Assembly (NCBI GenBank): GCA_017460065.1 | Contig: JAFUBT010000003.1 | Location: forward strand, 7,134-71,133 | DNA: 64,000 bases | Direction of reading: 5' to 3' | Origin: Candidatus Saccharimonadota bacterium | Lineage (GTDB): Bacteria > Patescibacteriota > Saccharimonadia > Saccharimonadales > Saccharimonadaceae | Shown: piece by piece, positions 1 to 64,000 of the stretch | Position numbering within the stretch: the stretch's first letter is position 1 | Layout: each line of letters starts with the position of its first letter | Program-made: the position numbers and the translations under genes | Notes under the pieces: model-generated | The model's database searches: none | Seen by the model: the letters and a program-made list of their open reading frames with translations, nothing else | Told to the model about the DNA's origin: nothing

Positions 1-1406
1 ACCTTGCTTAGCAGTAATTCCACCGCATCGCCATGTGGGTCGATGAACGCAAAGCCCCGTCCATCACACATATCCTGGTAAGCAATGTTGGTCAGTAAAA
101 TTGACTTACCCATACCAGTCGAACCAATTACATAAGTGTGGCGCCGGCGATCCTTGTCGCGCAGGCGAATAATCTTCTCTTCGCCCCGGAACTTGTTCAC
201 GCCCAAAATCACCCCCTCCTCGGGAATCTTGGCCGGACCATCAACCTGTTTTGTCGCCTGCCGCTCAACTTGCGACGTCGGGATCGAATTCTGCGCCGGC
301 AAATGGAAGAGGCTCGCCATCTCGACACTATTCAAAATCATCTCACGCTGCGTCTGCGGGAAGGACCGTAATATATATTCACGCGCCAAAGTTCCGCTGT
401 TTTTCAGGGCGTCATAACGAAAACCGTTGTAATTCGTCAAATCAAACTGCGAAAACACCGCCACTACATTTTGTAGCAAACTCTCTGACCGCGCCCGCGA
501 TGCTGAACTAGCGCAAATCCGAATCAATACTTCGAAACCTGGATAGCGTGTTTTTTCCTCAATCCGCTGAATCTCTTCCTGCTCCAAGTTAGTTAGAATC
601 CGTTCCGTGTCCTTGTATGCAGCGTGCTCTTCTGGTGGCTGCCACAAAGCTTGCGCCACGTCGCCCACCAAATTGCCCGCATTGTACACCATCCGGCCCA
701 CCAAATTACCCGACGCGTTGCGTGCTTTCTTGCCCTCGCGAATATTTTGTACTCGCTGCAAAGATTTTTGTGTCCAAGATCCATCCGTCGGCCGGAACAT
801 AACTTGCACGCCCACGCCATCGCCCTTCTTGGCAATCGACAAAGCGTTAATCAAAGCTAGACTCGCGTCGCGTTTCGAGTCCTGATAGCTCGCAATCGGG
901 TACCAATAATCGCCCTTTAGACGCAATTCACCCCCCGCCACCGCATCTACGCCCCCTGTCTCATTGAAGAAGTTCGGGTCCGCCACTTCTTCCAGCCGCG
1001 CCGTCGGATAGGCCGCCGTAATCGCCTGTTGCACCGTATCTGTTAACACTGCCGGCACTACCGCATAATATTTAATCGTCCCGTTATGTGCCACAATCTC
1101 GAAACTTAAATGCCTCTGTCCATAAAGTCTGCTTTTTAAGCCCTTCGTTAAAGTCGAAGCGATAATACTATACATCACTTGCGCTTCAGATAACTGCTCA
1201 TCCGTCACGTCGCGCTCGTCACGCCCGCCACCTTGAATATCGTCCGTGCTGGGCGGCAGATGAATTAGCATAGGCACCATCTTGAGCGAGCGCTCATAGT
1301 TCTTACGATCCCGTTTGGCTCCGGCAAACATCCGCCATAGCAGCGCCAACACTACAAAAACTACCGCCAAAACCGCCAAAAGCTCTACCACCGCCACCAC
1401 ATCCAT
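1..1406 (-). CDS. TraD/VirD4/HerA-superfamily P-loop ATPase (type IV secretion-type DNA-binding ATPase); 3' end cut by the window edge
   Basis: Own translation of the minus strand from ATG at 1404-1406. N-terminal TM helix MDVVAVVELLAVLAVVFVVLALLW, about 430 aa, then Walker A HTYVIGSTGMGKSILL and FIDPHGD. Open to position 1, so absent from the ORF track. Confidence 0.6.
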   Translation of the reverse strand, partial: MDVVAVVELLAVLAVVFVVLALLWRMFAGAKRDRKNYERSLKMVPMLIHLPPSTDDIQGGGRDERDVTDEQLSEAQVMYSIIASTLTKGLKSRLYGQRHLSFEIVAHNGTIKYYAVVPAVLTDTVQQAITAAYPTARLEEVADPNFFNETGGVDAVAGGELRLKGDYWYPIASYQDSKRDASLALINALSIAKKGDGVGVQVMFRPTDGSWTQKSLQRVQNIREGKKARNASGNLVGRMVYNAGNLVGDVAQALWQPPEEHAAYKDTERILTNLEQEEIQRIEEKTRYPGFEVLIRICASSASRARSESLLQNVVAVFSQFDLTNYNGFRYDALKNSGTLAREYILRSFPQTQREMILNSVEMASLFHLPAQNSIPTSQVERQATKQVDGPAKIPEEGVILGVNKFRGEEKIIRLRDKDRRRHTYVIGSTGMGKSILLTNIAYQDMCDGRGFAFIDPHGDAVELLLSK

Positions 1407-1408
1407 AG

Positions 1409-1891
1409 CTACTTGCCGTCACCTCGATTACGATTAAAAGCTTTTTTCATCATATCCCACCGTGCTACGTCCAAATCTGCCACCAACTGATGTGGATTTT
1501 GCTTATTTTTATTGATAATCTTCACAACATGGTCCATATAAGCCTTCGGCAATTCTTCCACATCGCGCGGCACCGCCGTCTCAGTCAAAGCACGCAAATC
1601 CGTATCCGTCGGCGCGCCTTCGGAAGCCGTCGCTGTATCCGGATGTGACAGCGCAGCAGCCTGTTGCTCCGGCATTGATAGACTCATCATCTGGTCGTCT
1701 GCTGTTTCGGCCGCTTCCGGCGTCGGCATCGCCTCGCCGCCAATCGTCGGTTGTTCCATCGTATCTGGGCGCAAGTCCGGCCGCCCCTCTACAAAAGCAC
1801 CAAAATTATCTACCACGCCACCCTCAAAAGGATTGGTCGCAGCCGTGCTCTCTTTGGAGCTCTCTCCCGTAGCCGCACCAGAGTTATCCAT
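1409..1891 (-). CDS. hypothetical acidic low-complexity protein
   Basis: ORF 1409..1924, likely starting at internal MDNSGAATGE. Lies directly upstream of, and nearly abuts, the ATPase gene. No recognisable domain. Confidence 0.4.
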   Translation of the reverse strand: MDNSGAATGESSKESTAATNPFEGGVVDNFGAFVEGRPDLRPDTMEQPTIGGEAMPTPEAAETADDQMMSLSMPEQQAAALSHPDTATASEGAPTDTDLRALTETAVPRDVEELPKAYMDHVVKIINKNKQNPHQLVADLDVARWDMMKKAFNRNRGDGK

Positions 1892-1904
1892 AAGCTTTAT
1901 TATA

Positions 1905-2282
1905 TCATAGAATATCGCAAGCAATCAGAAAACACAGCACCGCCTCGACCGCCAATACTAGCACTACTTCCAAGATGGTTATCCCGCCCAAAGACGAGCA
2001 CACAAGTAAAATCAATGGCGCTACCGCTACCGCCGCACCATAATAGTAACTCTTGCGCTCTATGCCGCCCGCGTGCGCCTTGTTTAAGAAAGCACGAAAC
2101 CGAAAAAATAGCCTGCAGCCCAATACTGCAAGCCCTAAAAATAGCACATAAGCGGCTATTAAAAAGATGAGAATCCCCAGTGGTCCTACCCCACTCGGCG
2201 ACGTAAAGAACATCATCCCCAACAACAACACCCCCGCTATCGCGTCGCAGGATAACAAAATCTTGTCCCAAGTCTTCTCCAT
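1905..2282 (-). CDS. small integral membrane protein
   Basis: ORF 1905..2312, likely starting at MEKTWDK (ATG at 2282). Three to four hydrophobic helices. TGA stop followed by T. Confidence 0.45.
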   Translation of the reverse strand: MEKTWDKILLSCDAIAGVLLLGMMFFTSPSGVGPLGILIFLIAAYVLFLGLAVLGCRLFFRFRAFLNKAHAGGIERKSYYYGAAVAVAPLILLVCSSLGGITILEVVLVLAVEAVLCFLIACDIL

Positions 2283-2339
2283 GCCCACATTATAGCATGC
2301 AAGCATAAGCAAAAATCCTCACTTTCCTGCACAGTCAAA

Positions 2340-2770
2340 ACCAAAACTCCACGAAACGGTTTCGATGGTGCCCGAAGCAACGATCAACTCGTGACGATGT
2401 TCGCTCTGTCCTCTTTTTCTGCCGCTTACCGGATAATGTGCTAGGCTCAGAGTCCCCCATAAGACGGCCCAGGTTTAATAAATTATCCAAACCTGGGCTC
2501 GAAGTAGAGGGAACTTATCTGGCGAAATAAATCTTACTATGTGCCACAAGTTTAATCCTCTACTTGAGCTTTATTGACCGCCTCTCATATAGAGAGGCAC
2601 ATCCTTGCATTTGGTGATAGTCTACTCTGTTTTGGGTATCTAAGGTGCTAGTCGACTGTTCCCAAATACGCGCTCTACGCTCATTGCATCACTGCAATAT
2701 TTGGCGGAGCTTAGCTTACTCCTAGAAGTGTAATTTATGGCTAGAAATAAGCTATGGCGACGCCAAATCG
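2340..2770. ncRNA. unassigned structured non-coding region (cluster of abutting hairpins); class and strand unknown
   Basis: No ORF of 60 aa or more on any strand. Hairpins: cccaggttt/aaacctggg (about 2469-2498), aagtagagg/cctctactt (about 2508-2566), gcctctc/gagaggc (about 2580-2598), and a roughly 70-nt hairpin atttggcg...cgccaaat (about 2697-2768). Confidence 0.25.
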
Positions 2771-3107
2771 TTCAAATCTGCCTTCTTTACATTCTCCACT
2801 CCACTGTTTTTATTTTTGTTTTGTGCGTGTTTGTTTTGATTAATTGCACATCCTGACTATAGCAAAGCACAAGCCAAAAGTCAATAATATTATTGTTCAA
2901 AATTCAAAGTATTTATCACAACATTTTGCACCACATACAGGAGTAGAAACTCGCAAAAATGCTAGTTGTATTTTTTACAACACTATTTTTGCCCTCCGTC
3001 CAATCAGCAAAAACCATATTTTCCAAACTCGCAGCTGCTTTTCCAGAATCTTCGCGCCGCAATATTTTTAGACGTCCATACGTTGTAAATAATACAACAA
3101 AAATCTA

Positions 3108-3136
3108 TTGACACTAGCATTTTGAACAATTATTAT
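3108..3136 (+). promoter_or_regulatory. near-consensus sigma70-type promoter
   Basis: TTGACA (3108-3113), 17-nt spacer, TATTAT (3131-3136), inside an ORF-free region. Confidence 0.5.
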
Positions 3137-3142
3137 AAGGTT

Positions 3143-3256
3143 AGCTTTTGAATAAATATCTTATACAAAAGCCAAAAACAAACATCGATTCCAAAATATA
3201 ACTCCATACTCCACACAGAAAGATCCGGTTTTCCTCGCAGTTACCGGATCTTTTGC
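3143..3256 (+). ncRNA. candidate ~110-nt small RNA bounded by promoter and intrinsic terminator
   Basis: Begins about 7 nt after the -10 at 3131-3136. Ends at hairpin gatccggt/accggatc (3222-3250) followed by TTTT. No ORF or RBS inside. Confidence 0.35.
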
Positions 3257-3440
3257 TATCCTGGGGTATTTCTGATTAATTTCTGGGTTCAACGCATCTC
3301 CACCCCCCCCTCTTCTTGCACCACTCTCTGCTATTCATAACTGCACCCCACCAAGCAAGCTACCCACCTCCCCCATGCCGCCATCACCAACATAACAACT
3401 ACTGCAGTCACGGCGTCATCTAGGCATTCAAGCACGGATT

Positions 3441-3466
3441 CAACAAAAAACGACCACTTGGTCGTT
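3441..3466 (-). terminator. intrinsic terminator downstream of ssrA (structurally bidirectional)
   Basis: Hairpin aacgacc/ggtcgtt (3449-3466). A-run 3443-3450 on the plus strand gives a U-run on the minus strand. Confidence 0.6.
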
Positions 3467-3508
3467 CTATTTTGGTCATAATTTCTGTTGTAAAAAATAC
3501 CTAAACAG

Positions 3509-3873
3509 TGGTGGAGCTGCCGGATACTGCCTCCGGGTCCGAAAAATCTTCAATCATGCAATCTACGAGCATAGTCTGTTCTTTTATCTTGGCGGGGACA
3601 AATCAGCTGGAATAGACAAAACTAATCTGCGGCCATGACTGGATTTTCGTGCAACTTCTCGTCACGGAGGTCACCTTAATGCCATATCTATGATACCTCT
3701 ATGCCCTATGGCAATCGCGCACAGAGGCAAGCCTACTAAATTAGGCTAAAGCGTAAGCTGGCATGTATGCCACGTGCTTACTAGCAGTTTTTTCTGCATT
3801 TATGGACTGTACTTACGGTACAAATCGACTCGCCTGCATGTTGTTAATAATCCGTCTAAGCTTTGTCAGCCCC
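3509..3873 (-). ncRNA. ssrA: tmRNA
   Basis: Minus strand starts GGGGCTGACAAAGCTTAGACGG and ends GGACCCGGAGGCAGTATCCGGCAGCTCCACCA. The acceptor stem has the G3:U pair. Tag frame GCA GAA AAA ACT GCT AGT AAG CAC GTG GCA TAC ATG CCA GCT TAC GCT TTA GCC TAA encodes AEKTASKHVAYMPAYALA. Confidence 0.9.
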
Positions 3874-3936
3874 AACTACCGCCATTTTATCACAATCATG
3901 CTTTTCTTTCAATCTACCACCCCTTATACTAGCCGC

Positions 3937-5451
3937 ATGTCTACTGCAAAATGTTACTCTGCTATTCCGCTCGGCTTCACTGGGCGCTCCATCACTGTCG
4001 AATGCGACAGCCTGCATGGTCTGCCCGCATTTAATATCGTCGGCCTGCCCGGCCGCAGCATCGACGAAAGCCGACTTCGCATTCGTTCTGCTATCAAGAA
4101 CTCCGGCTTTCGCTTCCCAGCAGATAGGATCACCGTCAATCTCGCCCCCGCAGACCTTCGCAAGACTGGCACTGGTTTTGACCTACCTATCGCCGTAGAC
4201 ATCCTCGTGTCATCCGGCCAACTCCTCCAACGCGACCTCGAGCAGCGTGCCTTCATTGGCGAATTATCCCTCAACGGAGGCATTAAAGCCACGCATGGCA
4301 TCATCAACGCCATCGAAGCCCTATCCAGCAAAATGCTCCGCGAAATCTATATTCCTGTCGACAATGCCGCCGAGGCCGCACTCATTGCCGACCAACACAC
4401 TATTATTCCCGTACAATCGCTCCGCCAACTCTGACTACATCTGAAGCAAATTCACCCCATTTTACCCCTGAGCAAAAATGTCAAAAATACACAAACAGAT
4501 AACCATAAGCGTCTTCTACTAGATCATATATCTGGTCAGCACGAAGCTAAGCGCGCCATTATCATCGCAGTCGCCGGCCGCCACAACATCCTTCTACATG
4601 GCCCACCCGGCGTTGGCAAAACCATGCTCGCCCAGGCCGCCCGCGACCTTCTTCCGCCCGTCAGCCACGACGAAAGCATCGCTATCACCAAGCTTCGTTC
4701 TCTTAGCTCCCCCAACCTCGCACCCGCCAGTCAGCGCCCTTTTCGCAGCCCACATCATAGCTCAACTCTTAGTAATCTGATCGGCAGCAAACTCAGTCTC
4801 CTCCCGGGCGAAATATCTCTGGCCCACCACGGCGTCCTCTTCCTCGACGAATTCCCCGAATTCTCCAGCCAGGCCATCGAAGCTCTCCGCACTCCACTTG
4901 AGACCAAACAAATCACTCTCTGCCACGCGAACACTAAAATTACCTACCCCGCTGATTTTATACTCATTGCCGCTATGAATCCCTGTCCTTGCGGCTACCA
5001 CAACACCGGCGTGCGCAGCTGTAATTGCACGCCTCACCAACTCTACAAATACCAAAAGAAACTTTCCGGGCCCATCCTCGACCGTATAGATATGACCGTT
5101 CAACTACAAGCCATCGACGCCTCTGTTTTATTAAAAACCACAACGAATAGCACTCGCCAAGATGCTAGTGCTAAAACCGCCATCGCCCGCGCCTACCACG
5201 CCCAAACTCAGCGCTACCACTCCCCCGCCATCACAAACGCCGCGCTTAATTCTGTCAGCGTCTGCGAACGACTCAAACTCAGTCCTAGTGCTCGCCAATT
5301 ACTCAATGAGGCCAGCGCAAAACTCCAACTCTCCGCTCGTGCCTACTTCCAAACTATCAAAATCGCCCAAACTATCGCCGACCTCGATGCTGTGCCTATT
5401 ATCGATGCACCCCAAATCGCCGAAGCTCTTCGTTACCGCCGTCCATTCTAA
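3937..5451 (+). CDS. comM: ComM/YifB Mg-chelatase-like AAA+ competence protein; one reading frame interrupted by a single in-frame TGA at 4432-4434 (pseudogene or readthrough)
   Basis: The N-terminal Lon-like domain (MSTAKCYSAIPLGFTGRSITVE...) runs to the TGA. The same frame continues LHLKQIHP...HISGQHEAKRAIIIAVAGRHNILLHGPPGVGKTMLAQ (Walker A) and joins ORF 4624..5451. The ORF-track start at 3763 overlaps tmRNA and is rejected. Confidence 0.8.
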
Positions 5452-5454
5452 CTA

Positions 5455-5579
5455 TGCTGCAAAAACATAACGGAGCCTGCTGGCAAGTTCAAGATGCGGC
5501 TCGCACGTGAAAGGTATCGACGCCAAGGTAATGCTTAGGCATAAAACATAACGGAGGTTACGACCGAGTTCCAGACGAA
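5455..5579 (+). repeat. two truncated or diverged copies of the TAACGGAGCC-core palindromic element
   Basis: TAACGGAGCCTGCTGGCAAGTTCAAGATGCGGCTCGCACGTGAA at about 5468, then TAACGGAGGTTACGACCGAGTTCCAGACGAAGC at about 5548. The partner of the second copy, GCTTCGCCCC, resumes after 5695. Confidence 0.6.
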
Positions 5580-5695
5580 GCTCAAGCATACTATACTACG
5601 AAACGTAACGGAGCCTGCTGGCGAGTTCAAGATGCGACTCGCCCGTGAAGACGGGCCGAGACGACATCGTGTTTCGTAGCATAGTATGCTTGAGC
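5580..5695 (+). repeat. complete palindromic element, copy A (25-nt arms plus 66-nt conserved core)
   Basis: Arms gctcaagcatactatactacgaaac (5580-5604) and gtttcgtagcatagtatgcttgagc (5671-5695). Core GTAACGGAGCCTGCTGGCGAGTTCAAGATGCGACTCGCCCGTGAAGACGGGCCGAGACGACATCGT. Confidence 0.75.
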
Positions 5696-5705
5696 GCTTC
5701 GCCCC

Positions 5706-5734
5706 TTGTCATCCCGCCCCACTTCTGCTATAAT
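5706..5734 (+). promoter_or_regulatory. infC operon promoter (extended -10)
   Basis: TTGTCA (5706-5711), 17-nt spacer, TGc TATAAT (5726-5734). Confidence 0.55.
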
Positions 5735-5771
5735 TACCCCATAAACAAGTCTAATTTTAAGGAGCACAGCC

Positions 5772-6287
5772 ATCAGTAACCACAATTCGCGCACTCGCAT
5801 CAACGGAGAAATTCGTCATCCCGAGGTCCGCGTAATCAGTGCTGACGGTGCGCAACTTGGCATTATGTCTAGCCGCGACGCCCAACTCATGGCTCGCGAC
5901 GCCGGTTTAGACCTGGTCGAGATTTCGCCAAACGCCAATCCGCCAGTAGTCAAAATCATCGACTGGGGTAAATACCAGTACCAAAAGATGAAGGAGCTCA
6001 GCCGCGCCAAGAAAAATGCCAAAAGCAGCGAGCTCAAACAGATTAGGCTTGGTTTGAAAATTGGGGAAAATGACCTCAATATTAAATGCCGCAAAATCCT
6101 CGAACTCCTCGAAGGTGGCGATCGTGTCAAAGTGATGATTATCTTCCGTGGCCGCGAAATGGCCCACAAAGAAATCGGCACCGAACTCATGAACAAAATC
6201 GTCGAAAAGCTCGGCGACCAAGTCATCGTCGACGGCAAATCGCAGATGAGCGGCCGCAATCTTATCTTTACGGTTCGCCATAAATAG
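5772..6287 (+). CDS. infC: translation initiation factor IF-3, probable non-AUG (ATC) start
   Basis: The frame is open from the stop at 5742 and encodes ISNHNSRTRINGEIRHPEVRVISADGAQLGIM upstream of the ORF-track ATG at 5865. AAGGAG (5759-5764) lies 7 nt before ATC at 5772. The rest is typical IF-3 sequence. Confidence 0.8.
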   Translation: MSNHNSRTRINGEIRHPEVRVISADGAQLGIMSSRDAQLMARDAGLDLVEISPNANPPVVKIIDWGKYQYQKMKELSRAKKNAKSSELKQIRLGLKIGENDLNIKCRKILELLEGGDRVKVMIIFRGREMAHKEIGTELMNKIVEKLGDQVIVDGKSQMSGRNLIFTVRHK

Positions 6288-6367
6288 ATAAGCATTGCCC
6301 CAACGCCCACCGGTTCCCTACACCCCAAAGCGTTGCAATTATTAACTAAAGTAGGAAAGGTATCGAA

Positions 6368-6562
6368 ATGCCAAAACTCAAGACCCACAAGGGCACTGCG
6401 AAGCGCGTCAAAATTACCACCAATGGTAAAATCGTCCGCGAACGTGCCTTCGGCAACCACATTCTTGCCAAAAAGTCCAAAGCCCGCAAGCGCAACATCA
6501 AAACTCCTGCGGTCGTTAAGGGCAAAATTGCCAAAAACATTAAAACTGCACTAGGAGCCTAA
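6368..6562 (+). CDS. rpmI: 50S ribosomal protein L35
   Basis: [22 protein letters not shown]..., 64 aa, between infC and rplT. Confidence 0.95.
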
Positions 6563-6564
6563 TC

Positions 6565-6978
6565 ATGAGAGTCAAACGAGGAGTTGCCGCCCGCGCAAAA
6601 CACAAGAAAATTCTAAAAGCCGCCAAAGGCATGCAGCACTATCGCACCCGCAGCTATCGCATGGCCAAGCAAGGCGTCATCAAGTCCCTCAGCTACGCCT
6701 ACCGCGATCGCCGCAACCGCAAACGCGACCTGCGCAGCCTCTGGATCACCCGCATCAACAATGCGGCCCATGAAAACGGCTTAAACTACAGCACTTTCAT
6801 CAACGGTCTCAAGGCCAAAGACATCGAACTTGACCGCAAAGTTCTCGCCGAACTCGCTGTCAACGACCCCAAGGCCTTTGCCGCCATCTGTGAAAGCGTC
6901 AAAGCAAAACCAGCTACTAAGGCCGACACCAAGAGCGCCAAAGCTCCGGCCAAGGCCAAAGCCGCTGCAAAAGCCTAA
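6565..6978 (+). CDS. rplT: 50S ribosomal protein L20 with Lys/Ala-rich C-terminal extension
   Basis: [22 protein letters not shown]... with tail [23 protein letters not shown]. Confidence 0.95.
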
Positions 6979-7011
6979 GCTTAAGCTGTTTCAGTAATTT
7001 TTACAACAAAA

Positions 7012-7036
7012 AGCACCGCTCCACGCGGTGTTTTTT
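7012..7036 (+). terminator. intrinsic terminator after rplT
   Basis: Stem caccgc/gcggtg (7014-7030) followed by TTTTTT. Confidence 0.7.
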
Positions 7037-7063
7037 GTACCCCTCTCGTGCAGCGAAAGAGAT

Positions 7064-7342
7064 GCAGAAAAGGCTACATAGCTTATTCTTAAAACGTAAC
7101 GGAGCCTGCTGGTATAGTAAAAAGCTAGTATTAACTTTTTTGGAATATAACGGAGCCAAAAAACAGAGACGCAGAAAAGGCTACATAGCTTATTTTTTAA
7201 ACGTAACGGAGCCTGCTGGTATAGTAAAAAGCTAGTATTAACTTTTTTGGAATATAACGGAGCTCACGAGCGAGTTCCAGCAGGCGTTCGCCCGTAACGA
7301 CGGGCCGAACGAACTGCGTATTCCAAAAAAATTAATACTAGC
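7064..7342 (+). repeat. nested and tandem array of the TAACGGAGCC element (107-bp period, 2 units) ending in a complete copy C
   Basis: Unit gcagaaaaggctacatagcttatt..aaacgTAACGGAGCCTGCTGGtatagtaaaaagctagtattaacttttttggaataTAACGGAGC occurs at 7064 and again at 7171. The final copy has arms ctagtattaacttttttggaata and tattccaaaaaaattaatactag around core TAACGGAGCTCACGAGCGAGTTCCAGCAGGCGTTCGCCCGTAACGACGGGCCGAACGAACTGCG. Confidence 0.75.
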
Positions 7343-7347
7343 CTAAC

Positions 7348-7688
7348 AAGCTCATCAATAAGCCGGGTTCTGTACCCCAAAGGGGCAGTAGCCATCTATC
7401 TAGCCTCGCGATTGCTCACGAGATCTAGCGGTGAGCGACCATCCGCGGATCACGGTATCTAGGTCTCCTTGCAGCCAATAGAGTTTACCTCACGCCAATG
7501 TCACCATCAGCGCCTGTGAGCTCTTACCCCACTCTTTTCACCCTTACCACGACCGAAATCATGGCGGTTTAGTTTCTGTGGCACTTTTCCTACCCTTACG
7601 GGCGGTTGCCGTTAGCAACTATCGTATCCTGTGCTGCCCGGACTTTCCTCTCGCTATTTTTCAAGCCAGCGGCTACTTCGATGAGCTT
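7348..7688 (-). ncRNA. rnpB: RNase P RNA, bacterial type A
   Basis: Minus strand contains GAGGAAAGTCCGGGC, ACAGAAA, GGGTGAAA, GTAAGAGC and ACAGAACCCGGCTTA. P1 is formed by AAGCTCATC (5') and GATGAGCTT (3'). Confidence 0.9.
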
Positions 7689-7744
7689 GACAACATCATA
7701 ACACAAAACCCCTCAATTAGCAATCCGCCTATGCTAAGTGCTAA

Positions 7745-8644
7745 CTACCACTCTGCCCGCTGCGTGTGCAGGTCGATTATCTTATTAACTTCAGCATCCG
7801 CCTCGGTATTCTTACTACGCGGTACATGCGTAAAGCTGAACGAATCAAGATTTTCCAGCAACTTTAGCACATCGCTATACACCTGCATCAGATCTTTATT
7901 CTTCACTTGGTACACCCCGTTCAGCTGATTCACCATCATCAGACTGTCGCTCATAAAGTTCACCTTCTTGTAGCCCAGTTCGATTGCCTGCTCTAACCCC
8001 TCTTTCAGGCCATAATACTCTGCTAACCGGCTATTCGACATCCCCAGAAATTCTCCGCCCCGCTTAATTTCCTTGCCGTCCGCATCTAAAATATAATACC
8101 CAACCCCGCTCGGCCCAGGGTTGCCCCGGCTACCGCCATCGGTGTAAACCGTAATCACTCCACTCGCAGTCAGATTGCCGCCTTCACTCTCCTGGCCAAA
8201 ATTCGCCATCCGCTCAGCCAGCTTCGGTCGGTTTGCCTTATTTTGGATAATCTGCAATACCATCCCCGACGCTTCATCGAGTCGCAATTCGTTCACCCGT
8301 TCGACCTCTTGCCAACTATAGGCAACGTGACGCTCATTCGTCAGCTTTATCTCGGCCTGCGCATCAAAATTCACTCGAAACACCACGAACAAATTCGCCA
8401 AAGCCGAAGCCGATTCGAGATTCGTAAAGGTCACGACATCTTCCAGCATTAACTCTTGCGCTTGCACCGCTAGATTCTCGTAAATAATCCGCGCCATCGC
8501 TTCATCCGGCTGTTCGCCGAATACAATCTTCCCTGTCGGCAACTCATAATTATCCATACCAACCACGCGCCCCGCCGCGCGTTTCAAGAGCAACACTTTA
8601 CCCTCGTGCTCACAGATTGCCGTCACCCGAATCCGCTGTTTCAT
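7745..8644 (-). CDS. two-domain protein: N-terminal Nudix-like domain fused to C-terminal RNase HI
   Basis: C-terminal half VITVYTDGGSRGNPGPSGVGYYI...AEYYGLKEGL...HVPRSKNTEADAEVN is RNase H-like. N-terminal GKIVFGEQPDEAMARIIYENLAV resembles a degenerate Nudix box. Confidence 0.7.
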   Translation of the reverse strand: MKQRIRVTAICEHEGKVLLLKRAAGRVVGMDNYELPTGKIVFGEQPDEAMARIIYENLAVQAQELMLEDVVTFTNLESASALANLFVVFRVNFDAQAEIKLTNERHVAYSWQEVERVNELRLDEASGMVLQIIQNKANRPKLAERMANFGQESEGGNLTASGVITVYTDGGSRGNPGPSGVGYYILDADGKEIKRGGEFLGMSNSRLAEYYGLKEGLEQAIELGYKKVNFMSDSLMMVNQLNGVYQVKNKDLMQVYSDVLKLLENLDSFSFTHVPRSKNTEADAEVNKIIDLHTQRAEW

Positions 8645-8680
8645 TACCTTGAATTATACCATAAGCGTAAACCGCAAAAA

Positions 8681-8810
8681 ATCCTAAGTGAGTGCGTTTT
8701 CCCGTGATAAGAACACGGTGGGTAAACTCGCTTGCTCTAGAACCACGGTCCTAAAACCTTGAATTCCCATAAACATGATTATTCAGGAAAATCATGTGCT
8801 CACTTAGGAT
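8681..8810. repeat. 12-bp perfect inverted repeat enclosing ~106 nt in an intergenic region
   Basis: atcctaagtgag (8681-8692) and ctcacttaggat (8799-8810). Internal hairpins ccgtg/cacgg and catgatt/aatcatg. Confidence 0.5.
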
Positions 8811-8845
8811 ACTTCTATTATACCATAATTGCCAAAGCGCCAAAT

Positions 8846-9475
8846 CTAGGCGACGCCGACCAATGCATAGAAAAAATGCAATATCCCCTCTGTCGCTGCG
8901 CTCATATAATTACTGAATAACCCTCCACCTAGCAGTAATAAGGCATAAATCACAATCACCCCATAGCGCTCCATCGTCCGCATCACCCCACGAATCGACT
9001 CCGGCGCCAAGGCGTACAATATCCTCGAGCCATCTAGCGGTGGAATCGGCAATATATTAAATAGACAGAACCCCAGATTCACCATAATCGCCGTCAGCAA
9101 GAAAGTCCCCACCATCCCTGTTGCCTGCGTCCAATACAACAACAAAAATGCCCCTAAGGCCAGCACGAAATTCGTCAGCGGCCCCATCAGCGCCACCAAG
9201 GCAAAGCCCCATTCGCCACCCCGCACCTTTCGGGTGTCAATCGGTACCGGTTTTGCCCCACCAAAGACTGGCATTCCCGCCAACGCAAGCATCAGCGGCA
9301 CCAGTACCGTCATAACTGGATCAATGTGTCGTAGAGGATTTAGTGACAGCCGCCCATCGTTCTTTGCGGTATCGTCCCCCAACTTATAGGCCGTAAAACC
9401 ATGCGCTAATTCATGCAGTACCATCGAAAATACCACAATCACGAACACGAAAATAAGGTAATAGATTTTATCCAT
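8846..9475 (-). CDS. site-2 protease family (M50) membrane metalloprotease
   Basis: HELAHG motif in the first TM helix, multiple TM segments, PLDGSRIL motif. Confidence 0.8.
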   Translation of the reverse strand: MDKIYYLIFVFVIVVFSMVLHELAHGFTAYKLGDDTAKNDGRLSLNPLRHIDPVMTVLVPLMLALAGMPVFGGAKPVPIDTRKVRGGEWGFALVALMGPLTNFVLALGAFLLLYWTQATGMVGTFLLTAIMVNLGFCLFNILPIPPLDGSRILYALAPESIRGVMRTMERYGVIVIYALLLLGGGLFSNYMSAATEGILHFFYALVGVA

Positions 9476-9505
9476 TACCTTATTATAGCACCTACTAAAA
9501 GTGTC

Positions 9506-9697
9506 TTATTTAATCAAACCTTTTTTACGGAGCGTGCGCAAAGCAGAGGTTGAAACATTCAACTTAACCTTACGGCCATCAACCACTACGGTACGCTTTT
9601 GGATGTTTGGCTTAAAAACCTTGCGAGTCTTGTGCTGCGAAAAACTCACATTGTGGCCATACATCTTGCCTTTACCGGTAATTTCACATACTGCCAT
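9506..9697 (-). CDS. rpmB: 50S ribosomal protein L28
   Basis: MAVCEITGKGKMYGHNVSFSQHKTRKVFKPNIQK... Confidence 0.9.
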   Translation of the reverse strand: MAVCEITGKGKMYGHNVSFSQHKTRKVFKPNIQKRTVVVDGRKVKLNVSTSALRTLRKKGLIK

Positions 9698-9780
9698 ATC
9701 TATTATTCTCTATTATTTTCTTAAAACTGCGTTCTATTATATCTTATAATCCCTGTTTTTGCAAGGCTCAGCCGCAGCGT

Positions 9781-10230
9781 CTAGTCCAGCTTCCAGACTT
9801 CGAGCGCCGGCGGCAAAGCCGAGGCGTTCTTAATGCGCAGCTTCTTCTCTAGCTTCACGCCTGCCTTTATCTCTGCAAAGTCCATGTTGCCCATTGGGAT
9901 AACAATCTTCGGCTCGACGATCGACACAATTTTCGCATTCGCCGTTCCCAAGATATCAATCGGCCCCAATTCGTCCAGCTCTTCCGTCTTGACGCCGTCG
10001 CCCACCAAACCAATCTTGATACCGTCGATATCAATCCGATACATCACGCCCCCCTCTTTGGTGTCCTTAGCGCTAATCACAATATCGCCAATTTCATACT
10101 CACCTGCACCGACCAAATCCCCTACCGGTAAGGCTGCATCCACCCTTGATTGTGCGACATTAATATTTACGAGCTTTTCCTTAGCCCGAATCACCATTTC
10201 ATCAGAATTTTTCAGCTCTATTTCAAACAT
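9781..10230 (-). CDS. hypothetical protein
   Basis: 149-aa ORF with a strong upstream GGAGAGGAG RBS. No domain recognised. Confidence 0.5.
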   Translation of the reverse strand: MFEIELKNSDEMVIRAKEKLVNINVAQSRVDAALPVGDLVGAGEYEIGDIVISAKDTKEGGVMYRIDIDGIKIGLVGDGVKTEELDELGPIDILGTANAKIVSIVEPKIVIPMGNMDFAEIKAGVKLEKKLRIKNASALPPALEVWKLD

Positions 10231-10250
10231 TCTCTACTCCTCTCCACCAA

Positions 10251-10853
10251 TTACAAAATATTTTCTGGATCGTATCGCTCGCTGACTTGCAGCTGCATCA
10301 CGCTCTGCAAGAAACGGTCGCGCACGCTCTTTCTATATATATAATCTTCCTTGCTCAGAATGACATAGTTGAGCGGCTTCCCCTCGCGCTTCTCGACTAC
10401 TTCCGCCCACCGCGTCAATTTCCTTGCTTCATCGTTGCCAACAATTAGCACATCAATGCCATCCTGCCCGACCAAACGATTCGTCACCAATACTGCATTA
10501 ATCAAGTTCGCAACTGGACGAATGTATTCTTCCCACACGTCGCGATGCACTTCCACGTCTTCAACCGAACCAATTTTCTTGGAAAAAATTTCAGTCATCG
10601 GCCGCGCAAACGGGTGTCTCATATTAGCTGAATAATATAATTTGTTCTCGTAGTTCTCAGTTTTTACCAACCCAAGAGTACTTAAATTGGTCAGCTCACG
10701 GCGCACAGAGTTAATCTGTTCACCAATTACCCGCGTAATCTCACGCACATAATAATTTTTGTCAGGGTTATCAAAGAACAGCGCAAGTAGCTTTGCTCTG
10801 GTCTTCGAGCCAAATAATTTCTCAAGTGGCATCGTATTATTCTCTTTGCTCAT
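10251..10853 (-). CDS. winged-helix (ArsR-like) transcriptional regulator with C-terminal uncharacterised domain
   Basis: N-terminus LFGSKTRAKLLALFFDNPDKNYYVREITRVIGEQINSVRRELTNLSTLGLV. Confidence 0.6.
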   Translation of the reverse strand: MSKENNTMPLEKLFGSKTRAKLLALFFDNPDKNYYVREITRVIGEQINSVRRELTNLSTLGLVKTENYENKLYYSANMRHPFARPMTEIFSKKIGSVEDVEVHRDVWEEYIRPVANLINAVLVTNRLVGQDGIDVLIVGNDEARKLTRWAEVVEKREGKPLNYVILSKEDYIYRKSVRDRFLQSVMQLQVSERYDPENIL

Positions 10854-10891
10854 CCTACTTCAATTTTAACACAAAACAGAATAAATAATTT

Positions 10892-11677
10892 CTAAGAATA
10901 ATATTTCAATATCCAGTTTTTCGCTTCATTGCTGTTCAGCCAATTAATATTCTGGTTCCGCTTAAACCAAGTTAATTGCCGCTTCGCCAAATGCCAGTCT
11001 ACTACCGCATTTTTCTGTACGGCCGCAGCCAAACTTAGCCGCCCACGCATCACATCCCAGACAATCGGATAAATATCCGACTTCATCGCCTGACAATCCC
11101 AGCCATAAGCCTCCACCATGCGCAAACATTCCGCTTCAATGTCCTGAGCAAATAATTTATGCGACCTTGCTAAAAGCCGCTCTCGCAGCTGTGCACGTGG
11201 CCAATCGAGCCCTACAATTACATACTCCGCACACATTTCTGAACGGTCTGAACAAGTTTTTTTCACATCGTTCGTAAATTGATAGTCGTAAACTAGCGCA
11301 TCAACGTATAGTCCCGTACCGCCAACAATAATCGGCAAGTGCTCTCGCTTACGTATCTCTGCTATCTTCTGCCGCGCATAACGCTGAAAGTCCACCGCCG
11401 TAAAACGTTCATCAGGCTCCACTAAGTCTAAGCCCCAATGCGGCACTCCACGCATCTCCGCCTTTGTCGGTTTTGCCGTGCCGATATCCATCCCCTTATA
11501 AATCGCCCGCGAATCGGCCGATATAACCTCTGCAGCGCAGTCAACCCCCCTCTGCCCCGCTAACGCCAGAGCCACCTCAATCGCCAAAGTAGTTTTCCCA
11601 CTGCCCGTCGGACCAATAATGACCAGGTTTTGCTCCTGGCCATTATTGTGCGACACTGCTGTTTTTGCCACTTTCAA
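10892..11677 (-). CDS. miaA: tRNA dimethylallyltransferase
   Basis: P-loop IIGPTGSGKTTLA, SADSRAIYKGMDIGTAKPT, PIIVGGTGLYVDAL. Confidence 0.85.
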   Translation of the reverse strand: MKVAKTAVSHNNGQEQNLVIIGPTGSGKTTLAIEVALALAGQRGVDCAAEVISADSRAIYKGMDIGTAKPTKAEMRGVPHWGLDLVEPDERFTAVDFQRYARQKIAEIRKREHLPIIVGGTGLYVDALVYDYQFTNDVKKTCSDRSEMCAEYVIVGLDWPRAQLRERLLARSHKLFAQDIEAECLRMVEAYGWDCQAMKSDIYPIVWDVMRGRLSLAAAVQKNAVVDWHLAKRQLTWFKRNQNINWLNSNEAKNWILKYYS

Positions 11678-11689
11678 TATCTCGGTATC

Positions 11690-12250
11690 CTATTTTTGCC
11701 GTTCGCGGTATGCGTAACTTTCTGTATCTACCGAAATCACGTCGTCCGTCTTAATGAAGGCTGGCACCTTCACAGTCACGCCAGTTTCCAGCTTGGCGTC
11801 CTTCATCACAGACGAAGTGGTATCGCCTTTGACGACGCTTTCAGTATACTCTACCTTTAGCCACACATTTTTTGGCAACACTAAGTTAATCGGCGTTTCA
11901 TTATAGAATTGGATATCAAAGTTCTCGCCCTCTTTCATAAAATCCTTCGCATCACCGACCATATCTGCCGATAATTCAAACTGCTCGAAGCTTTCCGGAT
12001 TCATGAAATAGTACTTTTCGCCATCGTTGTACAGATATTGTACCGCTTGATTGGTGACCTCGGCCGGCTCAATCTTTTCTTGCCCTTTGAAAGTTTTTGG
12101 CAACAGCGCACCCGTCACTAAGTTCTTAACCTTAACATTAACGATGCTACCACCGCGCCCCATCACTTTCTGGGAATACTCAACCACCTTATACGGCTGC
12201 CCATCAAGCGTAATCAGCGTATTTTTCTTTAAATCTGTTGGCCCGTACAT
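11690..12250 (-). CDS. efp: elongation factor P
   Basis: 186 aa with ITLDGQPYKVVEYSQKVMGRGGSIVNVKVKNLVTG. Confidence 0.9.
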   Translation of the reverse strand: MYGPTDLKKNTLITLDGQPYKVVEYSQKVMGRGGSIVNVKVKNLVTGALLPKTFKGQEKIEPAEVTNQAVQYLYNDGEKYYFMNPESFEQFELSADMVGDAKDFMKEGENFDIQFYNETPINLVLPKNVWLKVEYTESVVKGDTTSSVMKDAKLETGVTVKVPAFIKTDDVISVDTESYAYRERQK

Positions 12251-12261
12251 TTACCCCCCCA

Positions 12262-12459
12262 CTAAGCGGCTGCCACGAATGGCATTAAGGCCAAATGCCG
12301 TGCTCGCTTGACGGCTACGGCTAGTTGGCGCTGTTGCTTGGCGGATAGGCCAGTTTTGGCAATTGGCTCAATCCGGCCATAGGCATCAACATAACGCTGT
12401 AGAGTCTTTACGTCGCGATAGTCAAAATACATGTTTGGATCATTTTTATAACGTTTCAT
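12262..12459 (-). CDS. rpsR: 30S ribosomal protein S18
   Basis: [22 protein letters not shown]...[26 protein letters not shown]. Confidence 0.9.
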
Positions 12460-12470
12460 TTGTCCCTTTC

Positions 12471-12923
12471 TTAAAATGGAATTTCACTTAAATCAATTGG
12501 TTCATCACTGATGTCATCTGGGGCGACATCTTGGCTGGCGCTAGCGGCCTTACTGCCACCGCTGTAGTTTGCTGCAGTATCGCTGCTGTTACCGCCGCCA
12601 ATGAAGTTGAAATCTTCAACGTTAATTTCGACGCGAGAGCGCTTTTGACCTTCTTTGTCCTCCCAGCTACGCTGGTCGAGGCGGCCAGATACCATAATCC
12701 CGCTGCCTTTTTTGGCATATTGCGCGATAATTTCGCCGCCTTTGCCCCAGGCTGAACAATCAATAAACGAAACCTGTTCCTGCTGTGCGCCAGAACTGTC
12801 TTTATAGCTACGATTTACTGCCACCGTAAAACTACAAACCTGTGCCCCACTGGGGGTGCTACGCAATTCTGGATCACGTGTTAAATTACCCATAATGATT
12901 GCTTTGCTAAAACCGCGCGCCAT
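12471..12923 (-). CDS. ssb: single-stranded DNA-binding protein
   Basis: OB-fold N-terminus [31 protein letters not shown] and acidic tail ending DLSEIPF. Confidence 0.9.
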
Positions 12924-12926
12924 GTC

Positions 12927-13271
12927 TTATTCCTCCTCTTTGCTTGCTTCTTGCGCTTTGCGCTCTTGGCGTTTTGCCAACATTTTTTCGCGACGTGGAT
13001 CCTTGGCAACCAGCAGATAGCGAATTACTTCGTCGGTGATGTTGAGCACAGACGAAATTTTGGCTGGTGCTGGCAGCTCCACTTCGTAGTAGTAATACAC
13101 CGCAAAGTCTTGCCCTTTGATTTGATAGGCGAGCTTTTTCTTGCCTTCGTTGTTTTCTTTGGTAATTTTGCCGCCATTGCTCTCAATCAGAGCCTTGACC
13201 TTGTCGGTGGCCGCCTCAAGATTCATCTCCAAATCTGGATGAACGAGTACGGTTAATTCGTATTCTCGCAT
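12927..13271 (-). CDS. rpsF: 30S ribosomal protein S6
   Basis: Start taken at MREYELTVLVHPDLE. The ORF-track start at 13367 adds an implausible extension. Confidence 0.85.
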   Translation of the reverse strand: MREYELTVLVHPDLEMNLEAATDKVKALIESNGGKITKENNEGKKKLAYQIKGQDFAVYYYYEVELPAPAKISSVLNITDEVIRYLLVAKDPRREKMLAKRQERKAQEASKEEE

Positions 13272-13415
13272 GAACACTCCTTTGGTTAAAGCAAGAGCAC
13301 AATATTTTTGCATTTTTCTGCCTCTTGCTGAGTTATTATCCCTGTAATTATACCACAGTTTAGCCAAATTGCCTAGTCCATAAAAAGTCGCCCGGGAATA
13401 TCCCGAGCGATTTCT

Positions 13416-14711
13416 TTACAGGACGAATAATTTCTCGCGGAAATTATCGTCCCAAATTAGACCCTGGTTCTCCCAAGGCAAATCTGCGGGTTTCAAGCTA
13501 AACTGCCCCGACAGGGCCGTTAGCTGGTCTTCTGGCAAAGACAATCCGCAAGCCAACCAAGCAGGCTTTTCAAAATCCTGCACGAGAGTATAACCAGCAT
13601 AATACTGACACTCTTTCGTGAAGGCATAACCGTAGGGATTGCCACCATCACGACAGCCCTGCATTACGCGCAATGCCAACCCCCAAGCCGTCTCTAGCGG
13701 ATTGCGCAGGTCGCCAGCGTCATAACGTATGCTTTTGTCCGCCCACTGGGCGATTTCACCAAAACTCTTGCCCTGCAGGGCCTGATCGGCCATGATTGTC
13801 AAACGCGCTGCATCACGTAATGTTGGCACTTCGCCGAGAAAATACTCCTCAAGCTCTGCGTCAGAAGTCAAAGCGCGACCTCTCGATACGACGCCATCCG
13901 ATGACGGCATGCCGTGCAACACTGTCCGCGCATTCTCCGCATCCAGTATCCGGCATTCTACCACGCGCCCTATCGCACGCAGCAGCTCAACGCCGTTGAC
14001 GCTACGTGTCGCGGGAATCATGATTTTTCCTGGCTTCGCTTCTGTCGCGAAGCGTGCCACGCTAATCGCTCGCGCCCACTCGCTCTTGCTCACTACATAA
14101 GCGTCAGCCAAGCCATACTGCCGTAAGGCCCATTCAAGGCACATCTGCACTTGCGGCGCCTCTAGTCGCAGGTTAAGCAAAGCCTCTGCTTCCATGCACG
14201 GCGATTCGTAACGCAACGATTCCGCCCGCAGCCATGCTTCTAGCTCGGCCGCCCGCCCATGTGACGGTCGACCAAAACTCACTATCGCCGCTTCGCGTAG
14301 CGCCGCCGAATCACCTTCTGTGAACAACCGCAAAAACGCCAAGCTATTCAGCTTGTCCTTAATGCACTGCTGCACCAAATGTCGCAACACTCCCTCTTCG
14401 GCGTGCTGCGCTGGTGGCATTGCGCGTAGTTCTGCCTGTAATTCACTGAGTGCCCGTTCTTTCCACATCTGGATCGAAACGGTACTCTCATCGTACACAA
14501 ACATCGGCTCAGAAAACTTATTGCGCTTCGCCAGGTACAGCCAGCGCCGCTTTACTTCATCGACGTTGGTTGGTTGCAAAGCGCACGCCATCATCACTTC
14601 GATCTCCGCCAGCTTCTTGATTAACTTATCTAGCTGCGGATTATTTACTTTAGCCATCCCTTTGACAAAATCTCTTGCCAAAAAAATCACCCCTTTCAAA
14701 GTACTAGCCAC
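13416..14711 (-). CDS. DUF1704/MATCAP-like protein, paralog lacking the HExxH motif
   Basis: Shares blocks with ORF 20047..21285 (GYAFTKECQYYAGYT versus GYAFTKDWAYFGGYY). The metal-site position reads IGRVVECR instead of IGHEIECH. The start could be internal MAKVNNPQ. Confidence 0.5.
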   Translation of the reverse strand: MASTLKGVIFLARDFVKGMAKVNNPQLDKLIKKLAEIEVMMACALQPTNVDEVKRRWLYLAKRNKFSEPMFVYDESTVSIQMWKERALSELQAELRAMPPAQHAEEGVLRHLVQQCIKDKLNSLAFLRLFTEGDSAALREAAIVSFGRPSHGRAAELEAWLRAESLRYESPCMEAEALLNLRLEAPQVQMCLEWALRQYGLADAYVVSKSEWARAISVARFATEAKPGKIMIPATRSVNGVELLRAIGRVVECRILDAENARTVLHGMPSSDGVVSRGRALTSDAELEEYFLGEVPTLRDAARLTIMADQALQGKSFGEIAQWADKSIRYDAGDLRNPLETAWGLALRVMQGCRDGGNPYGYAFTKECQYYAGYTLVQDFEKPAWLACGLSLPEDQLTALSGQFSLKPADLPWENQGLIWDDNFREKLFVL

Positions 14712-14769
14712 TCAAAAGTTACTCTATCTTTCTGATTATAGCACATTTTATGTCAAAAATCAAGATGGC

Positions 14770-16731
14770 CTAATCATAAACCGGCAATTCCGGCGGGAAC
14801 GGGTCGTCTGCCATATCACCAAAATCATCTTCGCCGTAATCATCCTCCGCCTCATCGCGCAAAATTGCCCCACTCCCCGCCAAACCGTATGGATTAAAAC
14901 CCAAATCCTGCAAGAATCGTGACGGGAAATTATAATTCCGCCCACCGAACATAAATCGCGATTGCGCATAGCTCAGATATAATTGTTCCATCGCCCGCGT
15001 CATTCCCACATAGGCCAAACGGCGCTCCTCTTCCACGTCCTCCGCCGACTCGTCCATCGAGCGAACATGTGGTAACAAGCCCTCTTCCATCCCCACCAAA
15101 AACACCACCGGAAATTCTAGACCCTTAGCAGCATGCAACGTCATCAAAGTCACGGCATGCTCACCCGCCGACTCGTCTGCCGACGACATCAAAGCCGCAT
15201 CCGCCAAAAACTCATCTAGCGACGCATAGCCAGCCGCTTCACCTACCAAGGCCGTAATGTTTTCGTTGCGCTCCTCTGCCTTCAGCTTATCACCATCATT
15301 TAAGTATTGCCGGTAATCAATTTTCTGCAATAGCGCCTCCAGAATCTCCGCAGGCTGTGTGGCCGCCGCATGCATTTTACGCAGTTCCAGCAAGATCTTC
15401 AAAAATTCTTCATAGCGTTGCGCCGCTTTACCGCTCAATTTATCAGCTTCGCCAGCCAGAATCTTCTGCAGCGACACTGCCCCAATGCCCCGTGCTGGCA
15501 CATTCACCACCCGTTGCAAAGCTACTGTATCAAGAGGATTCACAATTAAATGCAGGTAGGCCAAAATATCCTTAATCTCCTTCCGGTCGTAGAATCGCAC
15601 CCCGCCCACCAATTTGTACGGAATCACCGCCTGCGCAAAGGCGTGCTCAAAGGCCTGCGACTGCGCATTAGTCCGATACAGCACCGCAAAATCACTCAGA
15701 GGCCGGCCGCTCTGCTTAATCGTCCAAGCCACCCAATCAGCCTCTTCCTTTTCGTCGCGCAATGCCTTAATCTCAATCGGCGCGCCATGCCCCTCTTCCG
15801 TAAATAGAACCTTATCGCTCCGCTGAGTATTTTTGGTAATAACTTTCTGCGCCGCATCCAAAATATTCTGCGTCGAGCGGTAATTCTGCTCCAGTTTAAT
15901 CACCTTCGCACCTGGAAAATCCCGCTCAAAATTCAGAATATTCGTAAAATCCGCCCCCCGCCACGAATAAATCGACTGCCAGTCATCTCCCACGCAGCAA
16001 ATATTGCGCTCGGCGTTCACCAACATCTTTACCAGCTGGTATTGGATATGGTTTGTGTCCTGGTATTCGTCAATCAAAATATGCTGGAAACGTCGTTGCC
16101 ACTTCTCGCGCAAATCCGGCCGCTGCCGCAACATTCGCACCACCTCCAGCAGTAAATCATCAAAATCCACCGCATCCGCGTGCTTTCGCATATCTTCATA
16201 TCGTGCATACACCTCTGCGATTTTTTGCTGCTGCGGATACATCGCCCCCGCCAGCAACTCGCCTGGTTCCTGCCCCTCGTTCTTGGCCCGCGAAATCGCC
16301 GCCTCACAGGCTTTCGGCTTCAGATTTTTGTCATTAATCTGCAAATCCTTCATCGCCCGCTTAATCAGCGCCAAGCGATCATCGGTGTCATATATCACAA
16401 AGTTCTTCGACAAGCCCACATTCTCCGCCTCAATCCGCAATATCCGTACACAAATCGCGTGAAAAGTCCCCATCCACGGCATAAAAGCGTACGAGTCGTC
16501 CGCCCCCAACAAGGCCGCCAAGCGGCTCCGCATCTCCCGTGCCGCCTTATTCGTAAAAGTCAGCGCCAAAATTTCATAAGGCTGCACCCCATGCGCAATC
16601 AAATTCGCAATCCGGTGCGTCAAGGTCTTCGTTTTGCCGCTCCCCGCCCCCGCCAAAATCAACACCGGCCCACTCAAAGTCTCCGCCGCATCCCGCTGCG
16701 CCTGATTTAAACCCGCCAAAATATTAGACAT
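14770..16731 (-). CDS. pcrA: ATP-dependent DNA helicase PcrA/UvrD
   Basis: AGAGSGKTKTLTHRIA, LTFTNKAAREM, ILIDEYQDTN, VTLMTLHAAKGLEFPVVFL, ERRLAYVGMTRA. Confidence 0.9.
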   Translation of the reverse strand: MSNILAGLNQAQRDAAETLSGPVLILAGAGSGKTKTLTHRIANLIAHGVQPYEILALTFTNKAAREMRSRLAALLGADDSYAFMPWMGTFHAICVRILRIEAENVGLSKNFVIYDTDDRLALIKRAMKDLQINDKNLKPKACEAAISRAKNEGQEPGELLAGAMYPQQQKIAEVYARYEDMRKHADAVDFDDLLLEVVRMLRQRPDLREKWQRRFQHILIDEYQDTNHIQYQLVKMLVNAERNICCVGDDWQSIYSWRGADFTNILNFERDFPGAKVIKLEQNYRSTQNILDAAQKVITKNTQRSDKVLFTEEGHGAPIEIKALRDEKEEADWVAWTIKQSGRPLSDFAVLYRTNAQSQAFEHAFAQAVIPYKLVGGVRFYDRKEIKDILAYLHLIVNPLDTVALQRVVNVPARGIGAVSLQKILAGEADKLSGKAAQRYEEFLKILLELRKMHAAATQPAEILEALLQKIDYRQYLNDGDKLKAEERNENITALVGEAAGYASLDEFLADAALMSSADESAGEHAVTLMTLHAAKGLEFPVVFLVGMEEGLLPHVRSMDESAEDVEEERRLAYVGMTRAMEQLYLSYAQSRFMFGGRNYNFPSRFLQDLGFNPYGLAGSGAILRDEAEDDYGEDDFGDMADDPFPPELPVYD

Positions 16732-16750
16732 GTATCTATTTTACACCACT

Positions 16751-17560
16751 CTACTCTTCGCAGAGACTCTTCTGGCTACCATCACGGTATACCAACACGC
16801 TCCCCACCGCATCGCCCAAGTTAGTCTCCATTATCGCTGCAACATTCTTTTCAATATTTTTCTCTAACGTTGCCGACTGGGTCGTAGCAGAGGCATATGG
16901 CGCATTTACCCGCAATATACTGGCAACTCCGTCCGTATCGACAAGATATGTTTTAATTTCCGAAACCTGTTGTCCGCATCCAACCATATCTGACACGTAA
17001 ACTATATTATTTAAGTCTAGTTTTATGCCTTCTACCTCAAAAACAGGATTCTCCATATCGTCCGACCATGGATGAAAGTCAAGCTCGTCTTTATTTAGCA
17101 TATATACTCCTGCTGCCCCGATTGTATCTGGGTTTGAAATCTTCCAATCTATCCACGTGTCGCTCTGCTGCACTTGCCTCATTTCTAAATACACATCACC
17201 GGCAGCCGTCACATAATAAGCCATCCCGTAATTTTCGCGCACAAAGCCCATTCGTTGCTTCGCCGCCTTCGGCTCTTCGGCCTTAGCTTCACCCCCACTA
17301 CTCACAGCCTCAGATTCTGTCTGCTCACTATTTTCTTCTCTTGCCGCTTTAGGTATATCATTCTGCTCGGATATCCTATCATAAGCAACATATCCACCCA
17401 ACCCTGCCGTCGCCAGCGCAAAAATTATGCACAGAGTCTTTGTTACCTTACCGCTCTTTGCTTTCTTTGGTTTTTCCGCTACTGGCACCGCTGGCTGCAT
17501 TGGCGTCATAGTCGGTTGCCCCGACGCAATAAATTCACCCTCTTGTTGCATTTTCCCCAT
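16751..17560 (-). CDS. hypothetical membrane-anchored protein
   Basis: 269 aa with one TM helix (LCIIFALATAGLGGYVAY) after a Lys/Pro-rich N-terminus. Confidence 0.5.
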   Translation of the reverse strand: MGKMQQEGEFIASGQPTMTPMQPAVPVAEKPKKAKSGKVTKTLCIIFALATAGLGGYVAYDRISEQNDIPKAAREENSEQTESEAVSSGGEAKAEEPKAAKQRMGFVRENYGMAYYVTAAGDVYLEMRQVQQSDTWIDWKISNPDTIGAAGVYMLNKDELDFHPWSDDMENPVFEVEGIKLDLNNIVYVSDMVGCGQQVSEIKTYLVDTDGVASILRVNAPYASATTQSATLEKNIEKNVAAIMETNLGDAVGSVLVYRDGSQKSLCEE

Positions 17561-17732
17561 TCCTTTTTACTTATGTTTATTTTACCGCACTCGCTGCAAA
17601 GCGCCAACACATTCGCGTCCGCAGACTGAGCCTTTTTGGTCAGGAATCCTGACCAAAAAGGTCTATAGCAAAAAACAGACACTAAGAACGCATCAAATCA
17701 AAGTACCGTTCGTATACATAGTTACGCAACAG

Positions 17733-18119
17733 CTACGTAACCGTGCCCCTCCCATCTTCCTCGGCTCGAGCTTTCTGTACCAGCCAGCCATACTGAACCG
17801 GCTTTTGTATCTGCAGGCCATACCGTCTCGCCCTAATCACATGATATTGCGCATCCACCGCCGACACAAAATTCCGCGCCTTATCGTTATAAACATGTCG
17901 CGCAATCGTCACCACAGTTTTCAAATCATAACACTTGACACATCGTTGTCGGTGAAATTCCAGGACTCCCCGCAATCGCAAACGACGGCACTGTCAGCGT
18001 CCAATCGTCATCTGGCCCAAATGATAATACAAATTACTCTTAGAAATACCTAACAACTCGCAAATCTCACGCACCGTAAAATAAGTATTCTGCTGCAACA
18101 AATCTACGCGAACGACCAT
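17733..18119 (-). CDS. small HTH-domain protein (possible transposase remnant) interrupted by in-frame TGA at 17994-17996
   Basis: Own translation from ATG at 18117-18119: MVVRVDLLQQNTYFTVREICELLGISKSNLYYHLGQMTIGR*QCRRLRLRGVLEF..., continuing in frame into ORF 17733..17981. Confidence 0.4.
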
Positions 18120-18125
18120 GACCTT

Positions 18126-19880
18126 CTATAGCCTCCGCAAATATTCCGCCAAATCCCCCAAGGCCACCGTCTCTTCTTTCTCGCACAGACGCACGCTTAC
18201 CGTCCCCGCCTCAGCATCCTTCGGCCCCACAATCAACACACAAGGAATCTTCATTTTTGTAGCCTCACGAATCTTCTTACCCAGACTCTCATTGCGCTCA
18301 TCAACAAAATATCGCAATTTATTATGCTCAATCGGCTCCGACAGCTCCATCCCATCCAAAACCGCCTGAATCTGCGCCACATATTCGCCAACTGAATCGT
18401 TGATCGTCAAAATCCGCACCTGCTCCGGCGCGCACCAAAACGGGAACCAGCCCGCCGTATGCTCAATAAACACACTCAGAAAACGCTCCACCGAGCCAAT
18501 CAACGCACAGTGAATCATAATCGGTGTCTTTTTCGAGCCATCCTCGGCTACGTACTCTAAGCCAAACCGCGCCGGCATCGCATAATCCAACTGCACCGTC
18601 GCTAACTGCCATTCACGCCCCAGAGCATCCACGGCCATAAAGTCCATCTTTGGTCCATACATCGCCGCCTCACCCTCGCCGACGTAGTAATCCATCTCAA
18701 ACTTCTCGGCCATCGCCTGAATCGAGTTTTGCGCCTTTTTCCACATCTCTGGCGTGCCAATATAACCATCGCCATCATCACGGAAAGACAGGCGCAACTT
18801 CAACTGCATGTCAACTCGTGCGTACAAATCTTTCGCCGACTCAATTAGCTCGCCGAAAATCTCGCCCACCTGCTCCTCGGTACAAAACACATGCGAATCG
18901 TCCTGCGTGATTGCCCTTACTCGCGACAAGCCACCCAGCTCTCCCTTGCGTTCATCACGATACACCGTCGTCGTCTCAAGAAACTTCACCGGCAATTCTT
19001 TGTACGAACGAGGTACGCTAGCAAAAATCTGGCTGTGATGCGGACAATTCACCGGTTTGAGCGCCAATTCGTCGCCCGATTCGGCGCTCGTAAAACGTAA
19101 CATTTCCGGGAATTTCTCCAAATGCCCCGAAGTTTTATACAAATCTGTGCTCGCAATGTGCGGGATGCAAACCTTCTGGTAACCACAACGCTCGCGATAG
19201 CTATTCGCCAAAGCCGCCACCATATCACGCAGCACCGTCCCACGTGGCGTAAAGAGCGGCAAGCCCGCCCCCACTAAATCCGAAAAACAGAACAGCCCCA
19301 GCTCTTTGCCAAGTTTACGATGGTCGCGCCGTCGTGCTTCTTCCTGTCGCGCTTCATAATCTGCCAGCTCTTCCTGCGTAGCAAAGGCCAAACCATAAAT
19401 CCGCGTCAACATCTCGCGCTTTTCGTCGCCCTTCCAGTAGGCACCCGCAATGCGTTCGAGCTTAAACACGCCGACTTCACCCGTATTCTCAACATGCGGA
19501 CCACGGCACAAATCTTCAAAATCCCCCAAAGTATAGAAAGAAATCACTTCGTCTTCGGGTAGCTCTTCGATTAGCTCCATCTTGTAACTCTGCCCGCCAT
19601 CCTTTGCCCACTGCAAAGCCTCTGCCCGCGTTTTCTCGCTGCGCACAATTGGCAACTTCTGCGCAATTATTTTGCGCATTTCTTTCTCGATTTTCTTTAA
19701 ATCGGCCTCGACGACCTTCGCTCCGCCGAAATCAATATCATAGTAGAAACCATTATCAATGGCCGGGCCAATCCCAAACTTGATTGTTGTGCTGTCAGTA
19801 TAAAGATTTTTTACCGCCGCCGCCATGATATGGCTGAGGGAATGGCGCATTTTCTCTAAATATGATTCATCTGACATCAC
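18126..19880 (-). CDS. thrS: threonine--tRNA ligase (short form without N-terminal TGS domain)
   Basis: 584 aa with class II motifs, for example FRDE-like RDERKGELGGLSRVRAITQDDSHVFC, and a C-terminal anticodon-binding domain. The start is GTG at 19880 or ATG at 19877. Confidence 0.9.
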   Translation of the reverse strand: MMSDESYLEKMRHSLSHIMAAAVKNLYTDSTTIKFGIGPAIDNGFYYDIDFGGAKVVEADLKKIEKEMRKIIAQKLPIVRSEKTRAEALQWAKDGGQSYKMELIEELPEDEVISFYTLGDFEDLCRGPHVENTGEVGVFKLERIAGAYWKGDEKREMLTRIYGLAFATQEELADYEARQEEARRRDHRKLGKELGLFCFSDLVGAGLPLFTPRGTVLRDMVAALANSYRERCGYQKVCIPHIASTDLYKTSGHLEKFPEMLRFTSAESGDELALKPVNCPHHSQIFASVPRSYKELPVKFLETTTVYRDERKGELGGLSRVRAITQDDSHVFCTEEQVGEIFGELIESAKDLYARVDMQLKLRLSFRDDGDGYIGTPEMWKKAQNSIQAMAEKFEMDYYVGEGEAAMYGPKMDFMAVDALGREWQLATVQLDYAMPARFGLEYVAEDGSKKTPIMIHCALIGSVERFLSVFIEHTAGWFPFWCAPEQVRILTINDSVGEYVAQIQAVLDGMELSEPIEHNKLRYFVDERNESLGKKIREATKMKIPCVLIVGPKDAEAGTVSVRLCEKEETVALGDLAEYLRRL

Positions 19881-19957
19881 TGCCCTTTCTTAATTACTAA
19901 TTAACTCTGTTATTTTACCATATTCACCGGTATTTTCCATTCCGCCACTCTCCTCTA

Positions 19958-19986
19958 TTGCAAAAATCAATAAAATGTGCTATAAT
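19958..19986 (+). promoter_or_regulatory. promoter of the DUF1704 gene (extended -10)
   Basis: TTGCAA (19958-19963), 17-nt spacer, TGc TATAAT (19978-19986). A ~55-nt leader follows with hairpin gttccg/cggaac, then an AGGAG RBS. Confidence 0.55.
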
Positions 19987-20046
19987 AACGAGAAGTCCAA
20001 CGTTCCGTACGGAGCGGAACTAGTCCCTTAGGAGTGTGATGTTTTT

Positions 20047-21285
20047 ATGAAGGAAACCTTGGGCAGAATCGCCAAAATCGCGATGCGCCTCAACCCCGTT
20101 GAACTGGTCACCCCAGTCAACGAGCGCGACATGCGCGAGAGTTTTCTCAATGCATACGAAGGCGGCATTAAACTACCACCCTACTTCATCTATGATTCGC
20201 GAGCTCTCAATGATGCCACCAAACGCGGGCGAGAATTAGTAGATCTGTACAACAAGTTCCTAATCCTATCGAAAGATTGTCCGGCCACACGGTTTGAGCC
20301 ACGGCAAGAACGCGCCGTCCAAGGCCTCATTTACCGCAGAATCCATGAGGCCCTGCAAACCTACCAGATGGCAGTCGCCCTCCAAGCCAGCGACGACTCC
20401 ACCCTCTCCCGTATGGTCCAAGCAAAATATGGCGAGCCAGACGGCCGTCTTATCGCTATGGCCTACGACCTGACAGATTGGCCCACGAAAAAACGTGCCA
20501 GTACTATCGACGATAGCATCGTCGCACTACTGCGCTCCTTGCACTTTGATGCTGAGAATATTGCTTACTTTTTCCGTAAGGCTCTCAACATCTACGGTAT
20601 CAAGGGGTGGAATGTTAGCCTCGACGACGAAGTCTGCGCAATTGACGTCCGCGACAAAAACCGCGGTGGCCGCCCCATGGTCGTCATTCCCAGCAACCGC
20701 CGAGTTGACGGATTGAAGCTCCTCGAGCTCATTGGTCACGAAATCGAGTGCCATCTGCGCTGCACCGAAAACTCGCGTCACTTCTGGCGTGAGATTCTCT
20801 GTGATGAGTATCAGCCCCTGGTCCCGCTGCTCGCCAAAAGCGATGACGCATTCCTCTATGAGGGGTGCGCCAAACGCAACGACGTGATGGTCAGCGGCAG
20901 CAGCGCAATGCCGTCGCCTTATTACGTCATCGCGATCGATCGTGCCTTGCGAGGCTATTCGTTCATCGATACCTTTGAAGTTATCGCTGGCCTACAGCTC
21001 ATGCGAGACATACCGCGCGAAACCGCCTACTCACGTGCTTGGGTTATTACCCGCCGCATCTATCGCGGCATCAGTAACCCCATTCACGGCGGCTATGCTT
21101 TCACGAAAGACTGGGCGTATTTTGGCGGTTACTACAACAGCAACGCCGCCAATCGACTCGCCAATGATTTCTCAAGCATGACCACTCGCGACATCGCCGA
21201 ATTGCACGGCGCTGGTATCCGCTTTACGACCACCCACGAGCATCTCAAGCTCTGCCTGGATCCGTGGCAACTCGGCATCATCTAA
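20047..21285 (+). CDS. DUF1704/MATCAP-like putative metallocarboxypeptidase (HExxH intact)
   Basis: LIGHEIECHLRC (HExxH) and GGYAFTKDWAYFGGYY. The family assignment is from memory of DUF1704-like sequences, not a search. Confidence 0.5.
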   Translation: MKETLGRIAKIAMRLNPVELVTPVNERDMRESFLNAYEGGIKLPPYFIYDSRALNDATKRGRELVDLYNKFLILSKDCPATRFEPRQERAVQGLIYRRIHEALQTYQMAVALQASDDSTLSRMVQAKYGEPDGRLIAMAYDLTDWPTKKRASTIDDSIVALLRSLHFDAENIAYFFRKALNIYGIKGWNVSLDDEVCAIDVRDKNRGGRPMVVIPSNRRVDGLKLLELIGHEIECHLRCTENSRHFWREILCDEYQPLVPLLAKSDDAFLYEGCAKRNDVMVSGSSAMPSPYYVIAIDRALRGYSFIDTFEVIAGLQLMRDIPRETAYSRAWVITRRIYRGISNPIHGGYAFTKDWAYFGGYYNSNAANRLANDFSSMTTRDIAELHGAGIRFTTTHEHLKLCLDPWQLGII

Positions 21286-21300
21286 CCACTCCAACTCATA

Positions 21301-21330
21301 CCGCCAGCCCACTCGGACTGGCGGTTTTCT
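21301..21330 (+). terminator. intrinsic terminator
   Basis: ccgccag/ctggcgg stem followed by TTTTCTCTT. Confidence 0.65.
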
Positions 21331-21381
21331 CTTGTCCATGCTACAATTACAAAGCAACTTTACCTCACGGCATCAATATTT

Positions 21382-21458
21382 GGGTCGCTAGCTCAGTTGG
21401 CTAGAGCGCCTCGTTTACACCGAGGAGGTCGGGGGTTCGAGCCCCTCGCGACCCACCA
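21382..21458 (+). tRNA. tRNA-Val(TAC), CCA encoded
   Basis: GGGTCGC acceptor, anticodon loop TTTACAC, T-arm GGGGGTTCGAGCCCC, ending GCGACCCACCA. Confidence 0.9.
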
Positions 21459-21639
21459 GAGAAACTAGAAATACCCAATACAGCCCGCTACTCCGCATAT
21501 GTGCGAGGAGGGGCGAGAACCCAAAGGTTCGTGCGAGCAAGGAGCCGAAGCAAGCAAAAATGCTTGCATTTTTATTTGTGAGGCGACGCCGCGAACCAAG
21601 GCTCCGTCAGGAGCCGCTGCCCCTCGCGACCCACCAGAG
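21441..21639 (+). repeat. 21-bp direct repeat of the tRNA-Val 3' end flanking a 157-bp palindromic insert (att-like scar)
   Basis: gcccctcgcgacccaccagag occurs at 21441-21461 and again at 21619-21639. The segment between folds as a long imperfect palindrome centred on gcaagcaaaaatgcttgc. Confidence 0.6.
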
Positions 21640-21668
21640 GATTATGAATACCCCGCGGGGTATTTTTT

Positions 21669-22133
21669 CTATGTCATTACTACGTAACTTACGTATTCTC
21701 TCCCCAACCAATCTTCCACCTTGCAGCGCTTGCGAATTTCCTCACAGCTAATTTTATTAAATCCCAGCTCAAGCCCCACCCCGAGCATCTTCGCGTAAGC
21801 CTCTTTCAGTACCCACGCTTCTAGCAAATCCTCACTTTCCTCCGGAGTCAAAATCCGCCGCCGCATACGTTCATTAATCGGCCGTCGTAACTGCAAATCA
21901 AAACCCACCGCCTCACGCGCCATCGCGACCCCCCAATACGGACCCGAATGACTGATGCTAAAATGCCAGCCACTTACTGGCTGCGGCTTACCATACTCGT
22001 CGCGCGGAATTTTCGTATAGTCCACCTCCACGCCAAACTCTTCCCGAAACACCCGCGCCAACATCTCTGCCGACCGCCGCTGCGCCCCATCGCCAATCTT
22101 ATAGACAAAAACTCGAGCAGTTCCATCTTTCAT
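21669..22133 (-). CDS. 4'-phosphopantetheinyl transferase (Sfp-type)
   Basis: GKPQPVSGWHFSISHSGPYWGVAMA, VGFDLQ, WVLKEAYAKMLGVGL. The start could be 22160 or 22133. Confidence 0.7.
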   Translation of the reverse strand: MKDGTARVFVYKIGDGAQRRSAEMLARVFREEFGVEVDYTKIPRDEYGKPQPVSGWHFSISHSGPYWGVAMAREAVGFDLQLRRPINERMRRRILTPEESEDLLEAWVLKEAYAKMLGVGLELGFNKISCEEIRKRCKVEDWLGREYVSYVVMT

Positions 22134-22164
22134 ACCCTCTATTATAAATAGAGAGCACAAAAAA

Positions 22165-22240
22165 TGGAGCCGCGACCGGGATTTGAACCCGGGACCTCAT
22201 CCTTACCATGGATGCGCTCTACCAACTGAGCTATCGCGGC
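22165..22240 (-). tRNA. tRNA-Thr(GGT), CCA encoded
   Basis: Minus strand GCCGCGATAGCTCAGTTGGTAGAGCGCATCCATGGTAAGGATGAGGTCCCGGGTTCAAATCCCGGTCGCGGCTCCA. Confidence 0.9.
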
Positions 22241-22302
22241 ACTGCGATCATTCTATCATATCTGAAGACGAAAAGAAATAGCCGCCTCACGTCAGACTCC
22301 GC

Positions 22303-22308
22303 TATAAT
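22303..22308 (+). promoter_or_regulatory. -10 box placed for a leaderless transcript of the GT39 gene
   Basis: TATAAT at 22303-22308. ATG at 22316 is 7 nt downstream, with no room for an RBS. Confidence 0.45.
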
Positions 22309-22315
22309 AATAAAC

Positions 22316-23770
22316 ATGAAGCGCGATACACCCAAAAAACCATTCAGTATCATCTCTTATCTTGCACCGCTCGGCTCTGCTTTAATTTTTACAATCTTGT
22401 CCTGCCTCAATCTTCGCACTGCCATGTGGTTTGATGAATCGTACTCCGCCTATCTCGTTCGTGGCGATTTCGGCCAAATCTGGCAAATGACCGCTCTCGA
22501 CGTTCATCCGCCTTTCTATTACTTCTGCCTCAAAGTCTGGTCTCTTCTCTTCGGCAATAGCGATTTCGCTCTTCGCTCCATGAGCGTTTTCTTCGGCGGT
22601 CTAGCAATCATCCTTACTTTCTTCCTTCTCCGTCGCTGGTTCGGCGAAAAAGCCGCCGCCATCTCTACCCTCGCACTCAGCATTGCGCCAATCTTTGTCC
22701 GCTACAGCCAAGAAATGCGCATGTATGCTCTAGTTTTCGCTATTATCATTGGCGCCACCCTTGTCCTCGACATTGCGCTCAAATCCAAACGCAAAGTCGC
22801 CTGGTGCGCTTACGCCCTCCTCGTTTGTCTTGGCATGTGGACACATTATTTCTCCGCCCTCGCTTGGCTCGCCCAACTTGGATACATTATTTACTACTTC
22901 CGTCAGCATGGTCGTCAGAATAGCATTTTCTGGGTTTACCCGCTCGCCGTCCTGCTCTATTTGCCTTGGCTGCCATCGTTCTTCTCGCAAGTGAAATCCG
23001 TCCAAAGCGGCTTCTGGATTCCCCCCGTCGACCTCAGTACGCCACTCAGCTTCTTTTCCGAAAGCCTCGTCCAGAGCAACGCCGCCGATACACAATCTTG
23101 GCTCGCCCTTCTCGTCTGCGCCCTAATTTGGCTCAGCGCCTACCTGCTGCACCGCCATACCCCTAAAGCAGCTCGCGGTAAATTCGGCTTTCTTCTCGCA
23201 ATGACTTTTGTACCACCCATCCTCCTCATGCTGCTTTCTCTACCGCCGCTCAAACCAACCTACGTTACCCGTTATGTTGTATACTCAGCCAGCCTACTTT
23301 GGGCCATCATCGGCTTGGCCGCATATTGGACCTGGCGCTACGGCAAAAAAGCCCTCGCCGTCGCCTTCGCCGTTCTTGCACTTATCTCAGCCAGCATCGG
23401 GCTTTACTCTGTCACCACTCGTCAAAATAACGAAGATGTTCGTGGCCTAGTTGCGGTCTTGCAGGCTCACGAAGCTGCCCCTATTCTCGTTCACGTCGAC
23501 GCCATGAGCTACTACGACTTCTTCTTCTACGAGAGCGCCGAACGGCCAATTTACGGCATCGATGTCGACTTTGTCTGGAATTCACTCGAGCCCATCCGTC
23601 AATATTCGCAAAATTATCTCAGCGACCTCGATTCCTACATTGTTCAGCAAGATCGCTTTTGGCTCGTTCTACCCAACGACGCCGCCGCCGATTATGCCTT
23701 TGCCGGTTTTCGCCCCAGTGACAGCATTATTACCGACCACTACACCGCCACTGCTTATCAAAAGCTTTAG
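22316..23770 (+). CDS. GT39/ArnT-like (PMT_2) membrane glycosyltransferase
   Basis: About 12 TM helices, with N-terminal loop MWFDESYSAYLVRGDFGQIWQMTALDVHPPFYY typical of the ArnT/PMT family. The ORF-track start at 22208 overlaps tRNA-Thr and is rejected. Confidence 0.65.
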   Translation: MKRDTPKKPFSIISYLAPLGSALIFTILSCLNLRTAMWFDESYSAYLVRGDFGQIWQMTALDVHPPFYYFCLKVWSLLFGNSDFALRSMSVFFGGLAIILTFFLLRRWFGEKAAAISTLALSIAPIFVRYSQEMRMYALVFAIIIGATLVLDIALKSKRKVAWCAYALLVCLGMWTHYFSALAWLAQLGYIIYYFRQHGRQNSIFWVYPLAVLLYLPWLPSFFSQVKSVQSGFWIPPVDLSTPLSFFSESLVQSNAADTQSWLALLVCALIWLSAYLLHRHTPKAARGKFGFLLAMTFVPPILLMLLSLPPLKPTYVTRYVVYSASLLWAIIGLAAYWTWRYGKKALAVAFAVLALISASIGLYSVTTRQNNEDVRGLVAVLQAHEAAPILVHVDAMSYYDFFFYESAERPIYGIDVDFVWNSLEPIRQYSQNYLSDLDSYIVQQDRFWLVLPNDAAADYAFAGFRPSDSIITDHYTATAYQKL

Positions 23771-23824
23771 CGCCAAGAAAAATCCCCGCATTACTCCTGC
23801 GGGGATTTGGCATAATCGCTTGGA

Positions 23825-24307
23825 TTATGCCAGTTCTTGGAAATAGTACCATTCGGCGTGCTCGTCTGCCGTCTCGCCCAAAACCGACAATAGTCGCATC
23901 AACTGCGTTGCGGCAATGTAGCCTCCGAGCTCTTCGCTCCAAAAATGCGCACCGCATCGATCGGCCGGAATATGGCAGTTAAAGGGTAGCCGCTGCTGCA
24001 TGCCATAATGCCGCTCTATTGTAATCGATAGCGACAATAGCGGACCATAAGTCCATTCCTCCATCGGTGCCGCGACCAACATTAACTCGAACTCGTTGTC
24101 CCACAGCTCAAAGCTAGCTGCGATACCGCTCTGCATGGCATGTTCGCCATCCCAGCCAAAGAAGCACAACAAGTCTTCGAAATGCAGTTCCCAGCCGCCT
24201 TCGGGTAGCCGTTCTACGAAGCCCATTTGCACCGCAAATTGCACCGCATCACTAACTTGACCGGCACAATTTCGCCATGCGAAAGCTCCCATTCGGAACA
24301 CCTCCAT
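23825..24307 (-). CDS. hypothetical acidic Trp-rich cytoplasmic protein
   Basis: 160-aa ORF with no recognisable motif. Confidence 0.4.
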   Translation of the reverse strand: MEVFRMGAFAWRNCAGQVSDAVQFAVQMGFVERLPEGGWELHFEDLLCFFGWDGEHAMQSGIAASFELWDNEFELMLVAAPMEEWTYGPLLSLSITIERHYGMQQRLPFNCHIPADRCGAHFWSEELGGYIAATQLMRLLSVLGETADEHAEWYYFQELA

Positions 24308-24392
24308 TCCATATGTTTTTCTAAAGTACCTAATTACTATGCTTACCCTATCATCATAACATCAAAAAGTGCTATAATCTAATTATCCATTT

Positions 24393-24468
24393 GGGGTGTT
24401 AGCTCAGTTGGTAGAGCGATTGGTTCGCAATCAATAGGTCAGGAGTTCGAATCTCCTACACTCCACCA
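24393..24468 (+). tRNA. tRNA-Ala(CGC), CCA encoded
   Basis: GGGGTGT acceptor with G3:U70, anticodon loop TTCGCAA. Preceded by TGc TATAAT at 24370-24378. Confidence 0.9.
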
Positions 24469-24507
24469 TATTTCCCGTCAGTTTGTCGGGGCTTTTTTAT
24501 GTGCCAA

Positions 24508-25203
24508 TTATTCAACCAGCATCTCTACTAACAGTACGTCTCGATATAATCGTGCATTCACATCACAAGTCGACAGCATCAATAGCTTTCCGCCAACATG
24601 TTCGTCTCGCCAATTCGTCGCCTGTTGTCGTAGCCGTGCAAGCACATAGTTATTCTTAGCCCGTAAAAAACTATCCACACGGTACAGTTCATCTGTTGCA
24701 TCAATCACGACATACGCCAACACTCGCAGTCGGACTTGCCGCCGTCTTATCGTCAACTCACCACTATCATGCTCTGCAAAATACTCCTCATCGGCAAAGC
24801 GACTAATGTCTCCGAACATCCGATGACCATCCATCCGGTGTCCATAAATCACTGCAAAATCATCGCTAAAATCTCGCGCATTCCGATAATCCAAAAAGAT
24901 ACTTCCCGCCGTCGCATATTCATCCCGATAATTGTGCCGCAAGTAATAGTTGTTGTCCGCCGCTTGCATAATCGGCTGGTTAATCTGCGTCTCATCAAAT
25001 TTAATCCAGCCCACTAAGTTTGCGCTGGCCGCCGCATCCGCCAAGACCACTTCCGCCTGCGCCTCGTCCGCAAACACCGGTGCGCTCTGCATCACCTGCC
25101 GCGCATCCCACAAGGCATAACCACCCAAAGCCAACATTCAGACCACGATGGACCACATTATCGTTCGTAAAATCACCTCCACCCACCGCAAGCATCTATT
25201 CAT
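24508..25203 (-). CDS. srtB: class B-like sortase; N-terminal membrane anchor interrupted by in-frame TGA at 25138-25140
   Basis: GWIKFDETQINQPIMQAADNNYYLRHNY, GSIFLDYRN, VIYGHRMDGHRMF and LMLSTCD (TLxTC). Own translation from ATG at 25201-25203 gives MNRCLRWVEVILRTIMWSIVV*MLALGGYALW, a TM helix spanning the stop. Confidence 0.75.
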
Positions 25204-25513
25204 CAACAATCCCCCTCACTCGCAACAATGCCAGCACGCGCCCTTTTATTTCGCCACCGTTCATTGCAGGCAACTCGTCAATTCGCCAACCGTTTTTGTC
25301 ATACAATATCACGTCGCTGTCGCCATATTGCCGCCATAATCGCTCATATATCACCAAATCGCCATCTCGCAACGTGGGGTTTTCTTCGCCCGTTGCCCGG
25401 TAAAATCCCAACACCTGCGCAAAACACAGTCAGCCCAACATCAGCAAACAGCCAATTCGCACCAAACACCCAATCTCGAGCCTATCCCGCCACCGTTTTG
25501 TAATTTTCAGCAT
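25196..25513 (-). CDS. SipA/LepA-like signal-peptidase-I homolog lacking the catalytic Ser; in-frame TGA at 25430-25432
   Basis: Own translation from ATG at 25511-25513: MLKITKRWRDRLEIGCLVRIGCLLMLG*LCFAQVLGFYRATGEENPTLRDGDLVIYERL... The S26 box GxSMxPTLxxGD appears here as GEENPTLRDGD. Confidence 0.55.
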
Positions 25514-25564
25514 ACTATACCACTTTAAAGGCCGCCACCATTGCAACGGCCTCGCCTGATTCCT

Positions 25565-26638
25565 CTAGTTTTTCTTTTTCGAAATCGCCCAATACACGCA
25601 AACGCCAGCTATGCCAATAATCGCAATTCCCACGAACGGCAGCACCATCGTCGACACCCCAGTCGCCACCGAACCGTTCCGCATATTATCAAAGCTCGTC
25701 ACATTCTCGGCACTAAAGCTCATCCCGCTCGGGTTGCCACCATATTCACTGGCGGTTTGTTTGGCGCGAGATTGCTTCGTACTTACGCTCATGTCGCCAT
25801 CAACATACGTACTGTAACTATCTGCGTCCAGCTCCGTGATGCTATACTCAAGTCCTAGCGGCAATTCGTTCTCTCCGTTATTGCCAATCTGTACGCTCTG
25901 ACCGTGTTTCAAATACACAAAGTTCTCTTCGCCCACGGTATAGTAGCGCTGCGTCTGGATGCTCTGTCCACCATATTCAACTACCGTATCCTGGCCCGTA
26001 ATCGAAAACACGTCACCCAACCGCGCAGTCGGAAAATCTATCCGGAATTTAAAGTACTCATCGGTGTCCGCATTGTCGCCCGATACAGTCTTGGATAACT
26101 GGATATGAGTCCGACGGGCCATTGAATCAAACATCAAGTTATCCGTCTTCCGACCACCAGCATCCGTTACCTGATCGGCCACCGTTGCAATTAAATTACC
26201 CGTCGGTCTAGTGCCGTCCAGCTCATTACGAGCTGCAATTAGCACCGTATAGGCTTGCATGTCATCAATTGGGTAATTACGCTCGTCCGACGACGCAATC
26301 TCACGAATCACGATTCGGTAGTCCCCTACCTTCGTAAAAGTTAAGTCTGACAAATTCACAATCTTGTCGCTCTGCGCAATCCCACCATTCGGCGTCGCCG
26401 ACACTCGCATACTAAAATTCGCCAATCCGCCAATCTCTGCCGGATTATTCTCGTCGGCCGTCATCGAATAGCTAAATGTTACTGCTACCGGGTTTGCGAC
26501 GTTCGATACGCTCCGCACAATTCTTACATTATTTTCGCCTGACGTAACGTGCGTTTCCGCTGCCATCACCGGCGCCGTTGCGCCCGCCTGCAACATAATC
26601 ATGGCCGCAAAAGCCAGGCCTTGCCAAAACTTTTTCAT
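25565..26638 (-). CDS. sortase-dependent backbone-pilin-like surface protein (isopeptide/CnaB-type folds)
   Basis: Signal peptide MKKFWQGLAFAAMIMLQAGATAPVMA. LTFTKVGDYRIVIREI (T-antigen-like motif). E-box-like LEYSITELDADSY. C-terminus SVATG plus a hydrophobic stretch and KKKN. Confidence 0.6.
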   Translation of the reverse strand: MKKFWQGLAFAAMIMLQAGATAPVMAAETHVTSGENNVRIVRSVSNVANPVAVTFSYSMTADENNPAEIGGLANFSMRVSATPNGGIAQSDKIVNLSDLTFTKVGDYRIVIREIASSDERNYPIDDMQAYTVLIAARNELDGTRPTGNLIATVADQVTDAGGRKTDNLMFDSMARRTHIQLSKTVSGDNADTDEYFKFRIDFPTARLGDVFSITGQDTVVEYGGQSIQTQRYYTVGEENFVYLKHGQSVQIGNNGENELPLGLEYSITELDADSYSTYVDGDMSVSTKQSRAKQTASEYGGNPSGMSFSAENVTSFDNMRNGSVATGVSTMVLPFVGIAIIGIAGVCVYWAISKKKN

Positions 26639-26802
26639 TTTCCTCCTTATGGTTCTTTTTACGGATTCATGGCCACGAATTCGTCTAGCCCTCATTTAAA
26701 CACCCCTCCAAAAAACAAAAAAGCACAAGTACGACGTTTTGCAATCACCTGCTAAAATACATCAAAAATCCCCCTCTAACAGGGGGATTTTATTGAACAA
26801 AT

Positions 26803-28587
26803 TTATTGTTCGTTTTTGACAGCTCGGTAGCTACCTGCGGCCACCAGCACGCCTAGGGCCGATAGCAACATGCCGTAGCTTTCCGTCGTCAATACGTCAG
26901 CTGTCTTTGGGTTTGAGCCGTCCGCGACAACTTCTTCCGCAGCAGATTCCTCTGTCGGAACAGCCTCGTCATCGCCACCCTTACCCGGCTCTTCCTCTTC
27001 CACTACATAACTCACGAAAGGCTGTTCGAAATCCTCTGCCTCACGTTCGTTGCCTTCCGAGTCAACCGGGTACAAAGTCGCAACTTCATTCGTTGGCACG
27101 CTATATTCGCCCGCCTCCGTAGCCTTATTAACTAACTGCAGTATATAGCTCAGCGACACCCGCTCAAAGTTAGAAATATTCCGCAAAATATTCCAAGTAA
27201 AGCTTTCACCATCGGCGTCATAGTCAATCGTGAATTCGACCACGCCATCCGCGTTCGCAAACTCAATCGTGCTGCCATTGACGGTCTTTGTTAGAGCGGC
27301 CTTCTCTGCGCCGTCCACACCCGTCACGACCAAATTGAAACTGCCCAAATCATACAAATCAAAGTCTTCGCCAATCACGCCGACGACCTTGCTCCCCCTA
27401 CCTAGCAAGTACAAGATATCTTTGCCAACTTTCGCAAAATCCATCGTCTCGCCGTTGTTCATCGCATCAATCAAAGCTACCGTCAAAGGGCTATTTGAAC
27501 CAGATTTGACTGCATAGACATGGTAATTTTCGGCCATCTGGCGCCACTGCTTGAGCGCTTCAAAGATAGCCCGATCCATTGACAAAGCGTGCTCTTTCTC
27601 GCCGTATGGCACATAAACAAAGTCTTCGCTTGGTGCACCGTAGTAGATGTTTGTACCATTAAAAGGGTAGGCATAGCTGTCACCATCGGCCGCAACCCAC
27701 TCTTCTACCTGCGCCATGTAGGCATCCCAGTCGCCACCGGGAATACCGTAGCTACCCTCTTTTACGCCACGTGCAACCGACCAAGACGACGACTCGCCCC
27801 AGTACTGCGCACTGTTTTTATATAACTGGTAATAAATATCCATTACCGTGCCGTCTTCCGACGTCCACAGACGCGTCAAGCCGTCCGTCACTAAAATAAC
27901 GTGTTTGCGCGTATTCGTCACCTCGGCGTCAGCCTGCAACAGCTCTTCAGCCCTCAAGAGGCCGTCCTGGATATTTGTACCACCATACGGCGGATTCTTA
28001 TAGCCTTCTCGAATCAAAGCCTTTATCGCGTCAACATTATCGGCCGACAATTCTACTAGCTCTTGCGTAACTTTTGCATTGCCCTTGAACACAACGATGG
28101 CAATCTTAATTTTCGTACCGTCATCATTCTGCACCTGCGCATACAAATCATCAACCAGTTGTACGGCATCATTAATAGTTGCGCTCTTACAGCTCGAATT
28201 ATCAACCACGAACACAATATCGCTGGCCAAGTTTTCTTCGCTCGACGGCAAAGACAAGGTCACCTCAGTGCGATCATTCTCGTCCAATTCAGTCGCCTCC
28301 TTTGATTTCGAGACGTCCCATTCTTGCGCCGCCGGATCATCGGTGTCCGGCCCCTCGCCTTCATTGCTTGGCTCACTTGTGGTCTGGCCGTCAGCCGTAC
28401 CCCCATCATCCGCGCCGCTAGTCGTTTCGGCATCACCGTTCGTGGCTGGCTGCTCTTCGGCCGTCGGCGTGCTTTCGCTAGCCTCCCCACCGTCTAACGC
28501 GTAGACACTATGCGTCGACATGCCAAAACAGAAGCCAAGCGCCAAAAAACCGGCTAGCACCCACGGAAAAGCCCATGTCTTTTTCAT
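26803..28587 (-). CDS. von Willebrand factor A domain surface adhesin with NPKTA sorting signal
   Basis: Signal peptide MKKTWAFPWVLAGFLALG, acidic linker, VWA core DIVFVVDNSS...ILVTDG. C-terminus NPKTAD (26899-26913) plus a TM helix and RAVKNEQ. Confidence 0.7.
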   Translation of the reverse strand: MKKTWAFPWVLAGFLALGFCFGMSTHSVYALDGGEASESTPTAEEQPATNGDAETTSGADDGGTADGQTTSEPSNEGEGPDTDDPAAQEWDVSKSKEATELDENDRTEVTLSLPSSEENLASDIVFVVDNSSCKSATINDAVQLVDDLYAQVQNDDGTKIKIAIVVFKGNAKVTQELVELSADNVDAIKALIREGYKNPPYGGTNIQDGLLRAEELLQADAEVTNTRKHVILVTDGLTRLWTSEDGTVMDIYYQLYKNSAQYWGESSSWSVARGVKEGSYGIPGGDWDAYMAQVEEWVAADGDSYAYPFNGTNIYYGAPSEDFVYVPYGEKEHALSMDRAIFEALKQWRQMAENYHVYAVKSGSNSPLTVALIDAMNNGETMDFAKVGKDILYLLGRGSKVVGVIGEDFDLYDLGSFNLVVTGVDGAEKAALTKTVNGSTIEFANADGVVEFTIDYDADGESFTWNILRNISNFERVSLSYILQLVNKATEAGEYSVPTNEVATLYPVDSEGNEREAEDFEQPFVSYVVEEEEPGKGGDDEAVPTEESAAEEVVADGSNPKTADVLTTESYGMLLSALGVLVAAGSYRAVKNEQ

Positions 28588-28779
28588 ACTTTCTCCCATT
28601 CCTTATGTTTTCCGACCGCCACAGCCGCATGGCAGCCTTCTACCAGAAACATATACCGCCTACCACTAATTTGCAATCATAAGCATAATATTTTATAATA
28701 TACTTTTTACGCTTAAAATTATTGCTCACCCTCCCCTGCGCCATTACAGTATTATTGTAAAAATCACAACACAAGAAAA

Positions 28780-28803
28780 AATGTTGTATAAAATACAACA
28801 TTT
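28780..28803 (-). terminator. intrinsic terminator after the GT2 gene
   Basis: Perfect palindrome aatgttgta-tttta-tacaacatt, followed on the minus strand by TTTTTT. Confidence 0.65.
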
Positions 28804-28828
28804 ACAGATACCACAACGGACTATCGGA

Positions 28829-30451
28829 CTACTTCTTCACTACCTTCTCGGTTACGTCGAATTTCTCCATGTAGAAGCCCAGCATTAAACGAATTTGCGA
28901 ATACAGCGCACAGAACGACGTGTAGACCACTGCAATAATCGGCGAAATCACCCATTGCAACACCATCAAAATCCGCTTTGAGTCACGGTAACGCTTCGGC
29001 TTTGGTGGCAGCATCTTAATCGACAGACCAATCGACACAAAGAGCAGACACATCGCAAAGGTCTGGATATAGCTCACTACCGTCGGCAAATTATGCGCCA
29101 AAAGATTGCGCGACTCAAAGTTAAAAATCAGCGGGACCCAACCCCCCAGCGCCACAATCGGCGCTGTTGCCGCCAAAGTCACATGCCCATCTAACAGCTT
29201 CACAAAGCGCGGCAACAACTCCGACAACTTCATTTTGCGTTGCTTCGACAACATATAATCCGCCACATAAGCCACATCGCTCGCTCCGTAATCCCAGCGA
29301 CGCAGCTGGATCCACTGCGCTTTCAGCGTCTTCGGCAAAGTATCGCTCAGCACCGCATCCTGGTAAATTGGCGCCCGAATCGGCAATACTTCGTAGTCGC
29401 CATCAAAGTAGAACAGGCTCCGCCAATACTGGTGCCCATCCTCCACGATTGTCCGCACACTCCAGAAATTCATTCCCACCAACGCATCAAGCGGCTGTGA
29501 ATGCGAAGCGAAGTTCCGCAAGTCCATCGGCCGCATTGTACAGACCAAGTTCCAGAATGAATTCGTCGAGGCGACCACGCGCGACACCGCCGGCGCATCC
29601 CAAATATTATTCGTAAACAACGACACTGGCTGGAAAGACATACGTTGGCGCTCTTCGTGCACCACGTACTCATACGCCACCTGGTCAAAATAGCACTTAT
29701 GCGGATGGTTATCGCTATCCAGCGTCGTCACGATAATATTCTCATACGACATCTTGTGTTCATCCGCATAGGCCTGCAGCCGCTTCCCCGCGAAAGTAAT
29801 ATTACCGCCCTTACCGATTACCTCATTCGGCAAACCGTCCGGATGTTTCGACAAAATAAAATCATAGAACTTCCCTGCATAACGTTGCTTGAGCTCTTGC
29901 GCCACCGCCTCGGCCGCCGCCCCACCCCGCTCCTCGTATGCCAGCAAAACAATCATCCGCTCCTTCGGGAAAGTCGAATCGCACACACTATCCAACGTCG
30001 GCACCAACGTATCCAGCCCCTCAGTATACATTGTCACAATCACTGCATGGTACACCGTGCGTGGGTCCAGGTATTTACCGCTCTCGTCAGCCGCCATCAG
30101 GCACAAATTACGTAAATGCTGCTGGTGATCATAGGCCTTACTACGCGAATGCGCCAGACGTTCGTAACTCTCCTTTGGCGTCTCCAAATCCACCATCCGT
30201 TTACGCCAATCAATCGCGCAACCCGCCTGCACCGTTTTATACCCTTGTACCGTTCGGAACATCACGCCAATCGCTTTTACTACACTGCTAATCACAATCA
30301 TCAGCAAGAAAATCGACCCCGCCACCGGCGACCACGCCGACAAAATCACCAGCGTCACCATAATCCCAATACTGACTAGCCCCGGGAAAATCTCAAAAAA
30401 CCGGTAGCGGCGCGTACGTTTCCCCACCGGAATTTCTCGAACTTTGGCCAT
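28829..30451 (-). CDS. processive family-2 glycosyltransferase (cellulose/chitin-synthase-like) with TM domains
   Basis: TTLDSDN and the QLRRWDYG (QxxRW) motif. TM helices at the N- and C-termini. Confidence 0.7.
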   Translation of the reverse strand: MAKVREIPVGKRTRRYRFFEIFPGLVSIGIMVTLVILSAWSPVAGSIFLLMIVISSVVKAIGVMFRTVQGYKTVQAGCAIDWRKRMVDLETPKESYERLAHSRSKAYDHQQHLRNLCLMAADESGKYLDPRTVYHAVIVTMYTEGLDTLVPTLDSVCDSTFPKERMIVLLAYEERGGAAAEAVAQELKQRYAGKFYDFILSKHPDGLPNEVIGKGGNITFAGKRLQAYADEHKMSYENIIVTTLDSDNHPHKCYFDQVAYEYVVHEERQRMSFQPVSLFTNNIWDAPAVSRVVASTNSFWNLVCTMRPMDLRNFASHSQPLDALVGMNFWSVRTIVEDGHQYWRSLFYFDGDYEVLPIRAPIYQDAVLSDTLPKTLKAQWIQLRRWDYGASDVAYVADYMLSKQRKMKLSELLPRFVKLLDGHVTLAATAPIVALGGWVPLIFNFESRNLLAHNLPTVVSYIQTFAMCLLFVSIGLSIKMLPPKPKRYRDSKRILMVLQWVISPIIAVVYTSFCALYSQIRLMLGFYMEKFDVTEKVVKK

Positions 30452-30452
30452 C

Positions 30453-30827
30453 CTATCCCCTTCCGACCAAGCTCAGCAAAACATGTAGCGCGATAATAAT
30501 TACCACACAACTTACCCCCATAAACAATCGCGCAATATCCTTCCCTCGCTTCGTGTGCAAACGCGCGGCGATTAAGATGTGCCCTGCGCCTAGCACAATC
30601 GCCATAATTGTAAAACTCAACAAATACCACCAACTCTGGCTATCGTCGTAGCTACTAAAGACGTCCGAGTATCGCCAATACAGCCGGCTATTCGGGTCTA
30701 ATCGGAATAACGACTCCAAAAACAACCAAATACTTAAGGCAAAATCCACCAACATCCATGCGATAAGTCCGCGATCCCTCTTAAAGATAGCTTCAAAATC
30801 AGCTGCTAACTGTTTCATACTAGCCAT
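30453..30827 (-). CDS. small 4-TM membrane protein, translationally adjacent to the GT2 gene
   Basis: 124-aa hydrophobic ORF. Its stop lies 1 nt from the GT2 start. Confidence 0.5.
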   Translation of the reverse strand: MASMKQLAADFEAIFKRDRGLIAWMLVDFALSIWLFLESLFRLDPNSRLYWRYSDVFSSYDDSQSWWYLLSFTIMAIVLGAGHILIAARLHTKRGKDIARLFMGVSCVVIIIALHVLLSLVGRG

Positions 30828-30948
30828 ATTTTACCATGTTTTACCTTTGCGCAACAATCACCAGCGCCACCAGAGATAAATGTAGTAATTTTTACATTTT
30901 CATGTCATTTTGCTTGCTTTTTGTTTTAGACCAGCCTAAAATTGAAAA

Positions 30949-30963
30949 TGAAAATCATTTTCA
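30949..30963 (+). promoter_or_regulatory. Zur-box-like operator
   Basis: Perfect 7-1-7 palindrome TGAAAATCATTTTCA about 70 nt upstream of zur, with an extra TGAAAAT half-site at 30943-30949. Confidence 0.6.
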
Positions 30964-31033
30964 TATGATTTCACTTTAATAAATTTTACTTCATATAAAT
31001 CAACAAACCCTTGGCTAGGGAGAGGCAAAATAT

Positions 31034-31453
31034 ATGACGGAAGGTCGCAAAAAATACAATACAATGTCCAATCAAATCATATTTAACACTATCAAGGAAT
31101 TCCAAACCGATTTTACGGTGAAGGAATTGCTGCGTAAGCTCGAAGACGAAGGTCACGACATGGGCATCGCCACAGTTTATCGCCATCTCGACGAGATGGA
31201 ATCAACTGGTATGCTCCGCCGCGCCTATCTCAATGGGCGCAACGTTGCCAGCTATTGGTACACCGAGCCCTGCGACGGCGAAAGCCACTTCAATTTGCGC
31301 TGTATGCAATGTGAGCGTGTTTTCCATGTTGATTGTGAATATATTCGTAAATTTGTTAATCATGTCCGCGAAGAACACGGTTTTGTCGTGCTCACTAATC
31401 GCGCCTTAATTCGGGGCGTTTGCGCCGATTGTCGCAAAAAGGAGACCGCCTAG
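31034..31453 (+). CDS. zur: Fur-family metalloregulator (likely Zur)
   Basis: DNA-binding helix GIATVYRHLDEM. CxxC pairs (RCMQCERVFHVDC, CADCRKK). First gene of the znu operon. Confidence 0.75.
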   Translation: MTEGRKKYNTMSNQIIFNTIKEFQTDFTVKELLRKLEDEGHDMGIATVYRHLDEMESTGMLRRAYLNGRNVASYWYTEPCDGESHFNLRCMQCERVFHVDCEYIRKFVNHVREEHGFVVLTNRALIRGVCADCRKKETA

Positions 31454-31455
31454 CC

Positions 31456-32481
31456 ATGGCTACTTCGCATAAAAAAATCACTCGCATCATCGTTGCCTTA
31501 GTGCTCCTCTTGGCGGTTGCCGGAGGTCTAGCATATTTCGCAAAGAAGCATCAGAGTGATTCAACAACTTCCGAGGTCAAAATCGTCTCGACTGTCTTTC
31601 CCGGCTACGATTTTGCCCGCTCCGTCGTTGGCGACAACGCCAACCTTACTCTTCTCGTCCATCCAGGCTCCGAAACCCATTCCTACGAGCCTAGCCCTCA
31701 AGACATCGTCGCCGTCCAACAATGCGACCTTTTTATTTATGTTGGCGGCGAATCGGAGTCCTGGGTGGATAAGGTTATTATAAACCTTGACACTACAAAA
31801 ACCAAAGTGGTCCGCATGATGGACTACGTCGATGTTGTCGAAGAAGAAATCGTCGACGGCATGGAATCCGACGAACACACCGATGCAATTGACTACGAAC
31901 ATGACCATGACGATCACGACCGCAATCATCATCACGATGACGAAGAAGCCGTCGAATACGACGAGCACGTTTGGACTAGCCCCAAAAACGCCATCAAACT
32001 CGTGCAGGCCATTCGCGACCAGCTCGTCGTACTCAACGCCGCCAAGGCCGACCAATATCGCAGCAACGCGGCCAACTACATCGCATCGCTCGAACATCTT
32101 GACCAAGATATCCGTACGCATGTGGCTCAAGCCAAGCGCAAAGAACTCATTTTCGGCGACCGCTTCCCTCTTCGCTATTTCGTCGAAGAATACGACCTCG
32201 ACTACTACGCGGCCTTCCCCGGCTGTTCTAGTCAGACCGAAGCTTCTGCCGCTACAATTGCTTTTCTCACTCAGAAAATCAAGCAAGACAACATCCTTTA
32301 TATTTTCAAGATAGAATTATCCAACAACCGGATTGCCGAAACCCTTGCCGCCGAGACTGGCGCCGAGGTGCTCGAATTCCATTCCTTGCACAATCTCAGC
32401 AAAGAAGACTTCGACGCAGGCAAAACCTACCTTGAAATCATGCGCCAAAACCTAGATAATCTAGACAAAGCCCTTAATTAA
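31456..32481 (+). CDS. znuA: zinc ABC transporter substrate-binding protein with His/Asp-rich loop
   Basis: Signal anchor followed by HPGSETHSYEPSPQD, then loop DEHTDAIDYEHDHDDHDRNHHHDDE and DEHVWTSP. Confidence 0.8.
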   Translation: MATSHKKITRIIVALVLLLAVAGGLAYFAKKHQSDSTTSEVKIVSTVFPGYDFARSVVGDNANLTLLVHPGSETHSYEPSPQDIVAVQQCDLFIYVGGESESWVDKVIINLDTTKTKVVRMMDYVDVVEEEIVDGMESDEHTDAIDYEHDHDDHDRNHHHDDEEAVEYDEHVWTSPKNAIKLVQAIRDQLVVLNAAKADQYRSNAANYIASLEHLDQDIRTHVAQAKRKELIFGDRFPLRYFVEEYDLDYYAAFPGCSSQTEASAATIAFLTQKIKQDNILYIFKIELSNNRIAETLAAETGAEVLEFHSLHNLSKEDFDAGKTYLEIMRQNLDNLDKALN

Positions 32482-32498
32482 TTCATCAGTTTTTATTT

Positions 32499-33200
32499 AT
32501 GTCTTTAATTAAAGTTCAAAAGCTTAGTCTTGGCTATGGCAATCATACTGTCGTCAAAGACCTCAGCTTCACCGTTGATAGTGAAGACTTCATCTGCATT
32601 GTCGGCGCCAATGGCTCGGGTAAGTCTACTCTCGCCAAAGGCATCCTCGGCTTACTCAAGCCGCAATCTGGTAAGGTTATTTTTGATAATCTCAAAGCCA
32701 CCGCCATCGGCTACATGCCCCAAGAGCACAAAATCATCCCCAACTTCCCCGCCTCCGTTCTCGAAATCACCCTCTCTGGCTTTCTTAACCAGCTCCATTT
32801 CCGCCCCTACTACACTGCCAAGCAAAAGGCCCGCGCAAAGCATAACCTCGCCCTATTGCACATCGAAGACCTCGCCAACGAAAACTTTAGTGACCTCTCG
32901 GGCGGCCAACGCCAAAAAGTCCTTCTCGCTCGCGCCCTTTGCGCCACCACCAAATTATTAATTCTCGACGAACCCAGCAATAACCTTGACCATCAGTCCA
33001 AACAAGAATTATACGAACTGGCGCTACGCCTCAACCGTCAGCACCACATCGCTGTCCTGATGATTACCCACGACCTCGACCATCATAACCTCATTGGCGA
33101 TAAAATCCTCGCCCTCAGCAACGGCCAAAAGTATTTCTTTGGTCCTACCGCCGCATACGTCAAAAAAATTCACAGCGATACGGAGCACCACCATGCTTAG
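32499..33200 (+). CDS. znuC: zinc/manganese ABC transporter ATP-binding protein
   Basis: GANGSGKSTL, LSGGQRQKVLLARAL, LLILDEP. Confidence 0.85.
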   Translation: MSLIKVQKLSLGYGNHTVVKDLSFTVDSEDFICIVGANGSGKSTLAKGILGLLKPQSGKVIFDNLKATAIGYMPQEHKIIPNFPASVLEITLSGFLNQLHFRPYYTAKQKARAKHNLALLHIEDLANENFSDLSGGQRQKVLLARALCATTKLLILDEPSNNLDHQSKQELYELALRLNRQHHIAVLMITHDLDHHNLIGDKILALSNGQKYFFGPTAAYVKKIHSDTEHHHA

Positions 33201-34005
33201 CCTACTAACCGAAATGCTTAGCTACACCTTTATCCAACGTGCACTCGTTGTCGGCATTATTGTTTCTATCTGCGCCGCCCTCATGGGCGTCATCATGGTG
33301 CTCCGACGTAGCTCCATGATTGGCGACGGTCTCTCTCACGTGGCCTTCGGCGCCTTCGCCGTCGCTACCGTACTCGGTCTTACGCCCATCTATTTTGCCA
33401 TCCCGGTCTCCATTCTCACTTCATTCTTCATCCTCCGCCTTAGCCAAAACAGCAAAATCCACGGCGATTCCGCCATCGCCCTCTTCTCGGCTTCTGCTCT
33501 CGCTATCGGCATCATGGCCATCTCCGTCACCAAGGGCGTCAACGTCGACATCAATGCCTACCTTTTTGGCAGCATCCTCTCCATCAATCCGCGCGACCTC
33601 ATCATCAGCGTTATCCTTGGCCTTGCCGTACTCGCCTTTTTCCTCATCTTCTATCACCACATCTTCGCTATCACCTTTGACGAAAGCTTTGCTAAATCCA
33701 TCGGCCTCAAAGTCGACCTATATCGCGGCATCCTTGCCGTCATGTGCTCCATCATTGTCGTACTCGGCATGAAGCTACTCGGCTCCCTCCTCATCTCCAG
33801 CCTCATCATTTTCCCCTGCCTTACCAGCATGCAACTCTTCAAAAACTTCCGCCAAGTCGTCATCGCCTCGGCCACCGTCTCCGTTCTCTGCTTCATCCTT
33901 GGCCTAGTCGCCTCCTACGTCTTTAGCACCCCCACTGGCGCCACCATCGTCATCGCCAACCTTGGCGCCTTTCTCGCCTGCTGGCTCCTCGCCAAAATCA
34001 AATAA
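33193..34005 (+). CDS. znuB: zinc/manganese ABC transporter permease
   Basis: Start at MLSLLTEMLSYTFIQRAL (ATG at 33193, overlapping the znuC stop). Eight or so TM helices. Confidence 0.8.
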   Translation: MLSLLTEMLSYTFIQRALVVGIIVSICAALMGVIMVLRRSSMIGDGLSHVAFGAFAVATVLGLTPIYFAIPVSILTSFFILRLSQNSKIHGDSAIALFSASALAIGIMAISVTKGVNVDINAYLFGSILSINPRDLIISVILGLAVLAFFLIFYHHIFAITFDESFAKSIGLKVDLYRGILAVMCSIIVVLGMKLLGSLLISSLIIFPCLTSMQLFKNFRQVVIASATVSVLCFILGLVASYVFSTPTGATIVIANLGAFLACWLLAKIK

Positions 34006-34019
34006 CCCCACCAGATTTC

Positions 34020-34162
34020 GTAGATAGAATCGTTCAGGTTGGTGTTTTCTTGATGTCTTGCTATGTTTTTGTAGATAAAATCGTCCAGATTGGTAGTTTC
34101 TTCTTCTGAAGCGCGTCTTCTAGACGAGCGAAGAAGAAAAACTGCCTATATGGGCGATTTTA
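34020..34162. repeat. long imperfect palindrome with a duplicated left arm
   Basis: gtagatagaatcgttcaggttggtgttttctt (34020) is repeated as gtagataaaatcgtccagattggtagtttcttcttc (34071). The complementary arm gaagaagaaaaactgcctatatgggcgatttta lies at 34130-34162. Confidence 0.5.
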
Positions 34163-34171
34163 GCACAAAAA

Positions 34172-34247
34172 TGGAGCCGCTGGCAGGGGTCGAACCTGTG
34201 ACCTGCTCGTTACGAATGAGCTGCTCTACCAACTGAGCTACAGCGGC
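34172..34247 (-). tRNA. tRNA-Thr(CGT), CCA encoded
   Basis: Minus strand GCCGCTGTAGCTCAGTTGGTAGAGCAGCTCATTCGTAACGAGCAGGTCACAGGTTCGACCCCTGCCAGCGGCTCCA. Confidence 0.85.
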
Positions 34248-34319
34248 ACCTAAGAGTATTATACCACAGACCAAGAAAAAACCGGCGGCCTCTGCCTCCG
34301 GCTTTTACAATTCTCATAC

Positions 34320-35210
34320 CTAATACATCAATGTTTTTAATGGCCCACTTACGCGATAAATTCTAAAGTCATCTGTGCCATTAAACAGCAAGTAGCATTC
34401 ACCATCCGCAAAATCCAAGCTTTCCAGCTCTTGACGCGGCTCACGCACGGCGAAAGCCTCCACTTCGCCCGTCCAGCCGTCAACTCGGTAAATCACGTTG
34501 CGGTTTAATTGTAGCCCCATCCGACGTAGCCAAGAAATATTATTTATAGCGCCCCAATCCGCTAAGTAAATATAGCCGCCATGATATGCGATATCTTGCA
34601 CAGCGAGACCCGAGCTAAAACTATATCGTTCACCGGTTGGGCGCAACTTGGCGTCCAGTTTACGGATAGTGCTACCAGTACGTACATAGTACTCGCCACT
34701 GCCAGCATAAGCAATGCCACTCGCCGCCCCAGCTAAAGTTTCCGACGATATCACGGAAAAATCATCTGGCCGAATCCGCACAGCCGTATCACAATGAGCG
34801 TCCGTCGTACTCCGTACGCCGACCACTACTAGCTCGGCGCGCTTCGGGTCATAGGTCATCCCGTTAGCATGCCCCAGATCATAGGTCATCTGCGCATGCT
34901 CCAGCTGCGCGGTAATGTCACTCATCGTTTCCCGGTCAATCACCGTCAGCCGGTTTTGGTTTTCACCACCGTTCGCTGCTTCGTCTGGCGGCCGCGATGT
35001 CACCACGAAATATTCCGGCGTAATCGCCAGAGCCTGCACTGACCCCATGCCTGGCGGCTTCGCAGCCACATAAACTTGCTCCAACTCTAGTTCCTGTATC
35101 TCGCTAAACTGCGCCAGAGCCTCGCCATAATCCGTCAAAGCGCCCGTTACGCCGAGCACCGTTAGCAGTATTGCGATAGCCAACAAAGTCCAAGCTACTA
35201 CTTTCTTCAT
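34320..35210 (-). CDS. hypothetical secreted protein
   Basis: Signal peptide MKKVVAWTLLAIAILLTVLG. 296 aa with no motif recognised. Confidence 0.5.
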   Translation of the reverse strand: MKKVVAWTLLAIAILLTVLGVTGALTDYGEALAQFSEIQELELEQVYVAAKPPGMGSVQALAITPEYFVVTSRPPDEAANGGENQNRLTVIDRETMSDITAQLEHAQMTYDLGHANGMTYDPKRAELVVVGVRSTTDAHCDTAVRIRPDDFSVISSETLAGAASGIAYAGSGEYYVRTGSTIRKLDAKLRPTGERYSFSSGLAVQDIAYHGGYIYLADWGAINNISWLRRMGLQLNRNVIYRVDGWTGEVEAFAVREPRQELESLDFADGECYLLFNGTDDFRIYRVSGPLKTLMY

Positions 35211-35344
35211 TCATGTCACCCCCGTCTAAAATATGAGAATTTTTAAGGTACCCAATTATATTAAAATAAAAACGCCACTCTGTCAAAAAACATGCCGTTG
35301 CCTCTTGCGCCCCCAGGGCCATCCATGGTATACTTAACCCACTA

Positions 35345-35421
35345 GGGCTCGTGGTATAGTGGTCTAGTACGCCTCCCTGTCACGGAGGAGATCGCCAGTT
35401 CGACTCTGGTCGGGCCCGCCA
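35345..35421 (+). tRNA. tRNA-Asp(GTC), CCA encoded
   Basis: Anticodon loop CTGTCAC, T-arm GCCAGTTCGACTCTGGT. TGg TATACT promoter at 35326-35334. Confidence 0.9.
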
Positions 35422-35436
35422 AACCTAGTATCCAAA

Positions 35437-35462
35437 ACACCTCCATTACGGAGGTGTTTTTT
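35437..35462 (+). terminator. intrinsic terminator after tRNA-Asp
   Basis: acacctcc/ggaggtgt stem followed by TTTTTT. Confidence 0.7.
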
Positions 35463-35755
35463 GCATACTCCCTACGCCGCACTTTAATACATAATACGGT
35501 CATGGTTTTGGCAAGAAACCAACTATGCCGTACGCCAAATATACGGCTATTGTTAAAGAATTTTGAATTATTTTTTACAACAAAACAGAGGTAGAATTTT
35601 TACCTATAGAGGTCTATTGTTAAAGATTTTTTAATAATAGGGCTAGTCTCAAAAAATACCTCTCATACCCATATCTCCATGAAAAAGCAAAAGGGCAAAA
35701 ATCCATCAAAGATTGCAAAAGCCACAAAAAGAGCCAAAATCGGCTCAAATACTGG

Positions 35756-35830
35756 TGGTGCGGGTAGAGGGAGTCGGACCCTCGTCTCTTGCTTGGGAAG
35801 CAAACATAATAGCCGTTATACGATACCCGC
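35756..35830 (-). tRNA. tRNA-Gly(CCC), CCA encoded
   Basis: Minus strand GCGGGTATCGTATAACGGCTATTATGTTTGCTTCCCAAGCAAGAGACGAGGGTCCGACTCCCTCTACCCGCACCA. Confidence 0.85.
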
Positions 35831-35881
35831 AACATTTCCATTATACCACCCCAAGACGCTTATGCTAAAATTAGAGTAATT

Positions 35882-36832
35882 ATGCAATCGAACAACTTTC
35901 TTCAACCCAACATCTACTACCAAGTCCAGCAGAGTAAACCGCCTGCAAAACCGAGAAGACGCCCCATTACCCCTATCATCATAATCATCGTACTTATGCT
36001 TGGCTTCATTGGCCTCGGCGGCTATATTCTAGTGGACAAGTTCTTCTCTACCGACGCCCCAGAAGAAGTTGTCAACGACCTTAGCGCCACCCCTGCCAAC
36101 CTCGCTCTCTCCACCGTGCAAATCCCCGCCAACGCCAGCGACGACGTCCTCAAAAACGTCCTCGCCGGCCGTAGCTTCTGGGCCGACGAGCTCGGCGATC
36201 AATACCTCACCTTCAAATCTGCCACTGAGTACACCCTCTCCTACTACCGCGATCCCAGTGACGCTGCAGATTATGCACAAAATCTACCCAGCGAACATAA
36301 CGGCACCTATACTGTCAAAGACCATACTATCAGCCTCAGCGGCGGCGAAACCTTCACCATCACCGGAGATTACCTCATCAAAGATACCAGCACACTCAGT
36401 GCTAACCAAGGTTCAGTCTATTTTGACGCCAACCAGCTACCACTTTTCAAGAAGAACCTCGTCAACGCCCTCAGCCGGCATCTGAAACAACTACAAGCAG
36501 ACAACTCTAGCCCCCTCCAAGTTCAAAAAGTCGCTCTTTCCGCCCATAGCTGCACTAATAACCCCGAACGTCAAAGCAAAGCCGATAACTTCATCTGCCG
36601 TGCCACCTACACCATCAACTTCAACGCTGCAGATATCGCGCAGCTCGCCCAAACCGGCACCAGCTTCGCTCAACTCTGTCCCCAACTTGCTGCCAGCTTC
36701 AACGCCGCCGACCGTCTACTCTCCTGCGCTTCATCGGACAGTCAACAAGCTCACCTCCAAAGCTGGAGCAACTTCATCATCCGCATCAAAAGCCCCACTG
36801 ACTACGAAATCACCGGCTCCTTCCGCGAATAA
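35882..36832 (+). CDS. hypothetical membrane-anchored protein
   Basis: 316 aa with a single TM helix (IIIIIVLMLGFIGLGGYILV). Confidence 0.5.
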   Translation: MQSNNFLQPNIYYQVQQSKPPAKPRRRPITPIIIIIVLMLGFIGLGGYILVDKFFSTDAPEEVVNDLSATPANLALSTVQIPANASDDVLKNVLAGRSFWADELGDQYLTFKSATEYTLSYYRDPSDAADYAQNLPSEHNGTYTVKDHTISLSGGETFTITGDYLIKDTSTLSANQGSVYFDANQLPLFKKNLVNALSRHLKQLQADNSSPLQVQKVALSAHSCTNNPERQSKADNFICRATYTINFNAADIAQLAQTGTSFAQLCPQLAASFNAADRLLSCASSDSQQAHLQSWSNFIIRIKSPTDYEITGSFRE

Positions 36833-36846
36833 CCCTCAGAAATACT

Positions 36847-37953
36847 CTATTCGCCGTTTTCGCCAGGAATCTCAGTTAATTCATTGTCGACGGTTTCTCC
36901 GCCATCCGCAGAATCTTCGAGATTGATATATTCTTTCACCTTGTCTTCGTCGCGAATCTTCTGTAAATCATCTGCTAACTTCGAGAAGCGAATCCAGATC
37001 GACTCATAACTCACCTTCCCCTCGCTGCGTGCGGTCAATTTTACAATGTAATAACCATCACCGTTCTTCGACACGAACACATCCGAAATATCGCCAATTT
37101 CTGCCAAAGCATAGGCTTGTGCTGCCCTACCACTGTCCAAATTATTCACACTCACCGCTGAGTCAGTTTTTTCATAACTAAAAATATTGCTATTGCTATA
37201 CTCTTGCACCAACGCTGCCATATCGCCATCGTTTTGCGCCAGTTTAGCCTTAATCTCGGCTGCCATATCTTTCGCTGCCGTATCCACTTCCTCGGCCACC
37301 TTTCGCTTGGCCAACGACAGGCTAATCAGGCGTCGGTAATTGCGCAGTGACAGACCAAAATTATCCTTCACAATCTCTTCGAACACCTCATCGCTGCGAC
37401 GTTCACCATTAATCGTCTTATGCTCTTCAATAAGCGCATCAATTTCTTCATCACTTACACTCAGCCCCAATTCATCCATCTTCGCCAACACATAGCTGTA
37501 GTCTTCGGCCTCGTTCATCGCTTGACGTTTGTAGTGGCTAATCTGACTCTTTGCATCTTCGGAATCGTCCAACTTACCGCTCTGATACTCAATCGAGCGA
37601 ATACTACTCCGGTATAGCATCAAATAATCGCTATAACGCACTTTATGCCCATCAATCTCGGCCACAGGCAAACCCAAAACACTCGTAAAACGATATGCCA
37701 CCTCGCTGGTTGTCTGGAAATGATACAACTGCAGATAGCCGACCGTCACAAAAGCCACCACGGCCACCACGGCAATCAGAATCGTGTTAATCACTAAGCG
37801 ATGCTTAGCATACTGGAACGGATAGCGATATTTTTTACCGTTCGCCAATACTTCTTCGCGACTTTCTTCAATATTCTTTTGCGTAACCGCCGGGCTCTTC
37901 TTGGCCTTTTCGTTTTTGTCGCGCTGCTTTAGTTTGTCTGCAATTTTCATCAC
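36847..37953 (-). CDS. membrane-anchored protein, possibly SurA/PpiD-like chaperone
   Basis: 368 aa with an N-terminal TM helix. Weak resemblance to the SurA N-terminal domain. The ATG overlaps the upstream TGA (ATGA). Confidence 0.35.
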   Translation of the reverse strand: MMKIADKLKQRDKNEKAKKSPAVTQKNIEESREEVLANGKKYRYPFQYAKHRLVINTILIAVVAVVAFVTVGYLQLYHFQTTSEVAYRFTSVLGLPVAEIDGHKVRYSDYLMLYRSSIRSIEYQSGKLDDSEDAKSQISHYKRQAMNEAEDYSYVLAKMDELGLSVSDEEIDALIEEHKTINGERRSDEVFEEIVKDNFGLSLRNYRRLISLSLAKRKVAEEVDTAAKDMAAEIKAKLAQNDGDMAALVQEYSNSNIFSYEKTDSAVSVNNLDSGRAAQAYALAEIGDISDVFVSKNGDGYYIVKLTARSEGKVSYESIWIRFSKLADDLQKIRDEDKVKEYINLEDSADGGETVDNELTEIPGENGE

Positions 37954-38435
37954 TCTTCTTCCCCACCTTCGCCATGCTTGGCATTCTGGATTTCATTATA
38001 CACGTTTTCCGGGTGGCTGACCATGCTCAAGCTCAGGTCTCCCACCCCCGTCTGAATCAAAATCGTACCATAATCAAACAGCGAACCAAACACCCCCATC
38101 ACCCCAAAAGAAATACTCTGGATATTATCCAATTCCAAGTCCACCACCGTCCGCTTAAACATCCCCTTTTGCCGCACCTGTCGAATCCGCTCATTCGTCA
38201 CCAAATAATAACTAAAATGCCACAACATATAGCTGTACAGATAACCCAACACCCCCAAGACAATACAGGCCACCCACAACCAAAACAACTGCGGGTCGTC
38301 CGGCATCAAAATCATTGGTAGGGCCCCACCCCCAATTAGCAATAGCATCACCAAGAAACCCCGAATCGTCGTCAGAATATGTCGCCGAAATACCAGTACA
38401 ACCTCTTCCCCCGTCCGCTGTCCTTCAAAGTCCAT
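37950..38435 (-). CDS. bacterial PH-domain (YdbS/YdbT-like) membrane protein
   Basis: Two TM helices followed by YLVTNERIRQVRQKGMFKRTVVDLELDNIQSI. Confidence 0.55.
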   Translation of the reverse strand: MDFEGQRTGEEVVLVFRRHILTTIRGFLVMLLLIGGGALPMILMPDDPQLFWLWVACIVLGVLGYLYSYMLWHFSYYLVTNERIRQVRQKGMFKRTVVDLELDNIQSISFGVMGVFGSLFDYGTILIQTGVGDLSLSMVSHPENVYNEIQNAKHGEGGEEE

Positions 38436-38545
38436 ATGCTTTTATCATATCACACCAGGCAAGTTGGACATCTTCTTCGTTTGACGCGCGGTTATCGACC
38501 GAGCGAGAACGAAAAAATGCCTAAATAGGCGATTATAGCGCAAAT

Positions 38546-38621
38546 TGGTGACCCGGGTGCGAGTCGAACGCACAACCTTCTCCTTAGGACGGAGCTGCTC
38601 TATCCATTGAGCTACCAGGCC
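38546..38621 (-). tRNA. tRNA-Arg(CCT), CCA encoded
   Basis: Minus strand GGCCTGGTAGCTCAATGGATAGAGCAGCTCCGTCCTAAGGAGAAGGTTGTGCGTTCGACTCGCACCCGGGTCACCA. Confidence 0.85.
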
Positions 38622-38643
38622 ACTATTCGTATTCTAGCACAAT

Positions 38644-39228
38644 CTAGCGCGTGAACTTCTCGTTCAAAGTACGATAAACCTGAATCTCCTCTGGCTTAAA
38701 CCAGTAGGACACCTCAGCCTCAGCCTCTTCGGGGTTACCACTGGCGTGAATCAGATTCGGCACCGCCTCTTCATGTGCGTCCGCATAGCCAAACGAAATG
38801 TGCGCATAATCCCCGCGAATCGTCCCCATATCTGCCGCCATTGGCTCGGTTGAACCAACCATTTTGCGTACCAGAGGCACCGCTTCAACGCCCTCTAATA
38901 CCATCGCAATGACTGGCCCAGAGGTCATAAACTTCAGGGTGATATCAAAGGTCTTCTGCCCACGGCGCGAAATCATCTTCGAAATCCCCTCGTAGTGCTG
39001 GTAATAATGATCCTTATCCGGGTTCACCATTTTGGCGCCCACAATCTTCAAGCCAATTCGCTCAAAACGGCTGAGGATTTCACCTACAATCCCCCGCTGC
39101 ACTGCATCTGGCTTAAACACAATCAAAGTCCTCTGCACCATACCGCTCGGATTATTCTCTTTCGTAAAACCAATGTTCGCTGCCGTCACTTTGCTGGCGG
39201 TCTTTTTTGCGTCTTTTTTCTCTGACAT
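38644..39228 (-). CDS. ndk: nucleoside-diphosphate kinase with N-terminal extension
   Basis: RTLIVFKPDAVQRGIVGEILSRFERIGLKIVGAKM, GSTEP, IHASG. Confidence 0.85.
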   Translation of the reverse strand: MSEKKDAKKTASKVTAANIGFTKENNPSGMVQRTLIVFKPDAVQRGIVGEILSRFERIGLKIVGAKMVNPDKDHYYQHYEGISKMISRRGQKTFDITLKFMTSGPVIAMVLEGVEAVPLVRKMVGSTEPMAADMGTIRGDYAHISFGYADAHEEAVPNLIHASGNPEEAEAEVSYWFKPEEIQVYRTLNEKFTR

Positions 39229-39282
39229 CCCAATCTTCTCCTTTCCTCTACTCTATACCATCCCCATCAAAAGCGCAAAAAC

Positions 39283-40209
39283 CTACTTTATCTCTGTGTC
39301 ACTATGAAACCGCTCGTGCACTTCACGCAAATGCGGATCTGTCACGTGCGTATAAATCTGCGTCGTTGAAATATTCGAATGCCCCAACATCGACTGTACC
39401 GAGCGCAAATCCGCCCCATTCATCAACAAATCCGTCGCAAAGGAGTGCCGCAAGGTGTGTGGCGTTACGTGCTTAGTAATCCCTGCCAAACGCACGTATT
39501 TATCCACGATGCGCTGTACACTACGCGACGTCAAACGCCGATCATCTTTCTTGTTCTCGGCCTCCGGACGATTCCGCGAATTATTCAAAAACAAGGCCGG
39601 CAACTTATCACGCCGCTCAGCCAAATAGTCTCGCAGGGCATCTGCCGCCTGCTCCGAAATAAACACCGGGCGGTCCTTCTGCCCCTTACCACGCACCATA
39701 AACTCCCGCCGCTCCAGATTAACATGCTGCCGGTCAAGGTTAATCAGCTCCGAAACACGCAGCCCCGACGAAAACAGCAACTCTAAGATCGCTCGGTCTC
39801 GCAAGCCCGCTTCATTATCCAACGGCACCTCAGATAACATCCGGTCAATCTCGTCCACATGCAAGAAAGTCACCTGCGGCCGATGCGTCTTCGGCAAATC
39901 TATCAACACCGGGTCCATCGACTTAATCCCCCGCTTCAACAGATACTTCAAAAAGCCCCGCAAGGCCACCAGATGGTAATTCTGCGTCGCCACCGACAAG
40001 CCTTTCTTGCGTTCCGTCACATAGCGATTCAGCCACAAGCGATATTGCCGCAGCCACTCTGGCGTAATCTCCGCTGGCTTCATTTCCTCGCCGCCAAACT
40101 CCGTCACGCGCGACAAATACAACTCATAGTTACGTGTCGTATAACGGCTGCGCCCGCTCTCAATCTCCAGCGATTGTAGGTATTCAATAATCAAATCACT
40201 GACAAACAT
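39283..40209 (-). CDS. xerC: tyrosine recombinase XerC/XerD family
   Basis: HTLRHSFATDLLMNGADLRSVQSMLGHSNISTTQIYTHV. Confidence 0.85.
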   Translation of the reverse strand: MFVSDLIIEYLQSLEIESGRSRYTTRNYELYLSRVTEFGGEEMKPAEITPEWLRQYRLWLNRYVTERKKGLSVATQNYHLVALRGFLKYLLKRGIKSMDPVLIDLPKTHRPQVTFLHVDEIDRMLSEVPLDNEAGLRDRAILELLFSSGLRVSELINLDRQHVNLERREFMVRGKGQKDRPVFISEQAADALRDYLAERRDKLPALFLNNSRNRPEAENKKDDRRLTSRSVQRIVDKYVRLAGITKHVTPHTLRHSFATDLLMNGADLRSVQSMLGHSNISTTQIYTHVTDPHLREVHERFHSDTEIK

Positions 40210-40212
40210 TTA

Positions 40213-41022
40213 TCAAAGCCCCGCCCCAATAAACTTCAACAACCACCCCTGGCAGAAAAACACTCCCAAGACTCCCGCCACCAAGAACGGCCCAAACGGA
40301 ATTTGCATATGCTTTGACCGTTTTAGCACAGCCACTGGCAACATCACCAGTGACCCCAATAAATTCGCCACAAACATTGCAAACATTGCCAACCAAAAAT
40401 TTCCCAACATCAACGCCAGCGGTACGCACAACATCCAGTCACCCCCGCCCACCAGCTTCTCACTACTCAACCGATACAACAGATAGTAAAACACCGGCAT
40501 AATTAGCACCGCCCCCACAAGATTCTGCCAATCCACCACTCCCGTCATCTGGAAGCTTTGCCACAAATTTAGCGCTAAAAACAAAATCCCCACACCCCAT
40601 GCCCCGTACAACAGTTTTACGGGCAACTCACGCCATTTTATGTCATAAACGCATAAAACCGCGAAAATCGTCGAAATCACCAAAAACAGCCCAAATTTGG
40701 CCATTTCCAGCCCATCTAACGCCGACAAGGCCTCAAACCACGGCCACAATGCATAACTGAGCGCAAAGACTAAAGCCGTTCCGATTTCCGTCAAAATTTC
40801 GGCACAACCAATCTTTTTGCCACATTTGCGGCATTTGCCCCGCAGAGCCAACCAGCTCACAATCGGGATATTGTCGTACCATTGAAGACGATATTTACAG
40901 TGCATACAATGCGACCACTTTGCCTTATCCCCCTGGCGCAAACGCCAAGCCTGACAACAAGCAAACGATCCCATCATCGCCCCCAGCACAAACAGTACTA
41001 TCATCACGCCTATGTTTACCAT
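40213..41022 (-). CDS. pilD: prepilin peptidase (A24 family)
   Basis: N-terminal Cys pairs (CMHCKYRL, CRKCGKKI), polytopic, with GGGDWML. Confidence 0.8.
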   Translation of the reverse strand: MVNIGVMIVLFVLGAMMGSFACCQAWRLRQGDKAKWSHCMHCKYRLQWYDNIPIVSWLALRGKCRKCGKKIGCAEILTEIGTALVFALSYALWPWFEALSALDGLEMAKFGLFLVISTIFAVLCVYDIKWRELPVKLLYGAWGVGILFLALNLWQSFQMTGVVDWQNLVGAVLIMPVFYYLLYRLSSEKLVGGGDWMLCVPLALMLGNFWLAMFAMFVANLLGSLVMLPVAVLKRSKHMQIPFGPFLVAGVLGVFFCQGWLLKFIGAGL

Positions 41023-41085
41023 ATCTCTATCTTAGCATAAAAAATAGAGCTCCCCCTACGGAGCTCTATTTTGAATCAGCCATGA

Positions 41086-41619
41086 TTAGTGATTGTCGTT
41101 ACACTGAATCGAGCCACCTTCATTCACGTAGAAGATTGCAACCTGCCGGCTACCAGTGCCAACCTTGTACTCACCTTCAGTCGAACAAGAAGCGTTCGTG
41201 TACACATGGAAGGTATGATCAACCGAAGTGAAGTTTGCTGTACCATCAGCAGTTACATCCGCTTCGTACTTCATCTTATAGGTTTCGCCATCTGGATCCT
41301 TAAACTGATCACTGCTGTCGCTACAGCTATATGAGATGCCATCGGTCTGCTGAGTACAAGTCTCGTCAATATATCTCTTCACGAAATTAGCATTGACACT
41401 CATGCTACTCTTTTCAAACGGCGTCTGGCCACTGTTGTTGCTTTGATACGAATTCACGGCCGTCAACACGCGCGACAAATCGTCACCACGCTGCGTATTG
41501 CGCTGGCTTCGTTGTAGGGCTGGGAGCGCGATGAAGACCATCAGGAAGATCAGGCCAGCAATAGCGAGGACCAACACGACCTCGATGATTGTAAAGCCTT
41601 TTTTGGATTTGCTAGACAT
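41086..41619 (-). CDS. type IV pilin (prepilin-type N-terminal cleavage/methylation domain)
   Basis: MSSKSKKGFTIIEVVLVLAIAGLIFLMVF. Confidence 0.85.
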   Translation of the reverse strand: MSSKSKKGFTIIEVVLVLAIAGLIFLMVFIALPALQRSQRNTQRGDDLSRVLTAVNSYQSNNSGQTPFEKSSMSVNANFVKRYIDETCTQQTDGISYSCSDSSDQFKDPDGETYKMKYEADVTADGTANFTSVDHTFHVYTNASCSTEGEYKVGTGSRQVAIFYVNEGGSIQCNDNH

Positions 41620-41784
41620 TTTTACTCCTTTTTTATTTTTGCAATTAGCAATCGCCTACCGTGGCAGTTAGATGCCTTCTAACTATATTGCCGATTGCAA
41701 AATTTTTCCTAAGCTCAGTATATAACATGCTTATGTTAAAATTCAAGCATTTTGCAAGCTTTTCTCAAAAATCCGTCTTTTACC

Positions 41785-42987
41785 CTAGCTAATCTTGCCG
41801 ACCAAGGAGTAAATCGGCAGCAACACGCCAGCCACCAACAGTGCCGCCACGCCACCTAGCATCAAAAGCATAATTGGCTCAATCATTGTCGTGATTGCAT
41901 TCACCTTCTCGTCCAATTCATCCTCATAGACCTGCGCGGCCTTACCCAGCATCTCGTCCATCTTACCAGATTCCTCACCAATGGCCGCCATATTCGGCAC
42001 CAGCGGCAAAATGTAATCTTTATCTTTCAGCGACACTGACAATGCCTTACCACCCTGCACCATCGTCGCCGCTTCCTCAATCACATCTTGCACTACAACG
42101 TTATCAGTCGCTTCACCGGCAATCTTCACCGAATCCAGCATCGACACGCCCGTCGACAACAAAATCTGTGCAATCCGCGCAAAGCGCCCGTTGTACATTA
42201 ACCAGAACAAATCCTTAAACATCGGGATATTCAGCTTGATATTGGCCGCCGCGCGAATCCCCGGCTCAGTCTTAAAGAATTGCCGCAAACCCACCCCAAT
42301 TGCAGCCACCATAATCAACACCAGATACCAGAAATTCATAATAAAATCTTTAATCCCCACCAAAGCCTTCGTCAAAGCTGGTAGGGTCTCGTTCATGCTA
42401 ATATAGAGATTCTCCACCTCTGGCACCACTTCAACCATCATGTATACAAAGACCGCGATAATCACCAAAAGAGCAATAATCGGATACATCATCGCACCAC
42501 GAATCTTCTTCATGATTTTCTCGCTCTTTTCTTCCTGTTCGGCAATCCGGCGCAAACTGTCATCCAAAGTACCAGACACCTCACCCGCACGAATCAAAGA
42601 CAAATACACATTATTAAACACCTCTGGATGTTTGCCAAACGCCTCACCCAAGGTTCGCCCCGCTTCCACATCGGCATTAATCTGTTCAATGACCGCTTTC
42701 ATGCCCTTTGACTCGGTCTGTTCGGCCACCGTGCGCAACGATTGCGCCACCGGCAAACCCGCCCCAATCAAAGTCGAAAACTGCCTCGTGAAGGTAATTC
42801 GGTCGTTCGCCGCAATCCGCGTCTGCGCTTTGTCGAACAGCCCCGTACCTTCCTCGCGCACGCTGTCAGGAATATAACCACGGTCCAACAATAACTTACC
42901 CGCAGTCCGTTCATTCTCGGCCTGAATTGTACCCTTGATTACTTTACCGGTACTCTGCTCTTTTGCTCGGTAGGTAAAGCGTTTCAT
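41785..42987 (-). CDS. pilC: type IV pilus platform protein (GspF/PilC family)
   Basis: 400 aa with two GspF repeats and three TM helices. Confidence 0.85.
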   Translation of the reverse strand: MKRFTYRAKEQSTGKVIKGTIQAENERTAGKLLLDRGYIPDSVREEGTGLFDKAQTRIAANDRITFTRQFSTLIGAGLPVAQSLRTVAEQTESKGMKAVIEQINADVEAGRTLGEAFGKHPEVFNNVYLSLIRAGEVSGTLDDSLRRIAEQEEKSEKIMKKIRGAMMYPIIALLVIIAVFVYMMVEVVPEVENLYISMNETLPALTKALVGIKDFIMNFWYLVLIMVAAIGVGLRQFFKTEPGIRAAANIKLNIPMFKDLFWLMYNGRFARIAQILLSTGVSMLDSVKIAGEATDNVVVQDVIEEAATMVQGGKALSVSLKDKDYILPLVPNMAAIGEESGKMDEMLGKAAQVYEDELDEKVNAITTMIEPIMLLMLGGVAALLVAGVLLPIYSLVGKIS

Positions 42988-44087
42988 CCGCGCGCCAGCC
43001 TTTCAAACTCTTGCAAATCCACTGCATACTCGCGTGCGTTATCATAAGTAATCACACCCGTTTGAATCAGTTTCACCAATGTGCGATCCATCGTCTGCAT
43101 CCCTTGGTCAGCTCCAGTCTGGATAATTGTGTCGAGTTGATGCGTCTTGCCTTCGCGAATTACCGAACGTACCGCCGGATTCGCAATCATCACCTCGGCC
43201 GCCACTACGCGACCACCACCAATTGCTGGTACCAAACGCTGCGCACAAATCGCCATCAAGATGTTCGACAACTGCGAGCGAATCTGCGGCTGCTGATGCG
43301 GTGGAAATACGTCAATCATCCGGTCGATACTCTGCGCCGCCGAGTTCGTGTGCAAAGTCGCAAACACCAAGTGTCCCGTCTCGGCAATCGTAATCGCCGC
43401 GGATATTGTCTCCAAATCGCGCATCTCGCCAATCAACACCACGTCGGGGTCTTCACGCAGCACCGAACGTAGTGCCGCCGAGAACGAATAAGTATCGTAA
43501 TGTACCTCACGCTGCACCACCACGCTACGGCGTGATTTATGCGTAAATTCAATCGGGTCCTCAATCGTAATGATGTGGCGAGCTTTTTCGCGGTTAATCT
43601 TGTCCACTAATGCCGCTAATGTGGTCGACTTACCCGAACCAGTCGGCCCGGTCACCAAGACTAAACCACGCGGATATTCGGCAAAACTTGTCACCACTGA
43701 CGGCATACCCAAATCGGCCACTGACTTAATTTCGTTCGGAATCAACCGAAAAGCTGCCGCCAAATTCCCCTTTTCATGGAAGGCATTTACCCGAAAACGC
43801 CCCAAATCACCAAACGAGAAGGAATAATCAAATTCTTTGTCTTTGAGCAGGATATTTTTCTGCTCTTCCTCCAACGTCGAAAACACTAAGCGTTCTACCG
43901 TCGCTTCATCCAGTGCTGTATAGCCGCCAATCGGCTGCAAAGCCCCGTCAATCCTTAAAATTGGCGGTAACGACGTCTGCAAATGCAAATCACTCGCCTT
44001 GGTTCGTACACATTCTTCCAGAAGATTTTCGATTCGGATACCGCTGTTCGGCGCCGCATTGGTCGTACCCTGCCCACTTTGTTCCAT
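42984..44087 (-). CDS. pilT: type IV pilus retraction ATPase PilT
   Basis: 367 aa with GPTGSGKSTTLAAL, IITIEDPIEF, DVVLIGEMRD. Confidence 0.85.
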   Translation of the reverse strand: MEQSGQGTTNAAPNSGIRIENLLEECVRTKASDLHLQTSLPPILRIDGALQPIGGYTALDEATVERLVFSTLEEEQKNILLKDKEFDYSFSFGDLGRFRVNAFHEKGNLAAAFRLIPNEIKSVADLGMPSVVTSFAEYPRGLVLVTGPTGSGKSTTLAALVDKINREKARHIITIEDPIEFTHKSRRSVVVQREVHYDTYSFSAALRSVLREDPDVVLIGEMRDLETISAAITIAETGHLVFATLHTNSAAQSIDRMIDVFPPHQQPQIRSQLSNILMAICAQRLVPAIGGGRVVAAEVMIANPAVRSVIREGKTHQLDTIIQTGADQGMQTMDRTLVKLIQTGVITYDNAREYAVDLQEFERLARG

Positions 44088-44131
44088 ACCACCATTGTAC
44101 TTATGTTTTTAACAAAAATCAAACGAATTGC

Positions 44132-45103
44132 TTATTTTAAGTACTCGTGCAATTTCTTCGTATCTTTGTTTTTGCGCAGCTTTGTCAAAGCCTTCGCCTC
44201 AATCTGCCGAATCCGCTCCCGCGTCACCGAAAACTCCGCCCCAACTTCCTCCAAGGTGTGACTCTTGCCACCACCAATGCCAAACCGCATCTTGATAATC
44301 TTCTGTTCACGATCAGTCAAAGTTGAAAGAATCGACGCAATCTGCTCCTTCAGTAGCTGATTGGCCGCCGAATCTTCTGGCGAAATCCGGTCCTCATCCT
44401 CGATAAAATCACCCAGCGACGAGTCATCATCCTCGCCGTCCCGCCCCACTGAAGCATCGAGCGATGCAATGTCCTGCTTAATCTTCATCACATACTCAAT
44501 CTTCTCTGGTTCCATGTCCATCGCCTCGGCGATTTCTTCCGTCGAAGGCTCACGGTTCAGCTCTTGCGTCAAACGTCGCTGCGTCCGCAGCACCTTATTA
44601 ATCGTTTCAACCATGTGCACTGGAATCCGAATCGTTCGCGCCTGGTCTGCAATCGCCCGCGTAATCGCCTGCCGAATCCACCACGTCGCATAGGTCGAGA
44701 ACTTGAAGCCCTTATCTGGGTCAAATTTCTCTACCGCCCGCAACAAACCGGTATTCCCCTCTTGAATCAAATCCAGAAAATCCAAACCTCGCCCCGAATA
44801 ACGCTTTGCAATTGAAACCACTAAGCGCATATTAGACTCCGCCATTTTGTCCTTGGCACGTTTCTGCTGTTTGGGTGTACCATGAATCACTTTCTGCGCT
44901 AAATCAAACTCTTCTTCGGCCGTCAAAAGCGGAATCTTACCAATCTCGCGCAAGTACAAACGCACTGAATCGTCTACAATTTCTTCGTAAGTTGAATTCG
45001 CATCCAGGGAGAGATCTTCTTCGTTCTCTTCCTCGGTCATATCGTCCGCAGTCGGCTCCTCAAAATCTGCCGCCGTCAACAAATCTTTCTCGTCTTCGTC
45101 CAT
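44132..45103 (-). CDS. rpoD: RNA polymerase sigma factor, primary sigma-70 type (short region 1)
   Basis: [50 protein letters not shown]. Confidence 0.9.
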
Positions 45104-45253
45104 TTATTTCCCAATTATTGCTTTAACTTATCTGTTTGTGTTTGCGTTTTTTGCCTTTTTGCATTGCTCTGGACGGACTATCAAAATAAGCCCAGCTTTC
45201 CAGCCATTAAGCCATATCTTACCACTCCCGCCCCCAAAATGTCTAGTTTTTAG

Positions 45254-46888
45254 CTATTTTTCACGAATTAGCTCATTCATCTCGGCCATTAGCTGATTCA
45301 ACAGTTCATCGTCATGGTTTTCTTCTGCCTCCCGAATCCGCACCGACAGCTCTTGCCGCCGCTGCGCCAGCCGCTCTTTCGTCACTGTTCGACACAGCAC
45401 TTCAGCCTCGCGCTGCTGCTCCTCGGCCGACCACGACGCGTATTGCTCTTCAAAAATCAGCTCCAATTCTGCCCGCTCCAAATCGCCCAGCACTAAGCCA
45501 TCTTCGACCTTCGCCTTCCCGCACGTTACCAAAGCCGCCAAATTCTTCTCTGCTCGACTTATCTCAGATGTTGTATTTTTCACAACAGCAGCCCCCTTCT
45601 TCAGTCTTTTTACTTCCTGCCGCACCTTTTTCGCTCGAAAGGCTTCTAACGAAATCCCCAAGCGCTTACTCACCATGCGTTCGTACTTCTCGCGCAGCAC
45701 TGTATCGCTTGCATCAATTCCGTCAATCAAGCGCTTTGCTTCCTTGGCGTACTCCTGGAAGCCCTTCTCGGTTTTCAAATTGTACTTCGCCTCGTACTGC
45801 TCCAAAATCCACTCCAAAGCTGGTCGGTAGCTCTGCACCGCCTCTTGCCACAACTTCGCATCTTTCTGAATCAATTCATCCGCATCTTTACAGCCATGGT
45901 AATCATCGATCACCGACAGATAAATCCCGAACTTCGACGCCATCGCAATCGCTCGCTCGGCCGCGCGCACCCCAGCTTCATCGCCGTCATAGGCCAGCCG
46001 AATATCATTCGTCATCCTACTAAAGGCCTTCAGGTGGTTCTCTGTCATCGCCGTACCGGCCGTCGCCACCGCCTCTCGCACACCAGCCTGATGCGACGAA
46101 ATCACGTCCATATTCCCCTCGACCACCACCACAAACTCCGACCGCCGAATTGCGTCTCGCGCCTGGCTCAAGCCAAAAATATGTCGCCCCTTGTTATACA
46201 ACATTGTCTCTGGCGTGTTTAAGTACTTCGGCGTGTCCTTTGCATTTGCATCCACAATCCTTCCCGTAAAGCCAATCACTCGCCCACCCTGGTCCATCAA
46301 CGGAATCATCATCCGCCCCTTAAACAAATCTCCGCCAAAGCGATTTACTAAGCCGGCATCCTCCAACTCTTGCGCCGAAAAACCCCGCTTTTTCAGAAAA
46401 TTTGTCAATGCATTTCCCGACATTGGCGCATAGCCAATCCGAAAATTCTCCACCGTCCCCCTGTTCAGATGTCGCTCGTAAAACACATATTTGCAGACCG
46501 CCTTATTCCGTACTAAACAAGTCTGAAAATATTTTGTAGCCAATTCCAAAGCCTCGTATAGTCGCCGTTTGCGCTCTGCTACCGCCTTGTCGTCACCGCT
46601 ATAGCGCTTCAACTCTACCCCCGCCTGCTGCGCTAACTTCTCCAAAGCCTCCCGAAAAGTAATCCCCTCCATTTCCATCACAAAACTAAAAATATCGCCG
46701 CCTTTATTGCTCGAGAAATCATGCCAAATCCCCTTTTCTGGCGACACCATAAAGCTCGGTGTCCGGTCCGTCCCCCACGGCGAATGCCCCTTCAAATTAC
46801 GCCCCGCCCGTTTCAGCTCAATATACTGCCCAATCACATCTTCGACCGCTAAGCGCTCCCGAATCTCCTCTTTAGCAGCATCATTCAT
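45254..46888 (-). CDS. dnaG: DNA primase
   Basis: Zinc-finger region (CPFHGEKTPSF-like: GHSPWGTDRTPSFMV) and TOPRIM VVVEGNMDVIS. Confidence 0.85.
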   Translation of the reverse strand: MNDAAKEEIRERLAVEDVIGQYIELKRAGRNLKGHSPWGTDRTPSFMVSPEKGIWHDFSSNKGGDIFSFVMEMEGITFREALEKLAQQAGVELKRYSGDDKAVAERKRRLYEALELATKYFQTCLVRNKAVCKYVFYERHLNRGTVENFRIGYAPMSGNALTNFLKKRGFSAQELEDAGLVNRFGGDLFKGRMMIPLMDQGGRVIGFTGRIVDANAKDTPKYLNTPETMLYNKGRHIFGLSQARDAIRRSEFVVVVEGNMDVISSHQAGVREAVATAGTAMTENHLKAFSRMTNDIRLAYDGDEAGVRAAERAIAMASKFGIYLSVIDDYHGCKDADELIQKDAKLWQEAVQSYRPALEWILEQYEAKYNLKTEKGFQEYAKEAKRLIDGIDASDTVLREKYERMVSKRLGISLEAFRAKKVRQEVKRLKKGAAVVKNTTSEISRAEKNLAALVTCGKAKVEDGLVLGDLERAELELIFEEQYASWSAEEQQREAEVLCRTVTKERLAQRRQELSVRIREAEENHDDELLNQLMAEMNELIREK

Positions 46889-46969
46889 ACCTTAATTATA
46901 CCATCAAGCTAACAGATACGCACCACCCAGTCCTAATACATCTCAGGCGATAACCGTCAATGTCCGTCC

Positions 46970-47075
46970 TAGCTACATAGACTTCTTGAGCCGCATCGAA
47001 ACGGCCCGTCGTTACGGGCGTTTCGTGCTTGGACTCGGCCGTAGCCTGCGTAAGCTCAAGAAGTCTACGTAGCTA
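46970..47075 (-). repeat. palindromic element, copy D (reverse orientation, diverged core)
   Basis: Arms tagctacatagacttcttgagc and gctcaagaagtctacgtagcta. The reverse-complemented core TTACGCAGGCTACGGCCGAGTCCAAGCACGAAACGCCCGTAACGACGGGCCGTTTCGATGCG aligns with copy A. Confidence 0.65.
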
Positions 47076-47166
47076 TATCTGCCAAATACCCCAATGCGCA
47101 ACAGCAACCGCGAATTACGGTGATGATAAGTACAGTATTAACGAGAACGTCGCAGGCTGCAGCGGC

Positions 47167-47274
47167 GATAGATATGTATACTACTAAGAACGTACGCAGT
47201 TACGACGAGTATAGTTGACGACACCCCGCGACGGCGGGCTGGCGTCAACGGTTCTTAGTAGCATACATATCTAC
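47167..47274 (+). repeat. palindromic element, copy E (diverged core), inserted after a truncated CGCAGGCTGCAGCGG copy
   Basis: Arms gatagatatgtatactactaagaac and gttcttagtagcatacatatctac. Core GTACGCAGTTACGACGAGTATAGTTGACGACACCCCGCGACGGCGGGCTGGCGTCAACG. Confidence 0.6.
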
Positions 47275-47315
47275 CGCATAGCATAATGACATACCGCTTG
47301 TGCTATAATCACCTT

Positions 47316-47930
47316 ATGGACAACAAGGCTTACCTCGATCAAATCGCCGTTAAAGGCAAAAAAACCACTTCAAAACCTTTATTTACCCCGGCAATCATCA
47401 AGTTATTTGCCGCCGGCATAGTCGCCTTGCTCCTCTTTTTCATCGTCATCTTCATGCTCAATTCCAATAATGCCAAAATCACCCAAAAATTCGAGGCGCT
47501 CTATCAACGCAGCGCCAGCCTCTCTGCGGAAGACGGCCCACTCAACAGCTACAACGACAAACTCAAATCTTCCGACTTGCGTCAATACAACAGCACGCTA
47601 CAAGTCACCATGGCTAATTTCGTCAACACCTACGGCGGCATGTCCAGCACAGCCGGCTTCAATCCAGGCTCCATCTCATCCACCGTCGCCGGCGAAGACA
47701 GCACCAATACCAGCGAAATCGAGAACGACCTCAATGCCGGCTATCTCAACGGCTTACTCGACCACACCTACGCCTCCACAGCCTATTATCAGGTTTCCGT
47801 GCTGATTACCATGTGCCAAGAAGCCCTCTCTGCCTCAACTAACGAACAGTTGTCCGACGTCATCAATCGCTACAGCCTCGACCTCACCGAACTACAAAAA
47901 CTCTACAAAGCCCAGCTCGAGAGCAACTAA
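47316..47930 (+). CDS. hypothetical membrane-anchored protein (leaderless start)
   Basis: TGc TATAAT at 47301-47309 with ATG at 47316. TM helix LFAAGIVALLLFFIVIFML. Confidence 0.5.
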   Translation: MDNKAYLDQIAVKGKKTTSKPLFTPAIIKLFAAGIVALLLFFIVIFMLNSNNAKITQKFEALYQRSASLSAEDGPLNSYNDKLKSSDLRQYNSTLQVTMANFVNTYGGMSSTAGFNPGSISSTVAGEDSTNTSEIENDLNAGYLNGLLDHTYASTAYYQVSVLITMCQEALSASTNEQLSDVINRYSLDLTELQKLYKAQLESN

Positions 47931-48256
47931 AGCACTCGCGTTTGTTCGTAGCTGTGTCGGATTAAATCTATGATTTCCGACTCATCTAATTGACCGCTGC
48001 AAATAATTTCAATACCGTTGCGTCCCAAAGCCCTGCTCTCCATTACGCTCTCATAGCGTTCTTGCAGGGTTTTAGCTAGCTTGTTATCGCTTCTCAGCTC
48101 AATGCGCAGGGGCTGCGTTTCCGCTCGCACTACCAGCACAATTTTGTCGCCATAATAAAACACTCGCAACAAGCGGTCATTTTTGTCGCGTTGCTCTTGC
48201 TCGCTAACCCCCTCCAATTGCCGGACGTAATCTACGATATGCTCTTCAGATACCAT
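47927..48256 (-). CDS. MmcQ/YjbR-family DNA-binding protein
   Basis: 109 aa with a family-like pattern (VFYYGDKIVLVVRAE...LRSDNKLAKTL). Assignment from memory. Confidence 0.5.
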   Translation of the reverse strand: MVSEEHIVDYVRQLEGVSEQEQRDKNDRLLRVFYYGDKIVLVVRAETQPLRIELRSDNKLAKTLQERYESVMESRALGRNGIEIICSGQLDESEIIDLIRHSYEQTRVL

Positions 48257-48768
48257 TTCAGTTCCTCTATGCTCCCGCGGATATCGTCCAGCGCACGATG
48301 TTGTTCTGGTTTCGTAAAATGTTTATGCAGCGCACCTTCAAAGAAAATCTTCCACGCGCTCACGTCTAACATCCGGTAGTGCAGCCGCTTATCCAGCTTC
48401 GGCCACTCGCGCTCAATAAATTTCCGGTCTTGATGAATCGAATTACCCGCCAAATATACTTCGTCGCCAAAATGCTGCTCCACAAACTGCAGCAATTCTT
48501 TCTCGACCTGCGCCGCTGCTAGACCACTGGCGTTCTGTGCCACAAGCGCTTCATAAGACGCTCGGTTTTTCTCCCAAAACTCTCCTACCATCCGTTTTTT
48601 CATCAACTCCTCGTCGACTTTTACTACAGCGGTATAAGTTCCCAGCTCTTCCAAGCCCCAATTCGTCGCAATGGCAGCAACCTCCAAAATCCGGTCTTTC
48701 TCTGGAGAAAGCCCCGTCATTTCTAGGTCCACCCACAACAGTACGCCAGTTTTCTGCTTCGTCATCAA
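48232..48768 (-). CDS. orn: oligoribonuclease
   Basis: LLWVDLEMTGL, AGNSIHQDRKFI, HRALDDIRGSIEELKWY (DEDDh). Confidence 0.85.
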   Translation of the reverse strand: MMTKQKTGVLLWVDLEMTGLSPEKDRILEVAAIATNWGLEELGTYTAVVKVDEELMKKRMVGEFWEKNRASYEALVAQNASGLAAAQVEKELLQFVEQHFGDEVYLAGNSIHQDRKFIEREWPKLDKRLHYRMLDVSAWKIFFEGALHKHFTKPEQHRALDDIRGSIEELKWYLKSIS

Positions 48769-48769
48769 A

Positions 48770-49165
48770 CTATTTCTTCAAATCTAGCTTCAAAGCTTTC
48801 ACGACCAGATAAATCACCAAAGCCAAGACCAAGAAATTAATCAAGTCATTAATGAAAGTACCGTAGCTCAAAACGGCAACTTCACCCGATGGCGTTGTGC
48901 CAAGCTCGGCCGTTAAACCTTTCAAGCCTTCCGCTGAACCAAGCAAAAAGCCTAGTGGTGGCATAATTAGGTTGTTAATCAGGGAGTTCACTAAGCCACC
49001 CGCAGCAGTACCCAACACCAAACCTACGGCCAAGCCGACTACGTTTTGCTCCTTAATAAAGCTCATGAAACCGCTTGCGCCGCCCTTAAATTTATTCATA
49101 CCTGCAGCAGCGAGTTCCTTTGATTTTGCCTTTGCGTCTTTTGATGACATCTTAGCTTGCGCCAT
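48770..49165 (-). CDS. mscL: large-conductance mechanosensitive channel
   Basis: FIKEQNVVGLAVGLVLGTA, INFLVLALVIYLVV. Confidence 0.85.
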   Translation of the reverse strand: MAQAKMSSKDAKAKSKELAAAGMNKFKGGASGFMSFIKEQNVVGLAVGLVLGTAAGGLVNSLINNLIMPPLGFLLGSAEGLKGLTAELGTTPSGEVAVLSYGTFINDLINFLVLALVIYLVVKALKLDLKK

Positions 49166-49212
49166 AAAAACACCTTCCTTATGTTATTTTGCTTTTACTA
49201 TACCATATTAGG

Positions 49213-50898
49213 CTACATTTTAGCGGGAACTTCAATCCCCAACAGCTCCAGAGCGCGCGTCAACACGCTGTCGGCTTTCTCGATTGTCCACAAACGTGCC
49301 GACTTCGTCGCTTCATCCGCCGAAGATATTGGCGCTTTTTCGTAATAACGATTCAACTCTTGCGCCAGCTCAAAACAAAAACCCGCCAACTTGTGCATTT
49401 CAAACTCCGCACAAACTCCCCGCACCAAAGTCGGGAATTTCAGCAGTAACTGCAGAATTGGCTTTTCGGCCGCAAAATCATAACCACTAAAATCAACTCG
49501 CGCAAAAGCCGCATTTTTTTCCAAAATCCGTCGCATCCGCACGTCTGCATACTGGCAAAATGGCCCCGATTGCCCCGTTAATGCAAAAATCTTGTCTGGA
49601 TCATACAAAATCCCCGTCTTGCGATCCGCCACAAAATCCGAATATTTTATCGCCCCCACTGCAATTTTTGCAATATCCGCGTCATCTAACTCCGCGCCAA
49701 AATTCTGCCGTACCCGCGCTTCGGCATCGTCTAGCAATTCTTCCATCAGTACCACGCCCTTGCGCGATGACATTTTTTCGCGCTTCCCCTCGGGCGTAAT
49801 TTGGTCAATCGTGCCAAACCACAGATGGTAGTTGTCAATTTTCAACCCAATCTTCTTTGCCATCGCAAATAGCTGCTCAAAGTAGAACTTTTGCTCTGCT
49901 CCCACCGCATAAATAATCCGCTCCGGCCGTAATTCTTCCGCCCGATACAACAAGCAGCCCAAATCCGTCGTCGCATACAGCGCCGCACCATTGCTCTTCA
50001 ACATTAGCATCGGTACATCTATGCCAAATTCGTCCAGCCGGCAAATCACCGAACCGTCATCGTTCTCTTCAAACAAGCCTTCCTTCAAATATTGCTTCAC
50101 GGCTGCCTTGCCCCGCTCCACGAAGCAACTCTCACCCATCTCCAAATCGGTCGCAATCCGCAAACGCCCCATCACTTCGTGCGTATGCTGCAAGGATATT
50201 TCTTTAAAACGCGTCGACAATGCTACCGCCTCAGGGTCTTTTGCCTCCAATTTCAGCAGCCAACTCTGTACCTCATCCGCCAAATTATGTTTACCGGCCT
50301 TAGCTTCAGCTTTCAAATCCGCCTTCATTTGAATGTAAATTTGCCCTAAATCATACACCGTCACTTCATCGATGTTTTTGCCCGAGCGGCGAAAACCCAC
50401 CGCCCAAACCCCAAACGGCGTCCCCACATCACCCAGATGGTTATCCGTCGTCACTTGCCAGCCGTTTGCTTCCAGCACCATTTTGGCCGCCCACCCCTGC
50501 GTGCCAGGCCGCAAATGCCCCACCGAATAGGGCTTCGCAATATTTGTACTCGGAAATTCCACTAACGCCGTCTTGCCAGTTCCACTATCGTTATCGCCAT
50601 AATGCTCTGACCACTGCGCAGCTAAAGCCGCCTGCAAATTACGGCCACTTATCTCCACATTAATAAAACCCGGCCCGGCCACCGAAAAAACATACTCCGA
50701 CGCTTTGCTCAGCTCGGCGATTATTTCCTCGGCAATTTGTCGCGGGCTCTTCCCCACCTGTCGCGCCAAACGCATCGCGACATTACAAGCATAATCACCC
50801 GCAATCTCACTTGGCACATCAGTTAATTCAATCTTAATATCATTGACGCCAAACAACCGCGCCACTACTTCGCTAATTTGCTCCCGAATCTGCTCCAT
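49213..50898 (-). CDS. argS: arginine--tRNA ligase
   Basis: EFPSTNIAKPYSVGHLR (HIGH-like), MSSRKG (KMSK), C-terminal DALR domain. Start chosen at MEQIREQ. Confidence 0.9.
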   Translation of the reverse strand: MEQIREQISEVVARLFGVNDIKIELTDVPSEIAGDYACNVAMRLARQVGKSPRQIAEEIIAELSKASEYVFSVAGPGFINVEISGRNLQAALAAQWSEHYGDNDSGTGKTALVEFPSTNIAKPYSVGHLRPGTQGWAAKMVLEANGWQVTTDNHLGDVGTPFGVWAVGFRRSGKNIDEVTVYDLGQIYIQMKADLKAEAKAGKHNLADEVQSWLLKLEAKDPEAVALSTRFKEISLQHTHEVMGRLRIATDLEMGESCFVERGKAAVKQYLKEGLFEENDDGSVICRLDEFGIDVPMLMLKSNGAALYATTDLGCLLYRAEELRPERIIYAVGAEQKFYFEQLFAMAKKIGLKIDNYHLWFGTIDQITPEGKREKMSSRKGVVLMEELLDDAEARVRQNFGAELDDADIAKIAVGAIKYSDFVADRKTGILYDPDKIFALTGQSGPFCQYADVRMRRILEKNAAFARVDFSGYDFAAEKPILQLLLKFPTLVRGVCAEFEMHKLAGFCFELAQELNRYYEKAPISSADEATKSARLWTIEKADSVLTRALELLGIEVPAKM

Positions 50899-50920
50899 GA
50901 ATATCAATATTATAACATCT

Positions 50921-52516
50921 TTACGCACTCTTAGCAGCTCTTATCAGCCCCTCAAACAGCGGATGCGCCCGATACGGCCGGCTCTTGAACTCTGGATGCG
51001 CCTGCGTCGCCACAAAATATTTGCAATCTGGCGCTTCGACAAATTCCACCAATTCGCCGTTTGGCGAAGTCCCCGAAACTTTCAGACCGCCCCGTTCAAT
51101 TTCCGCCACAAACTGCTGATTCACCTCATAGCGATGCCGATGCCGCTCAACCACTTTCTTCTCGCCATACAAACTCTCAACCAGGCTACCTGCCTTCAAT
51201 TTCGCCGGATAATCGCCCAGCCGCATTGTTCCACCGGTGCTCTCTTTACCCTTTTGTCCGGGCATAATATACACCACTCGCGCTTTCGCCGGAGCGTCAA
51301 ATTCTTCAGAGTTGGCCTGCTTCACGCCGCCGCGTCGCGCTGCTGCAATTACCGCCGTCTGCAGGCCCAGACACAGTCCCAAATATGGCTTATCGTGCTC
51401 CAAACAATACTTGGCCGCGGCAATTTTTCCTTCTACGCCACGTGCGCCAAAACCCCCCGGCACTACGATACCGTCCACCTTCGCAAAATCTGCATCAGTA
51501 GCTTTCTCGGCGTCCACCCAAATCGTCCGCAACTTTACTCCCGCCTTCCAGGCCGCCGCCTTCAGTGCCTCCGTCACCGATAGATAAGTATCAGTATTAT
51601 CAATATACTTCGCCACTAGGCCAATCTTGACGACCTCCTTTGGCTCCGCCTCAATATTCTTTACCAGTTTTTCCCACTGGCTCATATCCGGATCACCGTG
51701 GTCAATAAAACGCTCCAGCGGTGCCAACACACCACCTTTCACTGCATTCAGGGGCACTTCATAGACAGACTTCGCATCCGGCATCAGCACCACCGCATCC
51801 GCCTCGACTCCACAAAATGTCGCCAGTTTCTGCGCCACATGCGGCGCCTTAATTACTTTATCTACGTCCATTCGCGCCACTACCATATCTGGAATAATGC
51901 CAAATTCACGCAAATCTCGCAGTGAATTTTGCGCTGGCTTCGTCTTAAACTCCTCCGAAGTCGATAGCCACGGCACATAGCACACATGCACAAACAAGCA
52001 ATTCTCGCGTCCTACTTTCGTAGGAAATTCTCGAATCGCCTCCACGAAATGCGATCCCTCCAAATCACCAATCGTCCCACCAATTTCCACAATATGTACG
52101 TCGGACTTGAAATGCTTCGAGTTGTCAATAAAAGTCTTTTGCACCAAGCCAGTCACGTGCGGCACTAACTGCACTGTTTTACCACCAAACTTCCCCGCTC
52201 GCTCATCATCAATCAAACATTTGTATAATTTTCCGGAAGTCCAAATCGAATCTCCCGTCATTTCCTCATCCAAAAAACGCTCATAGTGCCCCAAGTCCAA
52301 ATCTGTCTCTGCGCCATCATGCGTCACAAAGCATTCGCCGTGCTCCCGCGGATTCAGTAGCCCTGCATCGACATTAAAATAAGGGTCGCACTTCTGCATC
52401 GACACCTTCAGTCCTTTCGCCTTCAAAATTGCCCCGATGCTTGCCGCCATAATACCCTTGCCAACGCCAGAGATTACTCCCCCTGTTACAAAAATGTATT
52501 TCGTGTTTGTTTTCAT
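50921..52516 (-). CDS. pyrG: CTP synthase
   Basis: KYIFVTGGVISGVGKG, GLCLGLQ, C-terminal glutaminase domain. GAAGGAGG RBS before ATG at 52516. Confidence 0.9.
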   Translation of the reverse strand: MKTNTKYIFVTGGVISGVGKGIMAASIGAILKAKGLKVSMQKCDPYFNVDAGLLNPREHGECFVTHDGAETDLDLGHYERFLDEEMTGDSIWTSGKLYKCLIDDERAGKFGGKTVQLVPHVTGLVQKTFIDNSKHFKSDVHIVEIGGTIGDLEGSHFVEAIREFPTKVGRENCLFVHVCYVPWLSTSEEFKTKPAQNSLRDLREFGIIPDMVVARMDVDKVIKAPHVAQKLATFCGVEADAVVLMPDAKSVYEVPLNAVKGGVLAPLERFIDHGDPDMSQWEKLVKNIEAEPKEVVKIGLVAKYIDNTDTYLSVTEALKAAAWKAGVKLRTIWVDAEKATDADFAKVDGIVVPGGFGARGVEGKIAAAKYCLEHDKPYLGLCLGLQTAVIAAARRGGVKQANSEEFDAPAKARVVYIMPGQKGKESTGGTMRLGDYPAKLKAGSLVESLYGEKKVVERHRHRYEVNQQFVAEIERGGLKVSGTSPNGELVEFVEAPDCKYFVATQAHPEFKSRPYRAHPLFEGLIRAAKSA

Positions 52517-52757
52517 GGGCACCTCCTTCAAATTACCCACCTATATTTATACTCTTAGCATAAGCAAAAACATCTCTCGCCGCAAGCAGTGACATTTCCA
52601 ACTTTTCTGTCCTAACACTTGGCACAAGACGCTATATCTGGTGTTTTATGACTAATTTTCTACACTAAGACTTTTGTCCCAATTATCTTTATTATCTACT
52701 GTCAGAAACACGGTGGCACGAATCAGACGACCGTACTTTACTGCATCAGTAATAATT

Positions 52758-52869
52758 GACATACAGTTTAGTATGGAAACGTAACGGAACCTGCTGGCGA
52801 GTTCAAGATGCGACTCGCCCGTGAAGACGGGCCGAGGCGACATCGTGTTTCCGTACTAAGCTGTATGTC
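52758..52869 (+). repeat. complete palindromic element, copy F (core nearly identical to copy A, arms unrelated)
   Basis: Arms gacatacagtttagtatggaaac and gtttccgtactaagctgtatgtc. Core GTAACGGAACCTGCTGGCGAGTTCAAGATGCGACTCGCCCGTGAAGACGGGCCGAGGCGACATCGT has 2 differences in 66 nt from copy A. Confidence 0.75.
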
Positions 52870-52891
52870 AACCCGCGCTATAATAAAACCA

Positions 52892-53872
52892 ATGAAATGT
52901 TTCTATCACACGCGTTATCGTTTTTATAAACCCCAAATCAGCACCACTCCGTCTTTTTTCTTAATCAGCGACATTCACTTCAGCCCCAAAGTACACAGCG
53001 AGCGTCTCAACGCCATCACCAAGCATGCCGCGCAACAAAAACCGGACTACATCATTATCGCCGGTGATCTGGTTGATTCGCTCGATGCCATCGACACCAC
53101 CGCCAAACTCCGCCGCCTTTGCGCCTGGCTTACCCGGCTCGGCGAAGTCGCACCGGTCTTCATCGGTCTTGGCAACCACGATTTTTACCGCCGCAACCCT
53201 AAATATAAAAACATCTTCTCCAAAGAACGCCATTGGTACACTGCCGATAACCAGCGCCTCACTGACGCCCTGCGCAACCTCGACAAAGTCTACCTGCTAG
53301 ACAACCAGAGCTTCGAGGATCGCCAGCTTTACATTTTTGGCTTCACCGTGTCGCCAGATTATTACCAACTCGACCACGAAGACAATACCACTACCATTTT
53401 TCACCCCGGCAACGAAGACAAAAATATTCTCCGACTCGACCTCAAGCAGCTCGACCCAAAATTATTACACAACCTGCCAACCCATAAGGCAAAAATCGCC
53501 ATCGTCCACTCCTCCGTCTATCTCAATGACCCCGCTATCGCGCCATTTTTCGCTGATTTCGACTTTGTCATATCTGGCCACATGCACAACGGTATCGTTC
53601 CGCCGCTCATCAACGATTTTTGGCGCTCCGACCGCGGCCTTTACGCCCCTGGCAAACACTTCTTCCCGCACCAATCACGTGGCCACGTTGCCTCGGCCAA
53701 CCAAAAAACCATCATCTGCGGCGCCGTTTCCACCTTCCAGGACAGCGCCAAGCCGCTCACTTTCCTCAACGCCAGTTTCCCAGTCTTCACCGCCAGCCTC
53801 GAATGCACGCATCGCGAAACCTACGCTCGCAAACCCGACGTCAAGCGGCAATATCTTAGCTTCCCAAAATAA
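52892..53872 (+). CDS. calcineurin-like metallophosphoesterase (leaderless start)
   Basis: FLISDIHFSP, IIIAGDLVD, GNHDF, SGHMHNG. TATAAT at 52879-52884 lies 7 nt before the ATG. Confidence 0.75.
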   Translation: MKCFYHTRYRFYKPQISTTPSFFLISDIHFSPKVHSERLNAITKHAAQQKPDYIIIAGDLVDSLDAIDTTAKLRRLCAWLTRLGEVAPVFIGLGNHDFYRRNPKYKNIFSKERHWYTADNQRLTDALRNLDKVYLLDNQSFEDRQLYIFGFTVSPDYYQLDHEDNTTTIFHPGNEDKNILRLDLKQLDPKLLHNLPTHKAKIAIVHSSVYLNDPAIAPFFADFDFVISGHMHNGIVPPLINDFWRSDRGLYAPGKHFFPHQSRGHVASANQKTIICGAVSTFQDSAKPLTFLNASFPVFTASLECTHRETYARKPDVKRQYLSFPK

Positions 53873-53884
53873 TTACACAAAAAA

Positions 53885-53959
53885 TGGTAGGCCCAGTTGG
53901 AATCGAACCAACATTGTACCCTTAGAGGGGGTATGTCCTATCCGTTGAACGATGGGCCC
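53885..53959 (-). tRNA. tRNA-Arg(TCT) with unusual C33 and G1:U72, CCA encoded
   Basis: Minus strand GGGCCCATCGTTCAACGGATAGGACATACCCCCTCTAAGGGTACAATGTTGGTTCGATTCCAACTGGGCCTACCA. Anticodon stem TACCC/GGGTA, loop CCTCTAA. Confidence 0.7.
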
Positions 53960-54060
53960 ACCTCCCCTAATTTTACCATAGGCCTACTGCCGGTAGAGTG
54001 GCTGTCCATTTTTCATCAGATAGTGCTATAATCAACAGAGATAAATAAACAGGAGTCATC

Positions 54061-55272
54061 ATGAAATTATCCGAAGAGCTTCAGTGGCGTGGTTTCGTGG
54101 CTGAACACACTTTAGATCAGATATCAGATTTAGACAAAGCTCCACGGAATTTCTATTGGGGCACCGACCCTAGTGCCGACAGCCTCCATATTGGCCACCT
54201 CGCCGCACTGATGATGTGCGCTTGTTTCGTGCGCCATGGCTATACTCCTTACTACCTCGTCGGCGGCGCCACCGGCCAGATTGGCGACCCCAAGGAAAAC
54301 GAAGAGCGCGACCTCAAGAGCCTCGACGAAATCGCCCACAACAAACAAGCTCTCGCCGCTCAGATTATTCGTGTCACACACTCGCCCGCCGAGACCAAAA
54401 TTCTCGACAATAACGACTGGTTCCAAGACGTCAAATTCCTCCCCTTCCTCCGCGAAATCGGCAAGGCTTTTAGCATGACCCAGCTGCTCGACCGCCAATT
54501 TGTCCAAAACCGCATCGGCGCCGGCGGCTCCGGCATTTCTTACGCCGAGTTCAGCTACACCCTTATTCAGGGCTATGATTTCCTGCATCTTTTCCGCACG
54601 CATCAAGTCGACCTGCAGCTCTGCGGCGCCGACCAATACGGCAACTGCACCTCTGGCATCCACCTCATCAAGCGCCTCGAAAACGCCAAGGCCGACGCCT
54701 ACTCTTGCCCACTCATTATCGACAAAGTCACCGGCCGCAAATTCGGCAAGTCCGAAGGCAATGCTGTCTGGCTCGACGCCGCCAAAACCAGCGTCTTCGA
54801 CTTCTATCAATTCTGGCTCAACCAGTCCGACGACGCCCTTGCCGACTACTTCAAGTACTTCACTCTCGTCACCCCCGAAGCACTCGACCAAATCCTCGCC
54901 GCACACCAGCAAAACCCCGGTGCCCGCAGCGGCCAAAAACGCCTTGCCACCGAAGTCACCACGGTCGTCCATGGCGCCACCGCCGCCGCGCAAGCCGCCA
55001 AACTCACCGATTTGCTCTTCGGCAAAGGCGATTTCGCCCAACTCAGCAACGCCGACCTTGAATTGCTCGCTCAAAGCTTCCCCACTACCAGCACCACCAA
55101 TCTCATCGACGCCCTCGTTGTTACTGGCCTCGCCAGCAGCAAAGGCGAGGCCCGCAAACTTATTGCTGGCAACGCTGTCTCTGTTAACGGCCAAAAAGTC
55201 ACCACCGACCAAACACTCACCGCCCCCTGTCTCCTCAAAAAGGGCAAAAACAAGTTCGCCATCGTAAAATAA
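54061..55272 (+). CDS. tyrS: tyrosine--tRNA ligase
   Basis: HIGHLAAL, KFGKS, C-terminal S4 domain. AGGAG RBS. TGc TATAAT at 54024-54032. Confidence 0.95.
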   Translation: MKLSEELQWRGFVAEHTLDQISDLDKAPRNFYWGTDPSADSLHIGHLAALMMCACFVRHGYTPYYLVGGATGQIGDPKENEERDLKSLDEIAHNKQALAAQIIRVTHSPAETKILDNNDWFQDVKFLPFLREIGKAFSMTQLLDRQFVQNRIGAGGSGISYAEFSYTLIQGYDFLHLFRTHQVDLQLCGADQYGNCTSGIHLIKRLENAKADAYSCPLIIDKVTGRKFGKSEGNAVWLDAAKTSVFDFYQFWLNQSDDALADYFKYFTLVTPEALDQILAAHQQNPGARSGQKRLATEVTTVVHGATAAAQAAKLTDLLFGKGDFAQLSNADLELLAQSFPTTSTTNLIDALVVTGLASSKGEARKLIAGNAVSVNGQKVTTDQTLTAPCLLKKGKNKFAIVK

Positions 55273-55304
55273 AGCCCAAAAATCACCACTACCCCAGAAT
55301 ACTA

Positions 55305-55333
55305 TTGACTTTTTTGCAAATCTGTGGTAATAT
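55305..55333 (+). promoter_or_regulatory. sigma70-type promoter with extended -10
   Basis: TTGACT (55305-55310), 17-nt spacer, TGg TAATAT (55325-55333). Confidence 0.5.
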
Positions 55334-55435
55334 ATAGACATAACCGCAACTCTGTTGTGGTAAATTGCACGTTAGCAGCAAGAGATCTTCCCGTCCCAAG
55401 TTAGCAGTTCAGCATGTCAAAAGGAGTTGATATTT

Positions 55436-56197
55436 ATGCTGAGAAAAAACCTTGAAATCGACATCAAAGGGGAAACTACTCATCTTCCCCTCAAAGGCGG
55501 CAGCACTGCCACCAATGCCGACTCCGCCCACATCCAGTGGGATGACGCTCAGTGCGTGGTACTCGTTATCGCGCCCGAATCTGGTGCTTTCCAGACCACT
55601 AAGCAAAGGAAGGCCGTCAAAAAGGAGTTGAAGGCAATTCTGGCGAAAGCCTCCCGTGAAAGCCGTCCAGGTATTGGCGGCTCACTTACGGGCAAAGGCC
55701 TGCCCATCGAGGATGCTCTTTCTGGATTCTGTATCTACTATCCAGAAAGGGGCTTCGATTTAACGAAGGCCAAGCATCAGAAAGCGGCTACCAAACTGTT
55801 TGGCACATTCGATACATGGCTCGACCAAAATTGCGTCGTAGATGAAGCCAAGGAGAAGAAACTCGAACTCGCCGAGTACTTTGACGACCCCGAAGTCGAG
55901 GTCACAGAAGTAGCGGAAGACCGTGAGAGTTACATCGCTCCCACAGTAGCCCCCGACCCTGCGCCTGAACCAACCAAAGCAGACGCCGAGCCTCCCGAAG
56001 GCACACAGGCCGCCTCGCCAGACGATGCTGGCCCCGCTGGCACCAAACGGCTTCGCCCCAAGGACACCACCACACAGGCCAAAAAGCCGGCGCCCACCCC
56101 CATGGTCGGCCCCGCTTACAAACCTTGGTGGCATGGACTCGATCCGGCCGATAAGACCGCTTGGCAAGCCGCGGCTCGCCAATTCCTCGATAGTTAA
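55436..56197 (+). CDS. hypothetical protein with acidic/Pro-rich disordered C-terminal half
   Basis: AAGGAG (55421-55426) lies 9 nt before ATG at 55436. No motif recognised. Confidence 0.5.
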   Translation: MLRKNLEIDIKGETTHLPLKGGSTATNADSAHIQWDDAQCVVLVIAPESGAFQTTKQRKAVKKELKAILAKASRESRPGIGGSLTGKGLPIEDALSGFCIYYPERGFDLTKAKHQKAATKLFGTFDTWLDQNCVVDEAKEKKLELAEYFDDPEVEVTEVAEDRESYIAPTVAPDPAPEPTKADAEPPEGTQAASPDDAGPAGTKRLRPKDTTTQAKKPAPTPMVGPAYKPWWHGLDPADKTAWQAAARQFLDS

Positions 56198-56250
56198 GAT
56201 CTCTTCGCCCATCCTGCCGGTTTTTACCCATTTTTCCGGTAGGACCTCCA

Positions 56251-56284
56251 CCCCCGCTCCTCACCGAGCGGGGGATTTTATTTT
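56251..56284 (+). terminator. intrinsic terminator
   Basis: cccccgctc/gagcggggg stem followed by ATTTTATTTT. Confidence 0.75.
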
Positions 56285-56334
56285 GCATCTCTCCGCCAAC
56301 TCTTGTAGAATATCCCTATAACTCAGGAGGTATA

Positions 56335-57108
56335 ATGAAAAAAGTTCTTGCATTTGACGTTGATCAAACCCTAAACATCGCCAAGATGCCCATCCCCGAC
56401 GAAATCGCTGAACTCCTCATCGGCTGCCTCGACCACTACGAAATCTGCCCTATTTCCGGCCAAAAATACGAGCAATTCCTCATCCAGATTGTTGACCGGC
56501 TCAGCGAACACGGCGCCACGCCAGAACAACTCAGCCACCTACATCTCTTCGTCGCCCAAGGCACCCAATATTATCGCTACGATGCCGCCCAACAAACTTG
56601 GCAGCAAGTTTACAACTACCCACTTACCGACGCACAAGTCGCCAAAATCACTCAGGCCATCGAGCAAGCCGCGACCGAGCTCGGCTACTGGGAGGCTGAC
56701 AAGCTCGCCCCTGGCGACGAAATCATCGAAAACCGCCTCAGCCAAGTCACCTTCTCGGCCCTCGGCCAGACCGCTGGCACCGAGGCCAAGTACGCTTGGG
56801 ACCCCGATTGCAAAAAGCGTGAGGCCATCGTCAAACGCGCCAAAGAAATCGCCCCCGAATTTGAGTACGAGATTGGTGGCACCACCTCTATCAACGCCAT
56901 CACTCCAGGCATGAACAAAGTCTTTGGCATGACTCACCTCATGGAAGAGCTCAAAGTCGAAAAAGCCGACATCCTCTACTTCGGCGATATGACCCAGCCC
57001 GGCGGCAACGATTACCCAGTCGTCCAAATGGGCATCGACACCATCACCGTCCGCAACCACGAAGACACCGCCTACGCTCTCCGCGGCATCCTCGGCGTCA
57101 GCGCCTAA
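56335..57108 (+). CDS. HAD-IIB hydrolase (phosphomannomutase-like)
   Basis: AFDVDQTL (DxDxT), GGTTSINAITPGMNK, FGDMTQPGGNDY. Confidence 0.65.
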   Translation: MKKVLAFDVDQTLNIAKMPIPDEIAELLIGCLDHYEICPISGQKYEQFLIQIVDRLSEHGATPEQLSHLHLFVAQGTQYYRYDAAQQTWQQVYNYPLTDAQVAKITQAIEQAATELGYWEADKLAPGDEIIENRLSQVTFSALGQTAGTEAKYAWDPDCKKREAIVKRAKEIAPEFEYEIGGTTSINAITPGMNKVFGMTHLMEELKVEKADILYFGDMTQPGGNDYPVVQMGIDTITVRNHEDTAYALRGILGVSA

Positions 57109-57165
57109 CGCCGTCGCCTCGCCACCGCGCATACTGCTTTAGCTTTTTCATGCTAAAATAGGCTT

Positions 57166-57948
57166 ATGACTAGTCCAAGAAAAACTTATATCATCGCCAA
57201 CTGGAAGATGAACTTCACCCCTGGCCAAGCCAGCCTTTATCTCCAGCGGCTCAGCAATCGCGTCCAGACTTCACGCGATTTACAAGTTATACTTGCCCCT
57301 TCGACTATCTCTCTGCAACCCCTGTCGCTCCAAATCAACCGGCGTCAATTCAAGCTTGCCGCCCAGAATTTCTACTGGCGCGACTTCGGTCCCTATACGG
57401 GCGAAACCGCCATCTCGCAAATTCGTAGCTTCGTCGACTACGCCATCGTTGGCCACTCCGAGCGCCGCTACCTCTTCCACGAGAGCGAGCAAGATATCGC
57501 CGCCAAGGTCGCCGCCGCCATCCGCAACGGCGTTACTCCTATCCTTTGCATCGGCGAAACATCTTTCGAGCGCAAAAACGGCGAAACCAAATCCGCCATC
57601 TCCGCCCAGCTCCACGAGGGGCTTCACGATATCAGTGCCGAAGACGTCGACAAAGTCATCATCGCCTACGAGCCAGTCTGGGCCATTTCTAGCACCAAAA
57701 ACGCCCGCCCTGCCAAACCTGCTGACATTGCCGATGCCCAGGATCTCATTCGCAAGCAAATCGCTCGTCTCTACGGCAAAGCCACTGCCGAAAAAATCTC
57801 CGTCCTCTACGGCGGCTCCGTTAACGCCGATACCGCTGCTGGTTATCTCGCAATCCCCGGCATCGACGGCCTACTCGTCGGCGACGCCAGCTTGGTCGGT
57901 GATTCGTTCTGTAGTATAATAGAGGCAGCAAAAAGGTATCAGGAATGA
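57166..57948 (+). CDS. tpiA: triose-phosphate isomerase (leaderless start)
   Basis: IIANWKMN, VGHSERR, AYEPVWAI, YGGSVN. TGc TAAAAT at 57151-57159 lies 6 nt before the ATG. Confidence 0.9.
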   Translation: MTSPRKTYIIANWKMNFTPGQASLYLQRLSNRVQTSRDLQVILAPSTISLQPLSLQINRRQFKLAAQNFYWRDFGPYTGETAISQIRSFVDYAIVGHSERRYLFHESEQDIAAKVAAAIRNGVTPILCIGETSFERKNGETKSAISAQLHEGLHDISAEDVDKVIIAYEPVWAISSTKNARPAKPADIADAQDLIRKQIARLYGKATAEKISVLYGGSVNADTAAGYLAIPGIDGLLVGDASLVGDSFCSIIEAAKRYQE

Positions 57949-58790
57949 GCGATCACATCGATTACGACGAACTAGACAAAGCTGTCAACGAAGCAATCAA
58001 ATCTCGTCAGGCCGCCCGCCCCGTCCGCCGTCCTGCCGCAAAAACTGTTGTAAAAACCACAACGCCAAAGGCACCTCGTCCTCATGGCCAATACATTGAT
58101 TTTGTCGCCAAACGCCCCACCGTTAAGCGCAGCGTCGCTCGCCCCGTCACGAAACCTACTATCACCCAACCGGTTGCCCGCGGCCCACAACCGGCCATCC
58201 GGCGCGCTATCGTCCGGCCAACCACCCCTCGCCCCGTCGTCAAACCGGCCGCTCAGTCAACCGCCAGAGCCGCCCGTCCTCTCGCTAAGACCCCAACCGT
58301 CAAGGCACCCACTGCCCAACGCCCCATCGTCAAAGCCGCACCGCGGCCAACAGTGTCTCGCCCGCAACCAAAGCCCAATACCGTCGTTAGGCCAGCCATG
58401 CCCAGCCCTGCCGCTGTGGCCGCCACTAAAGCTGCCGCCGCAACTACCACTCCTGCCCCAGCCACGTCCAAAGATGACACCAAAGCCCCCAACGCCAACA
58501 ATTATTCTCTCGGCGGTCGCTCGCCTTTCATGATTGACGCCAAAGTCGACAAACGCCCCCTTGGCACCAACATCCCCGAGACCACCGCTCGCACTCTCCT
58601 TAGCACCAAGAACACCTACAGCCAAAAAGACCCCAGCGCAACCACCAAACGCCGCAAAGCCAACAAGCATATCATCACCGAATCCCCCAAGAAACACTCC
58701 GGCTGGCTCTGGACGCTCATCGTCCTCTTGGTCATCGCCGGTGGCGCCGGTCTCGGCTACCTTGCCTACCTCATCGTCTTCGCCAACTAG
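57945..58790 (+). CDS. Pro/Ala/Lys-rich low-complexity protein with C-terminal TM anchor
   Basis: Repeated RPxxKP and PTVxxP units. C-terminus GWLWTLIVLLVIAGGAGLGYLAYLIVFAN. The ATG overlaps the tpiA TGA (ATGA). Confidence 0.55.
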   Translation: MSDHIDYDELDKAVNEAIKSRQAARPVRRPAAKTVVKTTTPKAPRPHGQYIDFVAKRPTVKRSVARPVTKPTITQPVARGPQPAIRRAIVRPTTPRPVVKPAAQSTARAARPLAKTPTVKAPTAQRPIVKAAPRPTVSRPQPKPNTVVRPAMPSPAAVAATKAAAATTTPAPATSKDDTKAPNANNYSLGGRSPFMIDAKVDKRPLGTNIPETTARTLLSTKNTYSQKDPSATTKRRKANKHIITESPKKHSGWLWTLIVLLVIAGGAGLGYLAYLIVFAN

Positions 58791-58827
58791 CCAAAGCTCA
58801 CCATCTCTGGTATAATATCCACCACGT

Positions 58828-58905
58828 GGTGAGCGTAGCTCAGTTGGTTAGAGCATCTGATTGTGGTCCAGAGGGTCGGAGGTTCAAATCCTCTCGCTCA
58901 CCCCA
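58828..58905 (+). tRNA. tRNA-His(GTG) with encoded G-1 and C73, CCA encoded
   Basis: G-GTGAGCG acceptor, anticodon loop TTGTGGT, ending CGCTCAC-C-CCA. TGg TATAAT at 58808-58816. Confidence 0.9.
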
Positions 58906-58913
58906 TAACACCT

Positions 58914-58988
58914 GCGAGTTTCATATAACGGTTATTATGTGAGTTTTCCAAACTCAACATGAGAGTTCGACTCTCTCAACTCGCACCA
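58914..58988 (+). tRNA. tRNA-Gly(TCC), CCA encoded
   Basis: GCGAGTTTCATATAACGGTTATTATGTGAGTTTTCCAAACTCAACATGAGAGTTCGACTCTCTCAACTCGCACCA, followed by the tacccc/ggggta terminator. Confidence 0.85.
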
Positions 58989-59068
58989 AGCACAAAAGCT
59001 ACCCCCAACGGGGTATATTTTTATGCCACTTACAACTATCAAAAAGCCCGCCATTCCGGCGAGCTTCA

Positions 59069-59683
59069 TTAAACATTCCTTACCTGTAGAGCTTCCTTAC
59101 ACACTAAAAATCTACCTAAATCACTTTGTCTCCATTTCTCCTTTGTCGCCACGGGGTGCTCCGTGCCAGCATAGTAGATTCGCGCCCGATATTTTACCGC
59201 TCTTCGCAAGATAATCATGCAACGCCGCAAGTGAAAATCACTCGTCACCACTACATAAGACAACTCTTCAACTGCGTATCCCCTCTCCCTCAGCAAAGCT
59301 AGCGAATTAGCCACATTCTCATAGCTATTACGGGCTTGCTCTTCTACTATCAAATCACGGTATTTCATTCCCCATTCCAAAATCTGCGCCGCCAACGCGG
59401 CCGCCTCTGGACGATCTCGCAGTGTATTGTATTTTCCTACACCACCCGAGATGAGGACTTTCTTGACCACCCCTGCCTGATACAACTCGTAGGCTTTTCG
59501 CACGCGCGCAAAATCGTTCTCTGCGCCAAACACAAAAGCAATATCCGCCGCCCCCTCTTTTGGCAGCAACTCCGGCGACGAGAAAAACACACTCTCCTCT
59601 ATCTTTCCTAGCACATCATCCGGCAAGATTTTGACGAGACCACCGAACACCGCAGCACAAGTCTGCAGCTTCATGCGCCTCAC
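59069..59683 (-). CDS. DUF218 (YdcF/SanA/ElyC-like) protein
   Basis: VLISGG, VVVTSDFHLRRCMIILRR. TGg TATAAT on the minus strand at about 59724-59732. Confidence 0.65.
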   Translation of the reverse strand: MRRMKLQTCAAVFGGLVKILPDDVLGKIEESVFFSSPELLPKEGAADIAFVFGAENDFARVRKAYELYQAGVVKKVLISGGVGKYNTLRDRPEAAALAAQILEWGMKYRDLIVEEQARNSYENVANSLALLRERGYAVEELSYVVVTSDFHLRRCMIILRRAVKYRARIYYAGTEHPVATKEKWRQSDLGRFLVCKEALQVRNV

Positions 59684-59988
59684 CCCCTCTACAAATAAGG
59701 CCTGTTTTTAAGGTACTTTGCAGATTATACCACGAATCTCTATAAAATCAATGCGCCAGCAAGCCCACCGCGCATTTCGCATGACATATCAATACTACTC
59801 ATCACCATGGGCTATGACGCTATTTTTTGCCGCGGTCTTCAGGAAACTCACCCTATCACCGCAGCACGGAGTCTTCTGTTTCATCTTCAAAAATCTTAAT
59901 TACTGTTACGAATTTACCGCCGCAGCTCTTACATAGCAGCCCTACGAGCCTAAGCGACAAAGACATGGACCACATTGAAGACGAAAAT

Positions 59989-60114
59989 ACGGGCCGCACC
60001 CCAATCGTATTGTTGGCATTGTTGCCATTCGCATTACCATTGTTACCATTGAACACACCTGCGTTGGCGTTGTTGTTTTCGAAGTTGATCGGCGACACAC
60101 CCCACCACACAAAG
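59989..60114 (-). repeat. DGR template repeat (TR)
   Basis: 126 nt aligning without gaps to 62117-62242. Read in the VR frame it encodes FVWWGVSPINFENNNANAGVFNGNNGNANGNNANNTIGVRPV, rich in AAY codons. It lies 48 nt downstream of the RT stop. Confidence 0.9.
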
Positions 60115-60161
60115 CGCACTCTACGGTCCCTTTTGATGAAGACCCCTCCCAATTTTAGCAA

Positions 60162-61442
60162 TTACCACAAGCGCAACGCAATTCCCTCCGACGAACACTC
60201 CATCAACTCATCTCTCGTTTGTTCCAAGTAAGCCAATGCCATGTCGCCCCTTAGTCCTGCATAAAAATCCCCCATCGCATAAAGCATATTTCTATGCCGC
60301 AAAATCACCTCCGCCTCTCCAGCCGACCGACAATAAGCTCCATAATCCGCCAAGCTCCATCGAAAATCCGGCTGAGGCATCTTTCGTCGCACCGTAGTCG
60401 TCGCTCGCCAATAACCATAATAGCTCGCCAACGAGTGCCAATAGTCAAGTCTATCCTGTCGCGCTAGTTCCCGTAGACGCAACCGGATTCTTCGTCTAGT
60501 CCGCGGCGCCGCATCTACTCGTAACTTCGCCTCATGCGTGCGAAAACGAAAACCCAGAAACACAAACCCTCGCCGACAAGGGAATATCGCCGTCTTCGGG
60601 TTCAGCGCCAAATGATATTCCGTGTCTAGCTTCCGCTCTAATTCGCGCCACACTCGCCGCAGCTTAGCTTTACTAGTTGATAGAATCAAAAAATCATCCA
60701 TGTAGCGCACATAATATCTACAGCCCAACTTCTCCTTGATGTAGTGGTCTAAATCCGATAGATAATATATTGCCAAAAACTGGCTAGTCATAGCACCGAT
60801 ACTTAGCCCTCGTCCTTTCGTGTAGTGCGGTATATCCGTCCCATAACGATTGTTATAAAAGTCCACTGCTTCGTTAATATATTCGCTATCAGTTTCATCA
60901 ATAATCCTGCGCAATATATCCAAAACCTTTTCATCATACATTCGTCTGCGCACCTTTTTCAGCAAAATATCATGGTCAATACTATAAAAATACTTACTGA
61001 TGTCCAGTTTCAGCGCATATATTTCTTTCCCGGGTTCTCGCACCATTATTTGGTGAAAATAACGTTTCGTAAGCGCAATCCCCATTGCGCCACCTCTCCC
61101 CTTACGCGTTGCCACATTTGCCTCAATTAGGCTCTGCTCTAAATACGGTAATAGATAATTATTCGCCACAAAGTGGTTTACAATTTTATCCCGCACCGAC
61201 TGACTCATCACCAGACGCGCCTTTGGTTCAAAAATCATAAATGCCCGATACGGGTCAGGCCTATAGTCCCCCTCACGCAACTCTCTCAAGATACTATACA
61301 AATTTGCTTGCAAATTCATCGCAAAAATCGCCAGCTCTCGCTTGTTTTTGCAGGTCGTGCGCACCACACGCCAAGCCTCATACACTCTATCGTAGGTCAA
61401 GGCTTGGCCATATATCTCACGACTTCTTTGCCGTCTCTTCAC
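60162..61442 (-). CDS. DGR-type reverse transcriptase
   Basis: LSIGAMTSQFLAIYYL (the IGxxxSQ motif typical of DGR RTs) and YVRYMDDFLIL (YMDD). 426 aa with no maturase or endonuclease domains. Confidence 0.9.
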   Translation of the reverse strand: MKRRQRSREIYGQALTYDRVYEAWRVVRTTCKNKRELAIFAMNLQANLYSILRELREGDYRPDPYRAFMIFEPKARLVMSQSVRDKIVNHFVANNYLLPYLEQSLIEANVATRKGRGGAMGIALTKRYFHQIMVREPGKEIYALKLDISKYFYSIDHDILLKKVRRRMYDEKVLDILRRIIDETDSEYINEAVDFYNNRYGTDIPHYTKGRGLSIGAMTSQFLAIYYLSDLDHYIKEKLGCRYYVRYMDDFLILSTSKAKLRRVWRELERKLDTEYHLALNPKTAIFPCRRGFVFLGFRFRTHEAKLRVDAAPRTRRRIRLRLRELARQDRLDYWHSLASYYGYWRATTTVRRKMPQPDFRWSLADYGAYCRSAGEAEVILRHRNMLYAMGDFYAGLRGDMALAYLEQTRDELMECSSEGIALRLW

Positions 61443-61824
61443 GGTGTGCCCATCCGTAAGTAATTGTCTTCATCTCCAGCAATAGCGCTGCCACATGCTC
61501 CAATTTTGCAGATTTCACGCAATGCAAATCATAAACTTGTCTCAGTAGCATATCGGCCAAAGTCAGATGAATCTTCAACTCCGTCAGGTGCTTGCGCCGA
61601 ACATTTCCTACTGTAAAACTAGCCGCATAAATCTCTTGCGCAATCTTATACATTTCCTCCAACAAATGTATCCGAATGTCGCGATGCATATTCGGAATAT
61701 TGTTCGCAATTTGGCTTCGCACATAATTGTCCAAAGCATAAGCCTTATCTGCCAAACGAAACGTGTTGCTGTATTTATTATCCAAAGTCTTACTTAAGCC
61801 TTGTGTCTTTGTTCTCGTCGCCAT
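61417..61824 (-). CDS. avd: Avd-like accessory variability determinant (four-helix bundle family)
   Basis: 135 aa, basic and helical. Sits immediately upstream of the RT and overlaps it by 26 nt. Confidence 0.75.
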   Translation of the reverse strand: MATRTKTQGLSKTLDNKYSNTFRLADKAYALDNYVRSQIANNIPNMHRDIRIHLLEEMYKIAQEIYAASFTVGNVRRKHLTELKIHLTLADMLLRQVYDLHCVKSAKLEHVAALLLEMKTITYGWAHREETAKKS

Positions 61825-61881
61825 CCTTACACCAAGATGGGGCGCCCACTAGCGCCCCATCTCCCTATTTCTTAATTCTTT

Positions 61882-63486
61882 CTAGCGTCTGCGCAAACCG
61901 CGTCGTGCCACTATACTCCCCCCAACTACTACGACCGCAGCGGCGGCCATCACGGCAACCACGCTATCGCTCGTTGCCGGATTCACCGGTGTTTCCGGCG
62001 TCTCCTCTGGCGCCATTTCCTCATCTTCGCTCTCTGTCACCTCAGCGAGCGCCGTGAAAGGGTTTTCACGGCTGCCATCACCGTCAAAAGCGCCAAGCGT
62101 AGATTTTAATGAAACGACGGGCCGCACCCCAAGCGCATGGTAGGCAGCGCGGCCACGCGCATCACCAAAGTCACCAAAGAACACACCTGCGACGGCGTAG
62201 TCGCTCCCGAAGACGATCGGCGACACACCCCACCACACAAAGTTATCGTCAATGTAGGTACCCTTAGCATAGGCCGGATAACCGTTACCGGCCATAATCA
62301 TTTCGGTAGTGCTTAAGAGGCCAACCGGATATTTCAGGGTGCCGTTAGCGACCGTGTAGATGCCGCCCTGGTCAGTGTAATCGAAATTAACGGCGTTCAT
62401 CATGTTTGTTGAATCGTTCAGGCTACTATCTTTTTCCCGGCTGGCACCGTGATAGAAAGTATCGATGGTAGTATCGGTGTAGGAGTAGCCACATTGATCA
62501 AAGTTAGAGCCAAAGTCTGCATCCTTGGTAGAAAGTGAGCCACTGGCAAAGGTTTTACTGCCGTAGAAGATGGTGTCTTCAAGATACTCAGCGGCATCGG
62601 TCATATGTTCGGCATACCAGTTCTCTACGGCAGTTTTCGCCACGGAATCGTGCTCGTTTGCTGCCATCTTAGCAAGAGCAGTCTCCAAGGTATCTCCACC
62701 CGTGAAAGTAAGGAAGTAGCCATTTGTGTTGGTAGCGCTGCCGCGATAGTTTTCGTAGTAAACCTCAGAACAAGTGGTGCCGGTGGTGAGGCAGGTGTAG
62801 TGATGGCCGTTGTATGCGTTGGAGCCGCCAGTGACGGTATCCTGAAGCGTGTAGACCCCGTTGGCGTAAGTGACGTCATTGCCGAAGACGGTAGTGTTGG
62901 AAAAGCTTTTGCTAGTAGTTTCATAGCGCTCGCCGTACATATAGTACATGTCTGAGGGGGAGTTATAGCCGGCGTTGAACTGTGAAACGTCCGCAATGGT
63001 TCCCGGCCAGGTACTGGCGTCGTCAGGATTGAAGCTGTTTATCTTTTCCAAGCTCCAATCCGGGTCACCTAGACATTGGCCGTCGGTTGGCGTTCCATTG
63101 TATAACAGCTTTGTCCCGCCGGTTTCCGTAGTGCGTACAATCAGCCAGCACATGTCGTTCAGGATGACGTTATTGTCCGTCACGTTGCCACGATAGAAGT
63201 ACACTGGCTTGTCGTCATCTTTAGTTTCTTGAAGTATATACAAACCACCGATGTCGCTGATGGGGACGCCGTAGGTTTCGTCGACCTGTTCACCCGTTGC
63301 CGGAGCCTCGTTGAAATCTATCACGGTGTCTTTATCTGCCTGTGAGGCGAGATAATCGTAAAAAGTTTTATCGCCCGTGCCGGCTCCCGCCGCAAAAGCA
63401 TCTATCGGCGTCAGCACACTACTGCCCAGCAAAATACCGCCAGCAACCAGCGCGCCCAACCTTACACTATTCCTAGTTTGACCCAT
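61882..63486 (-). CDS. DGR variable surface protein: signal peptide, large N-terminal domain, C-type-lectin-fold VR domain, NPATS sorting signal
   Basis: MGQTRNSVRLGALVAGGILLGSSVL signal peptide. VR region NFVWWGVSPIVFGSDYAVAGVFFGDFGDARGRAAYHALGVRPVV. Tail PVNPATSDSVVAVMAAAAVVVVGGSIVARRGLRRR. Confidence 0.85.
   Translation of the reverse strand: MGQTRNSVRLGALVAGGILLGSSVLTPIDAFAAGAGTGDKTFYDYLASQADKDTVIDFNEAPATGEQVDETYGVPISDIGGLYILQETKDDDKPVYFYRGNVTDNNVILNDMCWLIVRTTETGGTKLLYNGTPTDGQCLGDPDWSLEKINSFNPDDASTWPGTIADVSQFNAGYNSPSDMYYMYGERYETTSKSFSNTTVFGNDVTYANGVYTLQDTVTGGSNAYNGHHYTCLTTGTTCSEVYYENYRGSATNTNGYFLTFTGGDTLETALAKMAANEHDSVAKTAVENWYAEHMTDAAEYLEDTIFYGSKTFASGSLSTKDADFGSNFDQCGYSYTDTTIDTFYHGASREKDSSLNDSTNMMNAVNFDYTDQGGIYTVANGTLKYPVGLLSTTEMIMAGNGYPAYAKGTYIDDNFVWWGVSPIVFGSDYAVAGVFFGDFGDARGRAAYHALGVRPVVSLKSTLGAFDGDGSRENPFTALAEVTESEDEEMAPEETPETPVNPATSDSVVAVMAAAAVVVVGGSIVARRGLRRR
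62051..62072 (-). promoter_or_regulatory. hairpin downstream of VR (candidate DGR target-recognition cruciform)
   Basis: gccgtgaaa-gggt-tttcacggc, a perfect 9-bp stem with a 4-nt loop, about 45 nt 3' of the VR end on the coding strand. Confidence 0.45.
62117..62242 (-). repeat. DGR variable repeat (VR)
   Basis: 25 mismatches to the TR over 126 nt. Every mismatch is at a TR position that is T on the printed strand, meaning A on the coding strand. 25 of the 34 TR adenines are substituted. Confidence 0.9.
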
Positions 63487-63599
63487 TCCTACTAACCCTT
63501 CCTAATTGTTTTTGACCTTTTTATCTTAAAATTAATTAACTTAAGCATAAACTAAATCACAAATAATTTCAAGTTATTACTGTTGTATTTTTTACCACA

Positions 63600-63628
63600 T
63601 TTGCCCAATCTCCCCTTCTCCGCTATAA
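63600..63628 (+). promoter_or_regulatory. candidate promoter
   Basis: TTGCCC (63600-63605), 17-nt spacer, TATAAT (63623-63628). Confidence 0.4.
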
Positions 63629-63634
63629 TCAAAA

Positions 63635-63703
63635 AAGATACGCCTCTAGGAAACGTATCAATGGGTTTGTTTCGTCTATCCTTTTCTCAAGGATAGACTT
63701 TTT
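63635..63703 (+). ncRNA. candidate ~70-nt small RNA (two hairpins, the second an intrinsic terminator)
   Basis: gatacg/cgtatc hairpin, then gtctatcc/ggatagac followed by TTTTTT, directly after the promoter. Divergent from the DGR target gene. Confidence 0.3.
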
Positions 63704-64000
63704 TACTACTTGAGCAACTTAAAAGAAAGTGTTATTCTGAAGTTAAACAAGGTTAACTGCACTTTCATAACATCCTCCTTTCTAGAGGCCTCTAACGGAG
63801 CCTAGAACGTCGTTCAATGAAGACCCCACACCTCGCCTCCATTTGCAAACGTAGCCCAAACCCAAGAGCATTCTAGAAAACTTCCAGAAAACATGAAAGC
63901 ATAAGTGCGAACATTTCAACTGTTCGCACTTTTTTGTTATACGACAGATCTCTGCTGACGCGATTTTGATAGTGTTTGGCAATTAATAGTAATTCTGGAA

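Follow-up and report, generated by a model that had tools for sequence, protein, structure and literature searches.

Introduction

Cellular DGRs are known to diversify surface-displayed proteins, as in the cases of Legionella LdtA and Treponema TvpA, and DGRs of aquatic CPR bacteria were reportedly described by Paul et al. in 2017. The prototype is the DGR of Bordetella phage BPP-1, which is ordered mtd-avd-TR-brt. A hairpin located 3' of the variable repeat (VR) is a functional element (Guo et al. 2011, PMC3240598), and in phage DGRs this hairpin has the loop consensus GRNA and lies at a published distance of 4-34 bp from VR. On the RNA side, the cPRT-Stop arrangement is known from BPP-1 and from 207 further DGRs (bioRxiv 10.1101/2023.10.23.563531). 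Wu et al. (2018) catalogued the avd-RT-TR order as architecture B2 and found that 90% of their CPR set has architecture B3, TR-(avd)-RT, so B2 is uncommon in a CPR host (PMC5758913). DGRs have already been recorded in Saccharibacteria, for example in TM7x (bioRxiv 10.1101/258137).

Here we analyze a 64-kb stretch of DNA (the window) from a rumen-associated Candidatus Saccharibacteria bacterium. We conclude, with a probability of about 0.93, that it carries a chromosomal, currently active avd-RT-TR DGR. All DGR components are present: a DGR-type reverse transcriptase (RT), Avd, an adenine-only pair of template repeat (TR) and VR, an IMH-like boundary, a hairpin and an RNA scaffold. The element resembles that of BPP-1 in its adenine-only TR-to-VR divergence, in an RT homologous across the full length of Brt with IGxxxSQ and YMDD motifs, and in a small basic helical Avd. 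In both elements VR and TR end in a G/C-rich 14-nt IMH-like block, only VR is followed by a DNA stem-loop (4-nt loop), and an upstream/downstream RNA duplex encloses TR, which is itself followed by an RNA stem-loop and adenosines. Unlike the BPP-1 element, it belongs to the chromosome of a CPR bacterium rather than to a phage, its TR follows the RT gene instead of lying between avd and RT, and its RT has an extra C-terminal tail of ~80 aa. Moreover, the VR of BPP-1 Mtd ends at the stop codon, whereas the target described here is secreted, anchored at its C-terminus and continues for 77 further codons downstream of VR.

The element does not differ in architecture from the B2 DGRs (PMC5758913): avd, RT and TR follow one another on the same strand, and one target gene lies directly upstream. 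Its cassette order and nearest RT relatives differ from those of the bulk of reported CPR DGRs. Among species-representative genomes, the closest RT relatives are found in low-GC gut Bacilli. DGRs from gut and rumen Bacilli, Erysipelotrichaceae and 'Tenericutes' MAGs (L006-L085) encode RTs that are 46-54% identical to this one and homologous targets (body and VR domain, ~35% identity). Their VR is likewise followed by the GAAAACCCTTTC hairpin core, and their TR is surrounded by the same GAAACA-plus-duplex RNA arrangement. In contrast, TR is upstream of RT in most of these DGRs, their hairpin comes after the target stop codon at ~100-120 nt from VR, many have a MutS_I-like (MSL) domain either fused to RT or as a separate ORF, and the genomes have a GC content of 25-32% compared to 50% here. 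The Legionella LdtA, Treponema TvpA and aquatic CPR systems are likewise chromosomal and act on a single C-terminal variable domain of a secreted or surface protein, but the present target is anchored through a sortase-type NPxTxD signal instead of a lipobox.

Results

TR (59989-60114) and VR (62117-62242), both on the minus strand, align without gaps over 126 nt at an offset of 2128, and ungapped comparison gives 25 mismatches. Every one of the 25 falls at a T of the lower copy on the printed strand, corresponding to A on the minus strand (12 T>C, 8 T>A and 5 T>G from TR to VR on the printed strand), and 25 of the 34 template adenines are substituted in VR. An earlier sequence-only reading of this DNA had described the same adenine-only alignment, and our re-alignment reproduced it exactly, with zero non-adenine mismatches inside the 126 nt. 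The probability that 25 random mismatches would all land on the 34 T among 126 positions is ~3e-19. Lengthening the alignment by 6 bases adds one A-type and one non-A mismatch, and because of the latter the adenine-only zone stops exactly at the limit originally drawn. An independent repeat finder recovered the same pair as a 132-nt repeat. No second VR was found in the window; when A was treated as a wildcard, the next best candidate had 47 mismatches over 92 non-A positions. Translated in the VR frame, TR reads FVWWGVSPINFENNNANAGVFNGNNGNANGNNANNTIGVRP and is indeed rich in AAY codons (14 of 41), with 32 of its 34 adenines at codon position 1 or 2. VR corresponds to target codons ~416-457 (FVWWGVSP...GVRPV) and coincides with the hypervariable block of the target-family protein alignment.

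The cassette order is target, avd, RT, TR, with all components on the minus strand. The sequence-only reading had given this order correctly and had contrasted it with that of the Bordetella phage; the order is not new, being already catalogued as B2. The avd gene (accessory variability determinant; 61417-61824, minus strand) encodes a 135-aa product that matches PHROG phrog_3206, 'Avd protein of DGR', over nearly its full length (E=1.1e-8). The match to NCBIfam DivGenRetAVD (E=1.1e-6) is under the curated cut-off, and hhalign against BPP-1 Bbp7/Avd gave a weak match over 107 columns (E=8e-4, probability 24%). The RT gene (60162-61442, minus strand; 426 aa, GTG start) overlaps avd by 26 nt. 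Its product carries the motifs IGAMTSQ (residues 215-221, 60780-60800) and YMDD (residues 247-250, 60693-60704), matches Pfam RVT_1 (E=1.3e-18), and has BPP-1 Brt (8ub7_A, E=1.4e-28) as its best PDB match. BLASTP aligns it with Brt residues 3-327 of 328 at 25% identity (E=5e-33), and the C-terminal extension is without a Pfam match. These motifs and the PHROG match bear out the earlier proposal that an RT with IGxxxSQ and YMDD and an Avd-like protein lie between the repeats. A GC-rich 11-bp inverted repeat (61835-61862) falls within the 57 nt that separate avd from the stop codon of the target; in the Saccharibacteria relative L086 this spacing is only 18 nt, which is too small for such a repeat. 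The promoter-like sequence TTGAAA-17-TATGCT (63544-63572, minus strand) precedes the target start codon by 58 nt; on this consensus match only, it is a candidate for driving transcription of the entire cassette.

The target gene (61882-63486, minus strand) encodes a 534-aa protein with a signal peptide (~ residues 1-33, ...AFA/AG), a conserved body, the variable domain, an acidic linker and a C-terminal sorting signal. The sorting signal (61885-61983, minus strand) consists of NPATSD (61966-61983), a hydrophobic helix (61906-61965) and the basic tail RRGLRRR. We collected 794 homologues, the closest 24 of which have the same domain layout. Across 24 target-family members P-x-N-P-x-T-x-D shows no variation, and hypervariability in the family is restricted to the VR block. 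The target had zero matches to Pfam and PDB sequences, with Pfam DUF6273 remaining sub-threshold (E=0.076). Its AF2 model (mean pLDDT 88.9) matched the folds of DUF6273 proteins in BFVD (E=4e-4), and PDB fold matches of the variable domain were weak, the best being the Lcl C-terminal domain (E=0.54). As modeled, the element would randomize ~17 codons (including 14 AAY codons) in a putative C-terminal DUF6273/C-type-lectin-like domain, and VR would represent ~40 rewritten codons of a surface-anchored, adhesin-like target. Because the target is secreted and bears a sortase-type NPxTxD signal, its variable face is most likely exposed at the cell surface and serves there as an adhesin or ligand-binding site. 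The combination of a signal peptide with a C-terminal NPxTxD, transmembrane and basic-tail sorting signal is a less usual detail of this target. A second protein in the window (26803-28602, minus strand) has the C-terminus NPKTAD followed by a hydrophobic segment; no sortase gene was found within the window.

The 3' boundary of VR is IMH-like (62111-62130, minus strand; GGGGTGCGGCCCGT-CG-TTTC) and TR has an IMH*-like end (59983-60002, minus strand; GGGGTGCGGCCCGT-AT-TTTC). The two share the G/C-rich 14-mer, differ at the next two bases and are then identical, and relatives L086 and L087 also show a VR/TR difference at the IMH junction. A hairpin or cruciform with a 9-bp stem and a 4-nt loop (62051-62072, minus strand; GCCGTGAAA-ACCC-TTTCACGGC) lies 44 nt 3' of VR and is present in the MFE as well as the centroid DNA fold. 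Its 12-nt core GAAAAYCYTTTC occurs once in the window, and the same core is located 3' of VR in L086, L006, L010-L016 and L018, with covarying outer stems. No such hairpin follows the TR 3' end. This hairpin agrees with the functional element that Guo et al. (2011) described, although its ACCC loop differs from GAAA/GRNA and its distance from VR exceeds the range published for phage DGRs (PMC3240598). The location of a retrohoming hairpin in coding sequence, where it encodes S-R-E-N-P-F-T-A of the target, is another less usual detail.

The span assigned by the sequence-only reading omitted ~120 nt of conserved RNA 3' of TR, extending to ~59868. This spacer RNA (59868-59988, minus strand) contains a conserved stem-loop (UUUUCGUCUUCA...UGAAGAUGAAA around GCUUAGGCUC...GCGGCG), then GAAACA and the duplex 3' strand GAAGACUCC (59868-59876). 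In the MFE fold, the latter pairs with the 5' strand GGGGUCUUC (60138-60146, minus strand). Because TR follows the RT gene, this 5' strand falls between the RT stop codon and TR, and not in avd as in BPP-1. The spacer RNA is conserved in L090 and L086, its fold has z=-2.2, and a three-sequence alifold of the TR-flanking RNA contains compensatory pairs. In 15 of 23 related DGRs an equivalent duplex ranks first among the upstream/downstream pairings (0.53 expected), and the motif-plus-duplex arrangement recurs throughout the clade. The TR-bracketing duplex with its preceding stem-loop and adenosines matches the cPRT-Stop arrangement (bioRxiv 10.1101/2023.10.23.563531).

Natural VR alleles were compared between the window and five contigs with identical RT, four of which also span the target; each assembly contributes one consensus VR, so the comparison is between assemblies and not within one population. 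Two of the five, L001 and L004, are identical and may share one sample. TR is 100% identical in the window and all five contigs. By contrast, VR is present as three alleles on contigs that are otherwise 99.7-99.99% identical. Pairwise VR differences number 19-23, every one at a TR-adenine position as the sequence-only reading had anticipated for related strains, and 32 of the 34 TR adenines are altered in one or more alleles. Between L001 and L002 there are 20 differences over 13,281 positions, and 19 of these are at A positions inside the 126-nt VR. As judged from these independent assemblies, turnover of VR against an invariant TR shows that the DGR is currently active. The earlier claim of activity therefore stands, but not on the high substitution load from which it was argued, since a dead element would retain that load. 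A decayed or inactive relic, in which the pattern records past activity and the target is no longer diversified, is very improbable. Past and present activity are inseparable from a single genome and the RT has an unusual C-terminal extension, but all ORFs are intact with catalytic motifs, TR is fully conserved, and the allele comparison largely refutes this explanation. There is next to no chance that these are ordinary paralogous or duplicated repeats beside an unrelated RT (group II intron, retron or defence RT) with a coincidental A-bias. The highest NCBIfam RT score does belong to group_II_RT_mat, but its 110.8 bits are far under the model cut-off of 300, and the retron and DRT models likewise fall well short of theirs, which speaks against the retron or group II grouping that the sequence-only reading had raised as a counter-case. 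No group II intron or retron RNA family was found with Rfam. The adenine-only pattern is independently repeated in the three alleles and in ~40 related loci, and coincidence is refuted by the statistics together with these comparative data.

We also considered whether the locus belongs to a prophage or other mobile element, in which case the target would be a phage receptor-binding protein, as Mtd of BPP-1 is, and not a surface protein of the cell. The RT strongly matches the phage RT family phrog_1423 (E=1e-88), and the best BFVD fold matches of the target are phage DUF6273 proteins. In addition, strains are 99.3% identical over the DGR block but only 95.9% over the neighboring housekeeping block, with a break adjoining tRNA-Gly/His that could mean a transferred island, and GC3 is 0.49 for RT and avd but 0.65-0.70 for housekeeping genes. 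However, the element is flanked by housekeeping genes on one side (DUF218, tRNAs, TIM, PMM and TyrRS) and, in L001, by a type IV pilus ATPase on the other. A search of 2.9 million IMG/VR contigs returned no match, and the target has no PHROG match. Its Sec signal peptide and cell-wall or membrane sorting signal are common to 23 homologues, and some homologues sit in arrays adjoining SpaA-type surface proteins. Moreover, in L086 a cassette with this gene order and a target of this family sits at an unrelated place in the chromosome, surrounded by cellular genes, with 24 of 24 TR/VR mismatches at A; the avd-RT-TR order is also found in L090, L041, L078 and L084. A phage origin of this kind is improbable, and we favor a chromosomal DGR acting on a cellular surface protein.

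Discussion

Homology to BPP-1 suggests how the chromosomal DGR would operate. Transcription of the minus strand would pass through target, avd, RT and TR, and a ~280-nt RNA (60146 to 59868) would present TR bracketed by the 9-bp duplex, with the stem-loop and A-rich GAAACA after TR. RT and Avd would bind this folded RNA and reverse-transcribe TR into cDNA, with misincorporation opposite its 34 adenines; the priming nucleotide and template:primer duplex of the element were not identified. The cDNA would then replace VR, with the shared 14-mer and the downstream hairpin guiding replacement. In this proposed mechanism, TR would never be overwritten, because it has no hairpin and has a different IMH junction.

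The element is a further example of a well-known kind of system rather than a new kind. As an episymbiont, the bacterium could plausibly use the variable face of the target for binding to host bacteria or other surfaces.

A template and a variable repeat that differ only at template adenines

The locus is a complete, active diversity-generating retroelement (DGR) of a well-described class with a catalogued architecture. Its template repeat (TR, 59989-60114) and variable repeat (VR, 62117-62242) align without gaps over 126 nt at an offset of 2128, and all 25 mismatches fall on template adenines (T in the lower copy on the printed strand, which is A on the minus strand). Read on the minus strand, VR differs at 25 of the 34 template adenines, with 12 changes to G, 8 to T and 5 to C. 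For 25 mismatch positions all to coincide by chance with the 34 T residues among 126 nt, the probability is approximately 3e-19. The same pair was recovered independently by a repeat finder. These counts and coordinates agree with those of an earlier sequence-only reading, and a careful re-alignment gave 0 non-adenine mismatches within the 126 nt. The adenine-only zone ends at the coordinates of that reading, because a six-base extension of the alignment brings in one more A-type and one non-A mismatch.

TR had also been described as rich in AAY codons. When read in the VR frame, 14 of its 41 codons are AAY, and 32 of its 34 adenines occupy codon positions 1 or 2. VR corresponds to codons 416-457 of 534 in the target gene, within the 3' part of the coding sequence. 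A search with template adenines as wildcards detected no second VR in the 64-kb window. TR is also spanned, in the VR reading frame, by a 101-aa ORF (59856-60161, minus strand), which is called as an 87-aa gene in one public assembly (contig L001, 7324-7587). This ORF is most likely an annotation artefact of TR rather than a protein.

Genes of the cassette and their chromosomal setting

The cassette lies on the minus strand and comprises the target gene (63486-61882, 534 aa), an avd-like ORF (61824-61417, 135 aa), the reverse transcriptase (RT) gene (61442-60162, 426 aa, with a GTG start and a 26-nt overlap with avd) and TR (60114-59989). As claimed from the sequence alone, both an Avd-type protein and an RT with the expected motifs are present; the latter carries IGAMTSQ (type [ILV]GxxxSQ) and YMDD (type YxDD). 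The RT matches Pfam RVT_1 (E=1.3e-18), and its best solved-structure match is 8ub7_A, whose sequence is that of Brt, the BPP-1 RT (E=1.4e-28). BLASTP aligned it with Brt residues 3-327 of 328 at 25% identity (E=5e-33). By these comparisons the protein appears to be a DGR-clade RT, closest to Brt.

We considered whether the RT might instead group with retron or group II intron enzymes. Its scores fell below the NCBIfam cut-offs for both families (group_II_RT_mat, 110.8 against 300; retron RT, 42.3 against 235), and the Drt models were also far below their curated cut-offs. At the Rfam gathering threshold, the window matched RNase P, tmRNA and tRNAs only, and no RNA of an intron or retron. A group II intron or retron was rejected as unlikely, and prophage and relic readings were judged unlikely as well. 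The window is part of a cellular chromosome, with RNase P RNA, tmRNA and ten tRNAs, and the DGR cassette is directly adjoined by TyrRS, PMM, TIM, tRNA-His/Gly and a DUF218 gene. A Candidatus Saccharibacteria MAG (locus tag IJ102_01540) encodes proteins identical to the RT and target, and ruminant gut datasets are the source of the assemblies that match them.

The 135-aa protein matches PHROG phrog_3206, "Avd protein of DGR", over nearly its whole length (E=1.1e-8). Its NCBIfam DivGenRetAVD score of 28.9 bits is below the cut-off of 80, and its hhalign match to BPP-1 Avd is weak. PDB sequence searches gave no match, either with the protein alone or with a 10-sequence profile. The presence of Avd defines architecture B and is not a feature of all DGRs.

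The RT ends in an extension of about 80 aa (residues about 340-426; window 60165-60425) with no Pfam match at E up to 10. This extension aligns weakly with the MutS domain I part of P0018, a MutS_I-bearing relative (E=0.019), with MGDFY (60261-60275) against GIFY, which is suggestive at most. A separate MutS_I-like (MSL) ORF lies beside avd in relatives L041, L078 and L084. In the work of Wu et al., three RT extensions resemble MutS_I, and an MSL accessory gene was also noted. The gap that separates the avd start from the target stop codon contains a GC-rich 11-bp inverted repeat (61835-61862; AGATGGGGCGC...GCGCCCCATCT), with no U-tract after it on the coding strand, which could modulate read-through into avd-RT-TR. 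The corresponding gap in L086, a Saccharibacteria relative, is 18 nt and leaves no room for such a repeat.

Two further genes lie nearby. A T2SSE/MshEN-type ATPase, a component of type IV pilus assembly, is encoded just past the high end of the window (L001 1529-3283), about 670 nt upstream of the target gene and in the same orientation. On the plus strand, 57945-58790 encodes a 281-aa low-complexity protein rich in Pro/Ala/Thr/Lys, with imperfect internal repeats and a hydrophobic segment at its C-terminus; in neighbouring assemblies no Pfam family is assigned to it.

VR varies between strains while TR is invariant

An identical RT protein is encoded on five more public contigs, L001-L005. 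The six sequences share one TR (100% identity) and vary in VR, for which we distinguished three alleles: that of the window and L003, that of L001 and L004, and that of L002. The alleles differ pairwise at 23, 21 and 19 sites, all at TR-adenine positions, and 32 of the 34 adenine positions are changed in at least one of the three. None of the three alleles contains a stop codon. Each assembly contributes one consensus VR allele, and L001 and L004 may come from the same sample. L001 and L002 differ by 20 mismatches over 13,281 nt, 19 of which lie in the 126-nt VR; the remaining one is a synonymous RT site. From the three TR-adenine-only alleles and this concentration of differences, we conclude that VR turnover greatly outpaces the background and follows the DGR rule, and that adenine-specific diversification is ongoing in nature. 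The allele evidence comes from ENA and Logan contigs; a search for further VR alleles, in which each A of the TR pattern became N, returned 0 matches in JGI metagenome contigs and 0 in IMG/VR.

The sequence-only reading had also suggested, on the grounds of its high substitution load, that the element has been active. Three alleles beside an invariant TR bear out the activity, but the load itself is no basis for it, because a dead element would keep its load.

Identity to L001 and L002 shifts abruptly at 59025-59039, beside tRNA-Gly (58914-58988) and tRNA-His (58829-58905). The housekeeping block at 54187-59025 is only 95.9% identical to these contigs; identity reaches 99.3% in the block at 59039-64000, which holds DUF218 and the DGR cassette, and about 99.7% there when VR is left out. 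This pattern suggests that the DGR-bearing segment was recently recombined or transferred between strains and that the tRNA genes adjoin the breakpoint. Within the target gene, about 245 nt upstream of VR, the window differs from L001/L002 by five substitutions in 11 nt (62486-62496). This cluster is not adenine-specific and is possibly a small recombination patch.

Boundary elements of VR and a DNA hairpin

The 3' ends of VR and TR share a G/C-rich 14-mer, GGGGTGCGGCCCGT. It is followed by CG in VR and AT in TR, then by TTTC in both, and a VR/TR difference at this junction is also seen in relatives. These features are consistent with an IMH-like end on VR and a slightly different, IMH*-like end on TR.

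A hairpin, GCCGTGAAA-ACCC-TTTCACGGC, lies 44 nt 3' of VR (62072-62051), with a perfect 9-bp stem and a 4-nt loop, and appears in both the MFE and the centroid DNA folds. Its core, GAAAAYCYTTTC, occurs once in the window. The core is also found once per locus, 3' of VR and on the same strand, in L086 and in the Bacilli-type relatives L006, L010-L016 and L018. The outer stems diverge yet stay complementary (GTCTCACG.../...CGTGAGAC; CGCTGCG.../...CGCAGCG), and between the window and L086 one G-C pair is swapped to C-G. In the window and L086 the hairpin lies within the target reading frame and encodes S-R-E-N-P-F-T-A; in Bacilli relatives it follows the target stop codon. Work on BPP-1 has shown that efficient retrohoming needs a hairpin/cruciform whose stem acts by its structure and which is absent after TR (Guo et al. 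2011, PMC3240598). The hairpins of that study have a 7-10 bp stem and a 4-nt loop and lie 4-34 bp from VR. The window hairpin probably corresponds to this element by analogy, although its loop is ACCC rather than GRNA and its distance from VR is 44 nt rather than 4-34 bp.

A predicted RNA scaffold around TR

Sequence 3' of TR is conserved in L090 (RT 86% identical) and L086 (RT 58% identical), two other elements that share the cassette order. The RNA is predicted to fold so that GGGGUCUUC (60146-60138), which lies after the RT stop codon and before TR, pairs with GAAGACUCC (59876-59868). The latter strand lies 113-121 nt after TR, directly 3' of a stem-loop and GAAACA. We examined this duplex in 23 non-redundant related DGRs having the motif, using ungapped pairing of the 90 nt upstream against the 200 nt downstream of TR. 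The strongest pairing started 4-7 nt after the motif start in 15 of the 23 loci, compared to 0.53 expected from shuffled upstream sequence. The duplex strands vary widely between loci (e.g. TAGGATTGTACC/GGTACAATTCTA and AGGGATAAAACT/AGTTTTATTCCT), and a three-sequence alifold contains compensatory pairs. This arrangement, predicted in 207 of 278 Avd-type DGRs (bioRxiv 10.1101/2023.10.23.563531), matches the TR scaffold of the Handa et al. preprint, with an upstream/downstream duplex and a stem-loop plus adenosines 3' of TR. The functional RNA would then reach about 59868. The element had been assigned to 59989-63486 from the sequence alone, a span that holds the repeats and genes but stops short of this RNA. 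A search by eye found neither the template:primer (TR:Sp) duplex nor the priming nucleotide. A 7-bp pairing, GGGCUGC/GCGGCCC, is possible in the window but is not conserved in L090, and for that reason we do not put it forward as the template:primer duplex.

The target is a candidate anchored surface protein

The 24 closest homologues of the target (45-78% identity) have its layout: a signal peptide, a well conserved body, a hypervariable block coinciding with VR, an invariant GDGSxENPF, an acidic linker and a C-terminal sorting signal. In this signal P-x-N-P-x-T-x-D is invariant in the 24 homologues (mostly NPQTSD) and is followed by a hydrophobic segment and a basic tail. The target C-terminus has the tripartite layout of sortase substrates and is a candidate sortase-type anchor. 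The NPxTxD motif resembles SrtB-type NPQTN rather than LPXTG. A motif search of the window found no sortase-like TLxTC ORF. A sorting signal of the same type as that of the DGR target closes a 599-aa ORF (26803-28602, minus strand), in which an acidic stretch is followed by NPKTAD, a hydrophobic segment and a charged tail. Because a second ORF in the window ends in this way, NPxTxD may serve this organism as a surface-anchoring motif across its genome.

More distant homologues carry a prepilin N-methylation motif, or VWA and tip-pilin domains, and a link between the target family and pili is possible. Relatives carry the family in tandem arrays beside SpaA-domain proteins. These domain and array contexts suggest that the target may act as an adhesin. 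Target paralogues form arrays of two or three genes on the Saccharibacteria contigs L093 (502-3698) and L094 (2830-8042), with no RT within 10 kb; the L094 array adjoins SpaA-domain surface proteins. The two L093 copies contain VR-like segments resembling targets of a TR like that of the window, and the L093/L094 paralogues may be multiple or remote targets of one DGR.

The variable domain onto which VR maps may have a C-type-lectin (CLec) fold of the DUF6273/Lcl_C type. An AF2 model of the full-length target was confident, with a pLDDT of 88.9. Among PDB folds it gave weak matches to the Lcl C-terminal domain (E=0.54) and several C-type lectin domains, and in BFVD it matched DUF6273 proteins (E=4e-4). 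Pfam DUF6273 is sub-threshold for the target domain (E=0.076) and passes threshold in homologues P0162 and P0148. A model of the domain only (residues 325-490) was of low confidence (pLDDT 63.8), with no significant PDB match, and PDB sequence searches with the target returned nothing meaningful.

Cassette order and relatives

The order target-avd-RT-TR had been presented as a departure from the phage paradigm. The order itself is confirmed, but it is not new: avd-RT-TR on one strand fits architecture B2 of Wu et al. 2018 (PMC5758913), in whose CPR set B3 makes up 90%, and it recurs in relatives. This minority variant is thus already known. Among 80 loci in species-representative genomes, the RTs closest to that of the window (46-54% identity) belong to low-GC gut and rumen Bacilli, Erysipelotrichaceae and "Tenericutes" MAGs, with a genomic GC content of 25-32% compared to 50% here. 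An A-bias scan gave TR/VR pairs in about 40 loci, nearly all with TR upstream of RT. TR lies downstream of RT in L041, L078 and L084 and in the Saccharibacteria relatives L086 and L090; L086, at a chromosomal site unrelated to that of the window, shares the window's cassette order and target family. In a further Saccharibacteria DGR (L087-L089) the order is VR-TR-avd-RT. GC3 is 0.49 for RT and avd and 0.65-0.70 for neighbouring housekeeping genes. These comparisons may reflect horizontal exchange of the cassette.

DGRs have already been recorded in Saccharibacteria (bioRxiv 10.1101/258137), and a mostly aquatic DGR clade is restricted to Patescibacteria (Roux et al. 2021, PMC8144416). A CPR host whose cassette is nearest to those of gut Firmicutes, among species-representative genomes, is somewhat unusual.

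Discussion

The claim that the DGR is complete holds, with a TR/VR pair, RT, Avd, IMH-like ends, hairpin and RNA scaffold all present. Its history is a more tentative matter. The cassette could belong to an animal-gut DGR lineage, distinct from the aquatic CPR clade, that host-associated Saccharibacteria have exchanged with low-GC Bacilli (or their phages). The TR-plus-spacer RNA module would have moved as a unit to the 3' side of RT, the retrohoming hairpin would have been absorbed into coding sequence and the target would have gained a sortase-type cell-wall anchor, the variable protein serving as an adhesin that adapts the epibiont to different host bacteria. As a joint account of all these steps we consider this rather unlikely, with roughly three chances in ten.

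The locus leaves the understanding of how DGRs work unchanged. Worth keeping are the population data that directly show activity, an episymbiont target with a candidate sortase-type anchor, the conserved hairpin within coding sequence and the proposed move of the TR RNA module as one piece. The form of the DNA hairpin and of the RNA scaffold flanking TR is retained both when the cassette order changes and when the hairpin becomes coding sequence, a point of use to DGR annotation tools and to the study of target recognition. The locus is a clean new example, from a rumen Saccharibacteria genome, of a DGR whose activity can be demonstrated. These obligate episymbionts rely on contact with the surfaces of other bacteria, and this element diversifies a protein predicted to be secreted and C-terminally anchored. 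The target is a concrete candidate for a rapidly adapting host-attachment protein, and its natural VR alleles could be compared across hosts.

Follow-up and report, generated by a model that had tools for sequence, protein, structure and literature searches.

A predicted class-B-type sortase signal on the hypervariable DGR target protein of an animal-gut Saccharibacterium

The variable protein of a DGR in an animal-gut Saccharibacterium is likely to be a Sec-exported surface adhesin, the last ~50 residues of which form a predicted class-B-type (NPQTN-like) sortase signal. As judged from its sequence, this DGR-variable adhesin is probably attached by a covalent bond to the surface of its cell, in a group of ultra-small bacteria that live attached to other cells. 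The features bearing on this reading, all found in a single 64-kb stretch of DNA (hereafter the window), are collected in Table 1.

Table 1. Features of the DGR, its target protein and the pilus operon, with positions in the window
Feature	Position	Strand	Residues	Basis or remark
Template region (TR)	59983..60114	(-)		TR/VR comparison
DGR reverse transcriptase	60162..61442	(-)		PF00078 RVT_1, E 1e-18
Avd accessory protein of DGR	61417..61824	(-)		NF033474 DivGenRetAVD, E 1e-6, under cutoff
DGR target (variable protein) gene	61882..63486	(-)	534 aa	TAG stop; ORF list
Sec-type signal peptide, N-terminal	63388..63486	(-)	~1-33	...PIDAFA|AG; read from sequence
Variable region (VR)	62111..62242	(-)	415-459	TR/VR comparison
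Acidic, Pro-rich linker (stalk)	61987..62037	(-)	484-500	TESEDEEMAPEETPETP; sequence
Sorting motif NPATS-D	61966..61983	(-)	502-507	NPATS = residues 502-506, 61969-61983
Hydrophobic membrane-spanning segment	61906..61962	(-)	509-527	VVAVMAAAAVVVVGGSIVA; sequence
Arg-rich cytoplasmic tail	61885..61905	(-)	528-534	RRGLRRR, then TAG stop
Class B sortase	24508..25203	(-)		Full ORF with in-frame TGA 25138-25140 in N-terminal TM anchor; TIGR03064
Small membrane protein in SipA position	25196..25513	(-)		In-frame TGA 25430-25432; sole family match weak
DUF7601 backbone-pilin-like protein	25565..26695	(-)		Tail SVATGV (25658-25672) + TM + KKKN
VWA + GBS104-like Ig tip-adhesin-like protein	26803..28599	(-)		NPKTAD (NPKTA 26899-26913) + TM + basic tail

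The DGR is complete and active: reverse transcriptase (RT), Avd and TR are all present, the mismatches are adenine-specific, and differences between strains are almost confined to the VR. TR and VR are 80% identical, with 26 of 27 mismatches falling at TR adenines, and the GC-rich 3' end of the TR, TTGGGGTGCGGCCCGT, was found in TR and VR only. In comparisons of the window with strains P0183 and P0184 (from other samples), 23 nt differed in the VR while the flanks were 99.94% identical; relative to locus L014, 23 of the 28 nucleotide differences lay inside the VR. The C-terminal sorting signal is identical between strains whose VRs differ. A precomputed Pfam match to bAvd was also present at loci L013-L015.

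A total of 794 homologues of the target protein were found (closest named one: Candidatus Saccharibacteria), and profile searches with the target returned zero Pfam or NCBIfam matches. Its AF2 model had a pLDDT of 85.8; the same method applied to isolated residues 330-485 gave an unusable model (pLDDT 48.5). A sequence-only reading of the window had assigned a lectin fold to the variable domain. This has indirect support, in that the structures most similar to the model belong to DUF6273 (E 4e-4 in BFVD, 6e-3 in PDB), which has been described as C-lec-like and DGR-targeted (PMC10743442), whereas direct C-lec matches are weak (Lcl CTD 8q4e, E ~1, TM 0.38) and a Foldseek search of the whole model against the PDB gave nothing at E <0.001. 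These best matches comprise DUF6273 phage tentaclins, themselves DGR targets, and the N-terminal domain of the Thomasclavelia ramosa IgA protease. Tentaclins are anchorless phage tail proteins, however, and the IgA protease is not DGR-diversified, with the window target for its part lacking any Pfam match; a sortase motif, SPXTG, likewise stands at the end of the protease (PMC12402451).

The order of elements proposed for the C-terminal part of the target, i.e., VR, acidic linker, NPATS, TM helix and RRGLRRR, was recovered with every coordinate exact. In place of the ~90 residues said to follow the VR, 75 were counted; ~25 of these are shared with anchorless homologues, and the true extension is therefore ~50 aa. 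At the other end of the protein, the hydrophobic N-terminus (MGQTRNSVRLGALVAGGILLGSSVLTPIDAFA|AG) was judged by inspection to be a secretion signal, with its cleavage site placed by the AXA rule, and residues 1-33 are at a pLDDT below 50 in the AF2 model. This signal peptide contains no lipobox Cys, and the target is therefore not a lipoprotein. Within the C-terminal extension, the linker is disordered in the model and varies in sequence among orthologues, NPATS lies 33 aa from the C-terminus, and a helix is modelled over residues 508-533. By likeness to NPQT|N, the scissile bond is predicted to be T505|S506.

Conservation of this motif is strict. Each of the 26 full-length Saccharibacteria orthologues has NP[QAP]TxD placed 32-35 residues before its C-terminus (with Q as the third residue in 23 and D as the sixth in all) and a basic tail, and the motif is invariant even though orthologue identity is 45-78%. 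Against a background of 2 NP.T per 12,645 residues in the bodies of these orthologues, the C-terminal NPxT motif is far above chance, and it is better given as NPxTxD. Distant homologues from other taxa stop right after the VR, and the C-terminal tail is therefore a lineage-specific anchoring module. The same signal is carried in this lineage by proteins unrelated to the DGR target: (i) all VWA tip adhesins of related Saccharibacteria and (ii) eight SpaA/Cna_B-type surface proteins end in NP[QKN]TxD, a TM segment and a basic tail. SpaA, Cna_B and VWA/GBS104-like domains are typical of sortase substrates. The NPKTA signal attributed to the VWA adhesin of the window is exactly where it had been placed, and the designation of the DGR protein as a predicted sortase substrate is upheld by its Sec-type signal peptide, its want of a lipobox Cys, its TM segment and basic tail, and a motif that is invariant in orthologues.

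A TM helix and a basic tail would by themselves suffice for tail anchoring, and the helix and Arg tail could thus form a plain C-terminal membrane tether, with NPxTxD as an uncleaved structural element at the membrane interface. In keeping with this, the sortase ORF looks interrupted (see below), and models of sorting signals score under threshold: the best NCBIfam match of the target tail is to NF033846 Rumino_NPXTG (E 0.15, 12.4 bits versus a cutoff of 23.5), LPXTG models gave zero matches to this tail, and every match of the NCBIfam short sorting-signal models to the eight tails searched fell below threshold. We nonetheless regard a plain anchor as very unlikely. An invariant NP-T-D at fixed distance on unrelated, sortase-substrate-like ectodomains is hard to explain otherwise, and the 17-residue linker of a membrane-tethered protein would hardly cross the thick, Gram-positive-type wall of Saccharibacteria. 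A separate match to PGF-CTERM (E 0.002) spans the TM and basic part only, and this identity was rejected because the tail is without the PGF motif.

If the signal is processed by a sortase, the acting enzyme is most likely the class B sortase encoded 37 kb from the DGR target gene. The sortase scores 138-139 bits against TIGR03064 (cutoff 153.75; E 3e-40 to ~1e-40), and all 15 of its PDB matches at E up to 0.01 are class B sortases, with Listeria and B. anthracis SrtB, S. pyogenes Spy0129 and S. aureus NPQTN SrtB as the best relatives. Its catalytic H122, C213 (in LSTCD, TLxTC-like) and R221 are invariant in an 18-sequence alignment. The sequence-only reading had described this enzyme as class-B-like and as the only sortase in the window, with which these matches agree; no second one was found among the window ORFs or in any locus retrieved. 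The window represents only 64 kb of the genome, though, and a second sortase elsewhere is therefore possible.

The DGR protein could accordingly be the substrate of such another (housekeeping) sortase encoded outside the window, with the class B enzyme only polymerising the SVATGV pilin, an alternative that we consider doubtful. Consistent with it, the backbone motif differs strongly from those of tip adhesin and target; the backbone pilin encoded beside the sortase, in the pilus operon, carries this different signal, and the enzyme may therefore be specialised. Moreover, some contigs encode NPQTxD proteins but have no class B sortase close by (the orthologue-bearing contigs L004 and L006 have no sortase within 10 kb), and more than half of CPR genomes have a sortase family (PMC6744442). 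The tip adhesin within the operon has the same kind of signal (NPKTxD), however, which speaks against this alternative, as does the lack of a second sortase in the loci retrieved. NPQT-type motifs are, in addition, a hallmark of class B sortases.

The pilus operon adjoins tRNA-Ala, and its gene order (tip adhesin, backbone pilin, SipA-position protein, class B sortase) is kept in six species; in a pattern scan, this sortase was found in only 4 Saccharibacteria species representatives. Tip-adhesin orthologues end in NP[KN]T[EQA]D and carry VWA, GBS104-like Ig, FctA and DUF7601 domains. The tail of the backbone pilin matches TIGR03065 srtB_sig_QVPTGV under cutoff (E 0.007), and the sole family match of the SipA-position protein is to signal peptidase I (TIGR02227, E 0.044).

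In its signal, the DGR protein resembles the VWA tip adhesin and differs from the backbone with its SVATGV, and the only sortase encountered belongs to the pilus operon. This enzyme might therefore join the DGR protein to the DUF7601 backbone as an alternative, hypervariable tip, and not to peptidoglycan. A precedent exists in the DGR-diversified tips of Bacteroides Type V pili (Macadangdang et al., bioRxiv 10.1101/2024.11.15.621889). This attachment to a pilus is nonetheless unlikely, as the same signal occurs on many SpaA/Cna_B proteins that are not beside pilus genes, which suggests a general role in surface sorting; the distance of the target gene from the operon and the lack of a pilin-like stalk domain in the target (by Pfam search) also argue against it.

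Expression of the sortase raises a question of its own. The Saccharibacteria phylum is assumed to use the standard code. The N-terminal anchor of the sortase reads MNRCLRWVEVILRTIMWSIVV[TGA]MLALGGYALW and is whole only with UGA readthrough; the full-length enzyme therefore needs UGA readthrough or recoding. An in-frame TGA is present in the sortase of 6 of 6 species examined, and the operon, located beside a tRNA gene, is rare among Saccharibacteria, both of which would fit a relic system in which the sortase is a pseudogene (by TGA nonsense) and the signals are degenerating remnants of a Gram-positive surface-protein set gained by horizontal transfer. Such decay is extremely unlikely, however, given that (i) the catalytic domain is intact across species (50-83% identity), with TGA the only kind of disruption, (ii) the TGAs are at different positions between species, opposite Trp in relatives, (iii) an SD-like sequence, GAGGGGGA, precedes the upstream sortase ATG at 25203, and (iv) the sorting signals are perfectly conserved.

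The TGA of the SipA-position gene likewise lies opposite W in loci L008 and L009. For residues opposite TGA, we relied on the rows for the sortase and the SipA-position gene alone, the all-versus-all table being heavily polluted by off-frame ORFs. ComM also contains an in-frame TGA, which is aligned with Asp in Legionella ComM and is uninformative on the inserted residue. Full reassignment of UGA is unlikely: the L001 orthologue of the window gene at 23825-24307 stops with TGA exactly where the window has TAA, and 3 in-frame TGA were counted versus 172 TGG in 14,624 codons. A tRNA scan of the window and 11 loci detected no tRNA-Trp and no tRNA with a UCA anticodon, and literature searches returned nothing relevant on UGA in Saccharibacteria. 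The in-frame UGAs are thus an unexplained side finding, which may perhaps be the most interesting point here.

Among characterised systems, the closest in enzyme and signal are those of S. aureus SrtB/IsdC (NPQTN) and the class B systems of B. anthracis and Listeria, which have the same sortase fold and catalytic triad and likewise an NP[QK]T-type pentapeptide ahead of a TM segment and a basic tail. In contrast to these systems, S or A follows the Thr here and Asp is always next (NPQT[SA]D), adhesins take the place of haem-uptake proteins as substrates, and the sortase is encoded in a pilus operon by a gene with an in-frame UGA. Ruminococcus NPXTG proteins (NF033846) provide a further NPxT-type C-terminal anchor in gut anaerobes, with Gly following Thr where Ser/Ala and then Asp are found here; the match of the target tail to this family is the weak one given above. 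In gene order, the operon is the same as that for S. pyogenes FCT-type pili (SrtC2/Spy0129, FctA QVPTGV, Cpa tip, SipA); the backbone SVATGV resembles QVPTGV, and FctA and DUF7601 domains are shared with the orthologous Saccharibacteria tip proteins. Differences are that the tip motif is NPKTxD here and VPPTG there, that the SipA assignment here consists of gene position and the signal peptidase match, that neither a basal pilin nor a second sortase was found here, and that the host is a CPR bacterium.

With respect to the displayed domain, the Bacteroides Type V tips come likewise from a gut symbiont in which a cellular DGR diversifies a ligand-binding head, of C-lec type there and putatively so here, carried by a surface-display module. 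That Gram-negative relies on lipoprotein export and strand-exchange Type V pili to display the head, as opposed to the predicted sortase-type C-terminal signal and Gram-positive-type envelope of the Saccharibacterium. Legionella LdtA and Treponema TvpA are cell-surface DGR variable lipoproteins whose VR forms part of a C-lec fold close to the C-terminus. These are anchored by N-terminal lipidation and have the VR at the very C-terminus, whereas the Saccharibacteria target has no lipobox and bears its anchor on the 75-residue C-terminal extension.

For the preferred reading, a sortase-displayed variable adhesin, we infer cleavage, the enzyme-substrate pairing and the acceptor (wall or pilus tip) as follows. 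The signal peptide would take the DGR target out of the cell, with the C-terminal helix and Arg tail keeping it in the membrane. The sortase would cleave NPAT|SD after Thr505 and pass the target to an amine, either that of a peptidoglycan precursor, for attachment to the wall, or that of a lysine in a neighbouring pilus backbone. The acidic, Pro-rich linker would serve as a stalk, with the DUF6273/C-lec-like domain facing outward, and the RT/Avd/TR cassette would keep rewriting its binding face (residues 424-452) via adenine mutagenesis. A bolder and quite improbable combination would have (i) NPxTxD recognised by a single class B sortase as its general signal for surface sorting in an animal-gut Saccharibacteria clade, (ii) the sortase gene expressible only by reading its in-frame UGA, probably as Trp, and (iii) the DGR DUF6273/C-lec protein as an interchangeable hypervariable tip on a sortase pilus for finding host cells. 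If true, it would bring together a sortase-displayed DGR target, a CPR sortase pilus and UGA readthrough or recoding in Saccharibacteria, which have not yet been reported together.

Known DGR variable proteins include lipoproteins as well as proteins of phage tails and of Bacteroides Type V pili. Literature searches on DGRs with sortase or LPXTG, and on Saccharibacteria with sortase, returned nothing relevant, and sortase-type display of DGR targets has not been described before; a sortase-type covalent anchor, if true, would add a Gram-positive-style display route for DGR proteins. The conserved in-frame UGAs of three genes (sortase, SipA-position and ComM) pose a separate question, namely how stop codons are read in this phylum. 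Saccharibacteria are obligate epibionts, the host-recognition molecules of which are largely unknown, and our reading, if true, would identify in them a concrete hypervariable surface adhesin. As a lineage-wide signal, NPxTxD also offers an easy way to list the whole surface proteome of these uncultured bacteria.

The DGR variable protein of this Candidatus Saccharibacteria bacterium carries, beyond its variable region (VR), a predicted C-terminal sorting signal that is conserved among its orthologues and shared with the tip adhesin of a class B sortase operon in the window. The linker (residues 484-500), NPATS (residues 502-506), hydrophobic segment (residues 509-527) and RRGLRRR (residues 528-534) lie exactly where a sequence-only reading had placed them, as does the NPKTA of the VWA protein; 75 residues follow the VR, rather than the approximately 90 it had counted. 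Judged from the sequence, the N-terminus is a Sec-type signal peptide; it has no lipobox Cys. In an AF2 model (pLDDT 85.8), residues 34-482 form a folded body, 483-507 are disordered, and 508-533 form a terminal helix.

Full-length orthologues (45-78% identity) contain NP[QAP]T[SATVLI]D in 26/26 cases, 32-35 residues from the C-terminus. A hydrophobic stretch and basic tail come after the motif, and the linker ahead of it is unconserved; NP.T background in the orthologue bodies is 2 per 12,645 residues. The originally proposed NPxT motif is present, with its extent revised: as the residue after the pentapeptide is an invariant Asp, the motif is NPxTxD. The same tail terminates five SpaA/GramPos_pilinBB-domain proteins (locus L006) and a Cna_B protein (locus L011) of related Saccharibacteria, as well as every sortase-adjacent VWA tip adhesin (NPKTAD, NPKTED, NPNTQD, NPNTAD); SpaA, Cna_B and VWA-type domains are classic sortase-substrate domain types. 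Curated short sorting-signal models gave sub-threshold scores only. That the helix and basic tail form a plain membrane anchor is, for a motif so conserved and shared, very unlikely. Distant homologues, at 30-40% identity and including one named Bacilli, lack an anchor and stop 20-25 residues past the VR-equivalent GVRPxxSL...GDGT..PY; in some, type IV pilin (PF07963) or VWA modules are present at the N-terminus instead. On these comparisons, the NPxTxD tail is an anchoring module specific to the Saccharibacteria lineage. In two related loci (L004, 8347-13192; L006, 2830-8042), the target family occurs as tandem paralogue triplets, all NPQTxD-tailed. The 10 kb around these triplets yielded no RT or Avd call, so that the copies are either undiversified or dependent on a DGR acting in trans from another site.

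Features of the DGR cassette, the sortase operon and a neighbouring pilus cluster
Feature	Position	Strand or relation	Properties
Target ORF	61882-63486	minus	534 aa, TAG stop; predicted sorting-signal region at its 3' end
NPATS	61969-61983	within target	
VR	62111-62242	within target	counterpart of the template region (TR)
Avd-like gene	61417-61824	minus, downstream of target	NF033474 E 1e-6, below cutoff
Reverse transcriptase	60162-61442	minus, downstream of target	RVT_1 E 1e-18
TR	59983-60114		132 nt; 80% identity to VR
Operon gene 1		NPKTA at 26899-26913	VWA/GBS104-like tip adhesin; relatives FctA/DUF7601-rich, up to 2,300 aa; ends NPKTxD
Operon gene 2			DUF7601 backbone pilin; ends [ST]V[AL]TG[VI], a sub-threshold match to QVPTGV, the class B signal of S. 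pyogenes type
Operon gene 3	25196-25513	minus	~100-aa membrane protein at SipA position; signal peptidase I match E 0.044 only
Operon gene 4	24508-25137 (listed ORF)		class B sortase
Type IV pilus assembly cluster	loci L014/L015	upstream of target	PilM, three unnamed genes, PilB-like ATPase

TR adenines are the site of 26/27 TR/VR mismatches, and the GC-rich 3' end, TTGGGGTGCGGCCCGT, is confined to the TR and VR. Compared with the window protein, two proteins of its 90% cluster that come from other samples show 17-18 residue differences, 14-15 of them within residues 424-452. At the DNA level, the VR holds 23/28 differences between the window and a same-species strain; across the Avd/RT flank, identity between strains is 99.94%, and the last 75 target residues do not differ. 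This concentration of strain differences in the VR between near-identical flanks shows the DGR to be at work in natural strains. Outside the VR lies one further, very small variable patch (62486-62496, target residues 331-334); there, strains differ by 5 nt, CAATGTGGCTA versus GCGCGTGGCTG (QCGY versus ARGC), in a gene otherwise identical outside the VR. The patch matches no identified TR segment; it may be oriented towards the binding site, or it may mark a hotspot of recombination or selection. Elsewhere in the window, an unusual fusion protein (7745-8644, minus) joins an N-terminal NUDIX to a C-terminal RNase H-like domain (RVT_3/RNase_H), and is unrelated to the DGR RT.

A lectin fold had been proposed for the variable domain. 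Foldseek with the whole model against the PDB gave as best match the T. ramosa IgA protease (9qa6, E 6e-3, probability 0.96), the N-terminal domain of which is DUF6273 (PMC12402451), and the best viral structure matches were DUF6273 phage proteins (E 4e-4). According to PMC10743442, DUF6273 is C-lec-like and, in phage tentaclins, is targeted by DGRs. As these best matches are to DUF6273, and genuine C-type lectin folds (Lcl CTD, IX/X-bp, LOX-1) match only weakly, the proposed fold is plausible, with indirect support from the model.

The enzyme adjoining the SipA-position gene is a sortase of class B. It matches TIGR03064 at E 3e-40 with 138 bits, the cutoff being 153.75, and its PDB relatives include SrtB of L. 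monocytogenes (5e-29) and B. anthracis (7e-27), S. pyogenes Spy0129 (2e-23), and the NPQTN-specific SrtB of S. aureus (2e-15); the catalytic His, Cys (LSTCD) and Arg do not vary across an 18-sequence alignment. As had been noted, it is the only sortase in the window, with no other sortase domain among ORFs of at least 110 aa; that a second sortase encoded elsewhere processes the target is somewhat improbable. The sortase gene is the last of an operon, the order of which is conserved in six species. S. pyogenes FCT pili show this same arrangement of tip, backbone, SipA and sortase. Comparison of the signals indicates that the target has the one found on the tip adhesin and on general surface proteins, and that the signal of the backbone pilin is a different one. 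Loading of the target at the pilus tip is, in our judgement, unlikely. This FCT-like operon of a CPR bacterium (window 24393-28599; also loci L001, L008-L011 and L016-L019) is directly followed by tRNA-Ala(cgc) in every species. In a pattern scan, only 4 Saccharibacteria species representatives carried the operon, which may for that reason be an island gained by horizontal transfer.

The listed sortase ORF is without a membrane anchor; its in-frame upstream stretch is MNRCLRWVEVILRTIMWSIVV-TGA-MLALGGYALW, with an SD-like GAGGGGGA before the upstream ATG and none before the internal ATG. This TGA (25138-25140) recurs in four independent same-species assemblies with varying neighbouring codons, and orthologues in five other species have in-frame TGAs elsewhere in the same region. 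Several of these fall opposite Trp: (i) at position 7 in L008, opposite W in the window; (ii) at position 10 in L001, L009, L010 and L011, opposite W in the homologue P0134; and (iii) in L011, opposite W in GIFALWD and the invariant W of GWI. The TGA of the SipA-position gene (25430-25432) lies opposite W in L008 and L009, and the alignment of ComM (3763-5451) to its Legionella counterpart (E 1e-104) covers the full length and runs through TGA 4432-4434. TGA ends 6/52 ORFs, one being the internal ComM TGA; 2/5 genuine TGA ends (37950-38435, 40213-41022 (minus)) have TAA or TAG as the next codon, and such tandem stops are what inefficient termination at UGA would predict here. In L001, TGA ends a gene for which the window orthologue has TAA. 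In-frame TGA numbers 3 against 172 TGG, and no tRNA(UCA) was seen in the window and 11 loci. We tentatively read the pattern as UGA readthrough, leaky or programmed, inserting Trp rather than full reassignment. On this reading the sortase is under purifying selection, probably with low-level production, and is not obviously a pseudogene; a relic system is highly improbable.

Sec would export the target, with the helix and Arg tail holding it in the membrane until a sortase cuts after Thr505 and passes it to a wall precursor or pilus backbone. Observed here are the protein's anatomy, the activity of the DGR, the conserved and shared motif and the class of the sortase; the cleavage, the enzyme's identity and the acceptor are what we infer. 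The acidic linker would serve as a stalk for a domain in which the DGR would diversify residues 424-452. In same-species loci L014/L015 (1-11605, past the window's 3' end), the target lies directly downstream of, and co-oriented with, the type IV pilus assembly cluster.

In the literature searched, no paper links DGR targets to sortase or LPXTG signals, and for Saccharibacteria none describes sortase pili or readthrough of UGA. Among known systems, the nearest are NPQTN/SrtB systems, FCT pili, the Type V pilus tips that DGRs diversify in Bacteroides, and the lipoprotein DGR targets LdtA and TvpA. The UGA observation suggests that a clade of Saccharibacteria reads through UGA or has partly recoded it to Trp. 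As some distant homologues of the target carry a type IV pilin N-terminal methylation motif (PF07963) or VWA domains, one binding module seems to be presented by different display systems depending on the lineage.
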